Positions 1 to 64,000 of a stretch of 64,000 nt of DNA are shown one piece after another; position 1 is the first letter of the stretch; each line of letters starts with the position of its first letter. The position numbers and the translations under genes are program-made. The stretch covers positions 32,001 to 96,000 of the forward strand of contig CAWIEK010000042.1 in NCBI GenBank assembly GCA_963835065.1, read 5' to 3'. The notes under the pieces were generated by a model, which searched no databases, was not told where the DNA came from, and saw only the letters and a list, made by a program, of their open reading frames with translations. Origin of the DNA: an uncultured Chthonomonadaceae bacterium. Its GTDB lineage: Bacteria > Armatimonadota > Chthonomonadetes > Chthonomonadales > Chthonomonadaceae.

Positions 1-1
1 C

Positions 2-733
2 CTGACGCGAGCGGAAACGGTTGCCCTGCTTGACAGCGAACATTTGATTTTGGACCCGCGCCTGCAAACCCTGCGCTCCCGCGACCTGCCGGTTGCCGAC
101 GCGCTGGTGTTGTCCATCAGCCTGCCCAAAAAGAACGAGCCGCTTGTCGGCTATCAGGCGCGTCGGAACACGCCGCCCATTGACCTGCGGGCGATTGGCG
201 GGGCGCGTATCAGCCACTATTGGGACCGGATACACGGCGGCAGCAAGCCCGTGATTCTGGAACCGGACGAGTTTTACATTTTCGCAAGCCGCGAACTGGT
301 ACGCCTGCCGCCCGAATACTGCGCCGAAATGGTGGCCTTCGATGCCAGCAGCGGGGAAGTCCGCACCCACTACGCGGGCTTTTTCGACAGCGGCTTTGGC
401 TACGGCGCAGAGCATAATGCCGACCAGACCGCCGCCGCCGTTGTCCTGGAAGTGCGCAGCCGGGACGTGCCGTTTTTAATTGAGGACGGGCAGCCCCTGT
501 TCCGGGTTCACGTTCTGCGCAGCGTGGAGCCGCCGGATATTCTGTACGGCAGCCGCCTGGGTTCCAACTATCAGGGGCAGCGCCTGCGCCTGAGCAAGCA
601 GTTCACCGGGACACCCGATGATGCGGAAGCCGACCCCGCGCAGCCCCGTCTTGACTTTTCCACAACGTCAGGAGAGAGGAACCGCGAAACACACGAACCA
701 AACGAAAAGAGGAGGAAAGAGGAAAGGAAATAG
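2..733 (+). CDS. dcd: dCTP deaminase (DCD family), 5'-truncated by the window edge
   Basis: Frame open from base 2; motifs LEPDEFYIFASRE, GEVRTHYAGFFDSGFG, AVVLEVRSRDVPF and GSNYQGQRLRLSKQF match the long DCD-type dCTP deaminases. Confidence 0.8.
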   Translation: MTRAETVALLDSEHLILDPRLQTLRSRDLPVADALVLSISLPKKNEPLVGYQARRNTPPIDLRAIGGARISHYWDRIHGGSKPVILEPDEFYIFASRELVRLPPEYCAEMVAFDASSGEVRTHYAGFFDSGFGYGAEHNADQTAAAVVLEVRSRDVPFLIEDGQPLFRVHVLRSVEPPDILYGSRLGSNYQGQRLRLSKQFTGTPDDAEADPAQPRLDFSTTSGERNRETHEPNEKRRKEERK

Positions 734-1024
734 ACAGGATTAAACAGGATTACGAACTGAGATAACACGTCTGTTTGTTCTGAACTGGATGTTAAAATTA
801 TAGAAAAGGATATGTAGAGGCAGCGTCGAAATCTTGGCAATGCAGCGCTTCCAGCCCGATGTCTCGTTGTGTCAAGTTGTAGAAGAGAGGCGTCGTGACC
901 TCCGCAGCGTCAAGGCGAACGGGAGGGGTGAAACATAGGACTGGCACCTCCCTTCTTAAGTTGATAGTTGATAGGAACTCGGACGTTCAACCTTCCTGTC
1001 TGTACAGTAGACATTTGTACTATA

Positions 1025-1052
1025 TAGACAGGGGGAAGGGGCAAAAGGTTCA
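1025..1052 (-). promoter_or_regulatory. putative ECF-sigma-type promoter (TGAACC-N17-GTCTA)
   Basis: Minus strand reads TGAACCttttgccccttccccctGTCTAtata, resembling the ECF GAAC/TCTA consensus. Confidence 0.35.
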
Positions 1053-1130
1053 CCCTTTTTCGCGTTGTTTGGAGTTTTTCTGGAATTATTTTTTGAGGTG
1101 TGAAGACTGCCGACAAGAAACAGGAAGACG

Positions 1131-1703
1131 CTACTCCTGCCCGCCTGAAATTTGTATAACCTGTTCTGGTGCCTGCGCTTCTGCTGTTGCGACCTGAAAC
1201 AGTACGGGCGGTTGTGTCTGCATGGGGTGCGGGGAAGCGTGTGTCAGGCTGTCGGAAACGGGGGTATCCACAGTGTTTACATTGTCGTCAGTGGAGCGAA
1301 GCAGTTGATCGGCGGGGGTTTGCTGATCGTTTCGCGTGGCACGGAGCAAAATGTTTTGCTGTGCCTGCGCTGATGGGGAAGAAGCGCGTACCAGCGTTTG
1401 GGTGGGCGGCAGTAAGATCGCGTTCGCCTGAGTCAAAGGCAGCACTTCCTCCAGCCGCGCGGCCTGCCGGAGTTTCCCCATGCCGAGGCGACCCAACCGA
1501 AACGCCATGACCGCGAAGAACAGGGCGGCAATCCACCCGAACAGCCCGTAGTTTGCCGATGCCACGCCAACGGCCAGCGCAATGCAAATTAACACTTCCA
1601 CAAGGGAGAAAACGGCAGAGGTTCGCAATAACGCGCGGCTCGTTTGCGTCGCCGCGTATTCGCCCTTGCTGACAATTCGCTTATTGGTGGTTTTCGGCTC
1701 CAT
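1131..1703 (-). CDS. hypothetical membrane protein, KRIVSKGEY paralog family copy A
   Basis: Starts MEPKTTNKRIVSKGEY after GGAGG; two TM segments; C-terminal LVRAS/LLRA/LLRS block shared with 4758..5249. Confidence 0.75.
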   Translation of the reverse strand: MEPKTTNKRIVSKGEYAATQTSRALLRTSAVFSLVEVLICIALAVGVASANYGLFGWIAALFFAVMAFRLGRLGMGKLRQAARLEEVLPLTQANAILLPPTQTLVRASSPSAQAQQNILLRATRNDQQTPADQLLRSTDDNVNTVDTPVSDSLTHASPHPMQTQPPVLFQVATAEAQAPEQVIQISGGQE

Positions 1704-1735
1704 CCCTGCGCCTCCCCTGCCTGAAAACGGAATCC

Positions 1736-1915
1736 TCAAAAGCGGTCGCGGCGATACCAGAACGCGGCCCCGGCAGCCAGCCACACGCCTGCAATCAGGG
1801 CGGCTTTACTGCCGGTCGTCAGTTCCATTCCCATGCGGGGCATGACAAACAAAACGTATAGCGTCAGTAACAATCCGGCTGCCAGCTTTATCTTTTGTCT
1901 GCGGTTGATTCGCAT
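1736..1915 (-). CDS. small two-TM hypothetical protein (59 aa)
   Basis: Strong RBS AGGAGGT before ATG; MRINRRQKIKLAAGLLLTLYVLF...AAFWYRRDRF. Confidence 0.6.
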   Translation of the reverse strand: MRINRRQKIKLAAGLLLTLYVLFVMPRMGMELTTGSKAALIAGVWLAAGAAFWYRRDRF

Positions 1916-2231
1916 TTGTTTACCTCCTGTCTTACTCATCTTCATCTGCCGAGCGCTTCCGGTTCGCCTCCCCTTGTATTTTCTACTTCCAGCTTTGAGT
2001 TTCCTGCTACTCCTGATAAACAGACAGAAGGGAAGAAGAGAAGAAGAGAAGCCGGTAACCTGGTCAATGCCCTGCGCAACCCTGTTTCTTGTGCGCATGT
2101 AGTGAAATTCTTGATAACTTAATCCTTCGGAGGCTTTCTTTTATAGTGTGCCCCGCGACAGGCGCGTTATCTGTAGTTTCTTAATAAATAGCGAGCCAGG
2201 ATAAAGCCTACCACGACGTAAGGATTTCAGA

Positions 2232-3470
2232 ATGTTTTTGCGCAAGATGCCCCCCGCCGGGCCGGTTCTGTTGTTGTTGCTTTTGCTGTCGCTCACGCCG
2301 TTATCATGCCACAGGCAGCCGGTGCTTGTGGCGGAGCCGAGTACAAGCCTCCCGGCGGATCAACCCCATGTTTCTGCGGATAGCGAAGAGAACCTCGTAG
2401 ACCAAATCGCGCCCGACCTCAAAGTAGATTACCTCATGGATGCCCGCGCGCACATGCCGTTTGTCGCTCTGGACGCTCCCCCAATGGTGAAAGCCTCCGA
2501 AACTGACTTCCTCAACGAACAGGAGACTGTGCTGGGCATTACTGAGGGAGGCGAAAGCCGCGCGTATCCTACCCGTTACCTGACGTTCCATCATGTCATC
2601 AATGACACGATTGGAACGCCACCGCGCGCCGCGCGTCCCATCGCCGTTACCTACTGCAACGTGTGCAGCGTCGGCATCTGCTACGATCCTGTAGTTTACG
2701 GCAAGACGCTGCTGTTTGACTTCTTCGGCATCTATAACGGCGTGGTAGCCTTGTGTGAGCGCCAGACGAAGGGCGTGTTCTTGCTGGCGGAGGGGCGCAT
2801 CGTGAGTGGTCCTCTGACGGGAACCCGCCTCAACACGATTGCTGCGCTGGATACTACCTGGGGCGCGTGGAAGCGGCTTCATCCCGATACACTCGTTATG
2901 TCGCCGCAAACGCCTTTCGCAAAGTATTACGGCTCTCCTGCGCAGCCTGTGAAACGGGTTGAAACCGGCTTTCCTGTTCCTTATTTTCAGGCGTCGGTCA
3001 CGCGCGGCGACACGCGCCTGCCTCCCTTCGAAACGGTACTGGCTCTGACCCTGCCCAACGACCCTCTACGCCAGGCGCCCTTACATCGCGCTTATCCTCT
3101 AAAGACGCTGCTGCAAGCGGGGAACGTGGTCAACGAAGTCTTCGGCAACAAACCTATAAGTGTGTTGCTGGACAAGCAAACCCAAACTGCCGTTGCTGTC
3201 TCGCGCCGTGTTGGGACACAAACCTTGACGCTGGAAGCCTCCAGGCAAGCGGGGGATACAAACGCCTTTTATGACCGCGAGACGGGCACGCGCTGGAACG
3301 TGGAAGGCCGAGGAGAAGCAGGGCCGTTGAAAGGCAAAGCGCTTGCGCGGCTGGACAGTCATATAAGCCAGTGGTACGGTTGGGCGGCTTCTTTCCCGGA
3401 TACCACCATCTATGGCCGTAACGATCCACCCCAACCGGGCAATCCTTTCAGGAGAATGGAATCTCCGTAG
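2232..3470 (+). CDS. DUF3179 domain putative lipoprotein
   Basis: Lipobox-like LTPLSC; ESRAYP, HHVIND, VTYCNVCS, TTWGAWKRLHPDT and WYGWAASFPDT motifs; two-repeat architecture. Confidence 0.8.
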   Translation: MFLRKMPPAGPVLLLLLLLSLTPLSCHRQPVLVAEPSTSLPADQPHVSADSEENLVDQIAPDLKVDYLMDARAHMPFVALDAPPMVKASETDFLNEQETVLGITEGGESRAYPTRYLTFHHVINDTIGTPPRAARPIAVTYCNVCSVGICYDPVVYGKTLLFDFFGIYNGVVALCERQTKGVFLLAEGRIVSGPLTGTRLNTIAALDTTWGAWKRLHPDTLVMSPQTPFAKYYGSPAQPVKRVETGFPVPYFQASVTRGDTRLPPFETVLALTLPNDPLRQAPLHRAYPLKTLLQAGNVVNEVFGNKPISVLLDKQTQTAVAVSRRVGTQTLTLEASRQAGDTNAFYDRETGTRWNVEGRGEAGPLKGKALARLDSHISQWYGWAASFPDTTIYGRNDPPQPGNPFRRMESP

Positions 3471-3638
3471 GCGGCACGCGGTAATGGGCAAACGCCGCCT
3501 GATTTACCGGGAACTTCAAGCGAAAGCAGGAACCAGAAAGATTTTTGAGGATAAATCACGGATTGGCAAACGCAGAGGTGAGATGCCGAACGAAGCAGTA
3601 TGTTTGAGATAGAAACCGAACGAAACCTGAATAACCAA

Positions 3639-3711
3639 TGGAGCTGAGGGGATTCGAACCCCTGACCTCTTCGATGCGAACGAAGCGCTCTCCCAACTGA
3701 GCCACAGCCCC
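3639..3711 (-). tRNA. tRNA-Ala(CGC)
   Basis: Reverse complement GGGGCTGTGGCTCAGTTGGGAGAGCGCTTCGTTCGCATCGAAGAGGTCAGGGGTTCGAATCCCCTCAGCTCCA folds as a cloverleaf with anticodon CGC and a G3:U70 pair; CCA not encoded. Confidence 0.97.
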
Positions 3712-3730
3712 GACTTCCAAACACAAGTTT

Positions 3731-3760
3731 AGTATACTCCTGAGACGTGGAAAATGTCAA
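3731..3760 (-). promoter_or_regulatory. sigma70 promoter of tRNA-Ala
   Basis: TTGACA-N18-TATACT about 20 nt upstream of the tRNA 5' end. Confidence 0.75.
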
Positions 3761-3939
3761 GCAGGTTTTTGATTGCGGCGGCAGGAAGGCGGCGCAAAAA
3801 GATTTGCGCGGCTAGAGGAGCATTTCAGGCACTGTTGCCGTTGCGCCTGCTTGCCGCGTTCTTATTTGTTGCCGCCCGTTTGCCGCATTGATTTTATGTC
3901 GTCAGCAGGAGTTTGGTAACGGATAGAGAATGTAGGGGC

Positions 3940-4725
3940 ATGAAACATCGTCGCGTCCTAATTTTATCTTTGCTTGTTGTCGCGCTGGTGGGCGGCTGTG
4001 GCTGGTGGGCGTGGCAGGCGAAACGGCAGTATGCGCTTGATCGGGAGTTGATTGCGGCTCTGGTGAAAAATGACAGCAATCAGGCGGCTGCACTGGTCCA
4101 TGCCGGCGCTGATCCTAATACGCGCTACGCCCCGTCGCTCTCGCCTGCCTTCAAACTGCTAGTCAACCAATTGCTGCGCCGCTCCTTCGTTCCCGCGCAC
4201 CCCACTCCTACTGCCTTTATGATCGTTTGTGGAGTGCCGTTTTATGATCCGGCGGATGCAAGAGTCACCTATACGTACCGGGAAGATTTGCCCTTGGCCC
4301 GCGCCATGCTGGAGCATGGAGCAGATTGCAACGCAGAAGGCGGGTATAATCGGTCTGCGCTTACCTGGGCTGTGATTACTCCCAATCCTAGAACGGCGCA
4401 GTTGCTTTTGGAACACGGCGCGAACGTCAACGCTCAAGATTACGACGGCTACGTACCACTCATGTGGGCTGTGATGAGGAACAATACGAATATGACACGC
4501 CTGCTGCTCACACATAGCGCAAACCTCCATACACAGGACGCACAGGGAGAAACGGCTCTGGAATTGGCTGTTGTATCGCAGGATGCGAAAATCGTCATTC
4601 CCGAACTGCTGGCGCATGGAGCCGACCCGAACCATGCGGACAGGTATGGCACGACCCCGATCATGCTTGCACACCAGCTTCACTATCTCGAAATTGAAGC
4701 GCTGCTGCGCAAAGACGCAAAATAG
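3940..4725 (+). CDS. membrane-anchored ankyrin repeat protein
   Basis: N-terminal TM segment; repeats LLLEHGANVNAQDYDGYVPLMWA, GETALELA and LLAHGADPNHADRYGTTPI. Confidence 0.9.
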   Translation: MKHRRVLILSLLVVALVGGCGWWAWQAKRQYALDRELIAALVKNDSNQAAALVHAGADPNTRYAPSLSPAFKLLVNQLLRRSFVPAHPTPTAFMIVCGVPFYDPADARVTYTYREDLPLARAMLEHGADCNAEGGYNRSALTWAVITPNPRTAQLLLEHGANVNAQDYDGYVPLMWAVMRNNTNMTRLLLTHSANLHTQDAQGETALELAVVSQDAKIVIPELLAHGADPNHADRYGTTPIMLAHQLHYLEIEALLRKDAK

Positions 4726-4757
4726 AACAAAGGGCGCAGAGGCAGGAGGGCGCAGGG

Positions 4758-5249
4758 ATGGAGCCGAAGACGGGCAAGCGGATTGTCAGCAAGGGCGAGT
4801 ATGTCAGGGCAAAGGGAATAGGGTTGAGCCTGCGCGTTTCCAGCAGAGGGTTCATGGCACTGGCAATTTGCTGCGCTTGTTTTGCGGCAGTGATGTTTTC
4901 GTGTTTCGCATGTAGTATTGTTGTATTTTTCATGATGCTATTTAGCGGCAGGAATGCGTGGTCTATGCCTCTCACGGCTCTCTACTTTCTTCTGGCGAGT
5001 GGGCTATCCGGCGCAGTCGGCATAGGTTTCGCGCGTCTGTGCTGGGCCAGTAGAAGCCGCGCAGAACGAATTGAGAATATCGTTCTATTTACCCACGCCA
5101 ACACTGCCGATCTACCCGCGCCTGACAGTTTGGTACGCGCTTCTTCGGAGCCGTTGCAGGCACAGGAGGCCGTGTTACTCCGAGCCGCTACGGAGGGGCA
5201 GGAGAGGCATGAGGATGAGTTGTTAAGGGCGTCTGTGGGAGGCAATTAG
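4758..5249 (+). CDS. hypothetical membrane protein, KRIVSKGEY paralog family copy B
   Basis: MEPKTGKRIVSKGEY start, TM hairpin, C-terminal ANTADLPAPDSLVRASSEPLQAQEAVLLRAA. Confidence 0.75.
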   Translation: MEPKTGKRIVSKGEYVRAKGIGLSLRVSSRGFMALAICCACFAAVMFSCFACSIVVFFMMLFSGRNAWSMPLTALYFLLASGLSGAVGIGFARLCWASRSRAERIENIVLFTHANTADLPAPDSLVRASSEPLQAQEAVLLRAATEGQERHEDELLRASVGGN

Positions 5250-5252
5250 ACT

Positions 5253-5480
5253 ATGGAAACGCTCAATCTCATCAGGATATACATACAGATATTTGTTCTG
5301 ATGACCTTTGTATTCTTCTTGCACCTTTTCGGGTGTGTGGTTGGCTGGCTCTTTCGCCTCCCCGTCATACCCGTAGGCTGCACATATTCGATGGGTGCAG
5401 ACAATCTCTGCTGCCGTTATCCTCGTGCTTTCAACCGAGTTGAACAGTACATCCTGTTCAGAATATTTCCCGGCGACTAA
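5253..5480 (+). CDS. possible small hydrophobic protein
   Basis: ATG 3 nt after the previous stop; hydrophobic N-terminal half; no recognisable motif. Confidence 0.3.
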   Translation: METLNLIRIYIQIFVLMTFVFFLHLFGCVVGWLFRLPVIPVGCTYSMGADNLCCRYPRAFNRVEQYILFRIFPGD

Positions 5481-5540
5481 ACTTTGCTCTCCATCCCTGC
5501 TGTGCGAGACGATGAGGCGGTAAAGAAACGAGGGCAGAAA

Positions 5541-6107
5541 ATGAAAACGGGGCTGTCACGTTTCTGGTACAGGTTTAAGAACTGGTTTCGCACAAAGCCG
5601 GGGTTGGGGGAGCCGTTGACGTTCTTGTGTGGTTCGGAAGAAGAACTGCGGCGGGTGACAACATGGATTTGCCATGCAAATCCACAACTCTTTCAAGAAA
5701 CTCCCAGAGTAGGTGTCGCTTACATAGCGGTGAACGACGAGTGCCATGGCAAGGGAAGAACAGGGCTTCCGACACTATATCCGCCAACATCGTTGTCCAC
5801 CAGGTATTGTGAATTGCTACAAACGTTGTGCAATCTGGCTTGGCGGAACAATCAGTTTACTGGTACGCATTGGAACTTCTTCAATGACGATGAACGGGAG
5901 TACGTGCAATATGCTTGCAACCGTGGAGGCTTCCCTCGTTCTATGGGGATCATCGAGCATAGACATCAGGTAGTGGTTGGCGTAAAACAACCCTCTGCTC
6001 ACGAACGCGCCGAAGCCCTGCTTGCCCTCTCCGAATGGCTGGACGGCAAAGTGAGCGAACAGGAAAAACGCAAACTCCTCCAATTGCCCGATGATTTTGA
6101 GTTTTGA
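5541..6107 (+). CDS. hypothetical protein
   Basis: 188-aa ORF with GAGG RBS, lower GC, ends PSAHERAEALLALSEWLDGKVSEQEKRKLL. Confidence 0.6.
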   Translation: MKTGLSRFWYRFKNWFRTKPGLGEPLTFLCGSEEELRRVTTWICHANPQLFQETPRVGVAYIAVNDECHGKGRTGLPTLYPPTSLSTRYCELLQTLCNLAWRNNQFTGTHWNFFNDDEREYVQYACNRGGFPRSMGIIEHRHQVVVGVKQPSAHERAEALLALSEWLDGKVSEQEKRKLLQLPDDFEF

Positions 6108-6397
6108 CCACCGCCTTCAATCTTGCCCCGGCCCAAAATCCCCGCGCCCGACAGCCCCTAATTCCCTTTCCTGTGTGTCGGCTGCCACCCTAACTCGAAA
6201 AGAAATGGCAGGTGTGGGAAACACGGCGGACAAGCGGCATAAAGGATTGCGCAGGTGGCGAGGGATATTACCATGCCCTGCTTTCACTATGCCCACTTGC
6301 CATGTTTTTGTTTGCATACCGTCCATCCGCTACATTCAATTGTCCATTCCCGCTGTTGTCAGCAGGAGTTTGGTGGACGGCGGCGAATGTAGGGAGT

Positions 6398-7201
6398 ATG
6401 AAGATACGTCGGCCACTAATTCTCTCGTTGCTTATTGTCGCGCTGCTGGTGGGCGGCTGTGGCCTGTGGGTGTGGCAGGCGAAACGGCAGTATGCGCTTG
6501 ATCGGGAGTTGATTGCCGCTCTTAAACAGAACGACACCAAACAAGCGCTGGTTCTTGTCAATGCGGGAGCCGACCCCAACACGCGCTTGATGCCGACGCC
6601 CGCGCCGACGCTTAAACAACTCCTGCAACGATGCCTGCGCCATAGGCCTTGCCTGTCGCTGATAGCCCCACCGCGTTCATGGCCTGTGCGGATGTGGTCT
6701 GGGCGCAAAACGATTCCGTAATGGGCGGTAGAGGTTAAGGAGGATGTGCCATTGATACGGCCATGCTCCTGAACGGGGCGGACGTGAACGCGAGGACGAC
6801 TTACAGAGAGCCTGGCCTGATTTACACGAACTGTTCTGCTAGGCGCTGTTCTCAATCAGCATGCGGCTGCGTGTTCAAGTGTTATTGGAACACGGGGCAA
6901 GGGTCAACGAACCGGCTTTGAATGGAACGACGGCCTTGATGATTGCTGCAAGCGATGGTATGAACAGAAAGGCATATACGCGCATTGTTGGCGCATGGGG
7001 CGAACGTCCGAGCCGCAAATAGCGATGGAGACACGGCCCTGCATTGGGCTGTACGGAGGACAGGGATATTGTAGAGGCAACTATTGGCGCATGGAGCCGA
7101 TCCGTAACCTTCCCAATAAACGTGGCGAGACAGCCATCACGTGGGCACAACGGGAACACCGTCCTGACATCGTAGCCTTGCTCCGAAAAGGCGGGAAGTA
7201 G
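6398..7201 (+). pseudogene. second ankyrin repeat protein with multiple frameshifts (decay or sequencing error)
   Basis: N-terminus nearly identical to the 3940 gene (WQAKRQYALDRELIAAL..ND...GADPNTR); ankyrin fragments across frames; ends PNKRGETAITWA...ALLRKGGK. Confidence 0.8.
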
Positions 7202-7235
7202 CACAAGAAGAAGGGTAGAGGCAGGAGGCGAAGGG

Positions 7236-7532
7236 ATGGAGCCGGCGAAAACGGGCAAGCGGATTGTCAGCAAGAGCGAGTATGTTCAGACACAGGGAAA
7301 GCGAACGGGACTGCGGGTATGGGGTATCTGCTTGTTTGGTTTTACCGTAATTTTTGCTTTGCAAGCCGCATCCTGCATGATGAATCTACTCTATCACCTG
7401 TTTTATGGAGCAAATAGAATTCTCGCCGTATCCGTTTACACCGTCTTTTTTCTCCTGACGGGAGCGGGGAGTTGCTTCTGTCGCAGATGGGGTCAGAACG
7501 CTATGGAGCGGGCGGCAACACTGGATACATGA
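7236..7532 (+). CDS. KRIVSKGEY paralog family copy C, lacking the conserved C-terminal block
   Basis: MEPAKTGKRIVSKSEY and two TM segments; stops where the LVRAS block of copies A and B begins. Confidence 0.7.
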   Translation: MEPAKTGKRIVSKSEYVQTQGKRTGLRVWGICLFGFTVIFALQAASCMMNLLYHLFYGANRILAVSVYTVFFLLTGAGSCFCRRWGQNAMERAATLDT

Positions 7533-7545
7533 TTGGAGCCAAAGA

Positions 7546-8061
7546 ATGCCCGGAGCGCGCGCTCACGATATAATAACTCTGCTGACGGCTGCTGCCGCTG
7601 ACGGCGCGTATTTTGCGTTGGCTCCCCATCCCAACACTAATTACGCCGCGCTGTTTACCATTTCCTACCTGTTTGCCGGGTATGCCTGCGCGGGCGATCT
7701 GGATTTGGACAGCCGGGAATACCGGCGTTGGGGATTGCTGCGTTTTATCTGGAAGCCGTATCAAGCTCTGGTTCCGCACCGCTCGTGGGTGTCGCACGGC
7801 CTGATTTTGGGCGGCGTGATCCGGGCGGCGTATCTGGCGATTGTCACGACGCTGCTCGGCTGTCTCCTCGTCTGGCTGATCAGCCGTTTGGGACCGCATC
7901 TGGACGCGACCCAATTGGCGGAGCAGCAGTGGCAATCCCTGTTCGCGTTGGCGCAGTCGCGTCCGCAGGAAACGCTTGCCCTGTCGAGCGGTTTTGTCCT
8001 TGCCGGAACCACGCACTCGCTTGCCGACATTATCTGGTCGGGCTTGAAACGCCGTTTTTAA
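7546..8061 (+). CDS. DUF2227 putative metal-binding membrane protein
   Basis: MPGARAHD, DLDLDS...RWG.LRFIWKPY...HRS..SHG and HSLAD motifs. Confidence 0.85.
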   Translation: MPGARAHDIITLLTAAAADGAYFALAPHPNTNYAALFTISYLFAGYACAGDLDLDSREYRRWGLLRFIWKPYQALVPHRSWVSHGLILGGVIRAAYLAIVTTLLGCLLVWLISRLGPHLDATQLAEQQWQSLFALAQSRPQETLALSSGFVLAGTTHSLADIIWSGLKRRF

Positions 8062-8210
8062 CGGCGCGTCAGAACGTAAAACTATCAAAAGAAAGGCGCT
8101 CAAGAAACGTTTTCTCGTGAAGAGTAGGTTTGGTTTGGAGCATCATCGGGTATACTGGAAAATGAAGCAAATATCGCTTGTACTCGTTGCCTGACGCAGG
8201 ATGTGAAACA

Positions 8211-8615
8211 ATGCGCCGTTTTGTGGGATGGCTGCTAATTTGTTGTTTTCTGGTTTGGGGGCCGCTGGAAATGCTGCCCCTCGCCCTTGCCCCGCGCCTG
8301 CCCCACACCCCTGTTGCCGTTGCCTCCGCCAAACCCGCCTGCGCCTGCGCGATCTGCGCCGCCCGCCGCGCTGATCCCAAAGCCTGCTGCTGTACTAAAG
8401 CGTACACGCCCGCCGAAACACTGGTCATGCAGGCGCAATGCGACGACCAACACGCCACCGCCCTTGTCGTCAAAGCCAAACTGCCCCTGATACTGCCGAC
8501 GTTATTTGCATCCCCTGTCAGCCCTGTCTACGCCTTCAATCACGTCTTCTATTACGCGCCCCTCCTGCGCGTCCTGACTTCCGAACCTTCCGAACCGCCT
8601 CCCTGTCACGCTTAA
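8211..8615 (+). CDS. Cys-rich exported small protein with C-terminal PPP (DUF2946/CutF-like architecture)
   Basis: Hydrophobic N-terminus, CACAIC...CCC cluster, ends EPSEPPPCHA. Confidence 0.6.
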   Translation: MRRFVGWLLICCFLVWGPLEMLPLALAPRLPHTPVAVASAKPACACAICAARRADPKACCCTKAYTPAETLVMQAQCDDQHATALVVKAKLPLILPTLFASPVSPVYAFNHVFYYAPLLRVLTSEPSEPPPCHA

Positions 8616-8657
8616 ACCTTGCCGTTTGTTCAAAACTCTTTTTTGATCGCCTGCTCA

Positions 8658-8688
8658 CGGGGCGCAGCGTGTCGTTACACGCGCCCCG
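8658..8688 (+). promoter_or_regulatory. stem-loop between the Cys-rich ORF and the DUF1559 gene
   Basis: CGGGGCGC...GCGCCCCG perfect 8-bp stem plus inner GTGT/ACAC stem. Confidence 0.45.
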
Positions 8689-8781
8689 ATTTGCCGCTAT
8701 GCCTGCCTTTACATTCTACAAAGGGAAACAAGGACAGCCTGAGCGCGGCGATACAACCCTTTTCCGCGTGACCGAGAGGCA

Positions 8782-9633
8782 ATGATGAAAACCCGAACAC
8801 CCAACACCCAACACCGAACACTCAACATAGGAAACAGGAAACAGGGAACAGGGAACAGAAGAAACTCAATCGAAAATCCCTCAACCCTCAACCGGGCGTT
8901 TACTCTGATCGAACTGCTCGTGGTCATAGCCATAATCGCGATTCTCGCCGCGATTCTGTTTCCCGTTTTTGCGCAGGCGCGGGAGAAAGCGCGTTCCATC
9001 GCCTGCCTGTCCAATGGTAAACAGATCGGCACGGCCCTGTATATGTACGTTCAGGATTACGACGAGACATACCCGCAGGAACATCCCGCCACCGCCAACC
9101 CGGTTCAGGATGACAACGCCGGGCAGTTGGAAGCCGAGGACTATGGCTCACCCTTTGACAAAATCCTGCCGTATGTGGCGAGCAAGGACAGCAGCAAGAC
9201 CCAACTTTATATCTGCCCGTCTGACCCCGACCCACACGGCAAGGCCATTACGGATGCAGGCGGCAACTGTATTTCCAACAGCGCGCCGCCGCCCGGTCCC
9301 CTGAGCAGTTACATCATCAATGCCTATTACCTGTTCGGCGCGACCCTGGCGCAAATCAATGCCCCGTCACAGTCCATTTATGTCGTAGAACGCCGCAGCG
9401 AAGGCAACAAAAACACGGACTTTTGCGACGTGCATTACCACCCCTGGCTTGCGGAAGTGGAACTGCCAACAACGCCCAATGATACGGTCAATCCCGTCGC
9501 CCTTGCCGCCAAACGGCACACGGGCGGCAGCAACTACGTTTATGCGGACGGCCACGCCAAGTGGCAGCGCTTTGAAAACACGCGCAAGCCATTTGAGGGC
9601 CATACCCTTTATGGCGAACATCAGGCATTCTAA
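8782..9633 (+). CDS. prepilin-type N-terminal cleavage/methylation protein, DUF1559 with H-X9-DG motif
   Basis: [33 protein letters not shown]...CLSN.KQIG...[23 protein letters not shown]. Confidence 0.92.
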
Positions 9634-9717
9634 AAGGAGTTCCGCCTGCTCCTGCCGAAACTAATTACGTCTTTAAGACAGTCTCTACACCCTTTGTTGT
9701 GTTGAAGGTCCGTGATT

Positions 9718-10532
9718 ATGGCGTTAATGGTTCGGCAGTTGACCGGCGCGGATGCGCCCCTTTTGGAAGACTTGTACCGCAAAAACCCGCTGCGGTTTCT
9801 GACGCCGCGCATGAATCTGGAAGTGTACGGCTTTGACGGGCCAACGATCTGTTCGTGGGGAGCCTTCACGCCGGACGGCAGCGCGCTGCAAGGCATCTTA
9901 CTGCGTTTCAACAACACGGCGATCATTGCCGATCTGGATGGGAGCGCGGCGTCCGCGTTTGCGCCCACAGTGGATGAGGAAAGAGGGCTGTTCGGGGTGC
10001 GCGGCACGATGGAAACCGTCCGGCGGCTGCGCGCCAATTTGCGCCGCTATACGACTAATGGCCTGGAACAAAGCACATACATGCAGCTTGTGGTTCCGCC
10101 CTTATGCCCGCCCGAAATCCTGCGCTGGCCCGTCCGGCCCGCCCGGACGATCTGGACATGCTGGCCGCTCTATATGCCGGAGCGTATACGATGTTTCGGA
10201 CGCGCGACAACGTGCAGGCGAAACTGGCGGAAACGCGCGTCTTTGTGGTGGAGGAAAAGGCGACGGGACGGAGTCCCGCGCGTATTTCGGCCTGCGCCCT
10301 GCTCAACATGGAGGGCAGGGATGCCGGCCTGATCGGAGGCGTGTTCACCGCGCCTCTTGCGCGGGGCAAAGGCTACGCCGGAGCCTGCACCGCCGCGTTA
10401 TGCCTCGACTTGCAGCGCGACGGCAAGCTGCCCTGCCTGTTCTATGAAAATCCGATTGCGGGGCGCGTGTATCGCAGATTAGGCTTTGAAGAAATCGGAC
10501 AATGGGGAGTGCTATATCTGAACAAAGGCTGA
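9718..10532 (+). CDS. GNAT family acetyltransferase with one frameshift near 10122
   Basis: ORFs 9712..10332 and 10104..10532 join at PPEI/LARPARPDDL; acetyl-CoA motif IGGVFTAPLARGKGYA; NPIAGRVYRRLGF. Confidence 0.8.
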
Positions 10533-10735
10533 TATAGAATAGCCCCTGTCAAGAAATCGGTGTTCACTTCAAAAAACGTGTTATTTCTGCTTTCGGTTAT
10601 AGGGGCTAAAGGCACATACTCCAATCCTATAACGGCAAACCCCGCCTAATGCTTCACATTCAGATAACCAGCTACCGCGTATACTGAAGGGGGTCGCAAC
10701 CAGTGTGCTTCCTTTTTGCATTATGGAGGAACAAC

Positions 10736-11017
10736 ATGATGACAGTACAGCCGCCGCGCTACCCGAAAGAAGAGGTTGCCCAACGCGGCGACGAAATCTA
10801 TAACCGCGACATTCGCCCGCAGGTAGACACCGAGCAAAACAAAGGCAAGTTTGTTCTCATTGACATTGAAACCGGCGCGTGGGAAATGGATGCCGACGAA
10901 ATGACCGCGTTTAAGCGCATGGATACGCGCCTGCCGCACGCGCAGGTGTGGATGGTACGGGTCGGTTATCCTTACGTGTACCGTTTTGGCGCAGGACGCA
11001 CTCGGAGGAGCGCGTGA
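10736..11017 (+). CDS. small hypothetical protein of the type found upstream of clan AA aspartic proteases
   Basis: GGAGG RBS; RGDEIY...GKFVLIDIETG.WE.D...RVG; stop overlaps the next start (GTGA). Confidence 0.75.
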   Translation: MMTVQPPRYPKEEVAQRGDEIYNRDIRPQVDTEQNKGKFVLIDIETGAWEMDADEMTAFKRMDTRLPHAQVWMVRVGYPYVYRFGAGRTRRSA

Positions 11018-11391
11018 TTACCGGTGTTGTTACGGCTGCCCGAGAAGCCGTTCTCAGCATGACAGTGTACGATAGGAACGGGCAGCCACAAAAAGTCAAT
11101 TCTATTGTGGATACCGGCTTTACTGGGTGGTTTACCCTGCCGCCTGACGTTATTGCCGCACTCGGCTTGACATGGAAACGTTCGGCAAACGCCATTTTAG
11201 CCGATGGCAGCACGATCCTTACCAATGTTTATGAAGCCGTCGTGGAATGGGATGGGCAAACACTTACTATTCCGGTGACAGAAGCGGACGCTGATCCGCT
11301 CATTGGCATGTCGCTGATGTACGGCTACGACATTTTCATTCAAAATGTGGCTGGGGGCATTGTGACATTGAGACACCCTCTGCGGCCCTGA
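11014..11391 (+). CDS. clan AA (retropepsin-like) aspartic protease
   Basis: GTG start with GGAGG; catalytic IVDTGF, LADGS flap, PLIGMSL. Confidence 0.85.
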   Translation: MITGVVTAAREAVLSMTVYDRNGQPQKVNSIVDTGFTGWFTLPPDVIAALGLTWKRSANAILADGSTILTNVYEAVVEWDGQTLTIPVTEADADPLIGMSLMYGYDIFIQNVAGGIVTLRHPLRP

Positions 11392-11425
11392 CAAAAAGCA
11401 AATAGAGAGCATCGGCATCATCAGA

Positions 11426-11917
11426 TTACTCCAGCGCGATTTCTTCCGGGGTGAAGGCGGTGCGGTCATCGTTTAGCTGCCAGGCAGTCAGCGCGTCGGG
11501 TGTGCCGTCCAGAATGGACACAATGATATACGTGTACCAGGGTGAGGCCCACTCCCGATCATACACGCTCGGATGCGCGGGATGGTTGGGGTGCGAATGG
11601 TAGAAACCCAGCACTTTGCGCTTCGTGCGCCGCTCCTCCTGCATCAGCGCGAACATCGTATCCGGGGAGACGAGGTAGCGCCGCTCCTGCCCTACGGCTT
11701 CCACAGTCGGCGGCGCGGCCTGCAATTCTTCCTGCGCCAACACGCTGCGCTCAAAATCCTCGCTCGGCGCAAACGTGTTGTCCAGGCCCCGTACTTCCCG
11801 GACGATTTTCACATTATCGCTCACATCGCCAAGCAGCACACCCACGCACTCGCGCGGAAACGCTTCCACGCCATGTCGCCGTATCGCTTCCAAATCGGTT
11901 TCGGACATTCGTATCAC
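11426..11917 (-). CDS. M67/JAB-MPN metallopeptidase (Mec-like CysO-cysteine peptidase family)
   Basis: PRECVGVLLG and GFYHSHPNHPAHPSVYD JAMM motif; adjacent to cysteine synthase; start uncertain (GTG 11917 or ATG 11908). Confidence 0.85.
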   Translation of the reverse strand: MIRMSETDLEAIRRHGVEAFPRECVGVLLGDVSDNVKIVREVRGLDNTFAPSEDFERSVLAQEELQAAPPTVEAVGQERRYLVSPDTMFALMQEERRTKRKVLGFYHSHPNHPAHPSVYDREWASPWYTYIIVSILDGTPDALTAWQLNDDRTAFTPEEIALE

Positions 11918-11929
11918 GAGTTTCTCCGT

Positions 11930-12056
<127 letters not shown>

Positions 12057-12060
12057 CCCC

Positions 12061-13014
12061 CTACTCCTGCCAGAACCGCTCCGACAAGTAGCGCGTCCCG
12101 CTGTCGCAGAAAATGGTGACGATCACGCCCTCATCCAGTTCATCCGCCAGGCGCAGGGAACAGACCAGCGCGGCGGCGGCGGAAATGCCCACGAGAATGC
12201 CCTCCTCGCGCGCCAGGCGTTTCACCATCGCATGCGCGTCTTCCGTGCCGACCTCGCGGTTTTCATCCGCCAGTTGGGGATCGTAAATGCCCGGCACAAT
12301 GGACGTCGCCATGTATTTCATGCCTTCCAGACCGTGAAACGGGGCATCGGGCTGAAACGAGATCAGGCGTATGTCGGGGTTGGCTTCGCGTAAAAAGCGC
12401 CCGGTTCCCATAAACGTGCCGCTTGTGCCCAGGCCGGCCACGAAGTGCGTGATGCGGCCCTGCGTTTGCCGCCAGATTTCCGGCCCCGTGCCCGTGTAAT
12501 GCGCCTGCCAGTTGGCGGGGTTGTTGTACTGGTCGGGATAAAAGTATCTGTCCGGTTCCTTCGCCACCAGTTCGCGCGCCTTGAGAATCGCGCCGTCGGA
12601 GGAAAGGCGCGGGTCGGTCAAAATCAATTCCGCCCCATACGCCTGTAGTAGCCGCTTGCGCTCCTCATTGGCGTTGAGCGGCAGGCACAGATGCACGGCG
12701 TAGCCCCGCGCCGCGCCGATCATCGCGTAAGCAATGCCCGTATTGCCGCTCGTGGCGTCCAGAATGATTTTCCCCGGCTTTAACTTGCCCGTTCGCTCGC
12801 CATCCAGAATCATGCTCCGCGCCGCGCGATCCTTTACTGAACCACCCGGATTGGCCCATTCCGCTTTGGCGTACACGGCAACGCGGGGATTGCGCGGGCG
12901 AATACGGTTCAGGCGAATTAAAGGCGTATTGCCGACCAGATTGAGAAGCTCCACGTCGCTGTCAAGGGCAGGCCGCTCCCGCGCGGCCTCTTGAACCGGT
13001 GGAACCGGAGTCAT
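12061..13014 (-). CDS. cysM: PLP-dependent cysteine synthase (CysK/CysM family)
   Basis: GNTPL, KAEWANPGGSVKDR, DATSGNTGI, GLGTSGT and DSGTRYLS; alternative start at 13071. Confidence 0.88.
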   Translation of the reverse strand: MTPVPPVQEAARERPALDSDVELLNLVGNTPLIRLNRIRPRNPRVAVYAKAEWANPGGSVKDRAARSMILDGERTGKLKPGKIILDATSGNTGIAYAMIGAARGYAVHLCLPLNANEERKRLLQAYGAELILTDPRLSSDGAILKARELVAKEPDRYFYPDQYNNPANWQAHYTGTGPEIWRQTQGRITHFVAGLGTSGTFMGTGRFLREANPDIRLISFQPDAPFHGLEGMKYMATSIVPGIYDPQLADENREVGTEDAHAMVKRLAREEGILVGISAAAALVCSLRLADELDEGVIVTIFCDSGTRYLSERFWQE

Positions 13015-13520
13015 TGTTTCGCCTTTTCGCCCTTCCCGATGATGGGTTTGACCTTCAAAAATTGTGTTCATGGTTGTTTTTACGGCTTCGCTTACAGCGC
13101 CGTTCCGCCTGGAAAAGCTAATGGATAAAAAAGATTGATTTAATCAGGATTATAGCAGGGGAACGCGCCAAACGCAACTTTTCCGCCGCCACGCCTTTCA
13201 ATGTAGCGGCAGGCGAACGCCGAAAGTTCGTAGCCTTTCGGCTCCAGTACCTCCTGAACGGCGTCCCTATCAACTACAAACTATCAACTATCAACTCCTT
13301 AGCGGCAGCCAAGCGCAGATACAGGAGCAGGTAAAAGTGAGTGTATTACATTTCACAACAAGGATATGCCTTATTACGTAGCCGAATTTTCCAAAGCGGT
13401 GTTACAATGTTCAGCAGGAAAGTGGGCGGAGAAACCCAACGTAAGGTATTGAAATCAGTCACGAGGCACAATGCTCGCTTTCCCATGCCGTATTGGATTA
13501 ATTTGAGGAGAAAACTATTT

Positions 13521-14627
13521 ATGAGGAACAGTCCCACGCCTGCACAACTTGCTATTTCTGACGACGTAAAATCAGACCACAATGCTTCCATGAACGAGAA
13601 AGAGACCGGTAGAAGTGAAACTAGAGTATGCGCCCATGAGGAGCGCTTGCGTTTGGCTCTGGATGCGGCCCGCATGGGCGTATGGGATTGGAATTTGCAG
13701 ACGGAGGAGTTGTCGTGGTCGGCCGAGCATTACGCTCTTTTCGGCCTGGATGCGGCGCTGGCAACCGGAACGTATGACGATTTTGCCGAGCGCGTCCATC
13801 CCGACGACCGGGAAGAACTGCGGCAAACGGTTCAGCGCGCCCGCGATACGGATGGGGAGTATCGGCACGAATACCGCGTGGTTTGGCCGGATGGAAGCCT
13901 GCACTGGGTAGCGGGACACGGCAGATTCTTATACGACGGGGACGGTAAGGCAATCCGCATGACGGGCGTGCTGATGGACGCTACGGAGCGCAGATGGCTG
14001 CAAACACAGATGGAAGCGCAGATGGCACAGGCGCAGCAAGCCAACCGCGAACTGGAAGCCAACCGCCGCCAACTGGAAGAAGCCAATGCCCAACTTGCCC
14101 ATGCAAACGCGCGCCTGGAAGAACTCGTCACAACGGATGATCTGACCGGCCTGAAAAACAAGCGCGCGTTCGAGGCGTTTTTGGAGCGGGAGTACCAGGC
14201 GGCGGCGCGTTACGAGCATCCCTTATCGGTGATTCTGCTGGACGCGGATAAGTTCAAACAGGTGAATGATCGCTGCGGGCATCCGGCAGGCGACGCGGTG
14301 CTGCGCTGCATGGGAGAACTGCTGCAAACCCATTCGCGGCAAACGGATATGATCGCCCGTTACGGCGGCGAGGAGTTTGTGTACGTGCTGCCCGGTACCG
14401 ACGGCGCGGGGGCGGTTGCGTTTGCGGAACGGGTTCGGACGGCTCTGGAAACGTATGCGTGGGCGGAACACTGCGCGGAACAGCCGGTCACGGCCAGTTT
14501 TGGCGCGGCTACCCGAACCTCGATGACACAAAGCGCGGCAGAGTTGATTGCGCAGGCGGACCGCGCCCTGTACCGCTCCAAGCGCCGGGGCCGCAACCGC
14601 GTCACGCATTTTGCCGATATGTCCTGA
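13521..14627 (+). CDS. PAS/PAC diguanylate cyclase
   Basis: GVWDWN...VHPDDR...EYRVVWPDGSLHW PAS_3 domain, coiled coil, DDLTGL, RQTD I-site and GGEEF. Confidence 0.92.
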   Translation: MRNSPTPAQLAISDDVKSDHNASMNEKETGRSETRVCAHEERLRLALDAARMGVWDWNLQTEELSWSAEHYALFGLDAALATGTYDDFAERVHPDDREELRQTVQRARDTDGEYRHEYRVVWPDGSLHWVAGHGRFLYDGDGKAIRMTGVLMDATERRWLQTQMEAQMAQAQQANRELEANRRQLEEANAQLAHANARLEELVTTDDLTGLKNKRAFEAFLEREYQAAARYEHPLSVILLDADKFKQVNDRCGHPAGDAVLRCMGELLQTHSRQTDMIARYGGEEFVYVLPGTDGAGAVAFAERVRTALETYAWAEHCAEQPVTASFGAATRTSMTQSAAELIAQADRALYRSKRRGRNRVTHFADMS

Positions 14628-14656
14628 CGCGGTTTTTCTGCCTCAATATCTCTGAT

Positions 14657-15961
14657 TTAACGTTTGGCGGTGACGTCGGCGATGATTGGCAGCAGCAGTT
14701 TCTCGCCGGTCGGCATTGTCACGATCACCTGCGCCTGCAAGGGGCCGACAGGCGTGTCGCGGCTCAGTGTCACGCCCACAACGCTGACATTGGCATGACT
14801 GCCGGCGGGAGCCTCGCGGCCTGAAACCAGAGTTGCGCTTACCCAGGGGCTGCTGGTAGTAATGGTCAGTTTTTGTGGATTTAGCGGGGAACTGCCAGAC
14901 AGCATCACCTGCCGCGCCGCGCCGGTGCCTTCCATGAGACTGCCGAAATATACCGTTTTGGGCGCAAAGGCAATTCCCCCGGATACTTCTCCAACAATGG
15001 GAATACTAAACGCGATGGCCGGCTCCTGCGATACGGCGGCTGTTCCCCCGCTTGCCGGCGCGGATGCGTTTGTCGCCAAATGCGCCCGGTTTCCTGCCGC
15101 ATTGGCGCTTGCCGGCGTTGTGAATCGCAGCGCGCCCGTGAGCGGCCCGTGACGCGAGGGCGAGCGAAGGGCGACCCGGTAATGCTGTTCCGTCCACGCC
15201 TTGCCGTTGCGCGTGATCTGCTGCGGCTTGCCTTCCGGCACAACAGACACATCCGCGTTGGAACTGACCAGGGGCGGCAGAACTCCGGCGGGCGTCAGGG
15301 CGGCGTCCATGCTGACGGTAAGCGGCAGGGAGTCGTTTAATCCGCCATTCAACGCGCCGAAATTCAATAGAGACGGCGCGGCAATAATCGAGGTTCGGAC
15401 GGAAAGCGCGATGTCCAGGGTTGCCAGGGGCGTCGTGTTGCCGGGAGCATATACCCACGCCATTTTGTGCATTTCCCCGCCATGCTGGCCCGCCATGCGG
15501 ATGGACACGCGCACCTGTACCTTTTCGCCGGGCAGAAGCGACGTTTGGCGCAGGGGCGTGTTGTCTTTTGTCAGCAGCAGCGTTTCACAGCCGCACGAGC
15601 CGCGCAATTGCCCGATGACGATGGGATGTGGGGTTGTGTTTTGCAGCGTAAACACCCGTTCCAGATGGGGCGTTGTGGCCGGGTCCACTTCCCCCGCGTT
15701 CCAGCGCGCGCTGCCGGGCGCGACAATATCCACGCCCGGTTCCGGCACAATCGTAAGCGGCGTTGCCGGCGCGGGGGCGGGGCGGGGTATGGATGGCGCA
15801 ACAGTGCGGGGTGTTGTTGGCGGGGGGGTTTTGAGCGTGGAACTGCCGGGTTGGGAAGCGGGCGCAGACGCGGGTATTTGCGCGTTCAGGCGCGTCTCGA
15901 AACCGGCTCCTGCCGCCAATACAAGCGCCAGAAAAGAAAAGCGGCGCAATCTATTTTGCAT
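14657..15961 (-). CDS. DUF1573 (Ig-like) domain exported protein
   Basis: Signal peptide; F.LQN....I.I.QLRGSCGC...LLPGE...V.V; tandem Ig-like P..L.FG units. Confidence 0.75.
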   Translation of the reverse strand: MQNRLRRFSFLALVLAAGAGFETRLNAQIPASAPASQPGSSTLKTPPPTTPRTVAPSIPRPAPAPATPLTIVPEPGVDIVAPGSARWNAGEVDPATTPHLERVFTLQNTTPHPIVIGQLRGSCGCETLLLTKDNTPLRQTSLLPGEKVQVRVSIRMAGQHGGEMHKMAWVYAPGNTTPLATLDIALSVRTSIIAAPSLLNFGALNGGLNDSLPLTVSMDAALTPAGVLPPLVSSNADVSVVPEGKPQQITRNGKAWTEQHYRVALRSPSRHGPLTGALRFTTPASANAAGNRAHLATNASAPASGGTAAVSQEPAIAFSIPIVGEVSGGIAFAPKTVYFGSLMEGTGAARQVMLSGSSPLNPQKLTITTSSPWVSATLVSGREAPAGSHANVSVVGVTLSRDTPVGPLQAQVIVTMPTGEKLLLPIIADVTAKR

Positions 15962-16679
15962 GGTACGTGCCTTTCCGGGTAGTGGAACGGGAAGAGGTTT
16001 GGGGTTGGGCGGGCGCGTCGCAGCGTCGTAATTCCGTCAGAATACGCGACACCAGGGCGGGCGCGGCGAACGCTTTTGCCCCATCCGCAGGCGAAGGGTT
16101 GGTATAGCGCAGGATGCCGCGCCGATCCAGGACAAACACGCGGGGGCAGGCAAGCGCCTGATAGCGTTCCGCCGCCTGATCCGTGTCATCGGTCAACAGC
16201 AGGGTTTGTTTCGCATCCAGCCCGGTTTCGATTATAAAGCGCGAAGCGTCTGCCGCCGCGCCCGTATACACCACCAGCGTCAAGGGGGGATGCGTTGCCG
16301 CGCCTGTGGCTTTTGACGGGGGCTTTTTTGCCGCTCCCTGCGCCGCTTCCGGTTTCCCCATTGCCCCTTGCAGGGTTTCCGGCTTTCCTGCCGCCATTGT
16401 GGGCGTTGCTTCCAATTCCCCGCTTCGCTGCACATCCGCCCACGCCCGCGCGCACTCGTGGCACGGTTCGCACCCGCAGTAAAAGAACAGCAGAACGCTG
16501 CGCCCCCGATACGACGCGAGGGCATGGGGTTTGCCCTGCGCGTCCGGCAGCGTAAACGCCGGAGCCGCCTGTCCGAGTTGCGGCAACGGCGGCGCAGACG
16601 GCGGCGCGGCCAGGCAATGGCTTCCGCTTCCAAGCGCCAACGCGCACAGCAACATTCGTACTATGCCCTTGTTCACCAT
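15951..16679 (-). CDS. redoxin/AhpC-TSA domain exported protein
   Basis: GQAAPAFTLPDAQGK..ALASYRGR.VLLFFYCGCEPC; PRVFVLDRRGILRY. Confidence 0.8.
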   Translation of the reverse strand: MVNKGIVRMLLCALALGSGSHCLAAPPSAPPLPQLGQAAPAFTLPDAQGKPHALASYRGRSVLLFFYCGCEPCHECARAWADVQRSGELEATPTMAAGKPETLQGAMGKPEAAQGAAKKPPSKATGAATHPPLTLVVYTGAAADASRFIIETGLDAKQTLLLTDDTDQAAERYQALACPRVFVLDRRGILRYTNPSPADGAKAFAAPALVSRILTELRRCDAPAQPQTSSRSTTRKGTYHAK

Positions 16680-16728
16680 TCTTCGCCTTTCGCCTTAACT
16701 TTTCAGCGCCATCTCCCAAGATACCAGT

Positions 16729-16790
16729 CTCCCCTCTCCCAAGCTTTTTGGGAGAGAGGGCGTGTCCACAAGTGGACGCCCGGCGAGGGC
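16729..16790. repeat. REP-like double hairpin
   Basis: CCCTCTCCCAA...TTGGGAGAGAGGG followed by GGGCGT(G)TCCAC-AA-GTGGACGCCC. Confidence 0.55.
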
Positions 16791-16814
16791 CTGAATCAAT
16801 ATATGGAATGAGGT

Positions 16815-19800
16815 TTAGCGTGAGCCACTCCCTGCCAGAACGCGCGTTGTATATGCAATCCCCACGTTGGCGGGGTTGGTGAAGTCCAGCGTCAGGGTGG
16901 TCGTGCCGCCTGCGCCGAGCGCGCTGCCGGACAGCGTGGCGTTGATATACGGGCTGTTGACGGGCGTCAGCAGGTTGGTCACGCCGGTTTTATTGTACAG
17001 CGCCACGCCCGCGTTCAATTTGTCGAGCGCAAGCGAGATGGGCGCGGTGATGGCGTTGTTGCTCGTGTTGGTCAGGGTGATGGTCTGCTGATAGTGTCCC
17101 GTCGAGCGGTTGTACCGATACGCGGAGCGCGTCACCGTAACCTTATCGCTGACATCCTGCGCGATGGCGTCAATGGTGAACAGCAGGCCATTGGACTTGC
17201 CGCCACCCGGCGCGGGATTGGATACCTGTACGCTGGCCGTGCCGCCATACGCGAGGTCGGCATCCGAGACCGTGAAACTGACCTGCGCCGACGACAGGTA
17301 CGTGGTCGGATGGACGACGCCGTTCCAGGTGACGACGGAACTTTCCACGAACCCCGACCCGGTAATGGTGATCGCAAATCCCTTGCTGCCGGCTTTGGCC
17401 GAAGTGGTGGACAGGGACGTAAGCGACGGCACGGGATTGTTGACGGTAAAACTCATCACATTGGAGACTGCGCCGAAACCGCCGTTCGCCACCATGAGCG
17501 TGGCGGTTCCCGCGGCGGCAACGTCACTGGCGGGGATCGTGGCGCGGAGCCGGGTCGCCGACAGGTACTGCGTGATGCGCTGTGAACCGTTCCAGTACAC
17601 CTGCGAGTCGGCGGTGAAGCCGGTTCCGCTGACGGTGAGGGTAAAGGCTGGGCTTCCCGCCACAATGGAAGCCGGGTCCAGCCCGTCCAGCGTGATTTTC
17701 GTGACGGCAAGCGGCACGATCATTGCCAGCTTGTCGCGAGAACTGGTCACGAGATAGCCGTACCAGGGCGTAAACAGGATGCTGTCGGGGTTTTCATCCG
17801 GCAGTCCGAGCGTTTTGTACATTTGGGCGGCCACATCGTAGTATTGGGCGGACGAGTTGACCGACAGCGGTGTTTGCATTCGCGCGCCGTCTTGCAGCGT
17901 CAGGGTTTTGGTTCCGTCCGTCACCAGCAGGTCTTTCCAATCGACGGTGAACGGGAGCGGGTTGCCCAATTGCGTCAGGCCGATGTACGGCAGGGACAGC
18001 GAGCGATCCGCAAAGTCCACGCGGTAGCCGTTGAACAGAATGGATCGTACTTCATTCCGATTCGTTTGCAGGAGATAGCCTTCGCCCGTCAGCAGATTGC
18101 CGAAAGCGCGGGGGCTGTCTTTGCTGTAGAAAATCGTGTCCTGAATGGTACTATCGAAACGGGACAGTCGCCCCGACAGGCCCGACCGTCGCCGGGATCG
18201 AAATTGGTCAGCACTTTGGGCGGGGTGGGATCGAGCGGCATACCCGGCAGGGCGAACAGGTTGGTTCCGGGCGCAAGCTGGCCGGGCGGCGATTGGAACG
18301 TCAGCGCCAAGCTTGCGGTATCGGTAAACACGTCCTGTGCGCGGCGCGTCCTGATCAGGGGGCTGTATTTGCCGCCACAAATTCCATGGACGCGATCCCG
18401 GTCATGCCAACGACATCGCCCACAGCGGGCGTACTGCCAAGCGCAGGCAGCATCACCTTGACTGGTGTACCGTAGCCATCATCGAGCAGCAGCGCAAGGC
18501 TGTTGACCGCCGTAACCCGGCTCAACGTGCGCGTCAGCAGGCCAACCGTTGTCAGGCCGGAGCCGCCCGTCATGCCGATTTGCCCCGCGCCGCTGTCGGG
18601 ATCGTAGGCGTAATCGCCGCCGAAGTAATGGCGCGTGGTCAGGCCGAGCGGACTGATGCCTGCGCGCCGGTTACGTTCACCTGGCTGGCCTCCACGAAGC
18701 GTTCGCCGTTCGCGTCCGTTCGCATGGTTCCCATGACGGTGGCGAGCGCGCCCTCGCGGATGGTATCCTGCGGCGTGCTGTAGATCACTTTCAGCGCGGA
18801 ACTCCGATCCTGCGCTTCGACATAGAAACTGTCGGAGTAGTGGGCCGTAATGACGACATCCGTCAGAATCACCTGCAGGCCGTTGCCAAGTTTTTTGGCT
18901 CCCCCGGCGGGACGTTGGCGGGCGCAAGCTGTCCGTAGATAAGCGTGTACGCGCCGGTCGTGTCCTTGTCGAACACGTACAAGCGTTGCTGGCGATCCGG
19001 GGACTGCCCGACAAGGCGCACCGTGCGGTCTGTCGTCCAGGCGTTGTCGCCAACGCGAATTTCCTTGCCGTCGGAGCGGATCACGCGCAGCAGTTGGTAC
19101 TTGCCTTTGGCCGGGTCGTTCGTCCGCATATAAACAAAGCCGCCGGACGGATTGGACAGCGTCAGCTTCACTTTGAGATGCGCGTTCGACACCGCGCCAT
19201 CCGTCATGGCATCCGTGCGGGCGGTAACAGGGCTGGTCGTGTTGTCACTGCTCCAGACGGTATCCGGCAGTTTGTTCACGTCGGGAATGTCGTTGACAAG
19301 GAAATCGGGCTTGCCGTCGTCGTCGGGTCTACAATGCGGACGACGTGTTCCAGTATCGTGAATGTCCACGCTGTCAATCAGGGACGTGCGCGGGTTGCCC
19401 AGATCATCGACATGCTTAAACTGGCGTCGTAATCAATAAACTTGCCTTGCAGCGTGGAAGTCATAAAGAAGGTTGCGGTCGCTGTGCTTTGCGGCGCGAG
19501 GTCGCCCAGATTGACCAGAAGCGAGGGCGAGACGGGCATCGCGTTGACCTGTGAGCCAATCAGCATGAAGGCGATGAGCAGGCCCTTCTGGTTGTCCACG
19601 ATTTGCGGCTGCGACGAGGCGATCTGCAAGTTCGCGCCGTGCCATAGCCCTTGTTGACCACGAGCAAGCCGAGAGCAAACGGCTCTGACGGCTCGATGTC
19701 GGGCGTAAACGGATCATCGGCATACACGTCGCGCTGCCAGAAATAATGGAATTGCAGCAAGGGATCGGGCTTGACGATGATCGGCGTCGGGTCAAGGGGG

Positions 19801-22800
19801 ATTACCACCGTCTGGCCGCCTTCTTTGTAGGTAACGCTTCCGCCGACATAATAGGTTGTGGTACTGAACGGCGCGGCATCCCGCGTGGGCGTTATCGTCG
19901 ACATCGCTGTGCCGGTCGTGCCCGGATTGAGAATGCCCGTGCCGTCAATGGCATTGAAGCCCGTAATCACAGGCGCAGGCACTCCGAATAAGGTATCAGC
20001 AGGCTGCCCGCCTTGATCGAGCAGCTTCAATGAAACGTTGATGTTCTCAAGTTTTACGTTGGCGGGCGTATTTTCCAGTTCGAGCGTCGCTTGGAAGGCT
20101 GTGCGCGTCAAAGTGACGTCTTGGTTCAGACGGATTTTCACTTTGGCGATACTCCTCCTTCAGGATTTAATGCCTCGTTTTTTATCAGATCAATGGCAGA
20201 TGACAGGCCATCGTAGAGACTTGTAAACCCTTCTGCACTATCCTCCACTTCCGCCGTCGCTGCCGCAGTGAATTTGGGCTGCCAAATATCTGTGGCAATA
20301 AAGACCGTACTGATTCCAGCGGGAACTTCCGTTGTGATCGTGATGCTTGGTCGTTGTAACTACGGCAGGATTAACCGTTTGATAAGCTCCACGGCATCCC
20401 CATTGGTAATCGGTTGTGGCAGAGGCAGGCTCAACAGCGCGGCTCGTTCAGCGTCTGTAATCATCCCGTCCCTTCTCCCATGTCAACCCCTCGCAAAAAT
20501 GTGTCAAGACTATTTCCTCATGTACTGTTGTCCTAAGTAGCGCGCGAAGAGCGTAGATAGTTTACAGGAGAGGCTGCATGAAAGAATAATGTCAGAAGCT
20601 CAAGGAGGTTGGGATCAGATTGTATTTAGATGTGATCGCAGGCGGTCAAGACATCGTAGACGCATTTCAGGACTTCTAGATGTACCTGACACAAGCCCTA
20701 TCGCGCCGGGACATAACGTTTCAGCCTTTAGCAGTTCAACCTCGCACCGCATCATTTTCCAAGGCAGATGTCGGCAGTTTTTGTAGCAACTCACCAACTT
20801 TACCTTTTCACAATCTTCAGCGCACTGGCGCGTTTGATCGAAGAAGGCGGTACAGTTTGGAAAGCAGAAGTCAAACAGGCAATGAACCACTATCAAGAAA
20901 CGCTTCTGCACACAGGGATCGCATATGTCGAGACTATTCACAACTATGCTGGGGCTAATTGCAATTGCGACGGAAGCATCTCCATAAGGAAAGACCGATA
21001 CAGATGCGGCTATCTCCGGTTTTGATGGTGGTTTGTGTAACGAGGGTAATCGGTGTATTGCAGATGTAAAAGGTTGTCACTGTGCTAGGGATGGAGCAGT
21101 CTGCATCGTTGATTTTAGGCTCGTTGTTCTTCTTAATCGTGACGGGCACCACCGCGTTGTCAGCGCGTCGATGGTTCCAAGTCTTGAAGCGCGGGCGTTA
21201 CTGTGTAGGAAGCATTAGAGTCGAAGGTGAATTTGCTACTGTTGGCGGCGATCAGGCTGTGATTGGTAATCACGTAATTGACGATGGTTTTGCTGTCAGC
21301 GTCAAATTGGAGATTTTTCACATCCAGATAAGCGGGTGAAATCGTCACGACGGGAGCAGGAACATGCGTTTGGAACGTGGCTTACAGCGTGACTGCGTAC
21401 TTATCCTGAGTGTCCACCGGCACGACCGACCAACTATATGTAACCAACTGGCGGGGCAGGAAGGGCTTGACGGTGATCTCCTGGCCGGGCAGAATGGTTA
21501 GGGACAGTTTAGCCGCGCCGTGCGTGGCGGCGGTGGCTTCGAGGTTGTAGGAGCCTTCGGGGAGTTTGAGCAATTCCAGCGTACCTTTGTCATCCGTTGT
21601 GCTCTGCGCCACAACCGCGTTGGTTTGCGGGTTCTTGATAACGATGGATGCGCCCGCCACATTCGGCATATCGGCGGCGAAGAAACTGTACTCATGCTGC
21701 GCGATTACTTAAATCGCTTTGGCGTAGGACGTATTGACGATGTTGAAGGGCAGGAGCAGGCTGGTATTCGTGCCATTAAGCGCGATGTTGCCCGTGTACA
21801 GTACAGAGCCAGGGTGGGAGAAGGCGTCAGCAGGAGAGAAATGGTTGTAGTGGCTCCGGGCGCGAGGTTGCCGATGGTTGCTGGGGAAGACAGAGAAAGC
21901 CAATCCGCTTTGGGGATGCTCACACTAAGCCCCGTCGCGTACACGCTGCCCGTGTTGTGATCTGCACTTCAGCGTGTTTTGCTTGCCCCGCGTCATGCCG
22001 CCATAAAGGAGCCGGGATTCGCCGTCAGTTGCGGGCGGCGCGGATCACGGTGACATTCAGCGTGATGCGGGCGTCCTCGCCTTCGTTGGTGGTGAAGTGG
22101 ATTACGGGCGCGGATTGCAGAACGCTTTCGTCGCTTGCGGTAATCGTGTACGAGGCCATTTGAACTGCTAGAGAATTGACCGAGTGGGGCAGGCTGACCT
22201 GAATGCTGAGATTGGCCTGCGGGTTTTCAATAGAAACCTTGATTCCCGTAAGCGGGCCGCCGCTCAGGTTGCCCAATTGCAACTGGCCCTGCACGGCAAC
22301 GGTGGGGTTCAGCATGAGCGGGATCTGGTCGGGAGTGGCAACCAGGTTGCTGACCTTGAGGAACTCAATCGGCATGGCGAGCGCGTTGTCGTCCTCACTC
22401 GTTTCCTGAATTTTGTTGTCCGCGTCCGCTTTCACGATCAGGTAGTAGTTGCCCGCCGGCTTGAGCGGCATTTGTATCTGCCGGGATTGGTCGTAGCTGT
22501 TGAATGCTTCAGTTCCGAGGCGCGGTCAAATTTGCCCAGCAATTGCGCGCTTGCGTCCAATGTCGGCGTGTCGGAAAGATAGACGGAATCCACCAGGTTC
22601 CGGTCGCGTCGCCGGCCCGCTGTTGAGCGTCTGCCACGACACGGCAATGGTATCAGCGCGCGCACCGGGGACGTAAACTTCAGGCTGGTAATGGACAGAT
22701 TGGGATACTGGATGTCAGCGTGGTAAACATCTGGTCGGGCGAAGCCGCGTCATGGCAGCCGTCCGTTGATTTCACGCGATAGTGGTACGTGGTTTTGGGC

Positions 22801-23729
22801 GTAAGTCCGGTGAGAACCACGCCGTGCGCTGTGACCTGATTGGCGTCCAGATTGGACGATTGGCCGTAAGCGGTTGTGGTTCCATATTCCACCTGCGACG
22901 TTGCGGGGCGGTCGGTAGTCCAGTTAATTGTGGCTTTAACATCGCGGGGCGTGGCGTCTACGCCGCTGATGGTTGGCGGCGTCAGCAGCACGGTAAACGC
23001 GCGCTGCGCCGGGGTCGGGTCCACATTGCCCGAAGCGTGAATGGCGGATACCTGGAACGTATGTGCGCCTTCCGTCAGGTTGGAAAGGGTTGATTGCGTG
23101 TTGAACGTGGGCTGCCAGTCGCCGCCATCCACGCGGTACTGGTACGTCAATGATCGGTTGGCGTGACATCATCTGAAAACGTGAAGGTGAAGGTAGCGGT
23201 GTTGACGCAGACCTGCCCGCTCTCATCCGGCCCGCCCGTAATGGTGGTTTCCGGCGGAGCCGTATCTTTGGCGACAACCTGTACCGCGAAATCCTGCTGC
23301 GCCTGATTGTCCTGCGCGTCGGCATCCCCGCCGCCATAAATCGCCGCCGTGCCGTGATAGGTCCCGGTGGGAATATCGCCGTCAATGTCCAGTTCAAACA
23401 GGCGCTTGTTGGTGATGGACTGTCCGCACCCAATGGCCAGGTGAAGTTGATGAAGAACGGCAGGCCGTCGCCCGCAATCAGGTCGGTATCCACCAGCGTC
23501 ACGTTGACCGCGTTGAGATAAATGACGTGATCGCTGTTGTTGTAACGGTGGCATTGACGCCGACAACGCTGGCCTGTGCGCCCGAAATGGGCGACGTTGT
23601 AATCGTCAGCGTCACGTCGTCGAAACGCGGCGCAGGCTGCTTCAGCCCGGCCAGCACGGACGACGCGCCCCACAGCGCGATGCAGGCGCACAGCAGTATC
23701 CACCAAAAGCGCAGGATCGTACTTTTCAT
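16815..23729 (-). pseudogene. giant secreted multidomain protein (about 2300 aa; FN3-like, CARDB, carboxypeptidase-regulatory-like, Cys-rich core, OB-like, IPT/TIG) with many frameshifts
   Basis: Signal peptide MKSTILRFWW...; about 15 consecutive same-strand fragments (DTAPPETTITGGPD, WTTDRPATSQVEYG, ADADNKIQETSEDDN, KIRLNQDVTLTRTAF, DDDGKPDFLVND, GSPAFTLTVSGTGF). Confidence 0.7.
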
Positions 23730-23759
23730 TGCGAACTCCACAAAAACAACAAATAAGAG

Positions 23760-26489
23760 CTACGGCACAGTGATTTGTTTGGAAGCGGACAGCGATTTAC
23801 CGCTTGCCGTGACCGTGATGGTGAACACGCGGCTGCCGGCAGCAAGCGTGTTGGGAAACGTGACTTTCAGGGTTCCGGTTGTCGCGCCGGCGGCCAGATC
23901 GCCGATGGAAAGGGGCAGCGTAGTTGTCGTGCCGGTCGTGTCCAGTTTGGCGATGGTGATTTTGCCGGCGGCTGCGATTGCCGTGCCGACGTTTTTCAGC
24001 GTAAACGTCACCGTGACACCCCCGCTGCGCGTGGCCGTTGCCGCGCTGATGGACAGTTGCGGGATGCCGGTAATCGTGAACGGCAGGGCGTTGGATGTGC
24101 CGCCGCCAGGTGACGGGTTGGCAACCGTGAAAACATGAAGATGCCGAATAGTCCGAACACCGAAGTGATTGAATGCGTCGGGGACAGATAACTCGTCGGG
24201 CGCGGGCTGCCGTTCATTGCGCCTGCGACGCGAGGAAATTGGTTCCGGTAGCGTCAGAACAAAGCTGGAACCGCCTGCTGTCGCGGAATTGGGGCTGAGG
24301 GCAGACAGGGTAGGCGCGGGGTTCTGGATTTGGAAGGTTAGGGCGTTGGACACGCCGCCGCCCGGCGCGGGCGTGGATACCGTGACATTGACAAGTCCGG
24401 GCGCGGCCACATCCGTCGCGCTGATGATGGCAGTCAGCGTGGTGCGGAAACATACGTTGTAGTTCGGTTCGCGCCGTTCCACTGAATCACGGATTCCGGC
24501 TCAAATCCCGTACCTGTCACGGTAGCGTAAATTGCCCGCTTCCGTAGCGTGGAATTGGGACTGAGCGCGGTAGGGCAGGCGCGGGATTGTTGACCGTAAA
24601 GTTTAGGCTGTTGAATAAGCCACCGCCCGGCAGCGGGTTGTAAACCGAAATGGGGAACATACCCGCAAGGGTAAGGTCGGACGCGGGGATAGTGGCGGTA
24701 ATCTGCGTAGTGGATACAAATGTTGTGGCGCGCTCCTGCCCGTTCCACAGCACAACCGAACCGGGTACGAAATCCGCGACATTCACCATCAGCTTGAACG
24801 CGGCGCTGTTGCGCATGGCATTGGCGGGCGTAATGTGGGTCAGGGTCGGGCCGGGATTGGCGTCGCCCACAAGCAGCGAGACGGCAAAGCCGGACGTATT
24901 GCCAAGCGGGGCGGTAGCGGTTGCGGATAAAAAGTGCCCCGAACTCACGGGCGGAAGCTGCACGTTGAAGTTGGCCGTGCCGCCGCGTCCGTCGTCACGC
25001 TGAGAGCGCCGAGATAGGTTTCCCCTTCGCCGAACCCGGAAGGGTCTGCGTCCTGATTGTCGAAGAACTCCAGGCGGTACGTGGTGTTGGGTGCGGCCAC
25101 AAGCGAGCCGATAACGAACGTGGTTGTTGCGGACGCAATCACCGATGACAGAACGGGCGCGGGCTGCAAATCGTTGCCGCCCGTCACGCCATCCGTATCC
25201 AGAAAAATGCCCAGGTCGCCATTGTTGAAAATGCTGTTGCCGAGTATGGCGATCTGATCGGCATACGCGCCATCATCACCCAATCCGACAAACACGCCTT
25301 CCAGCGCGTTCGAAGTTAATGGTGTTGCCTACAACGCTGTTGTCTGAGGCATACGCTGACACGCCGAACTGCCCGTTGCCGTGCAGAATGTTTTCCTGAA
25401 TGGTGTTGCCGCTCGAACCCAGGCCGTACACGGTCACGCCATCCGCGACGTTGCCGCTGATATTATTTCCAAGCGCCGCCGTCTTGCCGCCGATGGTATT
25501 GTTCGCGCTCCCGCCGCGAATTTCCACGCCGTAAGCGTTGGCAAGGATGGTATTGCCCTGCGCCACATTCCCCGTTGTCGTAACGCCTTCCAGCACAAGG
25601 CCGGACGCGACGTTTGCGCCGATGCTGTTGTTTTGAAAGCTGTTGTTTGCGCCGTCCGCGACATAAATGCCTTCCGCGCCGTTGCCAAGCGGCAAAAACA
25701 GTACATTGACGCCGATGTTGTTGCTGACAAACGTATTGCCGGACGTTCCCCGGAAAGAATCACGCCCTGCGCGCCGCTTGCGCAGATGTAATTGGTATCG
25801 AAAACGCTGCCGCTACCGCCATCCACAATTGCGCCAATCAGATTACCGACACCCACCATGCCCGACACGTCGGTTCCGATGAAGTTGTTTTGGACAAGGC
25901 TGGAAGCGTTGTTCAGCAGCAGCCCGATGCCGTTCCCGGAAATGACGTTGAGTGTGACGCGGTTGCCGTTGGACTGCTCCATCCAGATGCCATAAGTGCT
26001 GCCGAGCGCGACCGTGCCGCCGATGTCGGTTCCGATGTAGCAGTTGGAAACGGTAGTGTTCGCCGTTTGCGGCAACAGATGAATGCCCGCGCTGCCAAAA
26101 CGGTTGATAACCAGATCATGCAGGAAACATTGCGAGGCACCGACCTGCAATCCGTCGCCGTCCGATACCGCCAGCAGGCTGCCGTCCAGTTCAATGGAAG
26201 GCGCGTCATTCGGCTGTTTGCCGTTGATTTCCACTCTGTCGGTAAGAGTCGGCAGGGGCGTCAGGGGCTGAATCGTCTGCGAAACGCCCACGTCCATGTT
26301 GAAGATGATTATATCTGGGCCGGGATGCGCGTTGGCGTCCAGAATGGCCTGGCGCAGCGTGCCCAGTCCGTCATCGTCCGCGTTCGTAACCGTGTACGTA
26401 TCGGCGCGCGCCACACTTCCCAGCCCCGCCAGCAACAACAGCAGGGCCACAAACCAAAGCAGGCGCGTATGTGCAAAGCGGCGTATCAT
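23760..26489 (-). pseudogene. secreted right-handed beta-helix plus IPT/TIG repeat protein with several frameshifts
   Basis: Signal peptide, VTNADDDGLGTLRQAILDANA, N.IGTD..G repeats, GNSIFNNGDLGI.L, GFGEGETYLG, GNTSGF and several NPAPTL..LSP IPT units. Confidence 0.75.
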
Positions 26490-26550
26490 GCAAAATTCCT
26501 CGCAACAAATGGTTCCAATGAGTGCCTATCTATCCTCAACCCTCAACCCC

Positions 26551-29500
26551 TTACGGGCTGATCACCAAAGCCTGCGATTTGGCGATGTTGTTGCCTTTCG
26601 CCGTAATCGTGGCTGTTGTGGTCGAGCTGACCGCAGAAGTGGCGATGCTGAACGTGCCCGTTGTTTCGCCTACCGAATACCGAACACCGAGTCAGGCACG
26701 GCCTGCGTTTTGCTGCTCGTGATGGTGACGACGACGGGAACGCCCGATGCCGCTTCCAGCGTGACGATGCCGATGGACGTGTCGCCGCCGGACACACTCG
26801 ACGGGATCAGTATCAGTGAGCCGACGCCGGGCATTCGGACATTCAGCGTCGCCATTTTCGTCACGCCGAGCGTGGCCGAAATGATCGCGCTTTTGGGCGA
26901 CGCGACAACCTGCGTGGAAATGGCAAACGACGCGCTGGTTTTGCCGGCGGGAACCATGACGGAAGCGGGAACGCCAATCGTCGCATCCCCCGAAGCCAGC
27001 GCAACCGTCACGCCGCCTGTGGGAGCCGCCTTGCTTAGAACCACGACGCCCGCCGACGAGTTGCCGCCGATAACGGACGCGGGCGCAACCGAAAGGGCAA
27101 GGAGCGTGATACCGCTCGGATTGACGAACAGCGTGGAACTCAGTTTTTCCGGCCCGTAGACCGCGCTGATGGTGGCGGTTCCGGCTGTGGCGATGGTTCC
27201 CACACTAACGCTGAAAGTGCGCGTCGTGGTTCCGCCCGCAAAGGCGATTTGCGCGGGTACGCTCACATTGGGATTGCTGCTCGTCAATATGACGCCGAAG
27301 CCACCCGCCGGAGCCGGGGTGTTGAGCGTCAGTGTGCCGGTCACGGTGGAATTGCCATTCGCGCTGGACGGGTTGAAAACCAGCGTTCCCAGGAACGGCT
27401 TTACGGTCAGCGTTTGCGTACTGACCTGATCCCACAATTGCGCCTGCAAGGTTGTGGTTTGCGTTTGCGTGACCAGATTGGCCGTAAGCGGCACAACCGC
27501 CGACGTTTGGCCTTCGGGAATGGTCACAGTCGGGGGCACGGCAACAGCCAGCGGATTGGAACTGGACAACTGCACGTCAATGCCGCCCGCAGGAGCCGCG
27601 CCGGAAAGATCGACGCTGAGATACGTGATCTGCCCGCTGCCTACTGTGGTAGACGAAAGCGATAGGGCAACGGTAAGATTGCCCGACGTCACCTGCTGCG
27701 TGATCGTGCCGTCCTGGGCGACGCCATAGTCGCTGTTGGCCCCGGCGGCGCTGAGAGTTCCAGTGAAGTTGTTGAGGACATAATATTCGGCAATGCGTCC
27801 GCCGCCACCCCCGCCGCCGTTGCCATTCACGTAACCACCGTTTGCGGTGATAGCGCCGCCACCGGTCAGCATGCCTGCTCGCAGCAGCAGACTGCCTCCC
27901 GAACCGCCGCCGCCGTAACTGCCGCCGTCACCATTAGCCGACAGCGTTCCATCTACCTGCAGTGTGCCGTTTACCGTCAGGTAGAGCGCGCCGCCACCTT
28001 TATAGCCAACGCGACTGCCGTTGTAACCAAAACCGCCGCCGCTGCCGAAGTCGGTAGGCAGGGTACTCGAGCCATAGGTGCTGCCACTGGCCGCGCCATT
28101 GGTGTTGTGCCCTTTGCCTCCATAGCTGCCGCCCGCGCCGCCGTAGTTGCCCGTATTATCATTGCCGCCCGCGCCCGGTCCCTTCGCCGAGTGATATCCA
28201 CGCGCGTTTACGGACACGTAACCCCCTGCCAGAATGGTAAAGTTGCCCAAAGTCGTGATGCGCAGGGTGGTCATTGGTGGCGAGGAAAGAATGCCCTGGT
28301 TCCAGACAACGACGTTATCGAACGTCAGCGCCGCTGTTATGTCCGTTGGCAGACCGGCATAGCCGTTGTTTTGAATCCACAGGTCACCCTGGGTCTGGTT
28401 AGTCTGCTGTCGGAAGATGGTTCCCGCGCCCGCCGTGCCGTAGTCGCTGCCGGCTCCCGCCGCGCTCAAGGTTGCTGTGGCAGTGAAGGTGTCGGTATTG
28501 TAAAAAATGGCGATGCGCCCGCCGCTCCCACCTCCGCCGTTGCCATTGACAAAGCCGCCATTGGCGAGAATCGCGCCACCTCCGGACAGTGTGCCCACAT
28601 TCAAAACTATGGTGCCGCCGCTGCCGCCGCCCCCATACGAGCCGCCGTCGCCATTGGCCGAAATCGTGCCGTCTATGTTCAGGGTGCCGTTGACTACCAG
28701 GTTCAGCGCCCCCCCGCCGCTGTAACCGCTATGGCTGCCTGCGTACCCGTTGCCGCCGCCGCTGCCGAAATCAGTAGGCGCTTTGATGCTGCCGTACACG
28801 CTGCCGCCGCTCGCGCCATTGGTGTTGCGCGCTTCGCCACCGTATGCGCCGCCCGCGCCGCCGTAGCTGCCCGTGTTATCACTTGTTCCATGCCCCGGAC
28901 CTTGATTTGGCCCAAAACCGCGCCCGTTCGCTGAGATGAATCCCCCGGATTCTACGGTACAAACGTTCAGCACGGTCAATTGCAGCGTTTGCTGGTACAG
29001 GGGCGTGAGTTGCCCCGCTTTGCGAACGCGCACATTGTCAAACGTTTGCGCGCCGACGATGGGCGTACCCAATCCGAGAGAGTTGTTGTTATCTACCAGC
29101 AGGTCGCCCTGTGTCTGCCCCGGCCCCTGCTGAAAAACGGTTCCCGCGCCCGCCGTGCCATAATCGCTGCCGGCTCCCGATGCGTTGAGCGCGCCTGTGT
29201 ACGTGTTGACAGCGTAAACGACAGCAATGCGCCCGCCGCCACCCCCGCCGCCGTTGCCGTTGACATAGCCGCCTGTGGCAAGAATCGCGCCGGCCCCGGA
29301 CAGCGTACCCACATTCAAATTGACCGTACCGCCGCTGCCGCCTCCCCCATACGAGCCGCCATCGCCATTGGCGGAAAGGATGCCGTTCACTTGCAGGCTG
29401 CCGCCGACTGCCAGCGTGATTGCGCCCCCGCCGCTGTAACCGCTATGGCTGCCTGCGTATCCGTAGCCGCCGCCGCTGCCCAAGTCGGTAGGCGCTTTGA

Positions 29501-29987
29501 TGCTGCCATACACGATACCCCCGCTTGCGCCGCTCGTGCTGCGCGCCTCACCGCCATACGCGCCGCCGCCACCACCGTAACTGCCCGTACTGTCCGCGCT
29601 GCCGTGTCCGGGCCCTTGTCCCGCGCCATAGCCCCGCGCGTTTGCGGAAATAGAGCTGCCGACATTCACCGTGACATTGCCCGCAATGGTCAGGTTCATG
29701 CCGCCGACAAGCCCCTGCGCGTGGGTGACGATGCCGTTGGACTCAATGGTCAGGCTTTGAAAGCTGTGCGCGCCGTTGATGGTCACGGTGCAGCCATGCA
29801 CGATCACATCGTAGCCTTCGTAGGTCAGCGTGTTGGTGTCAATGGTCGTGTTCGTCGTGAACGTGACCGTCGCCGCGCGGACGATTTGCGCGCCGCCCAT
29901 CAGCAGCAGGCTGCACAACAATGTGAACCATAGCTGCGGCAGCCGCAAAGCGCGCAAACGGGCAGTTTTGCCATGCCAGTAGTTCAT
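26551..29987 (-). CDS. secreted glycine-rich repeat protein with C-terminal Ig-like repeats (frameshift near 26680)
   Basis: Signal peptide; three roughly 240-aa Gly-rich repeats (720-nt period); four L..P.SV.GG..G.V.L..AP..G units; probable true end SQALVISP in another frame. Confidence 0.8.
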
Positions 29988-30383
29988 GGGGTCTCCTTGT
30001 TACGGATGAACTTGTAACGGATAAAGCGGAACGAAAAAACGAAACAAAAGCAAGATGGACAATGCGCAGGCGTCCGCGTCGCGGACGGAAGGCGGCCAAT
30101 CAACAAAGCGTCGGGGCTATGTCGGATGTAAAAGCGGGTACGGAATTTATGCTATGCAGGAGGGAACATCAAGGCGCAACAGCGCATAAAACAGGGAAAT
30201 ATCGCCTGTTCAATGCAAGCCGTTGTACTTTCGACTGCATAAAATACGGATGATGCTTCCATCATAACATACTTGCCGCCTAAAAAGTTCATGGATTCTG
30301 GGAATTTTACCGATACGAAATATAATTTTTTCAGGTTTGCTGCAGTTGATGTCCTTGCGGTTCCAGAAACCGCTCCTTTCAGA

Positions 30384-30404
30384 AACGTTCCTTGTTGGAA
30401 CGTT
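30384..30404. promoter_or_regulatory. palindromic candidate operator AACGTTCC-N5-GGAACGTT
   Basis: Perfect 8-bp inverted repeat in the 600-bp divergent intergenic region. Confidence 0.3.
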
Positions 30405-30596
30405 CTGCAGTATTGCGGCAAAACGGGAAAACAATGCGGCAGGAAAACAGCGGGCCTATCCCGAATTTTTAGGACACAACACAACTTCAGTATCCGGCGC
30501 GGGCACGGCAGCCGACTTCGCAGACCGTTGGCTGTTGCCTGCCACAGCGCGGATACTTGCCCGTCCGTCGGGCGTCGAAGCAGGAAAGGCAGCGCA

Positions 30597-31477
30597 TGGC
30601 GCAGCGAATTGTACAGGTGGATGCGTTTACGAATCGGCCGTTTCGGGGCAATCCCGCCGCCGTGTGCGTTTTGGAAGAAGAGCGCAGCGAGGCGTGGATG
30701 CAGGCGGTGGCGCTGGAAATGAATCTGGCGGAAACTGCGTTTTTGGTTCCCATGCGGGATACATTGGATGGAGAACCGGAGCAGGCAGCGCATGAGCCGA
30801 GCGCAGATTACGGCTTGCGCTGGTTTACGCCCCTGGTGGAAGTGGATTTGTGCGGCCATGCCACGCTGGCAAGCGCCCATGCGCTTTGGGAGGAAGGCCA
30901 CGCGCCCCTCAACGCCCTGCTCCGCTTTCATACTCGCAGCGGCGTTTTGACCGCCACGCGCCGAAACACAGGGGAGGAAGCCATCATTGAACTGGATTTT
31001 CCTGCCGAACCCGCGCTGCCCGCGCTGGCTCCTGCCGGCCTGATGGAAGCCTTGAAGGTGGTTCCCGTGTGGACAGGCCAAAACCGTATGGATATTCTGG
31101 TGGAAGTGTCCAATGAAACGGAACTGCGCGCGCTACGTCCCGACATGGGCCTGCTGCGCCAGATTCCATGTCGCGGCATCATTGTCACCGCCCGCGCCGA
31201 CCCTGATGGCGACAATATGGCGACAAGCGGGTATGATTTCATATCGCGCTTTTTTGCCCCGGCGGTGGGCGTGGACGAAGACCCCGTTACCGGCTCCGCG
31301 CACTGCTGCCTGGGGCCGTATTGGGCCAGCCGCCTGAACAAAAACGCTTTGATTGGCTATCAGGCATCCCGGCGGAGTGGCGTTGTGCGCGTCCGCGTGG
31401 AGAGTGAGCGCGTCAAATTGGGCGGGCAGGCCGTCACAACGCTGCGCGGGGAGTTGTCGGCAGACGCCTCCGTCTGA
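30597..31477 (+). CDS. PhzF family isomerase/epimerase
   Basis: QVDAFT..PFRGNPAAV, EMNLAETAF, LRWFTP..EVDLCGHATLA and EDPVTGSAH. Confidence 0.92.
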
Positions 31478-31603
31478 ACGCGGCCAATTGGCCTCACCGC
31501 CACGCAAGGTTTGCGCGTTTTGCTGCGCTTTTCCACAGAGCCTCCCCCTGTCGTTCAGGATGCGCGAAAAAGGGGAGCCATGTTTCTGTTTCAGGAGGTT
31601 GCT

Positions 31604-33230
31604 ATGTGCCGTCGCAAGCTGTGTTCGAGACTGGCGTTGACTGCGATGTTTGGAGCGTTCCTGGCAGTCGGGGGCGCGCGGGCGAGGCAGGGCGCAGACG
31701 CCGGATAAAGCCAATACCCCCCTGCTCCATACCTGGCTTACGCGCTATTCGGGGCAGTACGCCCGCGTGGTGGAAACAAAGGGCGGCAAGCCTGTCGCAA
31801 CATGGCCGTCCGCCGGCCTGCGCAGGATGGGCGGCGGACAGGCATTGCCCGCGTATTCCGACATACAGCAAATCGGCATATCCGGCGAGTACGTTTATAT
31901 CAACGGCAGCGGCCTTGCCAGTCACCAAATGGGACCCTGGTACGACGAGTTGGGCAACATCTTCGGCAACTGGCCCACGAATTTGAACTACATCCGCCGC
32001 TTTCCCCTGCATCCGAAAGTGGAAGCCGTCAAGGTGACGAATGGATTGGGGCCGTTGGGGCTGTGGGTGAACGGCGTGGCGCTGTTCAATCAACTGGATG
32101 GTTTTGCCTACAACCCGCTCACTCATTCCGAACCGCAGGGTCCGCCACAGCAGGGCCAGCAGAACACGGGCAACGCGCTTTGGGTGCGCAACGCGGTTTT
32201 GGTGGAGCAGCCGACGTTCGACAAGTCCAACGCGCATCAGCCGCCCAATGGCGAATACCACTACCATGCCAACCCGGTCGGATTGCGTTACCAACTCGGC
32301 GACAACGTTGCTTTGGATGCCGCGACAGGCAATTACCGGGAAAACACTTCCAAATTGCATCATTCGCCGATTCTGGGATGGTCGAATGATGGTTTTCCGA
32401 TTTATGGGCCGTATGCTTATGCCGAGCCGAAAAATCCTGCGAGTAGCGTTCGGCGCATGGTGTCCGGGTTTGTGTTGCGAGATGGCGGACACCATACCGA
32501 CGACCTGCGCAAAACAGGCCGTCGCGCGCTGGCAAAGTGGGCGGCAGACCTGCATAAAACCCCTGTGACGCTGGCGGAAAACCAGTACGGCCCGGATGTG
32601 TCCGCGCGCTACCAATTAGGCCGCTATTGCGAGGATTTCGACTTTTTGGGAGACCGGGGTGAAACGCAGGGCAAAGACTTCGATCTGGACATTTACAACG
32701 GGCGCTTTTGCGTGACGCCGGAGTTTCCGGGCGGCACGTATGCCTACTTCGTGACCATTGACGCGAAAGGAGCGCCGGCCTACCCCTATGTCATTGGGCG
32801 GCAATGGTACGGCGTACCGAGCGGCGGCGACGTTCGGCGCTTGACGGAAACCGTGACGATGCTCACGGACGCGGGGCCGGGAGCCGCCACGCAATGCAAA
32901 GCGGAAGCCTCAGCGGGCGGCAAACAGCTCACATGGAACTCCGTCGAAGGCGGGCATTACCGCGTGGAAGGTTCGCAGGACGGAACGCAGTGGAAAATTC
33001 TGCGCCCGGATGTGCCGAGCGCGGGGCTGTCCACGCGCTGCGCTTTGACGGCAGGCGCGGACGCAAACTATGCAAAGTACCGCGTAGTTCTCGTCACGCT
33101 GGAACCCTACGATGCCATCGGCAGCCGCAACGGCCCGAACGGCGGGCAGGGCGGGCCTCCCGGCAGGAATGGCGGACAAGGCGGCCCACCTCCTGTGAGA
33201 AACGGCGGCCCAGGACAACCGAATCTATAG
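31604..33230 (+). CDS. YHYH domain secreted protein (frameshift near 31685 separates the signal peptide)
   Basis: AGGAGG RBS and MCRRKL...LTAMFGAFLAVG signal; NGVALFN, GEYHYH, HSPILGW..DGFPIYGPY, LD.YNGRFCVTPEFP.GTYAYF. Confidence 0.85.
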
Positions 33231-33248
33231 CATCAACGAACCAAAAGC

Positions 33249-35159
33249 ATGACTATGCGCGTATCCAGCATTTTCCTCATAGCCTTGTTATGCGCGTTCG
33301 CTGCGCCGACGGGAGCGGGGCGCGTTGCCTCCAAAACGGCAGCGCATGTCCGGCTGACCGTTCACATCGCGCATTTGTTCGACGGCAGGCCGCTGCGCAT
33401 GGAGGATGTCAGCCTGCGCAACGGGGCGGGGAATACGCTTTCGGTTACGCGGCTGGCGTATCTGGTCTCCGATGTCACGCTGCGCAGGGCGAACGGCGCA
33501 TCGGTTACGCTTGCAGGGCAGACGGCCTATGTAAATCCCGCCGAAGGGCGCGAGGCGTTTACGCTGACGGATGTTCCGGCAGGCCATTATGTGGGGCTTG
33601 CGTTTCACGTCGGCCTGCTGCCCAAAATCAATCATTCCGACCCGTCCCGCTATGCCGCCGACAGCCCCCTGCACCCGCTGGTAAATCGGCTGCATTGGGG
33701 CTGGCAGGGCGGGTACGTGTTTCTGGCATTGGAGGGGCGGTACGAGCAGCCGGGCGGAAGATTGGGCGGCTACTCGTACCATCTGGCGACAGACCGAAAT
33801 TTGATGCGCGTTCGGCTGGCGCGGAATTTCCGAGTGGAGCAGGACAGCGCCCTGCATCTTGCCTTTGATGTGGCAAAAGTGTTGGCGGGCGCGTCTTTGA
33901 TTGTTATTGAGGCGAAAAACGGCGGTGACACGACCCATTCTGCGCCCGGAGACAAGCTGGCCGCGCATTTAACCGCCAATGTGGAGCAAGCATTTCGATT
34001 TCAGGGCATCTTTTCAACCCGCCCAATCACTTCTGGAACGTCTTCTTCTGCACTATCCCTATCACTTACCCCGGCAACTAACTCTGCAAATTTCTCTTCA
34101 ATTTCGTCTGCAAAGCCTTCCAATGACAAAGCGGGTGGGCGGCGGGCGGCAGGAACAGGGCGCGTCACGCCCCTAGCTTCACGCGCCACGCCTTATGCTT
34201 TCCCCACGCCCGCGCATTTCCCGCAGCCGCTGCTGCCTGCCGATAATCCCCTCACGCTACAGGGTATCGCGTTGGGCAAAACCCTGTTCTTTGAGCCGAA
34301 ATTATCCGGCAACAATTCGCAATCCTGCGCAAGCTGCCACCAGCCGGAACACGCTTTTGCCCACGCCGGCAAGTCGGTCAGCGCGGGCATTGACGGCAAG
34401 CTGGGAACGCGCCGCAGTATGCCCCTGTTCAATCTGGCGTGGCAATCCGCGTTTACGTGGGACGGGCGGCGTACCCGACTGCGCGATCAGGTTCTGGCTC
34501 CCGTTCAGGACGCCCGCGAAATGCGCCAATCCCTGCCGCAAGCCGTCGCCAAACTGCGCAATGACCCCAAATACCCGAAACTGTTCGCGCAGGCGTTCGG
34601 CAGTCCCGATATTTCCGCCGAGCGCATCGGATTGGCCGTAGAGCAGTACCTGCTGACGCTGGTTTCCGCAAACGCGAAATTTGACCGCGCGTTACGAGGC
34701 GAAGCGCAGTTTACGGACGAGGAAAAACGTGGCCTCTTGCTATTCGTCACCGAGTACGATCCGGCGCGGGGTAAAACAGGCGCGGACTGCTTCCACTGTC
34801 ACGGCGGCAACCTGTTCACCGATTACCAGTTCCGCAACAACGGATTGGACGCGCAATTCAAGGACGGCGGGCGGTTTCTGGTGACGGGGCGGAGCGCGGA
34901 CAGGGGCAAGTTCAAAACGCCTTCCCTGCGCAATGCAGCGTTGACCGCGCCCTACATGCACGATGGACGCTTCCGCAGCCTGGAAGACGTAGTACGGCAC
35001 TACAGCGCGGGCGTTCGGCGCAGCGACACGCTGGACCCCAACATCGCCAAGCATCCCGACGAGGGCATGGCGCTTTCCGATGAAGATGTTCGCGCTCTCG
35101 TCGCCTTCTTAAAGACGCTGACCGACGCGCCCTGGCGTTCCCCTGCTACAGAAAAATGA
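33249..35159 (+). CDS. MbnP-family copper-binding domain fused to an MbnH-like di-heme cytochrome c peroxidase-family domain
   Basis: NHSDP...HWGWQGGYVF (WxW); NPLT...LGK.LFF, CASCH, WDGR, CFHCH and FKTPSLRN..LTAPYMHDG. Confidence 0.85.
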   Translation: MTMRVSSIFLIALLCAFAAPTGAGRVASKTAAHVRLTVHIAHLFDGRPLRMEDVSLRNGAGNTLSVTRLAYLVSDVTLRRANGASVTLAGQTAYVNPAEGREAFTLTDVPAGHYVGLAFHVGLLPKINHSDPSRYAADSPLHPLVNRLHWGWQGGYVFLALEGRYEQPGGRLGGYSYHLATDRNLMRVRLARNFRVEQDSALHLAFDVAKVLAGASLIVIEAKNGGDTTHSAPGDKLAAHLTANVEQAFRFQGIFSTRPITSGTSSSALSLSLTPATNSANFSSISSAKPSNDKAGGRRAAGTGRVTPLASRATPYAFPTPAHFPQPLLPADNPLTLQGIALGKTLFFEPKLSGNNSQSCASCHQPEHAFAHAGKSVSAGIDGKLGTRRSMPLFNLAWQSAFTWDGRRTRLRDQVLAPVQDAREMRQSLPQAVAKLRNDPKYPKLFAQAFGSPDISAERIGLAVEQYLLTLVSANAKFDRALRGEAQFTDEEKRGLLLFVTEYDPARGKTGADCFHCHGGNLFTDYQFRNNGLDAQFKDGGRFLVTGRSADRGKFKTPSLRNAALTAPYMHDGRFRSLEDVVRHYSAGVRRSDTLDPNIAKHPDEGMALSDEDVRALVAFLKTLTDAPWRSPATEK

Positions 35160-35227
35160 AGAGGAATTAACAGAAGGGAGTTAGCGATTTATTCAGGTAG
35201 TATATGCCGGTTCAACGCAGACACTCT

Positions 35228-36649
35228 TTACTTGTTTGCCAGGCGAGGACGAATGGCAAGGGCAAGATCGTTGCCCAGGCAGGGCAATGTCCAGTGCAAA
35301 ACGCCGTTTTCGTTTGCGCTTGCCGTAAGTTGGCCTTCGGCGCAGCCTTCGCGGGTGTTCCACAGGGTGATGGCGTAGGGGCCGGGGGTCATATTGCGCA
35401 GCGACATGGGGAACGGCTCGGTTGACTCGCATGATTTTAGCAGGCCAGGGGCGTTGCGAAGCGGTTTGCCGCGCAGCAGGTACAAGACCGCCTGCAAGCC
35501 GTCCGAAATGCCGAACGCAAGCGCGTTTTTGGCCTGTATCCGAATGTCGCCTGCCGCTTCGCGGGGCGCGAAATGCCGCCACGCAATCAGGCGCGTGAAC
35601 GCGGCCATGCTGCCCAACCCGTTCTTCATTCCTTCCGTCAGTTCGTGTGGATGGCGAGCCGGCCAGCGCATCCCGCTTCCCGCGCCGCCGCAGGCCAGGT
35701 GCGCCCACGTCATGTGCCGCTCGTATTCGTCGTCGAACGCTTCCGGCAGCGTCTTTTTATGGTCGTTGAACAGATGGATGGGGCCGTGTTCGCTGTCGGT
35801 GAAGGGACGGTTGGGCAGGGTTCGCTCCCGTCCGTAGCGCGTCCATTGCGCCATCGCCGCCGCAGATGTGACCGTGTTGCGGGGATAATCTATCGCGCCC
35901 TTGCTGTAAATATGCGTGGTCGCAAAATCAAGGCTTGGATGCCGAAATACGAGTTCTTCATAACCGGGTTCGGGATCGGGGCCGAACACGGAAACGGTCT
36001 GCGGGCGCGTAAACCCGTACAAACGCAATTCTTTTTCCCGCACGGCTTCGGAAATGCGGGCAATCACCGACGCCTGATGCTCCGGCGAGCCGCCCCAGTG
36101 CGGATGAATTTCATTGTGCAAATCCCACGCGGCAATGGTTCCATCCTGCCCCCAGCGCTCGATAACAAAATGGAAGCGGCGAATGGTCGCCTGTATCATG
36201 GCTTCGCTTTGCAGCACATCCTGCGCGTTATGCGCCGGGCCGCCGTTTTCAACATGGTACGGAAGTTTGTGCCAGCGCCGCGACATCCAGAACGTGTCCC
36301 AGGGCGTGAGCAGGACGCGCAGGCCGTATTCCCGGCAGCGCGACAGCAAATCATCCCAAAACATGATCATGTGCGGGTTGAACGTGCCGAGGGGTTTTTC
36401 CAGCAGATGACTGTCAAAATGCGCGTATTCCAGCATCAGGCGCAGCGTGTTGATGCCTTTTGCCGCCAATCCCTGCAAATACATTTCGACCGTCGCCACA
36501 TCCTTGCGCCGGTACAAACCTTTGAGGGTCGGCCAGGAGATGGCGTCATTGAAGCCGATGAACAAAAACGGCTGACCGTCCAGGGTTTCAAAATACCGCC
36601 CGGATGGAGCCACGCGAATCGGGGACAGAACACGCTCAGACAAAAGCAA
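35228..36649 (-). CDS. clan-A glycoside hydrolase-like protein (GH5/DUF4038-like)
   Basis: GRYFET.DGQPF..IG.N, GINTLR, AWDLHNE (acid/base) and FTDSEHG (nucleophile); start uncertain. Confidence 0.65.
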   Translation of the reverse strand: MLLSERVLSPIRVAPSGRYFETLDGQPFLFIGFNDAISWPTLKGLYRRKDVATVEMYLQGLAAKGINTLRLMLEYAHFDSHLLEKPLGTFNPHMIMFWDDLLSRCREYGLRVLLTPWDTFWMSRRWHKLPYHVENGGPAHNAQDVLQSEAMIQATIRRFHFVIERWGQDGTIAAWDLHNEIHPHWGGSPEHQASVIARISEAVREKELRLYGFTRPQTVSVFGPDPEPGYEELVFRHPSLDFATTHIYSKGAIDYPRNTVTSAAAMAQWTRYGRERTLPNRPFTDSEHGPIHLFNDHKKTLPEAFDDEYERHMTWAHLACGGAGSGMRWPARHPHELTEGMKNGLGSMAAFTRLIAWRHFAPREAAGDIRIQAKNALAFGISDGLQAVLYLLRGKPLRNAPGLLKSCESTEPFPMSLRNMTPGPYAITLWNTREGCAEGQLTASANENGVLHWTLPCLGNDLALAIRPRLANK

Positions 36650-36747
36650 CGGCCTCCTGTGCAGGGTAACATTTCGCTACCATTACGCAAAAGGCCGCGC
36701 GCTGTTTGCCCGCAAAACGCACTTAAGTAGGAAAATATGCCGAAGGT

Positions 36748-37011
36748 TTACTTTACCGCTTTCGGTAGTCGCCGCAGGTTGACAACCGCGCTGATGATAC
36801 GCGCCGCGCCAAACCCGATCAGAACAACAATGATAAAGCCCAATCCCGCGTCAATGTGCTTCGGGTGTTTACTCCCCAAAAATAAAGGCAGCGCATAGAT
36901 CATGCCGCCCGCCACAATGGAACACACGCCTAAAAACATATAGGCATAGCACATCAGCGCAAACATCTGCCGACTCATCTGCCGGTTCCCCGGCAACCTT
37001 CTCTGGTTCAT
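36748..37011 (-). CDS. small two-TM membrane protein
   Basis: 87 aa with two hydrophobic helices, directly downstream of pyrG. Confidence 0.6.
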   Translation of the reverse strand: MNQRRLPGNRQMSRQMFALMCYAYMFLGVCSIVAGGMIYALPLFLGSKHPKHIDAGLGFIIVVLIGFGAARIISAVVNLRRLPKAVK

Positions 37012-37023
37012 GAATTTACAGCC

Positions 37024-38823
<1,800 letters not shown>

Positions 38824-39017
38824 TCAAACCGTACCCCGCGCGCCAAAAACAAACAAAAAGAAAGCCACGCAGGAGTCCTCCTGCATGGCCCAATATTAGT
38901 ATAGCGCAAAATGTACGGGAATACAAGCATAGGTTGAAGGGATAAGTGGTAAGGGATAAGGAGAAGACAGCAGACAGAAACCCAACACCCGGTACCCAAC
39001 ACCTAACACCCTCCTGC

Positions 39018-39221
39018 TCAATTTTCATCTATGCGCTCGTACTCGACGTTGTTGAGCTTCAGGTATTCCAGCAGGGCTTCCTCTAAGACGAACACGCCGT
39101 TGGGAAGCGCCTGCAATTTGCCCCCGGTCTTTTGCATCAGGAGCATGTAGGCGCGGGTGGCGTCCTTGCCGAGTATGCGAATCCGCGCCTGCCCTTTTTT
39201 CTGCTGTTGATACTGTGGCAT
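39018..39221 (-). CDS. small hypothetical protein (67 aa)
   Basis: GGGAG RBS and typical codon usage; no family recognised. Confidence 0.55.
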   Translation of the reverse strand: MPQYQQQKKGQARIRILGKDATRAYMLLMQKTGGKLQALPNGVFVLEEALLEYLKLNNVEYERIDEN

Positions 39222-39452
39222 CGTTGTCTCCCTTCCTGCCCGCGAAAAACAATGGCGAAAAAACTACAAATAATTCGGGAACGTTCTCACAGGCTTATAC
39301 GTCCTACGGGCAATCCTATCCGCGCTTTGCAAGAACCTTGATGTTTTGCAGGCGGGTACTCACTGACGGTAACAACTCAATTCACAATGTCGCGAACGAA
39401 AGCCGCCACCTTCCCTGACTGCGTGAATGAAAAATGAAAGAGGGTTAATCAC

Positions 39453-39611
39453 ATGGCTGGTATTTTGTGGACGGTTATTTCCATTCTGTTCGTCATCTGG
39501 CTGCTGGGCCTCGTGCTTCACTTCGGCGGAGCGCTGATCCATATCGCCCTTGTCGTCGCTCTTGTGCTGGTGGTGTACAACCTGCTGACCAAAGGCAAAG
39601 CGACCTTATAA
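39453..39611 (+). CDS. lmo0937/DUF5670-family small membrane protein (52 aa; not in the ORF track)
   Basis: MAGILWTVISILFVIWLLGLVLHFGGALIHIALVVALVLVVYNLLTKGKATL with GAGGG RBS. Confidence 0.85.
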   Translation: MAGILWTVISILFVIWLLGLVLHFGGALIHIALVVALVLVVYNLLTKGKATL

Positions 39612-39641
39612 CCAAACGTTCGCATCGCAGACTTTAATAAT

Positions 39642-39681
39642 CGGAGGGGGAACCTAATCGTTCTTCCTCCGGTTTTCGTTT
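39642..39681 (+). terminator. putative intrinsic terminator
   Basis: CGGAGGGGGAAC...GTTCTTCCTCCG stem followed by GTTTTCGTTT. Confidence 0.55.
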
Positions 39682-39682
39682 G

Positions 39683-39775
39683 GAGCCACTCCTAATAGGC
39701 CGGGGCTTTGCAATCCCCGGCAGGAAAGTACAAGCGTTCTGCGGACGCAAATGCCGCGCCTATCGGGAGTGGCTC
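39683..39775. repeat. REP/MITE-like palindromic element
   Basis: 18-bp terminal inverted repeats with 16/18 match (GAGCCACTCC..ATAGGC) enclosing a GCCGGGG..TTGCAA.CCCCGGC hairpin and a second GCAA-loop hairpin. Confidence 0.6.
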
Positions 39776-39805
39776 TTAGCGAGGCAATAAGCCCACAAAC
39801 AATTG

Positions 39806-41512
39806 TTAATCGAAAACAAGCAGGGAAACGGCTTGGCGCGGCAATTTGAAATGAAGCGTGGCTTTGCTGGAAGCAACGCCCACTTTTGAGGCAGGTTCCA
39901 GCAGAGTCAGTTTACCCGATGCTTCCAACTGCGTCTGCTGCGCGGGTGTGGGCGTTTGTGGCGAACCCATGCGCTGCCATGCTGTGTAAGCGTTGCTGTG
40001 CGTCTGGTCAATGCGGTAGTGGGTGACGCGCATGGAGTTTTTGCCGGTCAGTCCGTTTACGTCGAGCGTCACGTCGGCGTCGGGGCCGGGCACGTCGTCA
40101 TCGTGATAGTGCCAGACGAGAACCGAGACTTTGCGCCCCTGCGCGCTTGCCAACACCGCCACATCCGGGGCCGTCCGTACTCCCTCTTTGAGAATGGTAT
40201 CTAACGGCACACTCGCGGAACTGTCCGATGCAATCCGCTGCCCGCCCATTTTGCCCAACATGCGAAACACATTGAACACGGGCAGATCAATGCCGTTCGT
40301 CGCCATCACGCGGAAACCGGCAAAATACGGCTGCTTCTCGAACTCGAATGCCCACGTCAGCGCCCCCTCGAAGTTAACGCCGTGCCTGTCAGCCAAATCG
40401 TACTCGCGGGCAATGCTGGCTGCCGTATAACTGGCGTACATCGTGCCGTTGCGGTAGCCCAACTGCGGTCCCTGACAGGCGGCGCAGCCATCCGGGTCGG
40501 ATTCGCCAATCACAATCGGCGTATTTTTCAGTTCGGGAAACGAGGCGATGGTGGCAAAGCCGGTGTCAATGTTGCGCAGTTGGTTGGCAATGCCCATACG
40601 CACATGCCCGTTTTCAAAAGTCGGTGCGCCTTTGGCATGGAACGAGACGAAATCCAGCGGCGTTCCCTGCTGTCCCGTCGCGTAATTTGTTCCATGCAGG
40701 CAATGCGCAAAGAAATCGCGCATGAACTTGCCGCCACTGCCCGCCATATCCGGCCCGCCCATGCGGGCTGTCGGCAGAGCGCGGCGCACCGCATCCGTCG
40801 CCACATCGTGCAATCGGTGAAACTCTTCCGGGGTTCCGCGCCAGTACCCGATGTTGGGTTCGTTCCACACTTCCCAATACCAATGTTCCACTTCCGCGCG
40901 CCCATATTTCTCCACGCAATGCCGCGCCCACTGATACACGAGTTCGCCCCACTTCGCGTAATCTTTGGGCGGATACGCCCATCCCGTATAAATTTCCTCG
41001 TACTTCGCTGAGGGAGTCCAGTGGTGCTGATACGGAACCGGCTTGACGGAGAGGGCTTCCGGCATAAACCCGATCTGCACATAAGGCTTCACGCCGCGCT
41101 GAAGATAGGTGTCGAAAATCCGATCCGTAAGTGTCCAGTCGTAAACCGGGTTGCCCTGCGCGTCTTCCGTGTACGCATTGGTGCTGCCCCATTTCAGCGC
41201 GGGCGTTCCATCCCCGGATGTGAGCAGATTGTGGGTGCGGAAATAGGGCGTGTGCGAACCGAGTTTGCCGATTTCACCAATCAGCTTTTTGCCGTCCTGC
41301 ATGTACGCATAGTTCGGCTCGTCGCAGCCAAAGAACCGCCACACGGGGCGCAGTTCGCCTCTAGTCTGCGCGGCATCTACATGAATGGCAACGGGAAAAG
41401 CATCGGTCATAGTCTTTAACGTGGGACGGGGCGCGGCCTGCCGCATGTAAGCCGCGCGGAGTGTGCCGCCAAGCATCATAAGGGAAGCCGCAAGCCACAG
41501 GGTAGAACGCAT
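39806..41512 (-). CDS. GH39 beta-xylosidase
   Basis: Signal peptide; RTHNLL, YDWT..DRIFD, WEVWNEP, PIVIGESDP and YRIDQTHSNAY..W..MGSP. Confidence 0.9.
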   Translation of the reverse strand: MRSTLWLAASLMMLGGTLRAAYMRQAAPRPTLKTMTDAFPVAIHVDAAQTRGELRPVWRFFGCDEPNYAYMQDGKKLIGEIGKLGSHTPYFRTHNLLTSGDGTPALKWGSTNAYTEDAQGNPVYDWTLTDRIFDTYLQRGVKPYVQIGFMPEALSVKPVPYQHHWTPSAKYEEIYTGWAYPPKDYAKWGELVYQWARHCVEKYGRAEVEHWYWEVWNEPNIGYWRGTPEEFHRLHDVATDAVRRALPTARMGGPDMAGSGGKFMRDFFAHCLHGTNYATGQQGTPLDFVSFHAKGAPTFENGHVRMGIANQLRNIDTGFATIASFPELKNTPIVIGESDPDGCAACQGPQLGYRNGTMYASYTAASIAREYDLADRHGVNFEGALTWAFEFEKQPYFAGFRVMATNGIDLPVFNVFRMLGKMGGQRIASDSSASVPLDTILKEGVRTAPDVAVLASAQGRKVSVLVWHYHDDDVPGPDADVTLDVNGLTGKNSMRVTHYRIDQTHSNAYTAWQRMGSPQTPTPAQQTQLEASGKLTLLEPASKVGVASSKATLHFKLPRQAVSLLVFD

Positions 41513-41653
41513 GTTTTCTCCAAACCACTATGCTGCTGCATAAACCTGCCCGCAGTAACCGGATTATACCTATTTCAATCTTTTTCCGGTTATTAGGCCT
41601 TCGGCCAATTGTCCTGCGGACAAAAAACTGTTGGCGTATTTAGCCCAAGTATA

Positions 41654-42781
41654 TTACGCAATTGCCGCCGCAGGTTCGTCTTCATTCGCTTCGTGCGGCG
41701 TTGTGAGGATGTCGTTTGCGGGCACGGCATGGCCTTCGGCTTGCAGCACGGAGTACAGGGCGGCTAAGGCCACTTCGGTCTGCTCGGCATCGGGTTCCCG
41801 CGTGGTCAGGTATTGCGTTGCCATGCCGGGCGCGAACGCGGCCATTACAAGCGGATTGCGCCGGAACTTGCCCGCGAACTTGATAATTTCATACGACGCG
41901 CCCGCCACCACCGGCACAACGGCGACTTGCAGCGCGAACCGGGCCAAAAAGAACGGAAAACGAGGCAGAAGGGCGACTACAATCAGGTCAATCAGCAGTA
42001 CGATAAATATGAAACTGGTTCCGCAGCGGGGATGAATCCGGCTGGCGGCAAGGGCGTTGTCGCGTGTCAGAGGCAGCCCGGCTTCCAGCGTGTTGATGGC
42101 TTTATGCTCCGCGCCGTGATATTGGAACACGCGCTTGATTTGCGCCATTTGCGAAATCAGGCCGATGTAGCCAAAGAAAATCGCCATGCGGATTACGCCA
42201 TCCAGCAGATTTAATTTCCGCCCGCTTGCCCCCGCACTGATCCACCCCAACTTTTGCAGCCCCGGCGTAATCAACGTCGGCAGCAGCTTGAACAGCACCA
42301 CCGCAAAGCACAAGCTAAAGATAATCGTGCCGCCAATGGCAATGTCGTTGATCTTGCCCATGCGGGTATCGGGTATCGGGTGTCGGGTGTCGGGTATTGG
42401 GATTGCCAATTGCTGATTGCCGATTGTGGATGCGGCTTCTTCCGTATTCCGTATTCCGTATTCCGTATTCTTTACTTCTGTCTTCTCTTGTTCCGCTTGA
42501 AGCTGGACATTGGAGGCATACGCGAGCGCGCGGGTTCCCAATGCCATCGCGTCAATGAGGGCGAACGTGCCTCTGATGAACGGCCATTTGAGAAACTTGA
42601 TTTTCGCCAGTTTGCCTAAAATGGTGTTGGCGACAGGTTCGCGCTGCACGACAATGGTTCCGTCAGGCTTGCGGCAGGCGACGGCAAAATAGTGCGGGCT
42701 GCGCATCATCACGCCTTCAATGACGGCCTGCCCGCCGTATTGCAGCAGTTCCTTGCTTTCCGGTTTCCCTGTAACGCTCAT
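41654..42781 (-). CDS. DUF1385 (YqhQ-like) membrane protein with a repeat-derived insertion
   Basis: YGGQAVIEGVMM, P.IRG, VFQYHGAEHK, HPRCGTSF and TTREP. Confidence 0.92.
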   Translation of the reverse strand: MSVTGKPESKELLQYGGQAVIEGVMMRSPHYFAVACRKPDGTIVVQREPVANTILGKLAKIKFLKWPFIRGTFALIDAMALGTRALAYASNVQLQAEQEKTEVKNTEYGIRNTEEAASTIGNQQLAIPIPDTRHPIPDTRMGKINDIAIGGTIIFSLCFAVVLFKLLPTLITPGLQKLGWISAGASGRKLNLLDGVIRMAIFFGYIGLISQMAQIKRVFQYHGAEHKAINTLEAGLPLTRDNALAASRIHPRCGTSFIFIVLLIDLIVVALLPRFPFFLARFALQVAVVPVVAGASYEIIKFAGKFRRNPLVMAAFAPGMATQYLTTREPDAEQTEVALAALYSVLQAEGHAVPANDILTTPHEANEDEPAAAIA

Positions 42782-42911
42782 TATGTGTATTCCGCGCCCT
42801 TCAGAGCCTATTAAAGTAGAAAAGCGCGTCTTCGTTCCGGGCGGAATGTCCGCGACGAGAAACAAAAACGCGCTTGTAACCAATCCTCAATCAGCAGCCA
42901 CCAGAAACAAG

Positions 42912-43157
42912 TTACTTCATTTTGTACTTCTGGAGGAACTTCTCGACGCGGCCTTCGGTGTCCACGATCTTCTGCTTGCCCGTGTAAAACGGGTGCGAGG
43001 CGGAAGAGATTTCGACGGTAATCAGCGGGTATTCGTTGCCGTCCTCCCACTTGATTCTTCTATCGGTTTTCACTGTCGAGCGGGTCAAAAACGAATAGCC
43101 GACGGACGTATCTTGAATCACGACCGGGCGGTATTCGGGATGAATATCGTTCTTCAT
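42912..43157 (-). CDS. rpmE2: 50S ribosomal protein L31 type B
   Basis: [28 protein letters not shown] and [22 protein letters not shown]; no Cys ligands. Confidence 0.93.
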
Positions 43158-43236
43158 GCGCTTTCCTTTCGGGTTCATTAGGTCAACGAATTATTATAGC
43201 CCGAATCCGGCCCGAAAAGCAAGCCGAATTCGCAAT

Positions 43237-44346
43237 TCAGACGATACGAAGTTCCTGCGCCGCGTCCGCGTTCAAAGACCGCCCGCCCTGTGCCGTCACG
43301 GTGACAATGTTTTCAATGCGAACGCCGAAACGCCCTTCCAAATAAATGCCCGGTTCTACGGAGAAACACATCCCCGGTTCCAAAACGGTTTGGACGCCCG
43401 TGTTTATGTCCGGCGGCTCGTGTCCCGACAGGCCGATGCCGTGTCCCGTCCGATGCACGAAATACGCGCCGTATCCCGCCTGCTCAATCACGCTCCGGGC
43501 AGCAATATCTACGGCTTCGCACGTCGCGCCGGGTTTAACCGCGTTTCGGGCCGCCCAATGCGCCTGATTGACAATCCCATACACCCGCTTCGCGTCCGGG
43601 TCGGAGGGTTCGCCAAACGCAACCGCGCGCGTAATGTCGGAGCAGTAATGGTTTGTGGTACAGCCAATGTCTATAATCACCATGTCGCCTTTTTTTAACT
43701 GCGTGGCTCCGCTGTCATGGTGCGGGCGGCTGGTATTCGCGCCAAAGCAGATCAGGGGCGAAAATGAGGGCTTCGAATTGTGGCGCTTGATGGCCGACAA
43801 CACAAACTCGGCAAGTTCCGCTTCCGTCATGCCTTCGCGCAGTTGGGCAACGGTTTCTTCAAAGATCGTGTCAATCAACTGCGCGGCGGTTTCCAAGTTT
43901 GCCAGTTCTGCATCAGTTTTTACGCCGCGCAGCAGGGCAAACGTGTTGCTGCCCGGTTTGCAGCGAAAGCCGGGAAATAGACTTTGCAGGCCAAGTAAAT
44001 GCGCGCTGGACAATTCATCGTCTATCAACACGCTTGCCTCAGCGGGCAGATTGTACCCGGCAAGCGCGTTTTGAACGGCAGGCTGCCATCCTGTCGCATC
44101 CGTCCAGCTCACTACCTGCGCCACGCCCGCCGGATTTTGGCGGGCGTGTTGAACATTCAATGAAGGCACGACAAACGCAGGGTCGCCCTGCACCGGCACG
44201 AACAACGCCAATAAGCGCTCATGCCCGCCCTCCACGTACCCGGTCAGGTAACGCATCTGGTTGGTAAACGACAGCACGGCAAGGTCGGCCTGCTGTTCCC
44301 GCATAATCGCTTGCAGCCGCGCAATCCGGCCTGCGTATTCGTTCAT
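43237..44346 (-). CDS. Xaa-Pro peptidase family protein (M24)
   Basis: Creatinase-like N domain; PHH, IDIG, YCSDITR, HRTGHGIG...HE, FSVEPGIY and GVRIE. Confidence 0.92.
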   Translation of the reverse strand: MNEYAGRIARLQAIMREQQADLAVLSFTNQMRYLTGYVEGGHERLLALFVPVQGDPAFVVPSLNVQHARQNPAGVAQVVSWTDATGWQPAVQNALAGYNLPAEASVLIDDELSSAHLLGLQSLFPGFRCKPGSNTFALLRGVKTDAELANLETAAQLIDTIFEETVAQLREGMTEAELAEFVLSAIKRHNSKPSFSPLICFGANTSRPHHDSGATQLKKGDMVIIDIGCTTNHYCSDITRAVAFGEPSDPDAKRVYGIVNQAHWAARNAVKPGATCEAVDIAARSVIEQAGYGAYFVHRTGHGIGLSGHEPPDINTGVQTVLEPGMCFSVEPGIYLEGRFGVRIENIVTVTAQGGRSLNADAAQELRIV

Positions 44347-44377
44347 CCTATGCTTCTCCTAATGTTATCAGTCACGT

Positions 44378-44995
44378 CAAGGGAGGGCGTCACGTCCAGT
44401 CAAGGGAGTAAACTCCCTCGCTACGCGCCTTCGGCGGATCGTCCTTCGGACGAGGTTTCCGGTTCAACTTCGTACATTTCGCAATCTTGTTCCAGACTGT
44501 TTTGCAGAGTTCCGTCTGCGTGATGCTGCTTCTGATTATGGATGTAGGCGATGACGCGCTTACGATGCCCCGGCGAAACGGAGATGGCTGCATAGTTGTC
44601 CTGCCAGCCGAACCATGCATCCGGTTTGAGCGTTTCCTGAACATAATGCGCGGAACCACTTTTGATTTCACGCATCAGATCGCTCACGCGAATGGTCGCC
44701 GGCAGGGTAAGCAGAAGATGAACGTGGTTTTCGATCCCGCCGATTGCCAGAATGTCGCACCCCTTACGGCGAGCTATAGCGGCGAAGTAGTCGTACAGGT
44801 TCGTTTCCATTTCAGGCGTGATCAGCGGCAGGCGATCCCGCGTCGCCCAAACCAGATGCAGCGTAATGGAAAGATAACTTCTGCGTCGAATCAACGCTTT
44901 TCCCGTTCTATAGGTATCCGCGTCCGAAGGACGATCCGCCGAAGGCGCGTAGCGAGGGAGTTTACTCCCTTGACTGGACGTGACGCCCTCCCTTG
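44378..44995 (-). mobile_element. Y1 HUH transposase element bounded by perfect 75-bp inverted repeats
   Basis: 44378-44452 is the exact reverse complement of 44921-44995; the repeats enclose tnpA. Confidence 0.85.
44421..44894 (-). CDS. tnpA: IS200/IS605-family (RAYT-like) tyrosine transposase
   Basis: LHLVWATRDR, ENHVHLL (HUH), IKSGS, WQDNY and YIHNQ (catalytic Tyr); TTG start assumed. Confidence 0.88.
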   Translation of the reverse strand: MIRRRSYLSITLHLVWATRDRLPLITPEMETNLYDYFAAIARRKGCDILAIGGIENHVHLLLTLPATIRVSDLMREIKSGSAHYVQETLKPDAWFGWQDNYAAISVSPGHRKRVIAYIHNQKQHHADGTLQNSLEQDCEMYEVEPETSSEGRSAEGA

Positions 44996-45006
44996 CTCCT
45001 CCTTGC

Positions 45007-46407
45007 CTACAGCCCCCGCTTCTTAACCGTCGTGCCCCCCACACCATCCCCAACCTCAAAGCCCATGCCAATCAATTGATTACGCAAATTGTCGGACTCG
45101 CTCCAGTTTTTGGCTTTGCGGGCGGCGTTGCGGGCTTCAATAAGCGCCAGCGCCTCGGCAGGCAGGGCTTCCTCTTGCGGGCAGGAGCGCTCGGCGATGT
45201 CCAATCCCAAAATCCGGTCAAACTCTATCCACAGGCGGTAACTGCCGTGCGCGTTGAGCAACCCCACCGCCTGCGGAACGCTCAAATCGTCGTTGAACGC
45301 CTCCAACACGCGCGCCCGCGCCGCCTGATACGCGGTTTCATCGTCTTTGAGCGGATCGTCGTCCGGGCAAAGCAGATAAAGGCGGCGTAACCCGGCGGCA
45401 GCGGCCTGCAATGCTTCTTCGCTGAACTTCAACTCGGAACGATAATGCGCTTGCAGGCAGAAGTAGCGATAAGCAATCGGATCGTAACCGGCGTCACTCA
45501 AAGATTGAAGCGTATTAAAGCCTTTGGACTTCGACATCTTTTCAAACTTATTGCCGTTTTCCGCAGTATCCTCTTGTTCCTTACGCATCAGCAGAAACTC
45601 GCCGTGCAGCCAGTAACGGGCAAAAAGCTGGTGCGTGGCGCACTCCGACTGCGCGATTTCGTTGGTATGATGCACGGGAATATGATCCACGCCGCCGCAG
45701 TGAATATCGAACGTTTCGCCCAGGTACTTCATGGACATGGCGGAACATTCGATATGCCAGCCCGGATAGCCCGGCCCCCAGGGACTTTCCCATTGCATCA
45801 CATGGTTCGGCTTGTTGAGAAACCACAGCATGAAGTCGGACGGATTGCGCTTGGTTTCATCCTCAATCACTTCCGAGCGCGTGGTTTGCTGGTTGGTCAG
45901 TTGCAGCCGCGCGAACTTGCCGTAATCCGGGAATTTGGCCGTGTCGAAATACACGCCTTCCGTCGTCTGATACGTAAAGCCGTTCGCCTCCAATTGCTGT
46001 ATCAGGGCGATCATCTCGACAATATGTTCCGTAGCGCGGGGCATGACTTCGGGTATTTCGATGTTCAGTCGCTTGAAGTCCCGAATCGCCGCTTCCTCAT
46101 AAAAGCGCGCGATTTCCCAGGGCGATTTCTGCTCGCGCTGCGACGCCTTCTGCATCTTGTCCTCGCCCGCGTCGGCGTCGCTGGTCATGTGCCCCACATC
46201 GGTTACGTTCTGGACATGCAGCAAGTCGTAGCCGTTGAACAGCAGAACGCGGCGCAGCACGTCCTCAAAAACATACGTGCGCAGGTTGCCGATATGCGCG
46301 TAATTGTAGACCGTCAAGCCGCAACAATACATGCGCGCCTTACCCGGTTCCAGGGGAACAAACTCCTGCTTGCTGCGCGTCATGGTGTTGAACAATTTGA
46401 TGGTCAT
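45007..46407 (-). CDS. cysS: cysteine--tRNA ligase
   Basis: YCCGLTVYNYAHIGN, GYPGWHIECSAM, DIHCGGVD...HH.NEIAQ and KMSKS. Confidence 0.98.
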   Translation of the reverse strand: MTIKLFNTMTRSKQEFVPLEPGKARMYCCGLTVYNYAHIGNLRTYVFEDVLRRVLLFNGYDLLHVQNVTDVGHMTSDADAGEDKMQKASQREQKSPWEIARFYEEAAIRDFKRLNIEIPEVMPRATEHIVEMIALIQQLEANGFTYQTTEGVYFDTAKFPDYGKFARLQLTNQQTTRSEVIEDETKRNPSDFMLWFLNKPNHVMQWESPWGPGYPGWHIECSAMSMKYLGETFDIHCGGVDHIPVHHTNEIAQSECATHQLFARYWLHGEFLLMRKEQEDTAENGNKFEKMSKSKGFNTLQSLSDAGYDPIAYRYFCLQAHYRSELKFSEEALQAAAAGLRRLYLLCPDDDPLKDDETAYQAARARVLEAFNDDLSVPQAVGLLNAHGSYRLWIEFDRILGLDIAERSCPQEEALPAEALALIEARNAARKAKNWSESDNLRNQLIGMGFEVGDGVGGTTVKKRGL

Positions 46408-46428
46408 AGCGAATTAATCTCCCGCGGA

Positions 46429-46540
46429 TTTAGGGTTTTAGGGTTTTAGGGTTTATAGGGTTTTAGGTGGGAGGAGTACAAGAGTTGACTAAGTAGGATG
46501 TTATCCTAACCACCTAAAACCTTAAAACCCTAAAACCCTA
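46429..46540. repeat. inverted pair of octamer tandem repeats (TTTTAGGG)n ... (CCCTAAAA)n
   Basis: 4-5 units at 46429-46467 and complementary units at 46513-46540. Confidence 0.8.
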
Positions 46541-46608
46541 CCCCTTGATTATACCTGACGGCGAACCCTCTGCCCTGTGTTCTCCGAAATGTGTTCGCCG
46601 TCCATTGT

Positions 46609-46739
46609 CTGGAACCATGATTGATGTGATTATGGTGATTAGCATGATGGCGCGATCCCGCCTGATTATCGTTCAAAGCGGAAGAATGAGCTTCCCAAAA
46701 TCATGGTAATCCTAAAAATCACATAAATCATGATTCCAG
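46609..46739. repeat. imperfect 40-bp inverted repeat built of 9-mer units
   Basis: CTGGAACCATGATTGATGTGATT... pairs with ...AATCACATAAATCATGATTCCAG. Confidence 0.7.
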
Positions 46740-46783
46740 GCAAATACGCAAACTTTCAGACGCACAGGCGCGTATGAAAAATG

Positions 46784-46816
46784 GTTAAGGTATCTAAACA
46801 ATTAAGTAACCTTAAT
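46784..46816. promoter_or_regulatory. tandem AT-rich palindromes, candidate MarR operator
   Basis: GTTAAGGTATCTAAAC and ATTAAGTAACCTTAAT (TTAAG-N4-CTTAA) upstream of an operon containing a MarR gene. Confidence 0.5.
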
Positions 46817-46919
46817 CAATGAGAAGCGTCTCATCTGAGTGAGGCAGCGAACACGACCCTTGCCGGTCGGCAATCACGCTGGAAATCTATTCTATTTTAC
46901 GATACATGACAAGGCAGCC

Positions 46920-48929
46920 ATGAAGCACATCTTGAGACTCGTTTACATCCTCGTTCCCATTGTCCTGCTTGGCGGGCTGATCGCGTGGCGGTTGGGCGCG
47001 AAAAAGAAGGAAACCCAACAGCGCAACCAGGCCGCTGCCGCCCGCAAAAACGCCGCGCCCGATGTGACGGTTGTTCCCGCAACCGTGCGCGACATCGTGC
47101 AAACCTATGAATCGGTGGGCAATGTCGAATCGCCCTTCAATGTCCGGCTTGCCGCCAAAATCACGGGGCGCGTGGACTATTTGCAGGTGCGCGAAGGCGC
47201 GCGCGTGACGCAGGGCGAAGTTTTGGTACGTATAGACCCGTCTGAAGTGGCGGCAACCGTCGCGCAGCAGCAGGCCAATGTCGCCGAAGCGCAGCAGCGA
47301 TTGGCGCAGGCGCAGCTGACCACCAATGCCACCAATGTCGGCGTTTCTTCCCAAATTGCGCAGCAGCGCGCTACGCAGGCCAGTTCGCAGGCCGATTACG
47401 CGCAGCAGCAGCAAAACTACGCTTCGCAGGTCGCCGCCGCCAATGCCGCCGTCACTGCCGCGCAGGGCGCTGTCACCAATGTCCGCTCCGCTATCCGCAA
47501 CGCCGAAGCCACCGTGCGCAGCGCGCAGGCCAATCTTAACAACGCGCAGGTTCGCTTGAACCGGACGCTGGATTTGTACAAGCAGGGCTTTGTGGCCGCG
47601 CAGGATGTGGACGACGCCCGCACCCAGGTCAGCGTACAACAGGGCGCGGTGGACGTGGCGCAGGGACAACTGGCGGGCGCGCAGGCGCAGTTAGGTTCCG
47701 CCCAGGCGCAATTGCAGTCCGCGCAGGAACAGGCCAGCATCGTCAGCGTCAAGGGCAAATCCGACATTGAAGCGGCGCGGCAAAAGGTGCTGCAAGCGCG
47801 GGCGGGCGTATCCCTCGCGGTTGCCAATAGATCGCAAACCCCGGCTTATCTTGCCAATATCCGCGCTTTGCAGGCCAGCGTCACCGCCGCGCAGGGACAA
47901 CTCCGCAACGCGCAGGCGCAACTGGAAAACACGGTGTTGCGCGCCCCCATGAACGGGGTTGTCACCATGCGCGGCGCGGACCCCGGCACGACCGTCATGG
48001 CGGGAACGCCCATCCTGACCATCGAGTTTTTGCAGCAGGTCTATGTCACCACGTCCATTCCCGAAGAAATCAGCCGTAATGTGCGCTATGGACAGACCGC
48101 GACGGCTGTGGTTGACGCCCTGCCCGGACGAACGTTTACGGGCAAAATCACGCAGGTAAACCCGGCAGCCGACCCGCAAAGCCGCCAGTTTACCGTTCGC
48201 CTGACCCTTGATAACCCGACCGGGCAACTCAAGCCGGGCATGTTCGCCCGCGTCACCTTCACCACGCAGCGCACCCCCCATGCACTGCAGATTCCCCGCG
48301 AAGCCGTGAAAAATGATCCCAAAACGCATGCGCAGGTCGTCACGATTGTGGATGCGGATGGCATCGCCCATATTCGCCCGGTAAAAACCGGCGTGAGCAG
48401 CGGCGCCAACCTTCAGATTCTCAACGGCCTGAAAGCCGGTGAAAACGTGGTCACACTGAGCCTTGCTCCGGTCAAAGACGGGCAAAAAGTGGTGGCGGTC
48501 GTGGCCGGGGAGAACGGCGCAACAGGGCGCGGCGCACAGGCAGGCGGGCCGGAAGCAGGAGCAGGCGGCGCGGGCGGTAATGCGAGCGCAAGCCCGGCGG
48601 CAAACGGAGCGCAGGGCGCGGGAGGAACCACGAGCGGCAACGCCGGCAGTGGCGCAGCCCTTGCAGGCGGAAACGCCGGGGGAGCCGGCACGGGCGCGCA
48701 GGGCACAGGCGGCCAACCGGCCACTTCCAGCGGGACCCCGGCGGAACAGAATGGAACCGGTTCGCTCGGACAAAGCGGGGCCAATGGCGGCTTTGGCGCG
48801 GCGGGCGGCAACGCGGCAAACGGCGGGCAGGGCGCGGCAGGCGGCTTCAGCGGCCCCAATGCAACCGGAGCGGGTTCCACCGGCGCAGCGACACCCGGAG
48901 GCGGAGCAGGTTCCGGCGGTTCCCGCTAA
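46920..48929 (+). CDS. RND efflux periplasmic adaptor subunit with Gly/Ala-rich tail
   Basis: N-terminal TM; G.V....VREG.RV.QGEVLVRID lipoyl half, long alpha hairpin, LRAPMNG and LKPGMFARV. Confidence 0.93.
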   Translation: MKHILRLVYILVPIVLLGGLIAWRLGAKKKETQQRNQAAAARKNAAPDVTVVPATVRDIVQTYESVGNVESPFNVRLAAKITGRVDYLQVREGARVTQGEVLVRIDPSEVAATVAQQQANVAEAQQRLAQAQLTTNATNVGVSSQIAQQRATQASSQADYAQQQQNYASQVAAANAAVTAAQGAVTNVRSAIRNAEATVRSAQANLNNAQVRLNRTLDLYKQGFVAAQDVDDARTQVSVQQGAVDVAQGQLAGAQAQLGSAQAQLQSAQEQASIVSVKGKSDIEAARQKVLQARAGVSLAVANRSQTPAYLANIRALQASVTAAQGQLRNAQAQLENTVLRAPMNGVVTMRGADPGTTVMAGTPILTIEFLQQVYVTTSIPEEISRNVRYGQTATAVVDALPGRTFTGKITQVNPAADPQSRQFTVRLTLDNPTGQLKPGMFARVTFTTQRTPHALQIPREAVKNDPKTHAQVVTIVDADGIAHIRPVKTGVSSGANLQILNGLKAGENVVTLSLAPVKDGQKVVAVVAGENGATGRGAQAGGPEAGAGGAGGNASASPAANGAQGAGGTTSGNAGSGAALAGGNAGGAGTGAQGTGGQPATSSGTPAEQNGTGSLGQSGANGGFGAAGGNAANGGQGAAGGFSGPNATGAGSTGAATPGGGAGSGGSR

Positions 48930-49012
48930 TCAATGTCATTTTCATCGCTTGTTAGAGTTGCGTGAGTTAACTGCCCCTGCGTAAACGCGCAGGGTATCCG
49001 GGATTTGATTTT

Positions 49013-52000
49013 ATGAACCTCGCAAAATTTTCTGTGACCCGCCCTGTTGCGGTGACAATGCGTATCGCGGCGCTGGTGCTGCTGGGCTTCGTATGTTTCT
49101 ACAAACTGCCCGTTGACCTTCTGCCCGCCGTGTCGCAGCCCACGGTCGCCGTCATTACGCAGTGGCCCAACGTCGCGCCCGAAGAACTCGAAACGCAGAT
49201 CACCCGGCCTATCGAGCAGGCGGTCAACAGCGCGCCCAACATCTACCAGGTCAGTTCCAGTACCGTAACCGGCGTGTCTACCGTGCGCGTCCAGTTCAAC
49301 TGGGGAACCGACATCGGGCAGGGCGCGGTGGACGTGCTGCAGCTTGTGGAGCGCGCCCGGCAGCGCTTTCCCACCGATCCCACGCTGCAAACGCCCATTG
49401 TCTACAAGTACGACCCCTCGCAGTTGCCGATTATGATTTACGGCGTATCCGGCGAGTCCGATCCGGTGAAACTGCGCACCCTGCTTGACAATACCATTTC
49501 GCCGATTATCTCCTCGGCCAATGGCGTGGCCTCTGCGGTTGCGACGGGCGGTGAGCAGCGCGCCCTCATCATTGACGTAGACCCCGACAAACTGCGCGCG
49601 TACCACCTGACGCTGACGCAGGTTTCCAACCGCATTATCGCGGAAAACATTGACCTGCCGGCGGGAATCGCCAAAGAAAGCAACACGGAGTACACCATCC
49701 GGGCGGAAGGCCAGTTCCTCAACCCGCAGGATGCCGCCAACATTCCCGTCGGCGTGTACAACGGGCAGATTGTGTCTCTCAGCCAGGTCGCCCACGTTTC
49801 GGACAGCCATCAGGAAACGCGCCTGTATACGCGTCTGAATGGAGCGCCCGCAGCCGGCATGATTATCGTCAAGCAGAGCGGCGCGAACACCGTTTCCACA
49901 GCGGACAATGTGCGCGAAAAACTCAAAACCGTTCAGCGGCTGTACCCGCAGTTGAAATGGCAGCTTGCCTACGAGCAGGCCAGCTTTATTCAGGCATCCG
50001 TAGACGATGTGAAAAACAGCGCGATTATCGGCGGCTCGCTTGCCATTATCATTCTGCTGTTCTTCCTGCGCAGTTTCCGCAGCACAATGGTTGTCGCGCT
50101 GTCCATTCCGATTTCCATTATTTCCACATTCAGCCTGTTTTACTTTTGCGGCTTTTCGCTGAATACCATCTCCCTGAGCGGCCTGTCGCTGGCAACCGGC
50201 CTGATCGTAGACGATGCAGTCGTTGTTCTGGAAAACATCTTCCGGCACATCGAGCGGGACAAATTGCCGCCTGCCGAAGCCGCTGTCACGGGCGCGCAGG
50301 AAATTACGGGCGCCGTCGTCGCGTCCACAATTACGGTTATGATCGTGTTCCTGCCCCTCCTCCTGCTCAAAGGACAGTCCGGGCAGTTGTTCACGCAGTT
50401 CGCCCTTGTGGTTATCTTCTCCATCGCTGTTTCGCTTCTGGATGCCACAACCGTCGTTCCCATGCTCGCGTCCCGCTTCATCAAGAGCGAAGAAATCGAA
50501 GCGGAACATCTGCGGCACGAACAGCATAGCAAGGGGTCAGGGGTCAGGGGTCAGGGGTCAGGGGAAAGCCCAACCACTAATCATCAATCACCAAAAACCG
50601 GTATTGTTACCCGCGTCTTCGACTGGTTTGGAGATCGGTTTGATGCGCTGGACGCTTCGTACCATCGCGGCTTGCAGTGGGGGCTGAAGCATCGGCTGTG
50701 GATCATTATCGGGGCGATTGGCATTACAACCTCCAGCTTCCTGCTTGTGCCTTACATTGGAACGGAGATACTGCCGCAAACCGACAGCGGCAACATCAAC
50801 GTGCTGATTAAATTGCCGGTCGGAACCGCGCTGACCGTGACCGATACGACAATGAAACAGGTGGAAGACACGCTGCTCAAAAACCCGAACGTGGAAACCG
50901 TGTTTGCGGTTGCCGGTTCCACATTGAGTCTGCGCGGAACGTCTACCGCGCTGACGGGCTATTACGGCGCGGCGACGGTTCGCCTGAAAGAGAATCGCAA
51001 GCAGACTACGCAGCAGGTCATCAACGACGTTCAAAAGAAGCTGGCGAAACTGCCGGGCGCGCGGGCGATTGTCACGCCTTACGATCTGGTCACGCAGATT
51101 CTGACGGGCGGCGCGCAAAACATGGAAGTGGATATTTACGGCGACGATTTGGCGCAGTTGTCGAATCTGTCGCGCGGCATACTGGCGCAAGCGCGGCAGA
51201 TTCCCGGCTTTGAAAGCGCTGACCTCAACGTGCAGGAGGCCACGCCGGAACTGCGCTGGAAGGTGGACCGGCAGAAAATGCTGCAGTTGGGCGTGTCGTT
51301 CTCCGACATCTCCGGCGCGCTGAACACATCCACGAACGGCACCCTGTCGAGTTATTATCAGGAAAACGGGTTCCAGTATCCCATTTATGTACAGGTTCCC
51401 GTCGGCCAGCGCAAGTCCATTCAGGAACTTTTGCGCCTGCCCATCACGCCAACGGCGCGAACCGGCAGCGCGGCAGTCGGCGCTGCCAATAGCAACCAGA
51501 CGATTGAACTGCGACAGGTCGCTCAGCCGATTTACGCTTTCGGCCCGAATGAGATCACGCGGCAAAACAACCAGCGCTACATCGCCATTACGGGTGTCGT
51601 GCAGGGTCGCCCGCAAAGCGAAGTGCAGGCGGAACTCATTACCCTGCTGAACAAGACGCAGTTCCCCACCGGCAACTACTGGACGCTGGGCATCAACCAG
51701 ACGCGGCAGGCGCAGGAGTTTTCGGGGCTTGGGGTTTCCATTCTGCTGGCGATTGCGCTGATTTACATGCTGCTGGCCGCGCAGTTTGAGTCCTTCGTGT
51801 ACCCGCTCACTATTCTGATGTCGGTTCCCCTCTGCGCTATCGGAGTCGTGCTGGCCCTGTTCCTGACAGGCCGCTCGTTTGGCTTGACCGCGTTCATCGG
51901 GCTGCTGCTGCTGATTGGCATCGTGGTTAAAAACGGCATTCTGCTGGTGGACTACACCAATCAATTGCGCGGACGCGGCTTGGAGCGGGATGAGGCCGTA

Positions 52001-52330
52001 TTAACGGCAAGCCCAACCCGCCTGCGGCCCATTTTAATGACATCCAGCGCGGCGATTCTGGGCATGATTCCGCTTGCCCTTGCGCTCGGCAAGGGTTCGG
52101 AAACGCAGGCGCCGCTCGCAACTGCGGTTATCGGCGGCCTGATAACTTCCACCGTACTGACGCTGTTCGTGGTTCCCGTCGTGTACACGCTATTCGACGA
52201 TCTGGGCCACCTGTTCAACAAGCGCAAGCAGGACAAAGCGGACGCAAAGAAAGCCGACGCTAATCCCGCTCCATCTGACAACCCTTCCGACGCGAAAACC
52301 GAATCGGAACAAACATCAGAAAATACATGA
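49013..52330 (+). CDS. RND efflux permease (AcrB/AcrD/AcrF family)
   Basis: RPVAV, LPVDLLP, GLIVDDAVVVLENI, GIVVKNGILLVD and RLRPILMT. Confidence 0.96.
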   Translation: MNLAKFSVTRPVAVTMRIAALVLLGFVCFYKLPVDLLPAVSQPTVAVITQWPNVAPEELETQITRPIEQAVNSAPNIYQVSSSTVTGVSTVRVQFNWGTDIGQGAVDVLQLVERARQRFPTDPTLQTPIVYKYDPSQLPIMIYGVSGESDPVKLRTLLDNTISPIISSANGVASAVATGGEQRALIIDVDPDKLRAYHLTLTQVSNRIIAENIDLPAGIAKESNTEYTIRAEGQFLNPQDAANIPVGVYNGQIVSLSQVAHVSDSHQETRLYTRLNGAPAAGMIIVKQSGANTVSTADNVREKLKTVQRLYPQLKWQLAYEQASFIQASVDDVKNSAIIGGSLAIIILLFFLRSFRSTMVVALSIPISIISTFSLFYFCGFSLNTISLSGLSLATGLIVDDAVVVLENIFRHIERDKLPPAEAAVTGAQEITGAVVASTITVMIVFLPLLLLKGQSGQLFTQFALVVIFSIAVSLLDATTVVPMLASRFIKSEEIEAEHLRHEQHSKGSGVRGQGSGESPTTNHQSPKTGIVTRVFDWFGDRFDALDASYHRGLQWGLKHRLWIIIGAIGITTSSFLLVPYIGTEILPQTDSGNINVLIKLPVGTALTVTDTTMKQVEDTLLKNPNVETVFAVAGSTLSLRGTSTALTGYYGAATVRLKENRKQTTQQVINDVQKKLAKLPGARAIVTPYDLVTQILTGGAQNMEVDIYGDDLAQLSNLSRGILAQARQIPGFESADLNVQEATPELRWKVDRQKMLQLGVSFSDISGALNTSTNGTLSSYYQENGFQYPIYVQVPVGQRKSIQELLRLPITPTARTGSAAVGAANSNQTIELRQVAQPIYAFGPNEITRQNNQRYIAITGVVQGRPQSEVQAELITLLNKTQFPTGNYWTLGINQTRQAQEFSGLGVSILLAIALIYMLLAAQFESFVYPLTILMSVPLCAIGVVLALFLTGRSFGLTAFIGLLLLIGIVVKNGILLVDYTNQLRGRGLERDEAVLTASPTRLRPILMTSSAAILGMIPLALALGKGSETQAPLATAVIGGLITSTVLTLFVVPVVYTLFDDLGHLFNKRKQDKADAKKADANPAPSDNPSDAKTESEQTSENT

Positions 52331-52833
52331 TGACCGAACAAGAGCGCGACAACGCAACAGATTTGCAGACGCAGGCGGAGCAGTTGGAAATGCTGCTGCC
52401 GCGCCTGATGCGCCGCCTGTTTTCGCTGCAGCCCGATCATCTGACAACGGAATTGCCCGTCGCGCAACTGCGCGTCTGCACCATTCTTCAGGCGGGGCCG
52501 CGTACTCTGTCGGCTATCAGCGATGAACTCGGTATTTCGGTCAGCGCCACCACGCAAATTGCGGACAGACTCGAAAAAGTCGCGCTTGTCGAGCGCATTT
52601 CCGGGCAGGATGATCGCCGCACCAAAAAACTTCAGCTTTCCGCGCATGGGCGCGAAATGATGCAGTCCCGGCGGCAATGGCGCACTCTGCGGGCCGCCAC
52701 TGTTTTAGAACAATTGTCTGCCGTCGAGCGCGACAACGTGATACAAGCCGTTCGCGCCCTGCTTGCCGCCGCCGATGCCGCCACGCCCACTGTCCGGCAC
52801 GATGACCCGACGAGCATGCGGCAGGAACAGTAG
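52327..52833 (+). CDS. MarR family transcriptional regulator
   Basis: QLRV..IL, winged HTH LSAISDELGISVSATTQIADRLEK and DDRRTK...LSAHG. Confidence 0.92.
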   Translation: MMTEQERDNATDLQTQAEQLEMLLPRLMRRLFSLQPDHLTTELPVAQLRVCTILQAGPRTLSAISDELGISVSATTQIADRLEKVALVERISGQDDRRTKKLQLSAHGREMMQSRRQWRTLRAATVLEQLSAVERDNVIQAVRALLAAADAATPTVRHDDPTSMRQEQ

Positions 52834-52838
52834 GAGAA

Positions 52839-52958
52839 GGGGTCAGGATTCAGGGGCCAGGGGTCAGGGAAGACTTTGATCCGGCGATTTAGTGTTGATA
52901 ATATTCAAATTGCAGGAAGGTGAACTTCCTGACCCCTGGCCCCTTAATCCTGACCCCT
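52839..52958. repeat. inverted pair of heptamer repeats (GGGGTCA)n ... (TGACCCC)n
   Basis: Units at 52839-52869 and 52928-52958. Confidence 0.75.
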
Positions 52959-52974
52959 ACCCAAAGGAGACTCC

Positions 52975-54837
52975 ATGCCTCGTTATGTGCTGGCCCTGCT
53001 GCTTGCGGCGGGGTGTATGCGCCAAGCCGCGCATGCCCAAAATCAGAAACCCGCGCCCGCGCCGACGCCCGCGCCCGTTGCGCAGCCCACACAGGTTCCC
53101 AATGCGCAGCCCGCGCAAGCGCCGAAGGCGCAGCCTGCGCAGGCTCCCAATGCGCAGCCTGCACAGGTTCCGAATGTCGCGCAGGTTCCCGTGGCAACGC
53201 AAACGCCACCCATTGCGCCGCGAACGCAGGATACGCCCGTTCCGCCCGCGATTGTGATACCCGTACCGCCGACGCCCGTGCCGGATGTGCCCAACCGTCC
53301 CATTACGGCGGATGAAGCCGCCCGCATCGCCCTGCGCTTGCAGCCCAATGTTACGATTGCCCGCGCCAACATCGCCGCGCAGCAGGGGCGAACGCAGCAG
53401 TTACGCTCCGGCCTGCTTCCCCAGGTATCCGTGTTGGGCAGCTATACCCATATCGAAACCCTGTCTACCGAAGGACGCGGCGGAACGTCTGCGCCGGTCA
53501 GCACGGGCGGAGGAACTGGAACGACCGGCTCAAGCGGCGGAACAAGTACGGGCACGGGCGGAACCGGAACAACTGGCGGCAGTACGTCTGGAACGGGTTC
53601 CACGTCTACGGGTGGCGTCGGCACAACGGGCGGCAGCACGTCTGGAACGGGGGCCGGCACGGGAACAACGGGAACGGGAACCGGGGGCACGACAACCGGC
53701 AGCGGCGGCACGGGCAGTACGGGGGGAAGCAGCACGGGCGGCGGCTCGTCTACGGGAACCAGTACGGGCACGTCTTCCGGTGGCGGAGCCACAACGGTCA
53801 CGCAGCTAGGCGCGTCCAGCGTTGCGTCAGGTGAAGGCGCAATCGGTCAGGCGACACTGCGCCAGCTTATCTATGATTTCAACCATACCCGCGATCTGGT
53901 TCGAGAGTCGGAAGCCCTGGAGCGCGCGGCGTTCCAAAACCTGACCCGCGTACAATACGATCTCGTGCTGCAAGTAAAGCAGGCGTACTACCAGTTGGTG
54001 CAGTACGGGCAGCTCGTGAGGGTCAACGAAGAAAATGTCTCCAACCGCCAGGAACAGCTCAATCTCGCCAACGCCCGCCTAAACTCCGGGCTTGGACTGC
54101 CGCAGGATGTGGTGACGGCGCAGACCGCCAAAGCGGAAGCCGTTCAGCAATTGAATGTAGCGCGCGGGCTGGAAGGCATCGCCCGCCAGAACCTTGCCCT
54201 GCTGCTCGGCATTGATTCGCGGACACCTATACAAACAGCTGACAGCGGCGAACAGCCCATTGCCACCGACGATATTAACGCCTTGATTCAATCCGCCTTG
54301 CAGCGCCGCCCCGAAGTGCTGTCCGCCCAGGAGCAGATTCGCGCCTTCCGCTATGGCGTCAATGCCGCCCGCAGCACCAACGCCCCGGTCGTGTCCGGCA
54401 ACCTTAACTTCACGACGCGGGGCACGGACTTTCCGCCCGGCAATGATTCGTTCAGCGTGGGCGCGTCCATCCAGTTTTCCCCTTTTGATGGCGGGCTGAC
54501 GCAGGGGCGCGTGAAAGAAGCCCGCGCCAATCTCGACGCCGCTAACGCCTCGCTCACCGCCGCCCAACTCGCCGTGCAAACCGACGTCACGCAAGCCTAC
54601 CTCAACCTGCGCACTGCAGAACAGCGCGTCGCGGCTACGCTCACGGAAGTCGCCAACGCGGAAGAAGGCGTCCGCATCGCTAATGGCCGCTACCGCTCCG
54701 GCCTGGGCCAGTTCCTCGACATCATCAACGCGCAGGCGTTCCTCCTCAGCGCCCGCACCAATCTTGTCACCACGCAGGCGCTTGTAGAACAAAACCGCGC
54801 CGCCCTTAACCGCGCCATCGGCACACCGATACGGTGA
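52975..54837 (+). CDS. TolC family outer membrane efflux protein with Pro/Gln repeats and a Gly/Thr/Ser insert
   Basis: Two OEP repeats (VKQAYY...A.AR...G; ALQRRPE; V.QAYL...RYRSGL...DI..AQ). Confidence 0.9.
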   Translation: MPRYVLALLLAAGCMRQAAHAQNQKPAPAPTPAPVAQPTQVPNAQPAQAPKAQPAQAPNAQPAQVPNVAQVPVATQTPPIAPRTQDTPVPPAIVIPVPPTPVPDVPNRPITADEAARIALRLQPNVTIARANIAAQQGRTQQLRSGLLPQVSVLGSYTHIETLSTEGRGGTSAPVSTGGGTGTTGSSGGTSTGTGGTGTTGGSTSGTGSTSTGGVGTTGGSTSGTGAGTGTTGTGTGGTTTGSGGTGSTGGSSTGGGSSTGTSTGTSSGGGATTVTQLGASSVASGEGAIGQATLRQLIYDFNHTRDLVRESEALERAAFQNLTRVQYDLVLQVKQAYYQLVQYGQLVRVNEENVSNRQEQLNLANARLNSGLGLPQDVVTAQTAKAEAVQQLNVARGLEGIARQNLALLLGIDSRTPIQTADSGEQPIATDDINALIQSALQRRPEVLSAQEQIRAFRYGVNAARSTNAPVVSGNLNFTTRGTDFPPGNDSFSVGASIQFSPFDGGLTQGRVKEARANLDAANASLTAAQLAVQTDVTQAYLNLRTAEQRVAATLTEVANAEEGVRIANGRYRSGLGQFLDIINAQAFLLSARTNLVTTQALVEQNRAALNRAIGTPIR

Positions 54838-54865
54838 AGGATAAAAATTATTCGCAGGTAGTAGT

Positions 54866-55877
54866 CAGTGGCGCGGCGGAGTTCGGCGAAGAAGAGGTAT
54901 TGCTGCGCCCAGCCTGCATACGCGCCGAAGCGGGAGCGGTAGGCATCGGCGAGGGCGTTGTAGATGCGGGGCGTGAGGGATTTGGCAGCGAGTTCGGGGG
55001 CGAACAGGCGGACGGCGATCTGGCGAACGTGGGTGTCAATGGGAACCGCGTCGTTTTTGTCCAGGCAGAACAGGCAGATGCAGTCCGCGAGTTTCGCGCC
55101 GATGCCGAACAAGCCGCAAAGCGCGGCATGAGCGTCCGCGTAAGAAGCCGTTCGCAGGCTATCCAGCCAATCGGGGGGCAGGGTTTGAAAGTGGCGGGCA
55201 AGAGCGATCACGCGAGGAGCGCGATAACCCCACAATCCCCGCCGCAAAACCGTTTCGTCCGCGTTCGCTAAAGCGTCCAGTGTGGGAAAGGCGTAGAAGC
55301 CGGGGAAGGTTGTTGTTTCGGAAGTCAAGCCGGGCGACTGTGGAAAGACGGGAAGTTTTGGCAGGCCGGTATTAATGGGCTGTCCATACTGCGCAGCAAG
55401 ATGCGCCACGCTGCGCTCGATTTTAGTCACCGTGTTACACGACGCGCACAAGAATGCAAAGAAACATTCCCAAGTGGGCTGACGCAGGACGCGCAGGCCG
55501 CGAAAAGCGGCAACGGCGTCCCTCATGCGCGGTTCCGCCCGTATCCAATCCGCATACAGGGGCAGTACATCCACGTCCAAACGGAAGTAATCGCGGATCA
55601 GAGCGCGTTGATTCGGCTGTGGAAAAGTTTGCCAATGGAGCGGGCTGTCGGGTCGGCCTTCTTCCTGCCACGCCGCGACAACCGTTTGCCCCACCGTTCC
55701 CCACCAAACCCCGTCCCGATCCCGCCGCCACCGAAAACTCTGCCCGCTCGCCACTGTCGCCGCCAGATGGAACGGCTGATTGGTCAGGAGTTCGGTATTG
55801 CAGAAGGTTTTTAGTTGATAGTTGGTAGTTGATAGTTGATAGTCGCTGTGCGCTTGGGCTGGAAGAGTCGGCTGCAA
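54866..55877 (-). CDS. 8-oxoguanine DNA glycosylase (OGG1-like, HhH-GPD); both ends uncertain
   Basis: SGQSFRW, GLRVLRQ..WEC...FL.AS.N, GYRA, GIGAKLADC..LF, PIDTHV and GAYAGWAQQYLF. Confidence 0.88.
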
Positions 55878-55993
55878 AATCCTGCTCCTGACGTAGTTGA
55901 AGTGTACTCTACTCCGTATACGTCCTCATCACGCGCAACAGCAGCCATGTTGTTAAGCAACATCTATCAACTATCAACTACCAACTATCAACT
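55813..55993. repeat. perfect 30-bp inverted pair of heptamer repeats (AGTTGAT)n
   Basis: 55813-55842 is the exact reverse complement of 55964-55993. Confidence 0.9.
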
Positions 55994-55995
55994 TT

Positions 55996-57819
55996 TCAAG
56001 CCGCTTTCCGTTCCGCGTGGCGTTCGCGCTTGTCGGCGTACATGGCCGCGTCGGAGCGGCACAACAGTCCCTGCAAGTCGTTGGCGTCTTCGGGGTAGAT
56101 GGCGATGCCCACGCTGATACCTAATTGGGGGAAATCCCCATCTTTGGCAATGATTTTGTGGGCGTGGCGCTCCACCGCGTGTTTTAGTTTTTCCGCAACC
56201 ACTTCCGCCGCCATACGGCTTGCCCGCGTCAGCACGACAACGAATTCATCGCCCGCATAGCGCGCGGCCAGGTCGTAGCTGCGAACGTGCGCTTCCAGAA
56301 TCTCGGCCACATCGCGCAAAATCTGGTCGCCCATCGCATGTCCGTATAGATCGTTGATGGGCTTGAACTTGTCCAGGTCAATGTTCAGCACGGCAATGGA
56401 CGACTGATCGCGGCCTGCCCGGTTGATTTCGCGCTCCAGAAACTCGCGCAGGAAGCGGGCGTTGCGCAGGCCGGTCAGCGTGTCCGTATAAGCGTTTTCC
56501 TGCACTTCCGTAAAGCGGCGGGCGTTGTCTATGGCTTGACTCGCCTGTGTCGCCACAAGCCGCAAAACGCGCTGCGCGTCCAGGCTGAACGCTTCCGGCG
56601 ATTCCGCATACAGGTTCAGGGTTCCAATGGCTGTGCCGCCCACAAGCAGGGGCACGATCAGCGTGGAGCGAAACGGCGTCCAGGCGTCGCTTACGTCGCG
56701 CAGCGCCAAATCCTGCGGCATGAACGACGCGCGCATCATTTCGCCCCTGCCGAACGCTCGCCCCGTCAGATACGTTCCCATCCGCGCCATGCTGCCGAGT
56801 AAATGCCGCTCATTCACGCCCTGCGCCGCCGCGCAGCGCAGATACTGCTCCTCGTCATCCGGCAAAAACAGGGCGCAGGCGTCGCACATCACGATCTGCC
56901 GGGTGCAGGACAGGAGGGTATCGGCAACGGCTTCCAGATGCAGCGACCCGGAAATGGACTGCACGAGCGTATACAGGCCAAGCGTTTCCTGCTGCGCGGC
57001 GGCAATATCTTCCAGCGCCGCCCGTGATTCGCGGTAACTGCCCGGCTGCTGAAACGGCGGCGCGAAGCAGGGCGTGGAAGCGCCAAGCGTGGTCACATCG
57101 GCGCGAATGGTGGCGGTCACGGCGCGGAAAGCGGCGAGTACGCCCGGATCGAACTGCGTACCGACCCGCGCCTCGATTTCGGCAAGGGCTTCTTCCGGCG
57201 TATACGCGGGTCGGTACGGACGCGGGCGCAGCAGCGCGCTGTAAGCGTTGGCGACGGCCAGGATACGCGCGCCCAGGGGGATGGCTTCGCCGCGCAGATT
57301 GTCGGGATAGCCGCTGCCGTCCCAATGTTCCGCATGGTGGCGCACCAGGGGCACAACCGGCCAGGGAAACGGAATAGACGCAATGATTCGCGCGCCCAAA
57401 ACGGGATGCGAGCGGAGTTTTTCCTGCTCTTCGGGCGTCAGCGAACCGGACTTGTGGAGAATGTGTTCGGGAACGCCCAATCTCCCGATGTTGTGCAGCA
57501 GGCAGGCGGCGCGAAGCGCGGCGGTATCTTCTTCGCTCAGATTCAACATGCGGGCAATGCCCAGGGCGCACTGCTGTACGCAGTCCAGATGCCCCATACT
57601 GTTGGGGTCATTGGCCTCGAACGCATACGCCAGCGCCTCAATCGTGGAAAAGCACAGGTGGCGCTCATGCGCGCGATTGGCGTTTGCCTGCGAAGTGAGC
57701 GCGCGCGAATTTCTACGTTGCGCCTGCCCCCATCCCAATCGTCCCGCCAGACTCGCCGCCATCCCGCCCGCCACCAACAGACCCGAATGGAGCCATCCAT
57801 TCATCATCAACAAATCCAT
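55996..57819 (-). CDS. degenerate HD-GYP + GAF + GGDEF(AGDEF) signalling protein
   Basis: LHNIGR, HHAEHWDGSGYP, GAF IVPLLVGGTAIGTLNL, DTLTGL and RSYD...RYAGDEF. Confidence 0.88.
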   Translation of the reverse strand: MDLLMMNGWLHSGLLVAGGMAASLAGRLGWGQAQRRNSRALTSQANANRAHERHLCFSTIEALAYAFEANDPNSMGHLDCVQQCALGIARMLNLSEEDTAALRAACLLHNIGRLGVPEHILHKSGSLTPEEQEKLRSHPVLGARIIASIPFPWPVVPLVRHHAEHWDGSGYPDNLRGEAIPLGARILAVANAYSALLRPRPYRPAYTPEEALAEIEARVGTQFDPGVLAAFRAVTATIRADVTTLGASTPCFAPPFQQPGSYRESRAALEDIAAAQQETLGLYTLVQSISGSLHLEAVADTLLSCTRQIVMCDACALFLPDDEEQYLRCAAAQGVNERHLLGSMARMGTYLTGRAFGRGEMMRASFMPQDLALRDVSDAWTPFRSTLIVPLLVGGTAIGTLNLYAESPEAFSLDAQRVLRLVATQASQAIDNARRFTEVQENAYTDTLTGLRNARFLREFLEREINRAGRDQSSIAVLNIDLDKFKPINDLYGHAMGDQILRDVAEILEAHVRSYDLAARYAGDEFVVVLTRASRMAAEVVAEKLKHAVERHAHKIIAKDGDFPQLGISVGIAIYPEDANDLQGLLCRSDAAMYADKRERHAERKAA

Positions 57820-57920
57820 TATCGCCCCCTGCTTCCGCCATCAGATACCGCTAAGAGATACTCTAATTGTGCCAGAAACAGGGACGTAGTACCCTGTAAA
57901 TCCTGCGGGAAAAAGGGAGT

Positions 57921-57995
57921 AGGTTTCAGGTTTCAGGTTTCAGGAAAAGCCTTGCTGCACAAGGGAATTTCCCTGACACCTGAAACCTGAAACCT
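57921..57995. repeat. inverted pair of heptamer repeats (AGGTTTC)n ... (GAAACCT)n
   Basis: About 3 units per arm. Confidence 0.8.
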
Positions 57996-58000
57996 CTCCA

Positions 58001-58840
58001 CTAACCCCTACTCAAGAACCGACTGATCGCCAACCCCTCTTCCGCTGTGAGTTGTTCAAAGCAGATCATGGCCTGGTGGGAGGAAGCGGTACGGGTGCGC
58101 TCGCTGCGCAGAACGCGCCCCCGGAGCGTAAAGCGCCGTTTCAAACGCTGCTGCTCTTCTTCCAGGCTCTCTATGATGCTTGTAAGCGAACCGCTGCCCG
58201 AACGGACAGCCGCGTCCGGCAGAGCGAACTGAAGGGCTACGCGCTGTTTCAGCGGCAGGCAAACATGGGTGCGCAGGCGCATACCATTGGCGCTGAAGTC
58301 TACCGCCCACCCCCGTTCCCAACACTCCTCGGCTTCCACAGGAGACTCGGCAGGGGCAAAAGCCATCGGCAGGGCTTCGAGTTCAGGACGCAGCAGCACG
58401 GCAATGCGCGGCCAGCGGCGCGGGCCAAGCCGCCGCTCTTCCTTCTGTTGGCACTGCCATAATTGAACGGTGATTTCGCGGGTTGCGGATGGTATCAAGA
58501 GAGTGGAGCCGGGCATATTGAAGTCTGTGCCCTCCTGTATGCCTGCATCCGCTTCATACGGCGTGTCTGTTTCCGCTATGTACGCGGTTTCCTCTGCGGC
58601 CACAACGCGGTGCGCGACCACAACCCCCTCCGCTTCGCTACGAAACGAACCGTCCGTAAAGGTAAAGCGGACCAGGGAACCCCAGTGTAGGCAGGATACG
58701 GGAGCCGCCGCCGGCAGGGTGAGCGTCGCCCAATCGCCGTGTAAATCCAACAAGCGCGCTTCATAGCGCGCCAGCGGCTCATAATGGTTGTTCAGCACAT
58801 CCAGCGGAACCAGCGAATCCGAAACGTTTTGCAGTATCAA
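58001..58840 (-). CDS. PilZ domain protein
   Basis: ERRLGPR (RxxxR) and DFSANG (DxSxxG); LRGRVLR. Confidence 0.75.
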   Translation of the reverse strand: MILQNVSDSLVPLDVLNNHYEPLARYEARLLDLHGDWATLTLPAAAPVSCLHWGSLVRFTFTDGSFRSEAEGVVVAHRVVAAEETAYIAETDTPYEADAGIQEGTDFNMPGSTLLIPSATREITVQLWQCQQKEERRLGPRRWPRIAVLLRPELEALPMAFAPAESPVEAEECWERGWAVDFSANGMRLRTHVCLPLKQRVALQFALPDAAVRSGSGSLTSIIESLEEEQQRLKRRFTLRGRVLRSERTRTASSHQAMICFEQLTAEEGLAISRFLSRG

Positions 58841-58865
58841 CAGCGATCTCCCTAGATACGGGCGT

Positions 58866-58941
58866 CAGTGATAAGTGATGAATGATGAGTGATGAATGAT
58901 GAACAAAATTTTATTCATCACTCATCATTCATCAATCATCG
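58866..58941. repeat. inverted pair of heptamer repeats (GATGAAT/GATGAGT)n
   Basis: Units at 58866-58902 and complementary units at 58913-58941. Confidence 0.75.
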
Positions 58942-58954
58942 TTGCTCTCACTAC

Positions 58955-59575
58955 TTATGTCAATTGCAGCAGGAACCGATGCAGCTGCACCTGGTCTATG
59001 CGCGGCACAGAGCCGAAGCGCAGGGCGACGGCATATTCCAGAATACCGTCCGCCGTCTTGACGGGTTCTTTCAGCAGGGTGCAGCGCACCACGTGCGCTT
59101 CCGCGTGAATGATGTCTTTTTCATTCAGGGGAATGCGCAGGCCGAGCGGCGAATTGGCGCAAATCAACATGCCCACCGCCATTTTCGCGCCGCCCTGGCT
59201 GAGATCATGGATACGCCCGATCTCCAGCTTGTCTTCCGGCAAGTCTTGCATTTCCGTGAGAGTGACATTCAAGCGGTAGTGGGTTTTGATGGCGCAGTCA
59301 AAACGCTTGCTGCGGCGGCGCTGCAGCAGCTGCGGGTTGCCGATCTTGGTCACGAACATGTTATCCCGGCGATTGACGACCTGGGAGTTGCACTGGTACA
59401 AGCCGCCATCCACCGTCTGCACCAACTGTACGCTCGCGCCCGGCACGATCAACGCCGCTTCCTTGGGGTCTACCGAGATAAGCAGATGCTGGCCGTCACT
59501 GTGTCGAATCGTGGCGGGCAAGCGGACCTCTTCGGGCATGAGGGTAACTTCAACAAATTCCGATGCGTCGAACAT
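58955..59575 (-). CDS. PilZ domain protein, YcgR-like architecture
   Basis: QRRRSKR and DLSQGG motifs preceded by a PilZN-like beta domain. Confidence 0.8.
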   Translation of the reverse strand: MFDASEFVEVTLMPEEVRLPATIRHSDGQHLLISVDPKEAALIVPGASVQLVQTVDGGLYQCNSQVVNRRDNMFVTKIGNPQLLQRRRSKRFDCAIKTHYRLNVTLTEMQDLPEDKLEIGRIHDLSQGGAKMAVGMLICANSPLGLRIPLNEKDIIHAEAHVVRCTLLKEPVKTADGILEYAVALRFGSVPRIDQVQLHRFLLQLT

Positions 59576-59831
59576 AGTGGTTGGTTTCCAATTTGCTGCA
59601 CTTCTGCCGTGTTCGGTAAATTATCGGCTTGCAATGGCGGCGAGTACAGGTTTGGAATGGGAAAAGATTGGGATAAAGGAATTCTGGAAGATAAAAAAAT
59701 TGGAAACGAGGCGATTGAGATGAAAATGAGACGGGACAAAGTAGAGGGTTAAAAGTCAGGCTTGATAAAGTTGGGGTTGAAGAGTTGAGTAAAAAGAATT
59801 TTGGAAGGTTTTGAAGGAAGTTTTGCGCGGT

Positions 59832-60501
59832 TTAATGTGGGGCGCGAATCATCAGCAGTGACACCCATCTCTGGCGACCATTGGAACGCGGAGGGCGTGG
59901 TTCGGGAGAATGGAGGCGGAAGCCCATGCGTTCGTAGAGCCGCCTGGCGCCCGCATTGCTTTGCAGCACGTGCAGGGCCATGCGCCCTCTGCCACGCGCC
60001 TGCGCCCATTGCAGCGCGTCCTGGAGCAGCAGCGTGCCGACGCCCCGGCCCCGTTCCCGCGCATCTACGGCCAGCGCTTCCACGTAAACAAGATCATCGC
60101 CTTTGGGAATACGACTGCTGATGGCAAAATGGGCGAACACTCCGCCCGTAAACGCCCGGAGGCCCTTCCAAAATCCGGCCTGCGCCTGCGTCACCTGCCA
60201 GTAAGTTCGCAAGGTTCCCCTGCCGATGGGCTGGCCCAGATGCAGAATGATGACGCCTACCGTCCTGCCGTCGCTGCTCCGCGAGGCGAGTCGTTTCCAA
60301 CGACAACGTGCCTGCCCGGTAAAGAGCGCGCAGTAAAGAGGCGGTCTGGACGTCAGAAAGCCGCCCGAATATCCAGTGGTACAAGGCGGGAAACGCTTCC
60401 GCCAAAATCTCACCCACGCGCCGCGCATCCTCCGCTGTCGCGGGGCGAATATGAAGGGGCGTTTCCACTGCGCTTGCGTCAGGCTGTTCCATTTCGTTCA
60501 T
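59832..60501 (-). CDS. GNAT family acetyltransferase with one frameshift near 60270
   Basis: N-terminal IRPATAEDA in ORF 60094..60501; C-terminal LAVDARERGRGVGT...NAGARRLYERMGF in ORF 59832..60428. Confidence 0.8.
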
Positions 60502-60604
60502 GTCTATTGTTCTCCATCGCGTGGTTCTCCTTTGTTCTCATTTTACCAGCAACGCTATTCAACATGCGCGGGGTAACATTAATTTACGAAGCGACTGCCC
60601 TCCC

Positions 60605-60630
60605 GTGACTTTTCCCGGTTCTGCCGTCTC
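60605..60630 (+). promoter_or_regulatory. candidate autoregulatory ECF promoter
   Basis: GTGACTTTT...CGTCTC about 40 nt upstream of the ECF gene; CGTC -10 element is typical of ECF promoters. Confidence 0.35.
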
Positions 60631-60670
60631 TAACACAGTGAACGAGTTTTTTCCATAAAGGCGACAAGCA

Positions 60671-61228
60671 GTGGAGCGATCTATCGGAGTGGGCACATTC
60701 CCGCAAATCAGGGCTGTGGAAGAGCAGCAATGGCTTGACGCCGCGCGGCAGGGCGAAACATGGGCGCTGGAACGGTTTTTCCACGTCTACCAGCCGTCCG
60801 TATACGCCCTGTGCTATCGCATGTTAGGCCGCGCCGAAGACGCCGAGGATGCGGCGCAGGCCGCGTTTGTCAGCGCGTTTGCCGGCTTGCCGAAGTTTCG
60901 GGCAGACAGTGAAATCAAAACCTGGCTGTACCGTATCGCGGTCAATGAAGCGTTGAGCATTTTACGGAAGCGCAAAAACGCGCCTGTCGAACTCGATGAG
61001 TCCTTTCCGGGTGGCGAGGAACACCTGCAAATTCAGGACCGTCTCGCCATGCAGCGCGCGCTGGCCGCGCTGAAACCGGAGCATCGCGTGATTCTGGCGC
61101 TGCGGTTCTGGGAAGAGTTGAGTTATGAAGAGATTGCCGCCGTGCTGAACGCGCCCCTGCCGACGGTGAAAATGCGGCTTGCCCGCGCCCGCCAACAGTT
61201 CCAAAAGCAGTACGAAGCGCAAACATAA
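60671..61228 (+). CDS. ECF RNA polymerase sigma factor
   Basis: DAEDAAQ, TWLYRIAVN (region 2); LSYEEIA..L...TVKMRLARAR (region 4.2). Confidence 0.95.
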   Translation: MERSIGVGTFPQIRAVEEQQWLDAARQGETWALERFFHVYQPSVYALCYRMLGRAEDAEDAAQAAFVSAFAGLPKFRADSEIKTWLYRIAVNEALSILRKRKNAPVELDESFPGGEEHLQIQDRLAMQRALAALKPEHRVILALRFWEELSYEEIAAVLNAPLPTVKMRLARARQQFQKQYEAQT

Positions 61229-61279
61229 AAAGGCGCATTTCTTTGAGAGTTTAAGTTTGCGGATATTAAAGGTACAAGC

Positions 61280-62452
61280 ATGACCAGTCAATGGCACAAC
61301 CGGCGGATGCAAACGACATTACAGCGCTACCATAACGGTGAACTGGCCGGCGCGACGGCGCGGCGTTTGGAAACGCACCTGTCGCATTGCGCCTCGTGCC
61401 GCGCTGCGCTGCAAGCGTGGCAGGAGGCAGAGCAAGCGCTAAGGCAATCCTCCTGCCGCCATGCGCCTGCCTTGCAAAATCCGTCTGCGATGTTGGCGGC
61501 GGTGTTGGCGCAAACGCAGGCGCAAACAAGACGGCGCAGGCAAGTTCGACAACGGCAAAGCGTGGCTGTGTTCACCACAGCCGTCGCCGCGTGTGGCTGC
61601 TGGCTGTTGCTGACGGCAAATCATGGCAGGCGGGAAGGGGCAGGACATTTCAACAACGACTTTGCAGCCTCAAGTTTGCAGCAAGAACGAACAAGAGGAT
61701 CAATTACAAGGCAGAAATCAGGCGCAAAGCACGAGGCGAATGGCGCGTTTCGCAGTGTTTCCGCCGACGTTATGCCACGTGCCCACAACCAGCGCAATGT
61801 TGACCGTCTGCGGACACCCCGCCGAAAATTTACAGCCGAGCGCATAGCGCTGATAAACGTTCGCCACCCTTCCCGCAAACACAACAAAACCACCCGGCAA
61901 ATGAGGATTGCCGCAGCGGTATCGCGCCACAGAAAATTCCGTCTGTCGTCAGCAAGTTCCGCGTCCCTGATTGCGGAAGCGCTGCGCAAGGCAGGCGCGG
62001 CAGAACGTGTTGCCGATGTGATGGCGCAACACGAATTCATCGCCTTGCGAATGGAGGCGCAGACTTTCGTGCAGGATATTCACGCCCCGTCTTCAGGAGC
62101 GCATTTGTTGGTCGCCGTCAACGCGGGACCTGACAAAAATCGCATAAGCAACGGACTTATGCCTGTCGCGTCACTCCCGGAAATACAGGCGTCCCACGAC
62201 ACTTCCAGCCTCGCGGCGGCCACATTCTCACAGAATGATCTTGCAGGAACACAGGTCTGGAACTATTGCGACATTGAGCAAAACGGCAGGAGCGCGACAA
62301 CCCTGCGCTACGCCGCCATGCGGCATTACGGACAAACCCCGGCGGCAATTCTGACCGTCACAACGGAAACCATTCCGCCAAAGATCACCCGACTGGAATC
62401 GCCCCAACAGGAACCTGTTCCGGGGGAAACGTTACAGGGAGAAAAGAAATGA
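61280..62452 (+). CDS. zf-HC2 (ZAS) anti-sigma factor
   Basis: Y..GEL......LETHLSHCASC followed by a TM segment and an extracytoplasmic region. Confidence 0.85.
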   Translation: MTSQWHNRRMQTTLQRYHNGELAGATARRLETHLSHCASCRAALQAWQEAEQALRQSSCRHAPALQNPSAMLAAVLAQTQAQTRRRRQVRQRQSVAVFTTAVAACGCWLLLTANHGRREGAGHFNNDFAASSLQQERTRGSITRQKSGAKHEANGAFRSVSADVMPRAHNQRNVDRLRTPRRKFTAERIALINVRHPSRKHNKTTRQMRIAAAVSRHRKFRLSSASSASLIAEALRKAGAAERVADVMAQHEFIALRMEAQTFVQDIHAPSSGAHLLVAVNAGPDKNRISNGLMPVASLPEIQASHDTSSLAAATFSQNDLAGTQVWNYCDIEQNGRSATTLRYAAMRHYGQTPAAILTVTTETIPPKITRLESPQQEPVPGETLQGEKK

Positions 62453-63840
62453 ATCAACACAAGGCAATTACGCGCGTTGGTTTGGGATTGCTGCTTTTGC
62501 TGCCGCCGCATGTTGCCGCCGCGCAGGGTGTCGGCGGTCCCCCAGTGAGCAGTGACGCACATTCGGAGGAAAATTCCGACGCCCCCGCTTTGAACTGGTA
62601 TTTCCAACGCCCGGACTCGCGACTGGCAGGCCAGTACGATTACAGCAGCGCTGCCCGGCTGTCGGCAGCGTTGAAGTTGGACCAGCGCGGCAAAAACCTT
62701 ACCACGCCCATAGATATACAATTAAGCAAGGCTACGCTCCAACAGGCTCTCAGCGCCCTGGCGAAAGAGTCCGGCTTGTCTCTCACTGTGGATGCCGGTT
62801 TTACCGGGGACAAGCGCCTGACTATTGACGCGCACAACGTGCCGGTGGCTACCGTATTGGAAGCGATTGCGCAGCAGACGAGTTTGATGATTGCGCCGGA
62901 CGGCATGGGCGTTACGCTCAAACTGTGGCCTTCCATTAACATCAACGGGCAGAAGAGCAGTTATCGGGGGCAGTACGCACCCTGGTCGGATGAGTGGGTA
63001 GTCACTAAAAATCCGGCTGTCCCAGCACCACTTAAAACGGGCGGGGGAGGTGGCGGGATTGGAGGTGGCGGGTTCGGCGGTGGCGGGTTTGGCGGCGGTG
63101 GAGGCGCTTTCGGTGGAGGGGGTGGATCTGGCAGCGGATTAGGAGGAGCGCAGGGCAGTACGCCAGGCAATGACCCGACTGCGCCCAAGAGTAACACGAA
63201 TACGATTAATCGGAAATTCCAAAATCAGATTACGACCTTCGACAATCCCTATGCTAATGCTACCCTGGGAGGAACGCGCCTGATTTCGCCCCCGGCGGTC
63301 TATAACAATACTGCCAGGAGTCCGTTCGTATCCACGCCGCTTTTTAGCGAACAGATGGGAGCGTCCAACACCGCGCCGCTTTCCATGACTATTTCGGGGG
63401 ACAGGCTGGCAATCGCGGAACCGACAACAGGACCCAACGGCGTTTTGGGATACAAAATCACGATGTACGCCCTGTCCGGCAATCAACTAAAAATGGTGGG
63501 CAGCGTGTTCCATGCCGCCGCGCGCAACGGTTCGGGGAGTGGAATAAAAACGCCTGCTGCGCCAAACCGAGCCTTCGGGGGTGGCTTCGGCGGCGGTCAG
63601 GGTGGTGGGTTTGGCGGTCAGGGTGGCGGTGGCTTTGGTGGCGGCAGTGAAGGTGGGTTTGGCGGCGGTGGGGGCTTTAGCGGTGGAGGCTTGGGCAGCG
63701 GCAATGGCGGCGGACTTGGTAACAGCAATGGTGGAGGCTTGGGCAGCGGCAATGGTGGTGGACTTGGCGGCGGGAGTTTGGGGGGCGGGGAAGCCCCGGC
63801 GAAACCTGTGGCTCCTCCCAAAGATGGCGGCAAGCCGTGA
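62449..63840 (+). CDS. secreted protein with STN-like domain and Gly-rich tracts
   Basis: Signal peptide; IQLSKATLQQALSALAKESGL...LTIDAHNVPVATVLEAI; GGGFGG repeats. Confidence 0.7.
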   Translation: MNQHKAITRVGLGLLLLLPPHVAAAQGVGGPPVSSDAHSEENSDAPALNWYFQRPDSRLAGQYDYSSAARLSAALKLDQRGKNLTTPIDIQLSKATLQQALSALAKESGLSLTVDAGFTGDKRLTIDAHNVPVATVLEAIAQQTSLMIAPDGMGVTLKLWPSININGQKSSYRGQYAPWSDEWVVTKNPAVPAPLKTGGGGGGIGGGGFGGGGFGGGGGAFGGGGGSGSGLGGAQGSTPGNDPTAPKSNTNTINRKFQNQITTFDNPYANATLGGTRLISPPAVYNNTARSPFVSTPLFSEQMGASNTAPLSMTISGDRLAIAEPTTGPNGVLGYKITMYALSGNQLKMVGSVFHAAARNGSGSGIKTPAAPNRAFGGGFGGGQGGGFGGQGGGGFGGGSEGGFGGGGGFSGGGLGSGNGGGLGNSNGGGLGSGNGGGLGGGSLGGGEAPAKPVAPPKDGGKP

Positions 63841-63849
63841 AACTGAAAT

Positions 63850-63999
63850 CTACCTTACTGCCGCTTCCAGCAAAGTGAGCGTTCGGTTGGTGGCGTCCAG
63901 GCGGGCTTGTACGCCCAGAGGAAGCGTGAGCGGATTGGGTTCGTGGCCGAAGGGAAAGCCGGCAAGCGCAGGCTTTCCCAATGGCGTGAAAAAGTCCTG
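63850..63999 (-). CDS. LD-carboxypeptidase (S66), C-terminal fragment (not in the ORF track)
   Basis: Translates QDFFTPLGKPALAGFPFGHEPNPLTLPLGVQARLDATNRTLTLLEAAVR*, with the PFGH catalytic His motif. Confidence 0.8.
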   Translation of the reverse strand, partial: QDFFTPLGKPALAGFPFGHEPNPLTLPLGVQARLDATNRTLTLLEAAVR

Positions 64000-64000
64000 C

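Follow-up and report, generated by a model that had tools for sequence, protein, structure and literature searches.

The tipC and esaG genes of the T7SS occur as many non-identical paralogues, and similarity blocks at the 5' and 3' ends of tipC allow recombination between them, with the variable middle thought to meet the toxin (PMC9484751). The membrane immunity family tsaI, described in the same source, has one homology block and recombines little. Polyimmunity loci are close-packed arrays of small same-strand genes, with ankyrin and SUKH genes and no toxin gene inside, and the accessible text of PMC3482391 lists extended loci of this kind from only four phyla, all other than the one studied here. 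Ankyrin, HEAT and two-helix classes are listed there as immunity proteins; Imm-CdiI and Imm17 resemble our proteins in having two membrane helices, and Imm-HEAT has the HEAT repeats that we find in a sister family. At the level of single motifs, a flexible linker ends in the short C-terminal Leu-Arg motif of the SspB “XB” tail (RGGRPALRVVK), which tethers to the N-domain of ClpX (PMC3983244). Homology-facilitated illegitimate recombination combines one homologous arm with one illegitimate joint (PMC3240628); it is a general process rather than a gene system, and a proposed one in this lineage.

The window analyzed here, a 64,000-nucleotide stretch from an uncultured Chthonomonadaceae bacterium, holds three copies (A, B, and C) of an unnamed gene family that is predicted to encode membrane proteins with two helices (Table 1). 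The open reading frames of 190, 163, and 98 aa, the nucleotide block shared around leader and start, and the C-terminal block of A and B with its three L(V/L)R(A/S) motifs were all located as the preliminary description had reported them, and copy C indeed stops before the constant tail, which was absent in all three frames. The tail is likewise missing from C in contigs of two independent runs, where another 37-base junction leads into the following gene, so its absence is not an assembly error. The count of three copies was far too low, because the family has about 20 members per genome (three genomes of a single genus gave 20, 24, and 26 matches), and we found no match outside Chthonomonadaceae. 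Between A and B the 9-aa N block was identical, the tail was 48% identical and the middle only 21% (Z 0.9 vs shuffles), which agreed with the earlier claim of unrelated middles for this pair but not for the whole family, where 31 of 428 summarized pairs aligned at Z > 3. Pairwise column identity in the middle was 5–19% across 97 homologues, and a larger set of 184 members contained 162 middle types. The proteins are predicted inner-membrane helical hairpins, and both ends are predicted to be cytoplasmic, in agreement with the positive-inside rule, with a short variable loop outward (median 15 aa, range 2–42) and a tail without a stable fold of its own.

Table 1 Features of the locus (positions within the window)
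Feature	Position	Strand	Remarks
Copy A, predicted two-helix membrane hairpin	1131..1703	-	190 aa; triple-LLR tail and 50-aa extension
Three L(V/L)R(A/S) motifs of A's tail	1293..1394	-	At 1394, 1349, 1304
Leader DNA, start and KRIVSKGEY block of A	1656..1722	-	Conserved
tRNA-Ala(CGC)	3639..3711	-	Left edge of ankyrin-B-Z-ankyrin-C cluster
Promoter-like motif	3905..3931	+	Before first ankyrin gene; GCAGGA, 15–17 bases, then GAA-containing box
First ankyrin-repeat gene	3940..4725	+	N-terminal membrane anchor; directly upstream of B; Pfam Ank_2 E 1e-27
Leader, start codon and KRIVSKGEY block of B	4736..4803	+	Conserved; left homology arm
Copy B, predicted two-helix membrane hairpin	4758..5249	+	163 aa; triple-LLR tail; model helices 12–63 and 70–106
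Variable middle of B	4804..5090	+	Two hydrophobic helices and loop
Constant tail of B	5091..5240	+	PLTRAN-type block; LLR motifs at 5130, 5175, 5220; right homology arm; putative docking role
Small hydrophobic ORF between B and Z	5253..5480	+	75 aa; single copy in genome
Gene Z, third family	5541..6107	+	Fixed ends 85–92% alike, variable middle 16–37%
Promoter-like motif, second copy	6362..6388	+	Before second ankyrin gene
Second ankyrin gene	6398..7201	+	Several frameshifts
Copy C with leader	7215..7532	+	ORF 7236–7532, 98 aa; N block and two hydrophobic helices, no tail

The preliminary description had recognized no named family, and none was matched in the libraries searched: A, B, C, and Z had no match above cut-off in the family libraries, at most 2 of 97 members matched any Pfam, NCBIfam, or PADLOC model, and none of A, B, C, Z, and eight neighboring proteins was matched in PHROG. 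An ESM Atlas search with B returned only unnamed clusters, all below 0.9, and Foldseek gave no match for B at E ≤ 0.001. We found no description of the family or the tail motif in the literature, in a search of mostly freely accessible papers, and the accessible text of PMC4959169 has no mention of HEAT, ankyrin, or paralog families. With no named family, about 20 copies, and middles far more diverged than the ends, none of the three findings that would have spoken against that description was made.

The promoter-like motif before both ankyrin genes may act as a promoter, and we take it to resemble the sigma-H consensus. Its strict pattern gave 55 matches at spacer 16 against 2–24 at other spacers from 8 to 21, and a loose sigma-H pattern gave 96, which is no enrichment relative to control spacers (45–118). 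The first ankyrin gene belongs to a paralog family with a conserved start and a variable body, and the frameshifts of the second could be either decay or assembly indels. The clpX gene of the same assembly is frameshifted too. B and C each lie directly after an ankyrin gene, the same junction recurs at contigs C45, C46, and C67, and one database protein (P0217) is an ankyrin-hairpin-tail fusion. The fixed-variable-fixed build is common to three unrelated families in the same arrays, namely the hairpins, the ankyrin genes, and Z.

The hairpin family clusters with ankyrin, Z, and SUKH-4 genes, and the window cluster and the arrays at L007, L008, C45, and C68 have one orientation, short spacers, and no toxin gene between. 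L007 contains five family copies in tandem on the same strand, and L008 (about 17 kb, same strand) contains nine tail-bearing genes or remnants, six ankyrin-type genes, and one Z. As in polyimmunity loci, array content differed between close relatives; unlike them, the majority of the genes here matched no immunity family so far described, and there are many loci per genome, not one. Of 20 array neighbors scanned in Pfam, one was a named immunity protein (SUKH-4, E 1e-14, after a family leader at C46), 12 had no family, and none was a toxin family or defense gene. Polyimmunity loci frequently adjoin a XerC/D recombinase, but none adjoined the arrays among the L008-flanking ORFs examined. Many copies are solitary among housekeeping genes, several of them with counterparts across species, most have no adjoining ankyrin gene (including the five in L007), and broken and truncated copies are common.

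The preliminary description had proposed a recombination-shuffled cassette, of which the shuffling was borne out in four tests, while a dedicated cassette system with conserved DNA recombination sites was unsupported. Sequence comparison makes it very likely that recombination in the conserved ends swaps middles among copies, strains, and species. In the mosaic pair of G000 C68:107814 and G002 L008:4665, pS was 8/55 in the middle and 23/37 in the tail (Fisher p = 3.6e-6), two core genes of these genomes differed at pS 0.38 and 0.52, and each tail was nearer to an array neighbor with an unrelated middle (92% and 83% aa), so the middle of this pair crossed species more recently than the core genes diverged. 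Among cross-genome pairs with middle identity of at least 59%, however, only one of four had a strongly significant middle/tail split and one more had p = 0.02. Both tail types occurred in 7 of 16 middle lineages, with 6.6 expected under free shuffling, and in 7 of 19 in the set of 184 members. Linkage decayed along the tail (r2 0.062 to 0.048, permutation p = 0.009, 28 sequences), and homogenization of tails within a genome was weak (median 67% within G000, 62–65% between genomes).

The same exchange could be followed in related contigs, where missing cover over the middles of B and Z was counted only where contigs join across. Contigs part from B at 4803/4804: an X2 contig tracks 3938–4803 with 41 differences and then departs, and two X2 contigs link 4803 to 5096 with other letters in between. 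An X1 contig has 5091–5603 with 25 differences, and both ends of gene Z are present in an X1 contig, separated by 295 other letters. In two contigs that were 98.6% identical, the middle differed at 22 of 267 bases against 176 of 14,106 overall (p = 7e-13), and the excess of amino-acid changes was borderline (p = 0.056). Copy A is a comparatively stable lineage: its middle was 41% identical to a G002 copy, an X2 contig spans 1039–1929 with 56 differences, and its middle GC3 of 0.74 was host-like.

For 55 pairs of tails in this genome, median pS was 0.68, which is near saturation, and pN was 0.20, which means that purifying selection at the protein level is what mainly preserves the ends. The 20 bases before the ATG were 77% alike among 14 copies, compared with 53% for random gene pairs bearing a Shine-Dalgarno sequence. 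GC at four-fold sites was 0.59 in the middle, 0.61 in the tail, and 0.79 in the genome, so codon use was relaxed over whole genes, and the idea that only the middle has a “foreign” base composition was dropped because tails were equally low; for 9 of 12 middles, GC3 did not exceed the 5th percentile of control membrane segments. With protein-level selection accounting for most of the conservation of the ends, and with no integron integrase found, the process, on this evidence, amounts to homologous recombination of the ordinary kind known from streptococcal tipC rather than a dedicated cassette machine. Incoming DNA, likely acquired by natural transformation, would recombine through the two conserved arms and replace the resident middle. 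ComEC was present, and ComM was not found in the 92% complete genome. Some copies have unrelated DNA joined to leaders and tails, with leader fusions at C46, C67, and C68:106388, and one-arm events would account for such fusions of leaders with foreign genes.

The triple LLR(A/P) tail was found in 61 of 7,671 called genes of the genome, mostly HEAT-repeat proteins, a count that is approximate because our home-made gene caller missed B and C; about 40 other proteins of the genome share the motif. It occurred in 22 of 25 genomes of the order Chthonomonadales and in 0 of 225 others, and so in one bacterial order only. The motif also matched 2,612 cluster representatives and has no model in the libraries searched. 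HEAT-hairpin carriers sit among housekeeping genes across the order. Probably, though with some reserve, the tail is a docking motif for a shared cytoplasmic partner: its three motifs, presumably inherited from HEAT-repeat hairpins of an older family, would bind, for example, a protease or scaffold. In contrast to the SspB tail, there are three copies of TLLR(A/P)S here. Foldseek found no match for the HEAT-hairpin model at E ≤ 0.001 (best, designed armadillo repeats, E 0.003), and the idea that the tail folds onto the HEAT domain of the same protein found no support, as the model shows coil (pLDDT 53–62). The ClpX zinc-binding domain PF06689 was not found in G028, G029, G032, and G035, which are 96–100% complete and all tail-positive, so ClpX is unlikely to be the universal partner. 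The ClpC N-domain is another candidate partner; a Clp-N gene standing by itself was seen two genes beyond the L007 array and in no other family locus examined.

Judged from context only, the likeliest function of the hairpins is orphan immunity, in which they would act as a changeable shield against rival microbes. We hold the immunity role by itself tentatively, a little short of an even chance, and the same tentative standing applies to the overall reading of a shuffled family that gives orphan immunity against membrane-acting toxins of neighboring microbes. The variable hairpin would recognize an intruding membrane protein, which, together with the docking of the tail, is the weakest step. 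No immunity model in Pfam, NCBIfam, or PADLOC matched any hairpin among 97 members, and the triple-LLR tail is not described for Imm-CdiI, Imm17, or Imm-HEAT in the accessible text of PMC3482391, nor do the hairpins match them in Pfam. tipC and esaG have paralogues with terminal blocks and recombine between genes at these blocks, as the hairpins do, but they follow a known toxin and a T7SS, neither marker of which was found here; the present genes, in contrast, encode predicted membrane hairpins that are dispersed as well as tandem, exchange across species, and share their constant tail with unrelated proteins. We found no WXG100 (T7SS) or TssC (T6SS) match in 5 genomes. Rhs cores were present in 38 of 41 genomes of the order (21 in this genome), but family-bearing relatives had 1–9 and several family-free ones 20–47, so there is no sign of a link between the family and Rhs. 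The two long Rhs arrays of the genome, C53:449-470 kb and C49:354-366 kb, contained neither a leader nor a strong tail match, and a role as cognate Rhs immunity, whose genes directly follow an Rhs C-terminal toxin, is unsupported.

A lineage-specific birth-and-death family without a conflict role is possible if doubtful: the tail would dock, any hairpin would anchor, and recombination would be a by-product of similar ends. The near-saturated pS with pN 0.20 of the tail, relaxed codon use over whole genes including tails, the many broken or truncated copies, and the HEAT-hairpin carriers among housekeeping genes all suit it, but it does not predict a middle that crossed species after core genes diverged, a middle that is the local divergence peak between near-identical contigs, 162 middle types in 184 members, or three unrelated families of the same build in the same arrays. 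Highly improbable is a site-specific integron- or shufflon-like system using leader and tail as recombination sites. The non-coding leader is conserved beyond the ribosome-binding site, the arrays hold small unrelated genes on one strand, and C67 has a whole foreign gene between leader and tail remnant, as such a system would give; however, no integron integrase passed the cut-off in 4 genomes (best TIGR02249, 124 bits, cut-off 265), no tyrosine recombinase matched in G002 within 60 kb of the L008 array, tail synonymous sites vary freely, foreign-DNA junctions lie at different offsets, and 24 L008 gene junctions had no common motif by eye. The attC search comprised Rfam in window positions 1–12000, which gave tRNA only, and the L008 junctions by eye, most of which are too short.

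If the hairpins served in phage defense or recognition (by superinfection exclusion, as receptor decoys, or as sensors of phage membrane proteins) and signaled via the tail, this would account for the variable outward loop, the rapid allele turnover, and a constant cytoplasmic tail with a shared downstream partner. We consider this unlikely, as PHROG matched none of the proteins searched, PADLOC gave one marginal match in 97 members, and the Pfam-scanned neighbors included no defense gene. That the hairpins are toxic (pore- or holin-like) with the upstream ankyrin proteins as antitoxins seems very unlikely. The recurrent ankyrin junction, the P0217 fusion, and weak holin-X matches in 2 of 97 members speak for it, but those matches are below cut-off, most copies have no adjoining ankyrin gene, and neither TssC nor WXG100 was matched in the 5 genomes. 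Copy C reached 15.8 bits against a gathering score of 28.4 for holin-X PF07332 and had no PHROG match, so identity with holin superfamily III is unsupported. Rather unlikely is an undescribed plug-in membrane surveillance in Chthonomonadales, in which swappable segments would feed one cytoplasmic machine via the triple-LLR tail, and the conserved gene ends would also serve as integrase-free landing pads for swapping alleles across species and capturing foreign defense genes; if true, each cell would have dozens of hairpin and HEAT-hairpin proteins, each for a different intruder.

The principle of shuffling is known from firmicute immunity genes, but here it affects an unnamed membrane family, crosses species, comes without a visible toxin, and extends to three unrelated families within one array. 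The tail is the larger prize. Identifying what it binds would establish a new signal for targeting or docking. P0121, which is related to the HEAT-hairpin carriers, bears the name of a Chthonomonas calidirosea protein in its source, so the question can go to a cultured species, and a tail partner would give a first function to many hypothetical proteins of a poorly studied phylum.

The ORFs A, B and C, with their common leader block and three tail motifs, lie where the preliminary description had placed them. In A and B the 9-residue N block is identical and the tail 48% identical, and the middles have, as claimed, no evident similarity (21% identical, Z score 0.9, on a par with shuffles). Among 97 homologues, pairwise column identity was 49–59% over the first 20 residues, 5–19% at residues 21–100 and 58–78% across the tail. 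None of the reading frames of C encodes a tail, also as described, and its tail-less end was seen in contigs of two public runs too. In the structure model the helices form a long hairpin with a pLDDT near 90, and confidence is low in the tail. Both helices were hydrophobic in 98 members, with both above 1.6 in 77, and Lys + Arg density in the 98 was 0.21 ahead of the helices, 0.075 in between and 0.15 past them, so from sequence the family is predicted to have both protein ends inside and the loop outside.

The family profile matched 20 places in the window's genome (G000), 24 and 26 in two same-genus genomes, 18 of 41 other Chthonomonadaceae genomes and 0 of 26 genomes from the order's other families, and database relatives were labelled Chthonomonadaceae or Chthonomonadales. 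G000 contains 14 intact family genes, two of them on near-duplicate contigs, and additionally three frameshifted copies, the tail-less C and three leaders fused to unrelated sequence. Two frameshifts in clpX, elsewhere in G000, suggest that the assembly contains indel errors, so other frameshifts need caution. The family was named in none of the family libraries searched, and a literature search of limited coverage found no published description of the feature.

Recombination shuffling of the middles, proposed earlier, was borne out by five lines of evidence: a cross-species mosaic, tail types, linkage, contig departures and the contigs C27 and C29. In the mosaic pair, one gene from G000 and one from the same-genus genome G002, synonymous difference (pS) was 8/55 in the middle and 23/37 in the tail (p = 3.6e-6). 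Core divergence between these genomes was pS 0.38 for dcd and 0.52 for DUF2227, so the less diverged middle points to recent cross-species transfer, and each tail was closest to that of a local neighbour bearing an unrelated middle. The mosaic search covered 1,596 pairs; among four cross-genome pairs with middle identity of at least 59%, the middle/tail split was clear in one, had p = 0.02 in another and was absent from two. The last tail spacer has two multi-residue types, and both were present in 7 of 16 middle lineages (middles at least 55% identical; 142 members, 20 unclassified), where random assignment expects 6.6 and clonal descent about one, which favours shuffling, even though spacer types were assigned by pattern and kin are non-independent. 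A larger set (184 members, 162 middle types) gave 7 of 19 mixed lineages, and in 28 gap-free sequences linkage weakened between tail sites lying further apart (p = 0.009). A contig from public run X2 tracks the ankyrin gene and the leader of B over 866 bases (41 differences), then departs from B at 4803, the N block end, with 224 letters remaining; two other contigs connect 4803 to 5096 through different letters, and a contig from run X1 likewise joins gene Z across different letters. C27 and C29 share 14.1 kb at 98.6% identity and are likely two strains within one bin; 22 of the 267 bases of the middle are changed between them (p = 7e-13). Among altered codons, 10 of 17 in the middle and 37 of 113 in the genes on either side are non-synonymous (p = 0.056).

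The ends had been described as conserved DNA, which mostly did not hold: over 55 G000 pairs the tail had a median pS of 0.68 and a non-synonymous difference (pN) of 0.20, so selection on the tail acts at the peptide level. The exception was the 20 non-coding bases ahead of the ATG, which contain the ribosome-binding site and were 77% alike vs 53% in controls. No integron integrase was found. The simplest mechanism is homologous replacement via two arms with occasional one-arm capture: the two conserved arms would allow the middle to be replaced, one-arm events would at times capture foreign sequence, and the DNA presumably enters by natural transformation. ComEC was present in four of four genomes; ComM, which was not found in G000, is whole in two relatives and split in a third. 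Islands were probably inserted into comM in G002 and in G001, another same-genus genome.

Directly ahead of both B and C lies a gene for a membrane-anchored ankyrin protein, and gene Z comes after B. Fixed ends with a variable middle are also seen in Z, and less sharply in the ankyrin family. Ankyrin/B/Z modules reappear in different orders on contigs C45, C46 and C68. Five family copies stand in tandem in G001. In G002 a 17-kb array, all on one strand, combines Z, six ankyrin-type genes and many orphans with nine genes or gene remnants that bear the tail. In neither genome do the core genes on either side of the window cluster have a family member next to them. Foreign sequence is joined to family ends at several places: an unrelated 230-aa gene lies between leader and tail remnant on C67, a leader continues into a SUKH-4 gene on C46, and two loci have non-membrane sequence framed by leader and tail. 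The Z domain was found only in the genus (3 of 41 genomes) and also forms the C-terminal half of 350–400 aa proteins. Several genes contain a near copy of the ClpC N-domain but lack the ATPase, one such stand-alone copy being close behind the five-copy array.

Of 7,671 called genes, 61 contain the triple L(L/V)R(A/P) pattern, and in 60 of these it lies no more than 60 residues from the C-terminus; each of 20 shuffles gave 0–3 matches. A single cluster takes in 36 of the tail-bearing genes. HEAT matches were obtained in 6 of 10 tail-bearing proteins scanned, many behind their own two-helix hairpin. With no more than 29 candidates scored in each genome, the tail profile matched 14 of 14 sampled Chthonomonadaceae genomes, 8 of 10 in the sister family, 0 of 1 in a third family and 0 of 225 other Armatimonadota genomes. 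It matched 2,612 cluster representatives, and in five low-copy genomes 20 of 20 carriers examined were long, mostly of the hairpin-HEAT type, amid housekeeping genes. By this distribution the window family looks like a HEAT-less offshoot that retained the tail. The database protein P0149 is a fusion of the HEAT type and the window-family type. The HEAT-hairpin model shows the tail as coil, as expected for a linear motif array. As to a binding partner, the ClpX zinc-binding domain is absent from four tail-positive genomes, so ClpX is an unlikely universal partner. Other proteins that end in the tail are mini-proteins of a single helix, one protein resembling a pilin and hairpins carrying a different small domain, which indicates that the tail moves between unrelated bodies.

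Three repeats lie in the window. The non-coding repeat of about 280 bases has 169 genome matches, 60 near full length, is present in G002 too and has no Rfam match; its A-rich left and T-rich right ends resemble short terminal inverted repeats. It lies within 3 kb of 6 of 16 family loci, which are non-independent, vs 12% of random places. The second (about 127 matches) often forms inverted pairs about 200 bases apart and overlaps the 3' end of the dCTP deaminase gene. The third (about 150 matches) is just upstream of a prepilin-type gene, whose N-terminal family has more than 60 paralogs. Two genes of G000 are sigma-H-like, scoring 239 and 222 bits (under the 295 cut-off), and a promoter-like motif that resembles the sigma-H consensus may be linked to them.

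Coordinates of the features in the window and in related loci
Feature	Position	Remark
Family gene A	window 1131-1703 (-)	
Family gene B	window 4758-5249 (+)	
Family gene C	window 7236-7532 (+)	
Gene Z	window 5541-6107 (+)	
Repeat of about 280 bases	window 804-1080	
Second repeat	window 663-790	
Third short repeat	window 8826-8895	
Promoter-like motif	window 3905-3931, 6362-6388; G000 C53:114002, C5:30465	enriched genome-wide at one spacing
Mosaic pair	G000 C68:107814; G002 array L008:4665	
Leader and tail framing non-membrane sequence	C68:106388; L008:10451	
Leader DNA and start	G000 C53:334301	ahead of unrelated 145-aa membrane protein without tail
Tandem duplication	C12:67-78 kb	4.7 kb, 98.9%, contains a family gene
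comM region	G001 C2:2662275-2675007	comM, then duplicated fragments, family genes in between
Split comM	G002 C2:156404 and 258320	split by about 100 kb
Long Z-domain proteins	G000 C44:482493-483602, C50:233042-234151	
Long Z-domain proteins	G002 C4:435-440 kb	five in tandem
ClpC N-domain copies	G000 C65:86487-88148, C19:30310; G001 array L007:12245-12709	
Frameshifted clpX	L150 (G000 C34:13500-16000)	
Tail-bearing HEAT-type gene	G000 C42:11855-13222 (-)	about 19 kb before window start
Tail on other bodies	loci L084:2671-3027; L079; L081:3510-4265	
Orphan Rhs cores, long arrays	G000 C53:449000-470000; C49:354000-366000	seven; five

The feature is real, and the family and its tail motif are new, while the principle of shuffling is already known. 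Of 41 genomes examined from the order, 38 have Rhs cores, although neither T6SS TssC nor WXG100 was found in the 5 genomes tested. As to function, the hairpins matched no immunity models, no toxin genes adjoined them and Rhs abundance did not follow family occurrence, all of which count against orphan immunity. The family may have expanded neutrally or in a housekeeping role, with recombination as a by-product, or it may serve anti-phage recognition. Orphan immunity nevertheless appears to fit best in our analysis, because of the polyimmunity-like arrays, the known immunity classes and the tipC-like recombination. The family arrays share three structural features with polyimmunity loci as set out in PMC3482391, immunity proteins are already known from the ankyrin, HEAT, SUKH and two-helix classes, and tipC (PMC9484751) evolves by two-block recombination, the same as in the window family.
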